From Macrostomum lignano (Eukaryota), in NCBI GenBank assembly GCA_002269645.1, contig NIVC01001467.1:1-20639 (forward strand): a DNA stretch of 20,639 bases. Reading direction: 5' to 3'. Each line of letters begins with the position of its first letter. Positions within the stretch are counted from its first letter, which is position 1. The translations under genes were made by a program, and so were the position numbers. This document shows, piece by piece, positions 1-20,639 of this stretch. Under the pieces are notes generated by a model. It saw nothing but the letters and a program-made list of their open reading frames with translations. It had not been told where the DNA came from and did no database searches.

Positions 1-204
1 ATCCTGACTGGGAAGCTATTGACTTTTAAAGCAGTCATTCTGCGGCTGTTTTTTTTATTGAGATCGAATTTCGGTAATTACCTTCTAAGACTGGATAGAT
101 AATGTGTTCTATTTTCTGTCACGTTTAATCGGGTTAGGAAGAAACATGATTACATGAACACTGGTTTGGAATTATTTCTAAGCAAGAAATTGTCAGAAAA
201 AAGG

Positions 205-1325
205 CGAGGAGGGTGGGGAGGAAGGAGAGAGAAGAGGGAGAGTGCTGGAGGAGAGGGAGAGGGCAGGAGGAGAGGGAGAGTGCAGGAGGAGAGGGAGAGT
301 GTGGCAGGAGGAGAGGGAGAGGGCAGGAGGAGAGGGAGAGGGCAGGAGGAGAGGGAGAGTGCAGGAGGAGAGGGAGAGGGCAGGAGGAGAGGGAGAGGGC
401 AGGAGGAGAGGGAGAGTACAGGAGGAGAGGGAGAGTGCAGGAGGAGAGGGAGAGGGCAGGAGAAGAGGGAGAGTGCAGGAGGAGAGGGAGAGGGCAGGAG
501 GAGAGGGAGAGGGCAGGAGAAGAGGGAGAGTGCAGGAGGAGAGGGAGAGGGCAGGAGGAGAGGGAGAGGGCAGGAGAAGAGGGAGAGTGCAGGAGGAGAG
601 GGAGAGTGCAGGAGAAGAGGGAGAGTGCAGGAGGAGAGGGAGAGGGCAGGAGAAGAGGGAGAGTACAGGAGGAGAGGGAGAGGTCAGGAGAAGAGGGAGA
701 GGGCAGGAGGAGAGGGAGAGTACAGGAGGAGAGGGAGAGTGCAGAAGTGAGGGAGAGGGCAGGAGAAGAGGGAGAGTGCAGGAGGAGAGGGAGAGGGCAA
801 GGAGAGGGAGAGGCAGGAGAAGAGGGAGAGTGCAGGAGGAGAGGGAAGCAGGAGAAGAGGGAGAGTGCAGGAGGAGAGGGAGAGTGCAGGAGAAGAGGGA
901 GAGGGCAGGAGGAGAGGGAGAGGTCAGGAGAAAGGGAGAGTGCAGGAGGAGAGGGAGAGGTCAGGAGAAGAGGAGAGTGCAGGAGGAGAGGAGAGTGCAG
1001 GAGAAGAGGGAGAGTGCAGGAGGAGAGGGAGAGTGCAGGAGAGAGAGGGATAGTGCAGGAGGAGAGGGAGAGTGCAGGAGAGAGGGAGAGGCAGGAGAGA
1101 GGGAGAGTACAGGAGGAGAGGGAGAGGCAGGAGAGAGGGAGAGGCAGGAGGAGAGGGAGAGGCAGGAGGAGAGGGAGAGTGCAGGAGGAGAGGGAGAGTG
1201 CAGGAGGAGAGGGAGAGGCAGGAGGAGAGGGAGAGGGCAGGAGGAGAGGGAGAGGGCAGGAGGAGAGGGAGAGGGCAGGAGACGAGGGGAGGAGGAGAGA
1301 GGGAGAGTGCAGGAGGAGACAGATA
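205..1325 (+). repeat. 19-bp polypurine minisatellite, unit GGAGAGGGAGAG(G/T)GCAGGA, roughly 55-60 copies, with 18-bp variants toward the right end
   Basis: Directly visible tandem unit. The 19-aa periodicity (EERERAGGEGEGRRRGRVQ) of the ORFs in several frames follows from a 19-nt unit that lacks stop codons. Confidence 0.97.
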
Positions 1326-3260
1326 CTCATGTAGAAAGTGTGGGGAAGAGAAGTCCAAACAGAGAGCCGAAGAGTGGGAGCTGCAAGACAAGTCAGAGAC
1401 AGGCAGGGGGTCCGGCACAAGGAATGATGATTAGCTGCATCATCGATTCGCGGAACTCAAATCGAGGGCCAAAATTCGATGGGTGCTCAGTGCGAGTATA
1501 GAAAATCAATAATTTTTATTTAAAACACAACCCATACTTTACCAAGCACCGAAATGCCTTATAGAGTTTCCCAAAGGAGAAGAAAATGATGAACAAGTTT
1601 CCAGGTCCCCTGTCGGAGTTGTAAGTCATTTTCAAAAGAAAAACAGAAAAAACACCCAGCAACTGAGCGGAGCTGAGAGTCCGGAGACATGCGATCACAG
1701 TTTTCTTATCGAGCTGTGAGATCGCTTTTTCCCAGAAAAGAGGATCGAGCTGGAGTCTCGTCGAATGAGCGAGTGCGAGCGAGTGAGTTCCTTTGCTACA
1801 GCTTTGCACCCTCGGGGGAAATGTTTGGCCCAGCTGAATAAGTGGTAGAAGAGCGGCGCTTTTAGTCAATATAGCCGCTCTTCAAGCCCCGATAGCTACT
1901 CGTACATAAAACGAAGTGCACGCATTGGGGATTAGCTTCCTTTTATATACGAGCAAAATTTTAATCGATGACTAGTCAACTCTAGGCGTTGTTTGCAGCT
2001 CAAGAATTCGAAAATTGCTCTATAGTTTCTCGGATACGAATTGAGATCAAAAGTACATCTACACTCGCCGATTCTGTCAAGTTCGCCTCGAGGCCAATGT
2101 TTTTGCGCTGCAAAATGCATTAGCAAATTGAGAGCGTTCAGTTTTTTTACCAGGCCCTGAATTTAGAAAATCTCAACTTTTGGAATTCCGAATGGCGGAC
2201 AGAATGAGCATACGCATTGTCCGAAATGCACGGTTTTGAACGAGTATCGGTCGCTGAATGAGGTTCCGCCATAGACCAATTTCGGCTGGGAAGAATCTGT
2301 GCTAGAAACGAAAGAAGATGACATTTCGACGCAAATTTTAAGTGCACCCTGGAAACGAAAGAAATATTTTTTTCGCATGTAATTTTCCGCTTTGAAAGTG
2401 CGTTCCATTTTCCATAAGACTCGTCGTTGGTAGCCAAGCCTGTTCGCTAATCCGAGGCCAAGACACAATGGCTAAAGATTTTCCGTGATCAGTCAAATTG
2501 AACTGCCTGATATTCTTCACACAGACGCTTCTCGCTTGTCGAATTCCTGTTTGTAGAAAGAGAAGAAAAAAGTAAGGGGACTAACCCGCATGTAGATCGA
2601 GAAGGAAGGTCAGAAGAGAGTGAAAGCAAACACCACAGCAACTGCTAGGTATTGATCGAACAAGGGGGGGGGAGAGAAAAAAGCAGAGAATGCTTTGCGC
2701 TTTCGAGTCAGCTTTACAGGCAGTCGTATGGCTGCCTGCCAAGCAAGTGCCCGCTCTTTTTTCTCAGCATTTTCCCCCAAGAAAAGTTCCGTCAGTCATT
2801 TTGCTCTTGGCTCAAGTGCGTCCATTTTATCAACAAATCATTAAGTATTGGATTTTGAGAATGATTTTCTTGACTTGATCACTCCTTCTCACAGTTGTGC
2901 AAGCCTTGGACCATAGACACGCAATAGCTGATTTCATTGGAAAAACATGAATATGACGACGAATAAGCAGTCATAAAAGCTTTACTACAGGTCAAGATTT
3001 ACCGGATGATAAGCAATGGAAAAGTACGACCTAATTTTGGTTGCCATCGAGAGAGGTGACAGTGCTCATCAGATTGTGCGATGGCTGTGTGTAAAGAGAA
3101 AAGCTTTGAAATCTGTTGCTGTTTGACTGTTTCGATTCGTTTTTTCATAACAATTTCATAAAGATGCTTATTAGGAAGGCCAAGCTTACACTCAGAGTCA
3201 GCAGGTCATTCCATGGCTGTTCCAAAGCAACATTATATATAGGCGACTGGCTAATACTTT

Positions 3261-3266
3261 TTTATT
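3261..3266 (-). terminator. Candidate polyadenylation signal (AATAAA) of the LRR receptor gene
   Basis: TTTATT on + at 3261-3266, about 210 nt downstream of the LRR stop codon at 3476; first canonical hexamer seen after the stop. Confidence 0.4.
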
Positions 3267-3475
3267 CAACAAGAGCTTCAATTTAAAAAACCGCATTCAT
3301 TGGATTTGTACATAAAAAATCCTTTCAGTTAACTGCTTGCTGTGTATATTTCTGAGGTCCGTCTTAGCAGGATCAGAGACTTTCGAACTGGTAAAATGGT
3401 TAAATATTGATGAGAGGTACAGGAGGAAGAAGAGCTACATGATGCAGTTAAAAAACCTAGGAGCACAGTTAGTAG

Positions 3476-5915
3476 TCACACTTCGATAATACATTTCGAC
3501 GTCGCACTGAATCGGTCACGTCTAGATCGAGCCGAAGCTGCTGCGGTTGTCGATGTTGGCGAAGCTAGCTGCTGCCGCTGCTGCACCAGCACGGAGCCCG
3601 TGCTGCTCCCGACGTCTCTCTCTCCGTCGTCGTCTTCGCCGGCGCTGTCACTTTCGTCGCCGCCGCGGCACAGCGCCGCGTACACGATAGCAGCAATCAA
3701 CAGGATAAACAAGGACGCGGCGACAGCAATGACGGCTGGAATCCGGCTAAACTGTGACTCGCAGCTGGCCAGCTGAAGGTCCAGCACTGGCCGGTTGTGC
3801 AGAGCGCTGGGTGAGGCGCAGCGCAGTTGACGCGAGTGCAGCCCGACCACGGACACGTTGGTTGCCAGGGCCCAACGCCAGAAATGACGCAGTCGGCCGC
3901 AGTCGCAGCGCAACGGATTGCCAACCAGGTCGATTCTGCGCAAGCCGAACAGCGAGCGCATGGCGTCAGCGCTGACGCTGGAGATTCGCGCCGACCGGAT
4001 CGACACGTCGCGCAGGTGGCTGGCTGAACGGAAGGCGTCGCTGTCGATGTCTCTGATCGGATTGTAGTCAAGCGCCAGACGTCGTAGAGAACTCGGAAAG
4101 ACAACGCCGGGCCCGGGCGGCTGGCGGATGTTGCAGCGGCTGAGCTCAAGCTCTTCAAGCTCGTTGAACTCGCGGAACAGGCCCCAGTTGTTGTTTTTTA
4201 GGTAGGCAAAGATTTCGTAGCGGTTGAGCTTGAAGACGCGCAGAGAGCTGGCTAGCCTATCCAGGCTGGACTTGAACAGCGCAAGAGTTCGCGCCTCCAT
4301 GGGGTTGTCGCTCAGGTCCAGCAGCTGCACATTTGTGCTGTGCAGGAATGCCTGCGTATCGATAGTACTGATGTTGTTCACGCCGACGTGTAGTTTGCTG
4401 AGGCCAGTGGAGCCGTAGTCAGCGAGTATCTGCAGCCGGTTGCCCGTCATGTCCAGCTCTTCCAGCTCCCTGGCTCCCAGGTCCAGTGGCTCAATCTGAG
4501 GAAATCCATTCCAGCTGAGGTTGAGAAAGCGCAGATGCGGACAGTCCCGGTCAGGTTGTCCGGAATCTGGCTGATCCGGTTGCGACTGAGGTCGAGTCGA
4601 AGCAGTTTCGGCGAGGCGGCAAAAATGCCAGCCAGATGCTCGCGCCGCAGCTCGTTGCCGCCGAGGAGCAGCTCAGTGAGGCCCGAAATTTGCTGCCGAG
4701 TTGGTCGGAAATCCTTCAGGCCGTTGTCTCGAAGATCCAGCGACTGGAGGCTGGCGAAGCGAGTAAACACTGATGGGTGAAGATTGTGCAGCGAGTTTCG
4801 GCCTAAACTGAGCCAACGGAGATTCGCCGGCAGGCGGGTTGGGTCAACGAAAATTGTTAAAAGATTGTGCGACAGATCGAGCCGCATCAGGTTGTTGAGA
4901 TCGGATAAGTTTGGTATTTCGGTTAGACGATTGTCGGACAGATCCAGCTCAGACAGTCGCGTCAGACTGTTTAGAGCGCCATTCTCCACGGTTGCTATGG
5001 CGTTGCTAGCTAGGCTGAGGCGTCTCAGGCTGTGCAGGCGGAGGTCGCGGCCTCGGAATGCGTAGGCGGGCAGGCGGGCCAGTCCAAGCCTTCGCAGACG
5101 CAGTTCGTCAAGATCACAGTCGGCACTGACAGACCTAAGCAGTGGTTTGAGCGCCCCGCTACCCGTGTAGGACAGAGCCGGGTTGCCGGATAGGTCTAGC
5201 AGGGCCGGACAGCTCGCCACGGGCCAGCGAAATCTGCTGTCCACCGACTCTAGCAGATTGTGCGATAGATCTAAACGAGTGTCGCGATTCAACTGACGAG
5301 CCGTCATCACGGGCGGTCTTTCTAAGGCGTCGGTTGATGACCAGGTCTGAGACTGAGAAGTCACCGAGCGCAACCGATTGTGCGACAAGTTCGCCTCGAA
5401 CCAGACTGGTAAATTATCGAGCAAGTCAAACGGCAGCACGCTCAGCATGTTGTGACTCAAATCGATGATTCGCAGATTAACGCAACTGCTTAGATCTTTG
5501 GCGTCCAGGTTCTGCAGTCGGTTGTGCGATAGTCTCAGTTCAACAAGATTGGCAACGCGGTGAATAAATTCTTGTTGAGCTTGGTGATTGCGTTCTTCGA
5601 TGCGGACAGAACACGCAGATGAGGAGCGGACGCGGCAATGCTGACTGGCAAGTCTGCTAATCGGTTGTCGTCCAGATTCAGCTCAAGCGTGGCAGGGTCC
5701 AGCAGGTCGCAGGGCACCTCCGTGAGACCTTTTCCGCTGCAGGTAACTGACAGAACCGCTGTGCTTGGCGCCACCGCGGGGTGGGGCAGCTCGCACCAGC
5801 ACCTGCTCGGGCAGCGGTAGCCCAGGTCGCCCGCCGCGATGACATCCGCCAGCCGAAGCGATGACGCTTCGTAAAGCTGCAGCAGGTGGACCAGCAGCTG
5901 CAGCAGGGCTGGCAT
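3476..5915 (-). CDS. Intronless type I membrane leucine-rich-repeat receptor (signal peptide, LRRNT, ~22-24 LRRs, LRRCT, TM, ~60-aa tail, no TIR); ~813 aa after repairing two -1 frameshifts at ~5550 and ~4548
   Basis: ORFs 5535-5915, 4447-5460 and 3476-4450 join into one LRR series if one base is restored at each junction (...LFTALP-NLVELRLSHN...; ...PDNLT-RDCPHLRFLNLSWN...ELEELDMTGN). LRRNT CPSRCWC...VTCSGKGLTEVP; LRRCT GNPLRCDC...LRCASP...SC; TM IPAVIAVAASLFILLIAAIVYAALC. 2440 nt + 2 = 814 codons. Confidence 0.88.
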
Positions 5916-8209
5916 CTATGGCCCTAAATTATTCAAGCCTTTCACGACATCGCAGCGCGCTTGCAGCACGACCAATGAAGTAGTTTGTTATACGAATCTC
6001 TTCAACTGCTGCTGGTTATTTAAGAAATGTAGAACTCCATACCTACATGTAAGTAACAAAACTGTTTTTATTCTGCTCTTAAAGAAACATGGCATGGAGA
6101 AGCTGAAGCAACTGTCTCTCAGCCAATGGCAGCGCGTTTACTGGACAAGGCATGCCTGTAAATACCGACTTTCCATTGGGTTTAGCTAGCAGCTTAATGA
6201 AGTGGCCTTTAGGGAGGCATAGGAACCTTTTTCTAACCCCAAAATGCAATTTTGGAATGTGGGGTGGATCGGATGTCGCACAGCTTGGCATTATTTTGCC
6301 ATTATTTTCTGTAGGAAAAATGCCTGAAAATTTTTTTTCTGCGCACTTCAGAGGCAAAACAATTAGTAGCACTGCTTTAATAACCTTTTGTTGCAACGGT
6401 CAAGCGTTCTGCTGATTAATTTATTACACTGAAGAAATATTAAATGACGCTTATTCAAGCTTTAGACAGTGGACTAATGCATTGGTATAAAACAATATTC
6501 GTGCAAGCATAATATATAGGAATGAAAAAAAGCATGGTTCATTAATACTATAGGACAGCTGCAATATGCGCACAAGAAGGAAGCAGACAATTACACCTGC
6601 TGTGGATCGCCTTAACAGAGAGAGAGAGGAAGTCTTCTAGGGGAAAAACTGATTGGTCCAATTAAAAAGGCAGCTCCTTTTTACAAGGCGCAAGAGGCAT
6701 CTATAGGAGTCTGGGGAGTTTCTTACTTTACTGACTATACTAGGGAGGCTTCTGCTAACGCATAGCAGCCACCGCTCATTAATTATGCTTTGATGACGCG
6801 TGCTCAGCAGTGGTGGATAGTAGTGCATTACTAGCTGCGCATTTTCTCAAAGAGCCGTGGAACTAGCATACTAGTTTAATATCCACGAGCACCTGATTGC
6901 TTAACTTGCTTTAATTCACAAACTTGGAAAAGTTTCTTCGACCTAAAGGAATCGGAGACAACTCGTACATATATGCTGTCATTATCTCATTATATACCTA
7001 TGTAATGTTCCAGCACAGTTAATAAAGTATTTTCGCAGACAATATTTATTTGCGATCGCTTCGAATCTTCATCCATGGTAAACGGATTGGCTGGGGCAAT
7101 CAGCACAAACTCTGCAGAAGTCCGCCAGCCCGCCACACGTCCTTCGGCAATCTCCTCCCTGGCCTTCTCCTTAGCCTGAATCAAACCGAACGAGAAGGCA
7201 AGTAATAATTTTTTTCGTCCTCGCATATAATCAATCGAATTATGACGGTTGCCGATCTCCCAGAACCGTACGCCCATGCCCCTTGTGAGCAAAAAACTTT
7301 TCTACACTTAGTCAGTAGCCTCAGCTCGCTGAGCAATAATTCGACTTTCTTTTTCTGCACATCCGATGAAGCATGTGCTGAGTGAGTTTTCTTAGAATAT
7401 TCCGCCGGACCAAAAAGTTTTTTTCTTGCTGTAAACTTCTGCTTGACCTCGTTATGCTGCGGAATTCCTTCGACGGAATTCTGGCGAAAAATGTTATGGG
7501 CATGTAGTAAAAGTTTTACGAAGCCTGCAGGTTACTTTTTAGTCCGAGGTCAACACAGCTCTCACTGTGCCCGGCAGTTGCATACTAATCTTCCATTAGC
7601 TGTGTGACAACTGTCTCTCTTGATTGCCTCGCAAAAAAAAATATTGAAAGCGACTTTACACCGACTGGAACCTGATTAGTTTTGCATACTACTGAGAAAT
7701 GTTTTGCGCCCTGTAATCATCATCCCATCGATTGTACTAATGATGAAAAATCAATTAGAAATTTTTATCTTGCGATTAATTTGTCAGTCCATTTCTGTTC
7801 TCAGTTGCTTATTGAGAGCAGGGAGTTAAAGTTTCAAGCTAACTATACAGCACTTGCGTTGCTGTCAATAACGCATTTATGCAACTATGAGACTATACGA
7901 GAAGTTACCAACTTATTTCAATTTTCCATAATACTTTATGCTGCAAATCAATACAAGTTTATAACCAAACTTAGCCAAGACTGCTGAGTTGTAGAGTACA
8001 TACTGCCAGTCATTTTTTGCTAGTCATTATTCGCTCGCAGCGCTAAAATTGATCTGTAGTATCGCGTGAAGCGCCTAGTTGTTGGGAAGGCTATACAGCT
8101 GTTAGTATTTTTAACAAATGCGCAACGATGCTGACTACTTAGCGTCTTATCGTATAAATAGTAGTATTTACCCCAGTTTTTCCAAAGTTTCTACAATAAG
8201 TCAAGCAAT

Positions 8210-9867
8210 CTAAATCTTCGTAGTAACAGATTCTTCCACCGGTATGTCGGTGCGGCTTTCCTCGGACGCGGTGAGACGCCTCCTTCTCTTGATCGCTGCC
8301 TCCAATAAGTCGTGCATCAGTTCGAAAAGCTCGCAGAATGTCAGTAAAGACATTCCTTAGTAGAGGCCCATTATTCCGCCTACATCAGAAAAGAAATTAG
8401 CGAAGCCATAGTCGATTGACAGAGTCACCCGATTGCAATTCTGCCGATGCGGTCTGAAGGTCACCTTGAGCAGATTGGCGTTGATGAAGGCTCCTGCAGT
8501 GCTTAAATTGGCACCCGCCAGGTAGCTTAGAGTGGGTTTACTCAAGTTTTGAGATCGAGCGTCGTTCAAAGCCTGATCGATTGTGCTAGCAACGAATGGC
8601 TCGATAGAGCTGTAAGTTGGCCAGTCCGAGTTGGAAATGATCGGATCGTAGTTGATGATTCTGCACGGGGCCAGCTTGCTGCATTGCGCTTGAGCCAATT
8701 CGCTGACCCGAGACAGATGGTCATTGTCGGTTAAGCGATCTGCCGCTAAATCGCCAACCTGTTGCAAAAAGTTGCTCTCATCGCCGGAAAGGTTGAACAA
8801 GTAGCGCCGACCTCTAACTGGCCAGGGCAGTGGACCGGCGTCCCCGCTGAGGTTCATGAGTGCCTGATACTGCTTGTGATACTCCAGGTAGTAGCAGTAG
8901 GAGTAGCTGTAGCTGTGGTTGTAGGGTTCTTGCGAGTACGGATTCACAAACTACAAATCGAAACTCGATGGACTGTACAGCTGCTCGGTCATGCCAATCT
9001 CCACAGTGTGATATCGACCTGGACCAAGCGAGAATGACGTCACGAATTCGGTCGGGCACTCGCCCAGTGGGCACAGATAGATTCGAACTCCAGCCCTACG
9101 ATCCGGGTCGTCGAAATCCATTCGCGACAAAGACCAATCCGAGACGGGGATGGGTGCTCCACCGGCGAACACCTTGGCTAGAATTGGCGGACCAGATGGC
9201 GAGGCCGAGAAAAATTTTTCGTCCGTCAGTAGCGTGACGGTGAGTCCGCCGGATGGGCCACTTTTAGACAGGTTGACTTTGATCAACTGATAAAATCATT
9301 CAGGACCCATCGCAAACGGCGGAGAAACACAGGATGGTGGAACTGGCTTGCTGTCACGGGATCAGAAGTAGGCAAGCCGTAATTGGAAACGTAGGAAACA
9401 TCCGACGCAATCAGTGACTGCTCAAGCCTGTGCGCGAATGCGTCCACAAGCAGCCGGTACTGGAGCGACTGGATGTATGCGAAGGTGTACCAGCGCTCGA
9501 CCTCCATCGGGTCCGAGCTGATATTCGCGGCCAGGATGATACGAGAAAACACCTCGGATGTGAGAAACAGCTGACAGTTGATTTCGGACACAGTATCGTT
9601 TATCGCCGCATAACTGGCAGATACGGCGATCTCAAAGCAGGCATATATATCGGGGTACTTGAACAGTACAGCGTTGGTGCCCAACGAGCTGGTCACCTGA
9701 CCGCTATTCAACTTGATAACGAAATCTGCGAAGCCTTTTAAGAACAGACCCAAGGATGCGAAATAAAGAAGTAGCCAGGAAAGCCTCACGTACAGAGGCT
9801 TTTTACTTATAGTACGACTCAATCCGTGAGTCGTGGTCTGTTTCGGAGCTACTTTAACTTGCTGCAT
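8210..9867 (-). pseudogene. Intronless DEG/ENaC (amiloride-sensitive sodium channel / ASIC-like) pseudogene, ~549 codons when repaired
   Basis: N-terminal TTTHG (HG motif), TM1 RLSWLLLYFASLGLFLKGF, FKYPDIYAC (FPxVTxC equivalent), SDWPT, and TM2 SDVGGIMGLY*GMSLLTFCELFELMHD. Lesions: 8-nt insertion 9287-9294 (frameshift), in-frame TAG 8951-8953 next to a 24-nt deletion relative to the paralogue, and TAA 8357-8359 inside GLYLG. Natural stop TAG 8210-8212. Confidence 0.9.
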
Positions 9868-10571
9868 CTACACGTGCTTAGAAATTCAAAGCTATAAATC
9901 CAAGTTACTCTAGGGAAGAGCCTAAGTAAATTTTGCAGCGAATATGGATTAATTTCTTCATTAATATTACAGATAGAGCAAGTTTTTGTTTGCGGAGGAC
10001 TCGGTGCAAACCGGCTTGTGATGTGTAAAGCTACCCGTTGCTATGCATGAAGGGTAGCTATACCGCAAAAGCAAATATCGTTATATAGTTAGTAATATAT
10101 ATATTTACGACTCGTACTTTAGGATGTTGAGCGTACTAAAGAGAGCAGTTGACATGACACCCGTTCAAAAGACTAAGTGGTTCTAATATATTTCGAAAGC
10201 TAGTGAGACTTAGGTGCGTAAAGAAAAGTGAGAATAAGATTGTGTTAAATCAACATGGGACAAAATGGATGGAGTTGTCTGCGTCTAGTTCACTGTTTTG
10301 TACTCCAAGCAGCTTTACTTTGGTTGACGTAGAGAATTGAAGTACGTTTGTAGAACACGACGTACTTCGAAAATTGAACAGGTACATGTAGCAATAGTGC
10401 CAATAAAAGCAGGCTTAGAACTGAATTTTCCAGGGGTTTCAGGGGGCTCAAAAAGACAATTGTAACTCCAACATGAATTGAAACGAAAGTTCTACATGAC
10501 CGCAACTGCATTGAACATGGATTGCAATATTGCAGCAAGAATCAGACGCATTTCTTTATTTAAAGATGATT

Positions 10572-10591
10572 GTTGACTCAGCTGAGTCAAC
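10572..10591. promoter_or_regulatory. Perfect 20-bp palindrome GTTGACTCAGCTGAGTCAAC holding two AP-1 sites / ARE cores around an E-box
   Basis: TGACTCA 10574-10580, TGAGTCA 10583-10589, CAGCTG 10579-10584; lies in the 1.1-kb region between the two divergent channel start codons. Regulatory function is inferred. Confidence 0.5.
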
Positions 10592-11463
10592 TGGCTGTTT
10601 GGGAGAAGTTGCAAAAAATCTATAGGGGCCAAAGGAACCCAGAAATTTAGCCAATGTATTTAAATATTGGCCCGATATTTAGTACAGAATTTTATTTAAA
10701 TAAAGCTATAGAAAATTTACTAACTTCTCTCAGACCCTGGCTGTGAAGCTTTGAGACCATCGTCTGTATATATATACGAGCATATAGGAATTTATTGTAC
10801 TCCCAATTATACCCATTCATTCTACGTACGTGTGTGTAGACGTTTACAAGAAACTAGTATGATCCAGCCGTGGCGGCAACAAAGTTTGGCTTATTTCAAA
10901 AAAGGAAGCGAACATAGCTAGAAAAGTGTGAAATTGAAGTATTTGTTCGTAAAGAAAAAATTCAACACAGTTTTACACAATGCAACAAGTAAAGGAGTCC
11001 CTCGCGCAGTCCACGTCCCATGGCCTGCCGAGGCTGGTTACAAAGAAGCCGCTCTACGTTCGCCTTCTCTGGCTGCTGTTTTTCCTCGCCTTTCTCGGCC
11101 TCTGCCTCCGCGGCTTGATAGATTTCGTTAAAAAACTGGAGAGTCGTCAGGTTAGCACAACTTTGGAGGCAAATGCGTTAGCCTTCAAATTTCCGGACGT
11201 GTACAAATGCATGGAGAATCCGGTTTCAACCAGCTATGCGGCGACGATGAGTAACCAAACACTGACGTAGCTGGTTCAAGGTACAATGCATTGATATTTG
11301 GGAGGTCAAGGCAAGGTCAACAGCAAGATGTCCTGATGAAGCTAGGGCAGTTGACATGGGCCCACGAATGTCCACGATAGATGAAAACGTGAGAATAGTG
11401 GAAGAATATGTATCTGCTACGCAAGATCAAATTAGCCACAGGAAAATAAGCAGTAGCAACAAG

Positions 11464-11780
11464 AGAGTTGTAGCCTATAGTGGTTAGAGCGTCGGACTCA
11501 CGACTTGAATGTCGATGGTTCGATTCCCGATCCTACTGGGACAATTGTGTCCCTGAGCACGACACTTAACTCTGCATTGCTTCGGTTCACCCAGCTGTAA
11601 AATGGGTACCAGCATTAGTTGGGGTAATTGAGGCTTTGTGTGGCGACCCCCCAGTCCTTGGAACGAACAGCCAGCCGTACGCAGCCTTCAGGTGCGCCGC
11701 ACAATAGCTGTGGCAGAGCTGTCGGTTGCACATCTGGCCCAATTGGGGCAGGTGTTTTCAATAGTTTTTGTAATACTACT
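11464..11780 (+). mobile_element. tRNA-derived SINE with a CORE-like central domain, inside intron 1 of the + strand channel pseudogene
   Basis: A-box-like TAGCCTATAGTGG (11471-11483) and B-box GGTTCGATTCC (11517-11527) in a broken cloverleaf, followed by TGTGTCCCTGAGCACGACACTTAAC...CAGCTGTAAAATGGG, which resembles the MIR/CORE consensus TGTGTGACCTTGGGCAAGTCACTTAAC...CATCTGTAAAATGGG; ends in a TAATACTACT-like tail. No clear target-site duplication; 3' end approximate. Confidence 0.8.
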
Positions 11781-13844
11781 GGTAAATAACCACCATCTGG
11801 AGCACTATACTAGCCTACAAAATGCTGCAAAAAAGAAGAGTTGTGCAAACAAAAAGCTTCGTTTTTAGAGACACTACATCGATGCAAGACAGGAATTTGC
11901 CAATCCCCCCCCAACAGATCTCAACAGCGCCTCTGAGATTTTTTTTGCCTCGGTGGCAACACAACTGAAAGACTAAATCGATTAAATATGTAGTATAGCT
12001 TTGCTCTGTTGCACTCGTTGGAATACAACAGCCTAATTGATGGAGTTGCTCACAGGCTCGAGCAGGCCATTCTAACTAGCGATTTTACCTACATCAGCAG
12101 CAACGGTCTGCCTTCCTACGAGGCCATGCCAGCGGAGGAATTCTTCCATCTGGTGTTTCTGCGCGGCTTTCGCTGGGTTCTGAACGATACTGTGCGGGCA
12201 ACGCTGGCCAAGGGTGGCACCGCTAGCGGCCTGACCGTCACTGTGATGACCGACGCAAACTTCTCCTCGACTTCACCAACAGGTCAGAGTACAACAACAC
12301 GCAGCTCACGCGTTTGATGGAATGGGTATAGAAGCCTACAATCACACAATCACGGGAAGCCCAATGGACAATAGGGGCCTTTCGGGGCATCATTGCGTTA
12401 GTGTCAAAAAAATTCTGTGAACAGCATGTGTAGCCATTCAACTAACCAATTGACACTAACAGGTCCATCGGTCCTATCCAGGGTGTACGCTGGCGATTCG
12501 CTAATCCCAGTTTCCGATTGGTCGCTGTCGAGAATGGACTTCGACGATCCAGATCGCAGGGCCAGGTTTCGAGTCTATTTGTGCCCACCTGGCGAGTACC
12601 CAACAGCGTTCGTGACGTCGTTCTCCCTCGGTCCCGATAGATATCACACGGTAGATATCAGCATGGCTGAGCAAGTGTACAACTCGGCAAGCTTCGAATG
12701 TCTGAGTGCCCTTTTGGATCAGGCTCAGTTTGTCAATCCATATTCTCAGGAGCCGTACAATCACACCTACAGCTATTCCTACTGCTAATTCAAAGAGTAT
12801 CACAGGTACAATACAGTTACTTTATTACACAATACTTTGTTGGATGATTTATTGATTCTACGTCGTGCTCTCGTGCTCCAGTACATGCAAAAGGTGCAAT
12901 GAAAACTGGAATCCTATTGTTGAATTTCATGGGCACGCCGCGTCCACTTCAGGCAATACCAGCAGAAAACCAACCTGAGCGGCGATGCAAGCCTCATGCC
13001 GTGGCCGCAGAGAGGCTACCGCTACCTGTTTAACCTGACTGATAAGGACGCCAATTTTCTCCAGCTGGCAGGAGAAACGCCAGCAGATCCGTCGTTTAGT
13101 TACGAAGAAATTGGCAACATAGTGGAGAACGCGCATCAGGTGTGCAAGTCGAAAGCGCCCTGCTCAACACTGGACTACGACGTCACCATGTCCAGCACGG
13201 ACTGGCCAACCTACAGTTCCGTGATGCCGTTTGTAACGGCCACTGTGCAGCAGGTCAAAGACAGGGCTGGCAACGCGTCCGTACCGGCGATTGCCCGACT
13301 GCTCGGCGCAGATGCAGCAGGTGCTGCGGCAATCGCCAGCGCTAATCTGATTAAGGTGGGTAATTGCTGTTAATTGGACCTTTGCTCATGGAGATCTGGA
13401 CAGATTTACCAATTCGGTACCGCCCCGAAGCTAAATTATTGATTTCCACAACGGATCACAAGGTGGGGAGACAAACCATTAACCCCTTGTCCCTCTCGGT
13501 GGCGACGCCTCTGGTTATGCCTTCTCGTTTCATATTTCCGTTCCATGTTTCTTTAAAAAATTCCTTCTGCTAATAAAAATTAAAGTGGATGTCCAAGTGA
13601 AAGATGCTAAAAATGATGACGCTAAAACCTTCAAATTCTAGGCCAGCTTCAGAATTTGTACGGCAACCTGCAGCCGATTCACTCACTCAGTCGACTACGG
13701 GATCAACAATTTCATCTCCGACATTGGCGGCATACTTGGCCTCTATTTGGGCATGTCGTTGCTGACAATTTCGCGAACTGCTCGAATTAGCCTACGATCT
13801 TGGCGTCGTTCTGTGGAACAAGTGAGCAGCGGCAGTTAAGACAA

Positions 13845-13858
13845 GTAACCATGGCAAC
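13845..13858. promoter_or_regulatory. RFX X-box consensus match GTAACCATGGCAAC
   Basis: Full match to RTHNYYWTRRNRAC; function untested. Confidence 0.3.
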
Positions 13859-14250
13859 TGTGAAGAAATCATTATTGACGGAGAAGCACCATCAGCGGAG
13901 ACTACGGGAGTTACGAAGAAGCAAAATGGAGCTGTTGCGCAAGAATTTGCGACGACAAATACGCCAAGAACCGAGTCAACTACAACAACAGATAGCACTC
14001 ATCACATTGTGCTGTGCGCCGAACTCAAGTGTACTCATTTTAGGCAGAATTCCTTTGTGTTTAAGTTACTAGGTATAGTTATAAAAAATGAATAATTATA
14101 AGAATAATAAGCTTTTTTCCAAGAAACAAGATGAAGCCACTCTTGTCCAGTCCTGTACACACAGTGGAAACTTTATTATATTTTATAATTAGGTACTTGA
14201 ACAGTACAATGAGAACGCTAATAGTCAATAGTTAAATCGGGCTTAGTTAT

Positions 14251-14610
14251 TTATTGATCCGTTTCCATAGCAACCGATGCTGCCTGCTGCTGTTTCTTTT
14301 GACGCTTCTTTCCAGCATTGCTACTGTCAGTAGCTGACACTTCCATCGCAGACTCGGCAACCTGTTCCTTTAACTCCCGCCTGAGCTGTTTCATAATTTT
14401 CCGCTTCCTCTTGCCAGACAATTCAATATTGGCGTTAGGGTTGGTGCGCAGCTTGCGCAACTGGCCGGGCGTTTGCAAATCCGCGTCGGGAATCTCGCAA
14501 ATTCGAGGCGGCTTGGCCGCGCGGCGTCGTTTGATCTTTTCCCTGTGCCGCTTGTGATTGTGCTTCACGTGGGCTGGTCGCTTCCGGTTGGGGTCTCTGT
14601 GCATGCCCAT
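14251..14610 (-). CDS. C11orf98: C11orf98-like small basic protein (119 aa), putative pre-60S ribosome assembly factor; single coding exon
   Basis: ANIELSGKRKRKIMKQLRRELKEQVAESAMEV and KRQKK match human C11orf98 as I recall it (ANITLSGKKRRKLLQQIR...AMEV...KRQKK); similar length; strong Kozak context ACCGCCATGG; AATAAA overlaps the stop codon (14250-14255). Confidence 0.8.
   Translation of the reverse strand: MGMHRDPNRKRPAHVKHNHKRHREKIKRRRAAKPPRICEIPDADLQTPGQLRKLRTNPNANIELSGKRKRKIMKQLRRELKEQVAESAMEVSATDSSNAGKKRQKKQQQAASVAMETDQ
14261..14274. promoter_or_regulatory. RFX X-box consensus match GTTTCCATAGCAAC inside the 3' end of the C11orf98-like CDS
   Basis: Canonical X-box (GTTGCTATGGAAAC on -), encoding V-A-M-E-T; may be incidental. 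Confidence 0.25.
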
Positions 14611-14975
14611 GGCGGTTTAATGAGTCAGCATGCATATTGGTGTTACGTTTTATTTCATGAATCATCCAATACTGGAAAAAGTTCTTAAAGACCGATCGGG
14701 AGGGGAGAGCACGTTCACACAGGGTGTACACGGACGGTGGTGGAATGGCTCGTAAAGCTCCAATGACCAATGTTTAGCGCACAAGCCTCAAATGAATTTT
14801 AAACTCAACAATTAACACATCAACACTTGAACAGCTTAGGTACTGAACTAGCCATTGTCGTTCAATTGTATATTTCTCGCAATGCGCAGTTGATGACAAA
14901 TGCACTAATATTAGGCACAGAAAACAGATCGATAGCTTCTTCGGAAAACTTGCGTGTTAAGAGGCACTTTTAAAG

Positions 14976-16610
14976 ACGATTCTCTAGTGAGAGTGGGGGC
15001 GATTCTCTACAGAGAGTGAGGGCGATTCTTTTGGATAGTGAGGGCGATTCTCTAGGGTGAGTGAGGGCGATTCTCTAAGGAGAGGGGGCGATTCTCTAGA
15101 GAGAGTGGGGGCGATTCTCTAGGGTGAGTCAGGTCGATTCTCTAGGGAGAATGAGGGCGATTCTTCAGAGAGAGTGAGGGCGATTCTTTATGGAGAGTGA
15201 AGGCAATTCTCTACGGAGAGTAGGGCGAATCTCTAGGTAGAGTGAGGGCGATTCTCCAGGGAGAGTGAGGGCGATTCTCTAGGGAGAGTGGAGGCGATTT
15301 TTTAGGGAGAAAGAGGGCGATTCTCTAGGGAGAGTGGGGCGATTTTTTATGGAGAAAGAGGGCGATTATCTAGGGAGAGTGAGGGCGATTCTCTAAGGTG
15401 AGTGGGGCGATTCTCTAGGGAGAGTGGGGGCGATTCTCTAAGGAGAGTGGGGCGATTCTCTAGGGAGAGTGGGGGCGATTCTCTAAGGAGAGTGGGGCGA
15501 TTCTCTAGGGAGAGTGGGGGCGATTCTCTAAGGAGAGTTGGGCGATTCTCTAGGGAGAGTGAGGGCGATTCTCTAGGGAGAGTGAGGGCGATTCTCTAGG
15601 TGAGTGGGGCGATTCTCTAGGGAGAGCGAGGGCGATTCTCTAGGGAGAGTGAGGGCGATTCTCTAAGGTGAGTGGGGCGATTCTCTAGGGAGAGTGGGGG
15701 CGATTCTCTAAGGAGAGTTGGGCGATTCTCTAGGGAGAGTGAGGGCGATTCTCTAGGGAGAGTGAGGGCGATTCTCTAAGGTGAGTGGGGCGATTCTCTA
15801 GGGAGAGTGGGGGCGATTCTCTAAGGAGAGTTGGGCGATTCTCTAGGAGAGTGAGGGCGATTCTCTAAGGAGAGTGGGGCGATTCTCTAGGGAGAGTGGG
15901 GCGATTCTCTAAGGAGAGTTGGGCGATTCTCTAGGGAGAGTGAGGGCGATTCTCTAGGGAGAGTGAGGGCGATTCTCTAGGGAGAGTGGGGGCGATTCTC
16001 TAGGGAGAGTGAGGGCGATTCTCTAGGGAGAGTGAGGGCGATTCTCTAGGGAGAGTGGGGGCGATTCTCTAAGGAGAGTGAGGGCGATTCTCTAGGGAGA
16101 GTGGAGGCGATTCTCTAGAGAGAGTGGGGGCGATTCTCTAGAGAGAGTGGGGGCGATTCTCTAGAGAGAGTGGGGGCGATTATCTAGGGAGAGTGGGGGC
16201 GATTCTTTAGGGAGAGCGAGGGCGATTCTCTAGGGTGAGTGAGGGCGATTCTCTAGGGTGAGTGAGGGCGATTCTCTAGGGAGAGCGATGGCGATTCTCT
16301 AGGGTGAGTGAGGGCGATTCTCTAGGGAGAGTGGGGGCGATTCTCTAAGGAGAGTGAGGGCGATTCTCTAGGGAGAGTGGGGCGATTCTCTAGGGAGAGT
16401 GGGGGCGATTCTCTAGGGAGAGTGGGGGCGATTCTCTAGAGAGAGTGGGGGCGATTCTCTAAGGAGAGTTGGGCGATTCTCTAGGGAGAGTGGGGGCGAT
16501 TCTCTAAGGAGAGTGAGGGCGATTCTCTAGGGAGAGTGGGGGCGATTCTCTAGAGAGAGTGGGGGCGATTCTCTAGGGAGAGTGGGGGCGATTTAAGAGC
16601 GATTTTAGGG
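14976..16610 (+). repeat. 22/23-bp minisatellite, unit GGGCGATTCTCTAGGGAGAGTG(A/G), about 70 copies, with local higher-order structure
   Basis: Directly visible; left edge (14976-15390) degenerate, interior homogeneous; a 113-bp five-unit block recurs (CTCTAAGGTGAGTGGGG at 15661 and 15774). Confidence 0.97.
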
Positions 16611-16679
16611 GTTCAAGATGACAAAGACAAAGTACACACTGTCATACAAGCAGAAATCAAGTCAAAGGCTGTCGAATAA

Positions 16680-17516
16680 TCAACGCCTCCTTTTACCACC
16701 GCGACTGCCGCCTCGACCGCCACCGCTAATTTTCTTTCTAACTGAGCTCTTCTTTGAACCGAACTTCTGCTGCTGCTTCTGCTTGGAATTATTGCCGCGC
16801 TGCTGTCGTGCTTTCTTAGAAAACTTCGACTGTCGACCGGAACGCGCCGTAGATGACTTTTCAACTTGGTCGTCATGCTCTTCATCATCATCACAGTTAT
16901 CAGCTGGTGCCCTGCCAAGACTCAGATCGCCTCCCCGACCGCCAGCAGAAGCGGCATGGATAGCTGAGAAATTCTGCTTCAACAACAGACTGGCTAATTG
17001 TCGAATCGAATGGCTAGCTACCTGGTTGCTACCCGAGGCTAATTTGCGTAGCAACGGTTCGCAAGACTGACAGGACAGTCCGCCTAGATCGGGATCGTCG
17101 TCAGTAGCCAGCACCAGCTGACCAGCCGCTGTGGCGGCGGCTTCGGCGTCATCAACATCGTCAGCTGGTTCAAGCAGTCGCTGCGCTCGAGGAAACACAG
17201 CCAACAGCCGGGCAGCACAGGTCAGCAGACAGGTTAGGGAAGCTTCCGTAGCGGAACTGCCGTTTCCATTTAGCAGAGCTGTCTGACAAATTGAGTCCAG
17301 TAAACGGCGCAGAAAGTTGACGGGTCGCATCGGCGGCAGATGACGCCGACGGTCGGCGAGGGCGGCCAGGAGGGTCTGAGACAGGCTGGGGGCCAGGTCG
17401 GGGTGGTGGCGAACCAGACGGGGCAGCCGCTTGTACAGGTGCAGGTAGAACCGGCGTGGGTCCAGGGTGAGCGCTTCGCCTTCTCCGCTGAGCAGGGCGA
17501 GGGCTGTGCGAACCAC
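16680..17516 (-). CDS. NOC3L: NOC3L terminal coding exon (CBF/Mak21-domain region plus acidic/basic RGG tail)
   Basis: Acceptor CTACAG|GTG at 17517; VVRTALALLSGEGEALTLDPRRFYLHLYKRL matches human NOC3L [31 protein letters not shown]; stop TGA 16680-16682. Confidence 0.9.
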   Translation of the reverse strand: MVRTALALLSGEGEALTLDPRRFYLHLYKRLPRLVRHHPDLAPSLSQTLLAALADRRRHLPPMRPVNFLRRLLDSICQTALLNGNGSSATEASLTCLLTCAARLLAVFPRAQRLLEPADDVDDAEAAATAAGQLVLATDDDPDLGGLSCQSCEPLLRKLASGSNQVASHSIRQLASLLLKQNFSAIHAASAGGRGGDLSLGRAPADNCDDDEEHDDQVEKSSTARSGRQSKFSKKARQQRGNNSKQKQQQKFGSKKSSVRKKISGGGRGGSRGGKRRR

Positions 17517-17705
17517 CTGTAGGTGATATAAAGAAAGTTTGAGAGTTTATGTGTGCCTTCTGCATGCTGGTTAGCCTGGTAAATAAGTGTGCTGATGCTA
17601 TATGCCGTGTAGAAAAGGGGAAATAAAATAAGATTTATAAGAGGCAAAAAGTCCAGGTGAAGACAGGTGAATAATGCAGAAATGGACAATATGATGGGCC
17701 AAGAC

Positions 17706-17708
<3 letters not shown>

Positions 17709-17736
<28 letters not shown>
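17709..17736 (+). repeat. (GACA)7 microsatellite in the last NOC3L intron
   Basis: Directly visible. Confidence 0.95.
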
Positions 17737-18115
17737 CAGATAGGGAGACTTTTTATTTTAAAAAACTGAACTGACCGGTTACAACCGGTGAGAGGAGGCA
17801 TTGCTGCCCATTCCGCCGACTCCCCTGAGCAGGCACACAATCGCGCGGATACGTACGCAGTCATACGCACAGGCACTCACTCACACAGGAGTGTACAGCG
17901 GCCCTAACTTTATTTATCGTTATGGCATGTACACTTTACTGTGCCTTGGGGGTTGTTGGCCCTCAAGCTGAGCGTTAATTGCACGAGCAGAGAGCCAAGC
18001 CGAGATTCCAAATGGTAGCCGCAAAATAATGTGACTGCACTTCGAATCGATCCTGGGCCGCTGGCACACCAGAGCGACAAGCTAGACCAATTGGCTACCC
18101 CCCGCCCCCCTGAGA

Positions 18116-18135
18116 GACAGACAGACAGACAGACA
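18116..18135 (+). repeat. (GACA)5 microsatellite just inside the donor end of the last NOC3L intron
   Basis: Directly visible. Confidence 0.9.
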
Positions 18136-18148
18136 GCAAGCCAGTCAC

Positions 18149-18505
18149 CTCAACAGAGTGCGCAGTGGACAGGTCTGGCCAGTCCAGCAGTGCCTGCAGC
18201 GCGCTAAACAGGTCCGGCAGCAGGTCCAAGTTGACTCTTAGCGATAGACGCGCCAGTCCAGTTAGCGCAGATGTTAGCGCGCGTGCTCCGGGTTTGGCGC
18301 GCAGGACGCGTAGATACAGATGCAACAGCAGCTCCGCGCACCGCTGCTGCAGTCGGGCCCGAGTGGCAGCGCTCTCCTGATGGCGCAGCTCCTCGAGGCC
18401 GCGAGTGGCATCGGCCGATCGCTTGCCCTGCCGGCGCTCTTTGCGGGATAACTTGGCCAGCTTCTGCTGGTGGGTAAGCCGCTGGTTGCCGGGCGCAGAC
18501 TGGTC
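18149..18505 (-). CDS. NOC3L: NOC3L internal coding exon (119 codons, phase 0/0)
   Basis: Acceptor CGTCCAG|GAC and donor GAG|GTGACT; LSRKERRQGK...LLLHLYLRVLRAK...ALTGLARLSLRVNLDLLPDL matches human LSRMQRKWKK...IVFVTYFRILKK...[20 protein letters not shown]. Confidence 0.88.
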
Positions 18506-18573
18506 CTGGACGGGTGGGAGGCGGACAAGGGAACTGGGAATTTAATTATCGGACCGTATTTTTAGAAGCTAGA

Positions 18574-19214
18574 AATATCCACATAGCAACCAGAGAATAA
18601 TAATATCCCCATAGCAATATAAGGGAATAAGAATATCTCCATCTAGAAACCAGAGACTAAAAATATCGCCATAGCAACCAGAGACTAAAATATCCCCATA
18701 GCAACCAGAGAATAATATTAACCCCGCAGCAACTAGAGATTAAGATTTAAGAATATCGCCTTAGCAACCAGAGAATAATATTAACCCCACAGCAACTAGA
18801 GAATAAGAAAATCGCCTTAGCAACCAGAGAATCAGAATATTACCATATCAACCAGAGAATACCAATATTCCCATGGCAACCAAAGAATAAGAATATCCTC
18901 ATAGCAACGAGAGAATAAGAATATCCCATAGCAACCAGAGAATAAGAATATCCCATAGCAACCAGAGAATAAGAATATCCCATAGCAACCAGAGAATAGG
19001 AATATCCCCATGGCAACCAGAGAATAAGAATATACTCATAGCAACCAGAGAATAAGAATATCCCCATAGCAACCAGAGAATAGGAATATCCCATGGCAAC
19101 CAGAGAATAAGAATATCCTCATAGCAATCAGAGAATAGGAATATCCCCATGGCAACCAGAGAATAAGAGTATTCTCATAGCAACCAGAGAATAAGAATAT
19201 ACTCATAGCAACCA
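18574..19214 (+). repeat. 27/28-bp minisatellite, unit ATAGCAACCAGAGAATAAGAATATCCC, about 23 copies, inside a NOC3L intron
   Basis: Directly visible; explains the 9-aa repeat ORFs (MGYSYSLVA). Confidence 0.95.
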
Positions 19215-19235
19215 AAAATCCGAAACGTAACCCAC

Positions 19236-19535
19236 TTTAGTGGGAGGCGGCAGATCTAGTCGAACGCTGGTCAGCACGTCTAAAAGGTCGGCATGTACTT
19301 TTGCTCCGGCGGCCACGGCCACGCGACAAGCGGCTTTTACCGCTCTGAGGGACGCTTCGCCGGCTCGATCCTCAACGAACAGCTGGCGAAATGCCGAGCA
19401 GGCGAGCGAGCTGATCTCAGCGGAGCGGCTTTGCAGACAAGGGGTTAGCCAAGCTATCAGCTCCGATGATTCGTTAAAGTTGGGATGATTGGCCAGTAGC
19501 TGAGAGAGGCAACGAATGGCCACATTGCGATTGGA
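19236..19535 (-). CDS. NOC3L: NOC3L internal coding exon (100 codons, phase 0/0)
   Basis: Acceptor CCCCAG|TCC and donor AAA|GTGGGT; VAIRCLSQLLANHPNFN...ACSAFRQLFVEDRAGEASLRAVK matches human VAVKSLCELLVALPHFN...[23 protein letters not shown]. Confidence 0.9.
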
Positions 19536-19689
19536 CTGGGGCGGTAGGGAGGAATGAATGTGGTCTGGGTTAGCTGAGTAATTAACTAATTAACTAACTA
19601 ATCAACATATCATTAATAAGCACTCTTCCTAAGTTGTCTACCCAAACGAAAAGTAATCTGATGATTTTACTAACTTTTAGAGAGTATTA

Positions 19690-20410
19690 CAGATGTCCAC
19701 TATATTCCCGTCCAATGTCCACTAATTTGACATTACAAATGTTGAATAGATTCCATCACATCACAATGTCCACTAGATTCCATCGCATCACAATGTCCAC
19801 TAGATTCCATCACAATGTCCACTAGATTCCATCACATCACAATGTCCACTAGATTACATCACATCACAATGTCCACAGATTCTATCGCATCACAATGTCC
19901 TCTAGATTTCATCGCATCACAATGTCCACTAGATTCCATCACATCACAATGTCCACAGATTCTATCGCATCACAATGTCCACTAGCTTCCATCGCATCAC
20001 AATGTCCACTAGATTCCATCACAATGTTCACTAGCTTCCATCGCATCACAATGTCCACTAGCTTCCATCGCATCACAATGTCCACTAGATTTCATCGCAT
20101 CACAATGTCCACTAGATTTCATCGCATCACACTGTCCACTAGATTCCATCACAATGTCCACTAGATTCCATCACATCACAATGTCCACTAGATTCCATCA
20201 CATCACAATGTCCACTAGATTCCATCACAATGTCCACTAGATTCCATCACATCACAATGTCCACTAGATTCCATCACAATGATCACTAGATAATATCACA
20301 CACAATGAACACTAAATAAAAATTACAATGTCTACTAGATGACTTCTCAATGTCCACTGGATGACTTCACAATGTCTACTAGATGACATCATAATGTCCA
20401 CTAGATGCCA
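19690..20410 (+). repeat. 27/22-bp minisatellite, unit CATCACAATGTCCACTAGATTC(CATC(A/G)), inside a NOC3L intron
   Basis: Directly visible; 27-bp units give the 9-aa ORF repeat MSTRFHRIT; 22-bp units lack one CATCA-like pentamer; both edges degenerate. Confidence 0.95.
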
Positions 20411-20557
20411 TGAAAATTTTGAAAACTCATCAAAACATGTTCACCCGATCAGTTAAAAATGTCCACCAGCTCCATAAAAATGAACCCTATACACTACAGT
20501 CTAGACTCAGTAAATTTCCACAAAAATGACTAACAGCATAACAAACACCCAACTCAC

Positions 20558-20614
20558 ATAGGCCAGTTCCGCTTCGTCTTTCTCTGCACCCGTTTCCGTT
20601 TTCTTCTCCAACCG
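20558..20614 (-). CDS. NOC3L: Probable small NOC3L exon (19 codons, RLEKKTETGAEKDEAELAY); the rest of the gene lies beyond the right edge
   Basis: Acceptor CTTAG|CGG and perfect donor TAT|GTGAGT, phase 0 joins the next exon; LAY|SNRNVAIRCL resembles human KAYKGLAEVAVKSL. The acceptor lacks a pyrimidine tract. Confidence 0.6.
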
Positions 20615-20639
20615 CTAAGTGTTTTTATCCTTAGCAGTC

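Follow-up and report, generated by a model that had tools for sequence, protein, structure and literature searches.

How does a gene without introns come to stand head to head with a close relative that has four? The question is posed by two DEG/ENaC copies in the window analysed here, a 20,639-nt stretch of contig NIVC01001467.1 from Macrostomum lignano (PacBio-based assembly Mlig_3_7). The initial annotation proposed three origins: a retrocopy placed beside its parent, a local inverted duplication with later loss of introns through cDNA, or the acquisition of introns by one of the two copies.

A head-to-head pair of disabled DEG/ENaC genes

The pair is real. The minus-strand copy (minus copy; 9867 to 8210) and the plus-strand copy (plus copy; starting at 10980) both match Pfam ASC (PF00858) over the full profile length (3-455/455), with E-values of 2.4e-26 (93.2 bits) and 1.5e-35 (123.6 bits), respectively, against a curated cut-off of 23.6 bits, and they are homologous to each other (tblastn segment E-values 1e-7 to 1e-48). 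As first described, their ATGs (9867 and 10980) point outward across the intervening 1112 nt (Table 1). Each copy resembles known DEG/ENaC channels in its full ASC domain, the two transmembrane segments expected of a subunit (a His-Gly motif ahead of TM1 and a G-x-S selectivity filter with LT..E..EL in TM2), the FPD that follows TM1, and the extracellular cysteines. H14, G15, G506-M507-S508, T511, and E514 are invariant among the two copies and their intact paralogue P0001, and the family alignment is concordant. The best matches to a profile of seven intact Macrostomum relatives are solved FaNaC, ASIC, and ENaC structures; the closest are FMRFamide-gated Na+ channels (FaNaC; 7yvb, 8on7), followed by ASIC1.

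Unlike these channels, both copies in the window have broken reading frames, and the clade to which they belong (with P0001 and P0002) is known from sequence alone. Neither has the intact open reading frame of a complete DEG/ENaC subunit; the copies had been taken for genes, and both are pseudogenes, with stops and frameshifts in each. Neither is now predicted to make a channel with an intact TM2, and the NCBI annotation calls no gene at either.

The minus copy is colinear with P0001 (572 aa; 46-49% identity over 98% of its length by tblastn). It had been reported to run continuously over the plus-copy intron sites; it is colinear at all four, but its reading frame is broken by an insertion of 8 nt and by two stops (TAG and TAA), and 8 codons are deleted. 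The stretch containing the insertion measures 50 nt, whereas P0001 and the plus copy each have 42 nt (14 codons) there. Tiny introns that would restore the frame (a 26-nt GT..AG near 9288 and a 28-nt one before 8951) were rejected because they would delete conserved residues; they are also far below the shortest intron of these loci (73 nt).

The plus copy contains, as initially described, four introns; all are canonical GT-AG introns, on removal of which colinearity is restored; without intron 1, 113 nt are left facing 114 nt of the minus copy. Its extent had been given as reaching 14095, but homology stops at ~13825, where a TGA (13823-13825) ends the homologous frame, and the stretch from ~13825 to 14095 is not part of it. 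Even once spliced, the plus copy is broken by two frameshifts and no fewer than three premature stop codons. The degenerate 76 nt of exon 2 have lost 1 nt, and are closed in one frame by TAA at 11974 and 11983 and in the other by TGA near 11937 and TAG at 11991. The TAA of exon 3 (12786-12788) occupies the site of a residue that is aromatic in all relatives. The extra A at 13768, taken alone, may be an assembly error, being a single-base indel. An alternative splice of intron 1 (donor 11267, acceptor 11998) would skip the exon 1 and exon 2 stops in frame; it was rejected, as the donor is weak, ~33 codons would be lost, and the TAA at 12786 and the frame break in TM2 would be left unrepaired.

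Table 1. Coordinates of the pair, its introns, and its lesions in the window.
Feature	Position	Strand	Details
Intronless DEG/ENaC pseudogene (minus copy)	8210..9867	-	ATG 9867, terminal TAG 8212-8210; Pfam ASC match
Premature TAA, minus copy	8357..8359	-	Conserved hydrophobic residue preceding GxS filter of TM2 ('GLY*GMS')
Premature TAG, minus copy	8951..8953	-	Plus copy has CAG (Gln); adjoins 8-codon deletion
8-nt insertion AGTTGATC, minus copy	9281..9288	-	Frameshift, then TGA at 9285-9283
Spacer between start codons	9868..10979	.	1112 nt
Exon 1 (TM1 + HG motif)	10980..11280	+	In-frame TAG at 11268-11270
Intron 1	11281..11917	+	637 nt, phase 1, CAAG|GTACAA...CAACAG|AT
Exon 2	11918..12282	+	First 76 nt (11918-11993) degenerate
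Intron 2	12283..12462	+	180 nt, phase 1, ACAG|GTCAGA...TAACAG|GT
Exon 3	12463..12805	+	Premature TAA 12786-12788 ('YSYSYC*FKEYHR')
Intron 3	12806..12952	+	147 nt, phase 2, ACAG|GTACAA...CTTCAG|GC
Exon 4	12953..13355	+	–
Intron 4	13356..13641	+	286 nt, phase 0, TAAG|GTGGGT...TTCTAG|GC
Exon 5 (TM2)	13642..13825	+	Extra A at 13768 shifts frame within TM2

Age of the pair and intron maps of its relatives

In the NJ tree, the minus and plus copies group together (97% bootstrap), joined successively by P0001 (94%) and P0002 (100%); by this phylogeny, neither copy has a closer relative than the other. Outside M. lignano, identity to the pair is only ~20-28%, which places it in a lineage-specific clade with P0001 and P0002. 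Synonymous divergence between the copies is saturated (pS 0.73, 0.67-0.78), whereas pN is 0.29 (0.26-0.33), and identity by codon position is 65/76/41% (second 76%, third 41%). Judged by this divergence, the split between the two copies is ancient. Saturation at synonymous sites together with low pN indicates that both copies were long under selection and that decay is only recent; the lesions of each copy thus appear to have been gained recently and independently, after long purifying selection. No homology between the copies was found outside the coding sequence, and none is expected at saturation.

Coding introns were mapped in nine Macrostomum genes: the pair and P0002, P0003, P0004, P0005, P0157, P0162, and P0165 (the sister P0001 is represented by protein only). 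The seven paralogues have from zero to two coding introns each, none at any plus-copy intron position. P0002 reads through all four sites and has a single intron elsewhere; P0004 is intact and has none; the remaining five have one or two introns each, at other positions. One intron is common to P0003, P0162, P0005, and P0165 (clade B), and is absent from P0004, which indicates from the gene maps that intron loss does occur in this DEG/ENaC family. Likewise, an R|C intron common to P0003 and P0157 is missing from other members.

Scallop and acorn-worm genes have eight or nine intron positions in common, the acorn-worm (Saccoglossus) positions being tblastn approximations (~±2 residues), and none of these is occupied in the nine Macrostomum genes. 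Intron 4 of the plus copy lies 6-8 alignment columns from the nearest ancient bilaterian intron. Intron 1 lies one column from a scallop-only intron, in a stretch that is essentially unalignable, and the phases differ. Across the nine Macrostomum genes, eight putatively new intron positions are scattered, half of them (four) in the plus copy.

Gain versus loss of the four introns

The initial annotation had reasoned that intronless outgroups would point to intron gain, and the maps largely agree: because no outgroup has an intron at the four sites, P0004 is intronless, and the ancient introns are absent, gain in the plus copy combined with an ordinary local inverted duplication is the best supported of the proposed origins. 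We assign a probability of roughly 0.55 to the reading in which an intron-poor gene was duplicated in inverted orientation at the DNA level, and the plus copy then gained four introns. Both the direction of change (gain, not loss) and the DNA-level nature of the duplication are what we infer from the observed homology, gene structures, lesions, divergence, and intron maps. The minus copy probably keeps the older layout, and the four introns of the plus copy are probably later. Adjacency of the two copies is predicted by DNA duplication, and not by retroposition.

By this scheme, the founder of a Macrostomum-specific intron-poor lineage would already have been without the bilaterian DEG/ENaC intron set, probably through a very old reset of the retrogene type. 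The head-to-head pair would then have arisen when the gene was duplicated locally, as DNA and in inverted orientation; the minus copy would have retained the intronless layout, and four new spliceosomal introns would have entered the plus copy while it was still functional. Purifying selection would have acted on both copies for most of their history, until separate stops and frameshifts arose recently.

Traces of a gain mechanism were sought, and the introns resemble neither each other, nor their flanking exons, nor the other M. lignano loci compared. An origin by tandem duplication or from introners found no support in the sequences compared: local alignments of introns against introns and exons, on both strands, gave only chance matches of 15-19 nt, and blastn of the plus-copy introns against other M. 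lignano loci (~85 kb) yielded no match. The junction repeats of introns 1-4 are 2, 8, 4, and 3 nt, respectively, vs. 1-6 nt in seven control introns. The 8-nt AACAG|GTC repeat of intron 2 was not accepted as a target-site duplication, as the controls reach 6 nt and it is mostly splice consensus.

The main rival among the proposed origins, which we consider unlikely but well short of negligible, is that the last common ancestor of the two copies already had the four introns (acquired on the stem once P0002 had split off, or earlier still), and that they were removed precisely and in place from the minus copy by recombination with a reverse-transcribed cDNA. The pair would still have come from a local inverted DNA duplication, with both copies decaying later. 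Loss in place leaves the copies adjacent, the precise removal of all introns at once is classically the mark of a cDNA intermediate, P0004 offers a precedent within the family, and in most animals intron gain is rarer than loss. Against these points, in-place loss invokes four gains and one loss where four gains alone suffice, not one of the four introns is found in any relative examined, and no patch of raised similarity at the former intron sites suggests conversion by plus-copy cDNA.

Probable gain in the plus copy also bears on the initial argument that precise multi-intron loss betrays an mRNA intermediate. The minus copy does lack all four plus-copy introns, yet these are unique to the plus copy among the nine members, so the parent may never have had them. 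The substitution pattern (pS 0.73 vs. pN 0.29) rules out a retrocopy that is recent or was dead on arrival. It is very improbable that the minus copy is an older, true retrogene, for which the plus copy's intron-bearing ancestor would have supplied an mRNA that was reverse-transcribed and inserted 1.1 kb upstream of its parent in the opposite orientation; the retrogene would have used the upstream region common to both as a bidirectional promoter, functioned for long, and then decayed. Such an origin would account for a copy that is colinear from ATG to stop without any plus-copy intron, and would supply, close by, the promoter that its long functional period needs. However, insertion ~1 kb from the parent is extremely unlikely for retroposition, and with outgroups intronless at these sites an intron-bearing parent is unneeded. 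The minus copy is, as reported, without a poly(A) tract or target-site duplication (no A run exceeds 6 nt, and the flanks have no direct repeat of ≥8 nt in common); at synonymous saturation this is uninformative, and carries no weight against a retrogene of this age.

The lesions recur where the locus was assembled more than once. A second contig has all plus-copy lesions in identical form (including the TAA at 12786-12788 and the extra A at 13768), and a third copy, 98.6% identical, has all those of the minus copy (the insertion at 9281-9288, the TAG at 8951-8953, and the TAA at 8357-8359); the exon 1 TAG (11268-11270) is found in both. High redundancy of the M. lignano assembly is already on record (PMC5730564). 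That one or both genes are intact, the stops and frameshifts being assembly or sequencing errors or confined to chromosome copies that are redundant in the DV1 line, is the least credible alternative. In its favour, the assembly is built from PacBio reads, single-base indels separate near-identical contigs (4 in 4.6 kb, 15 in 10.9 kb), two lesions are of this kind (the 1-nt loss within 11918-11993 and the additional A at 13768), and the P0002 gene has an N-terminal frame break too. Against it, five substitution-type stop codons and one 8-nt insertion are atypical of long-read errors, all lesions recur in copies that were assembled independently (one with 1.4% divergence), and the UniProt and NCBI M. 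lignano protein sets searched hold no protein close to either copy.

Comparison with known systems

The minus copy resembles a processed pseudogene in being without the introns of its nearest intron-bearing relative and in being now disabled; it is unlike one in that it adjoins that relative, is without a poly(A) tract or target-site duplication, was long under purifying selection, and has outgroups without the same introns. Unprocessed (duplicated) pseudogenes in tandem or inverted clusters are similar in that the pair is local and inverted, has independent disabling mutations, and includes one copy with introns; the difference of four introns between the copies is the unlike feature.

Lineage-specific gain of spliceosomal introns has been described in Daphnia, Oikopleura, Caenorhabditis, and introner-bearing protists and fungi. 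The plus copy is similar in that its intron positions are unique to one paralogue while the ancient positions of the family are empty, and differs in that no repeated introner, target-site duplication above controls, or similarity to flanking exons was found in the sequences compared. A literature search on intron gain or DEG/ENaC in Macrostomum returned nothing relevant. At somewhat under even odds, the Macrostomum-specific DEG/ENaC clades may represent a 'reset' of the retrogene type, after which spliceosomal introns were repeatedly gained de novo in an animal. If true, this would make M. lignano a tractable, transgenic-ready animal for studying the origin of new introns; if the gains are confirmed, it would be one of few animals in which recent intron gain can be demonstrated, and, unlike most of the others, it is open to transgenesis.

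The pair as such is ordinary, consisting of dead channel genes from a flatworm whose genome is highly redundant, and its lesson is that an intronless copy beside an intron-bearing one need not be a retrocopy next to its parent. The wider pattern in the Macrostomum DEG/ENaC clades, with ancient bilaterian introns absent and paralogue-specific ones scattered, merits a systematic look.

The 1112-nt spacer has no similarity to the other M. lignano loci compared, save its own duplicate. In tRNA and Rfam scans of the window, no hit reached threshold; intron 1 contains a weak tRNA-like relic (11464-11535), whose 19.5-bit match is below threshold.

Structure and decay of the paired copies

The head-to-head pair of DEG/ENaC sequences proposed in the initial annotation is borne out by homology between the minus strand (9867 to 8210; minus copy) and the plus strand starting at 10980 (plus copy; tblastn segment E-values 1e-7 to 1e-48). 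Positions 3–455 of 455 of Pfam ASC (PF00858) are covered by both the minus copy (E 2.4e-26) and the plus copy (E 1.5e-35), and the alignments place the HG motif, TM1, the conserved cysteines, and the G-M-S filter in TM2 within the pair. A profile built from seven intact M. lignano relatives has solved FaNaC as its best structure match, then ASIC and ENaC. The two ATG codons point away from each other and are separated by 1112 nt.

The proposed difference in structure, one copy intronless and the other with four introns, also stands. All four plus-copy introns are GT-AG (see table); the protein alignment is seamless across each of the I2–I4 junctions, and removal of I1 leaves 113 nt facing 114 nt in the minus copy. 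The spliced plus copy and P0001 (UniProt A0A1I8GD92), an intact 572-aa M. lignano paralogue, are both colinear with the minus copy, which is therefore without introns. The homologous frame of the plus copy stops short of 14095, the end originally assigned to it. I1 contains a weak tRNA-like fold (11464-11535, +; sub-threshold match to Rfam RF00005 at 19.5 bits, E 0.25), where ARAGORN finds no tRNA. It resembles the head of a degenerate tRNA-derived SINE and is probably one reason why this intron is larger.

Both copies, taken as genes in the initial annotation, are pseudogenes, each broken by stops and frame shifts. No lesion is common to both, and each therefore decayed independently. The contig carries no annotated gene at either copy, and the databases searched hold no protein close to either. 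The neighbouring genes seem intact, namely an LRR protein with an LRRCT domain, a predicted membrane anchor, and short introns (3476-5915, -), a 119-aa DUF5564 protein (14251-14610, -), and a NOC3/CBF-family nucleolar protein (16680-19523, -); thus, decay is specific to the channel pair rather than region-wide.

Introns, lesions, and tandem arrays of the window
Feature	Position	Copy	Details
Intron I1	11281-11917	plus (+)	637 nt, phase 1, GT-AG
Intron I2	12283-12462	plus (+)	180 nt, phase 1, GT-AG
Intron I3	12806-12952	plus (+)	147 nt, phase 2, GT-AG
Intron I4	13356-13641	plus (+)	286 nt, phase 0, GT-AG
8-nt insertion, frame shift	9281-9288	minus	stretch of 50 nt vs. 42 in plus copy and P0001
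Premature TAG	8951-8953	minus	CAG in plus copy; adjoins 8-codon deletion
Premature TAA	8357-8359	minus	conserved hydrophobic residue directly before GxS filter
Premature TAG	11268-11270	plus	after splicing
Degenerate first 76 nt of exon 2	11918-11993	plus	stops in both candidate frames, net -1 nt
Premature TAA	12786-12788	plus	'YSYSYC*FKEYHR'
Extra A	13768	plus	breaks TM2
TGA	13823-13825	plus	end of homologous frame
Satellite-like array	229-1319		19-nt purine-rich unit x58
Satellite-like array	14977-16593		23-nt unit x71
Satellite-like array	18574-19214		28-nt unit x23; in/near NOC3-like gene introns
Satellite-like array	19713-20314		27-nt unit x20; in/near NOC3-like gene introns

Assembly noise does not account for the lesions. 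About 180 Mb of the PacBio-based assembly Mlig_3_7 (line DV1) consists of non-repetitive blocks duplicated at ≥95% identity (PMC5730564), and two further partial copies of the pair's locus lie on the 688-kb contig NIVC01000438.1. The first is 99.85% identical to window 9792-20639, with zero differences across 10956-14400, which includes the whole plus copy. The second, 98.6% identical to window 7158-11319, spans the minus copy, within which it differs by no more than a single substitution and one additional single-base deletion; it has the plus-copy exon-1 TAG in addition to all three lesions of the minus copy. The lesions are mostly substitutions, together with one 8-nt insertion, whereas near-identical contigs differ by single-base indels; given this, and the recurrence of the lesions across the two partial copies on NIVC01000438.1, a sequencing artefact is highly improbable.

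Divergence, relatives, and intron positions

Over 510 aligned codons, the minus and plus copies share 54.5% amino-acid and 60.5% nucleotide identity, with 65%, 76%, and 41% identity at codon positions 1, 2, and 3, respectively. Nei-Gojobori pS, at 0.73 (bootstrap 0.67-0.78), is saturated; pN is 0.29 (0.26-0.33). The saturated pS means that the split is ancient. Had either lineage been neutral over the bulk of that period, so long a branch would have randomised non-synonymous sites too, and neither can therefore have been. Judged from these sequence comparisons, the minus copy was long a working intronless gene and is not a dead-on-arrival processed pseudogene.

In an exhaustive HMMER search with P0001, only P0002 reaches 40% identity and the next matches have 28% or less; the nearest matches are M. 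lignano genes only. A neighbour-joining (NJ) tree groups the minus and plus copies (97%), then P0001 (94%), then P0002 (100%), and a second clade (clade B, 99%) contains P0005, P0162, P0003, and P0004. P0002 has one coding intron (77 nt, between GKYYQ and IELSM), and its reading frame is unbroken across all four plus-copy intron positions. P0003 has two coding introns (between NTTR and CFNMS, the R/C position, and before NHSAH); P0162, P0005, and the further paralogue P0165 have one each, at the NHSAH position; P0157 has two, one after TM1 and one at the R/C position. P0004, an intact single 1704-nt ORF with no coding introns, has evidently lost the clade-B intron, and intron loss therefore occurs in this DEG/ENaC family. 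No other member of the family alignment has any of the four plus-copy introns.

As deep outgroups, a gene of the scallop Ylistrum balloti has 13 coding introns and one of the acorn worm Saccoglossus kowalevskii at least 10, with eight or nine positions in common. All of these ancient positions are empty in the nine M. lignano sequences; thus, we infer that the Macrostomum clades descend from an intron-depleted ancestor and that the present introns are at new positions. The ancient position nearest to I4 is 6-8 alignment columns away, and I1 is one column away from an intron present in the scallop alone, in a practically unalignable stretch and with a different phase (1 vs. 0).

Several observations concern individual family members. 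The R/C intron, before a conserved cysteine, is common to P0003 (7104-7176 of its locus) and the distant P0157 (4380-4834 of its locus), is absent from closer relatives, and occupies a CAG/GTG site in both; it either is old and has undergone repeated loss, or was gained in parallel at one and the same proto-splice site. In the P0002 gene (BOX15_Mlig033047g1), the N-terminal 'MLQLKL...SAHG' (about 9639-9790 of its locus) is out of frame with the rest of the ORF, which is why the annotated protein begins after TM1; the cause is either a one-base error of the assembly or decay of a third member of the family. The UniRef names of the M. lignano ASC-family proteins P0001, P0007, P0015, P0166, and P0167 ('Acid phosphatase', 'PBPe domain', 'PKD_channel', 'Reverse transcriptase', and 'Mab-21') are untrustworthy, probably stemming from fused gene models of the older ML2 annotation. 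A single-ORF DEG/ENaC gene also exists outside Macrostomum: an intronless ASC-family gene at 501-2114 of a locus on the 4.24-Mb metagenome contig ctg31520c (ENA ERZ22147071) encodes a 537-aa protein that aligns with P0001 over its full length at 25% identity.

History of the pair

The simplest history, with a probability of roughly 0.55, would begin with local inverted duplication of an intron-poor gene; the plus copy would then have gained four introns while still functional, and both copies would have decayed recently. This history agrees with the outcome that the initial annotation had named as refuting its reading: outgroups without the plus-copy introns, and an adjacency that reflects a simple local cluster. 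The initial annotation, which had left open a retrocopy, cDNA-mediated intron loss, or intron gain, is confirmed in part as to observation and supported in part as to interpretation. As decayed paralogues, the pair is an ordinary object; the sole part worth pursuing is the hint, from the family-wide pattern, of real intron gain in an animal amenable to experiment.

The main rival, a less likely one, places the origin of the introns on the stem of the pair and has them later removed in place from the minus copy via cDNA. It is favoured by the demonstrable activity of intron loss in this family and by loss being commoner than gain in animals generally. No mechanistic footprint of intron gain was found: the plus-copy introns have no similarity to each other, to flanking exons, or to other loci examined, and the repeats at their junctions do not exceed those of seven control introns in length. 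Insertion of a retrogene 1.1 kb away from its parent is conceivable but decidedly unlikely; the absence of a poly(A) tail and target-site duplication, remarked on originally, is upheld and extends to flank homology between the copies, but is uninformative because the split is ancient, with divergence at saturation.

Scaffold arrangement and local repeats

On NIVC01000438.1, the two overlapping copies of the pair have opposite orientations: the sequence before a 1407-N gap (14820-16226) corresponds to window 20639 to 9792 in reverse, and that after it (16227-20360) to window 7158 to 11319 forward (98.6% identity). Either the duplication is genuinely palindromic, or a haplotig was joined in the wrong orientation. 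The four tandem arrays of the window yield long spurious ORFs.
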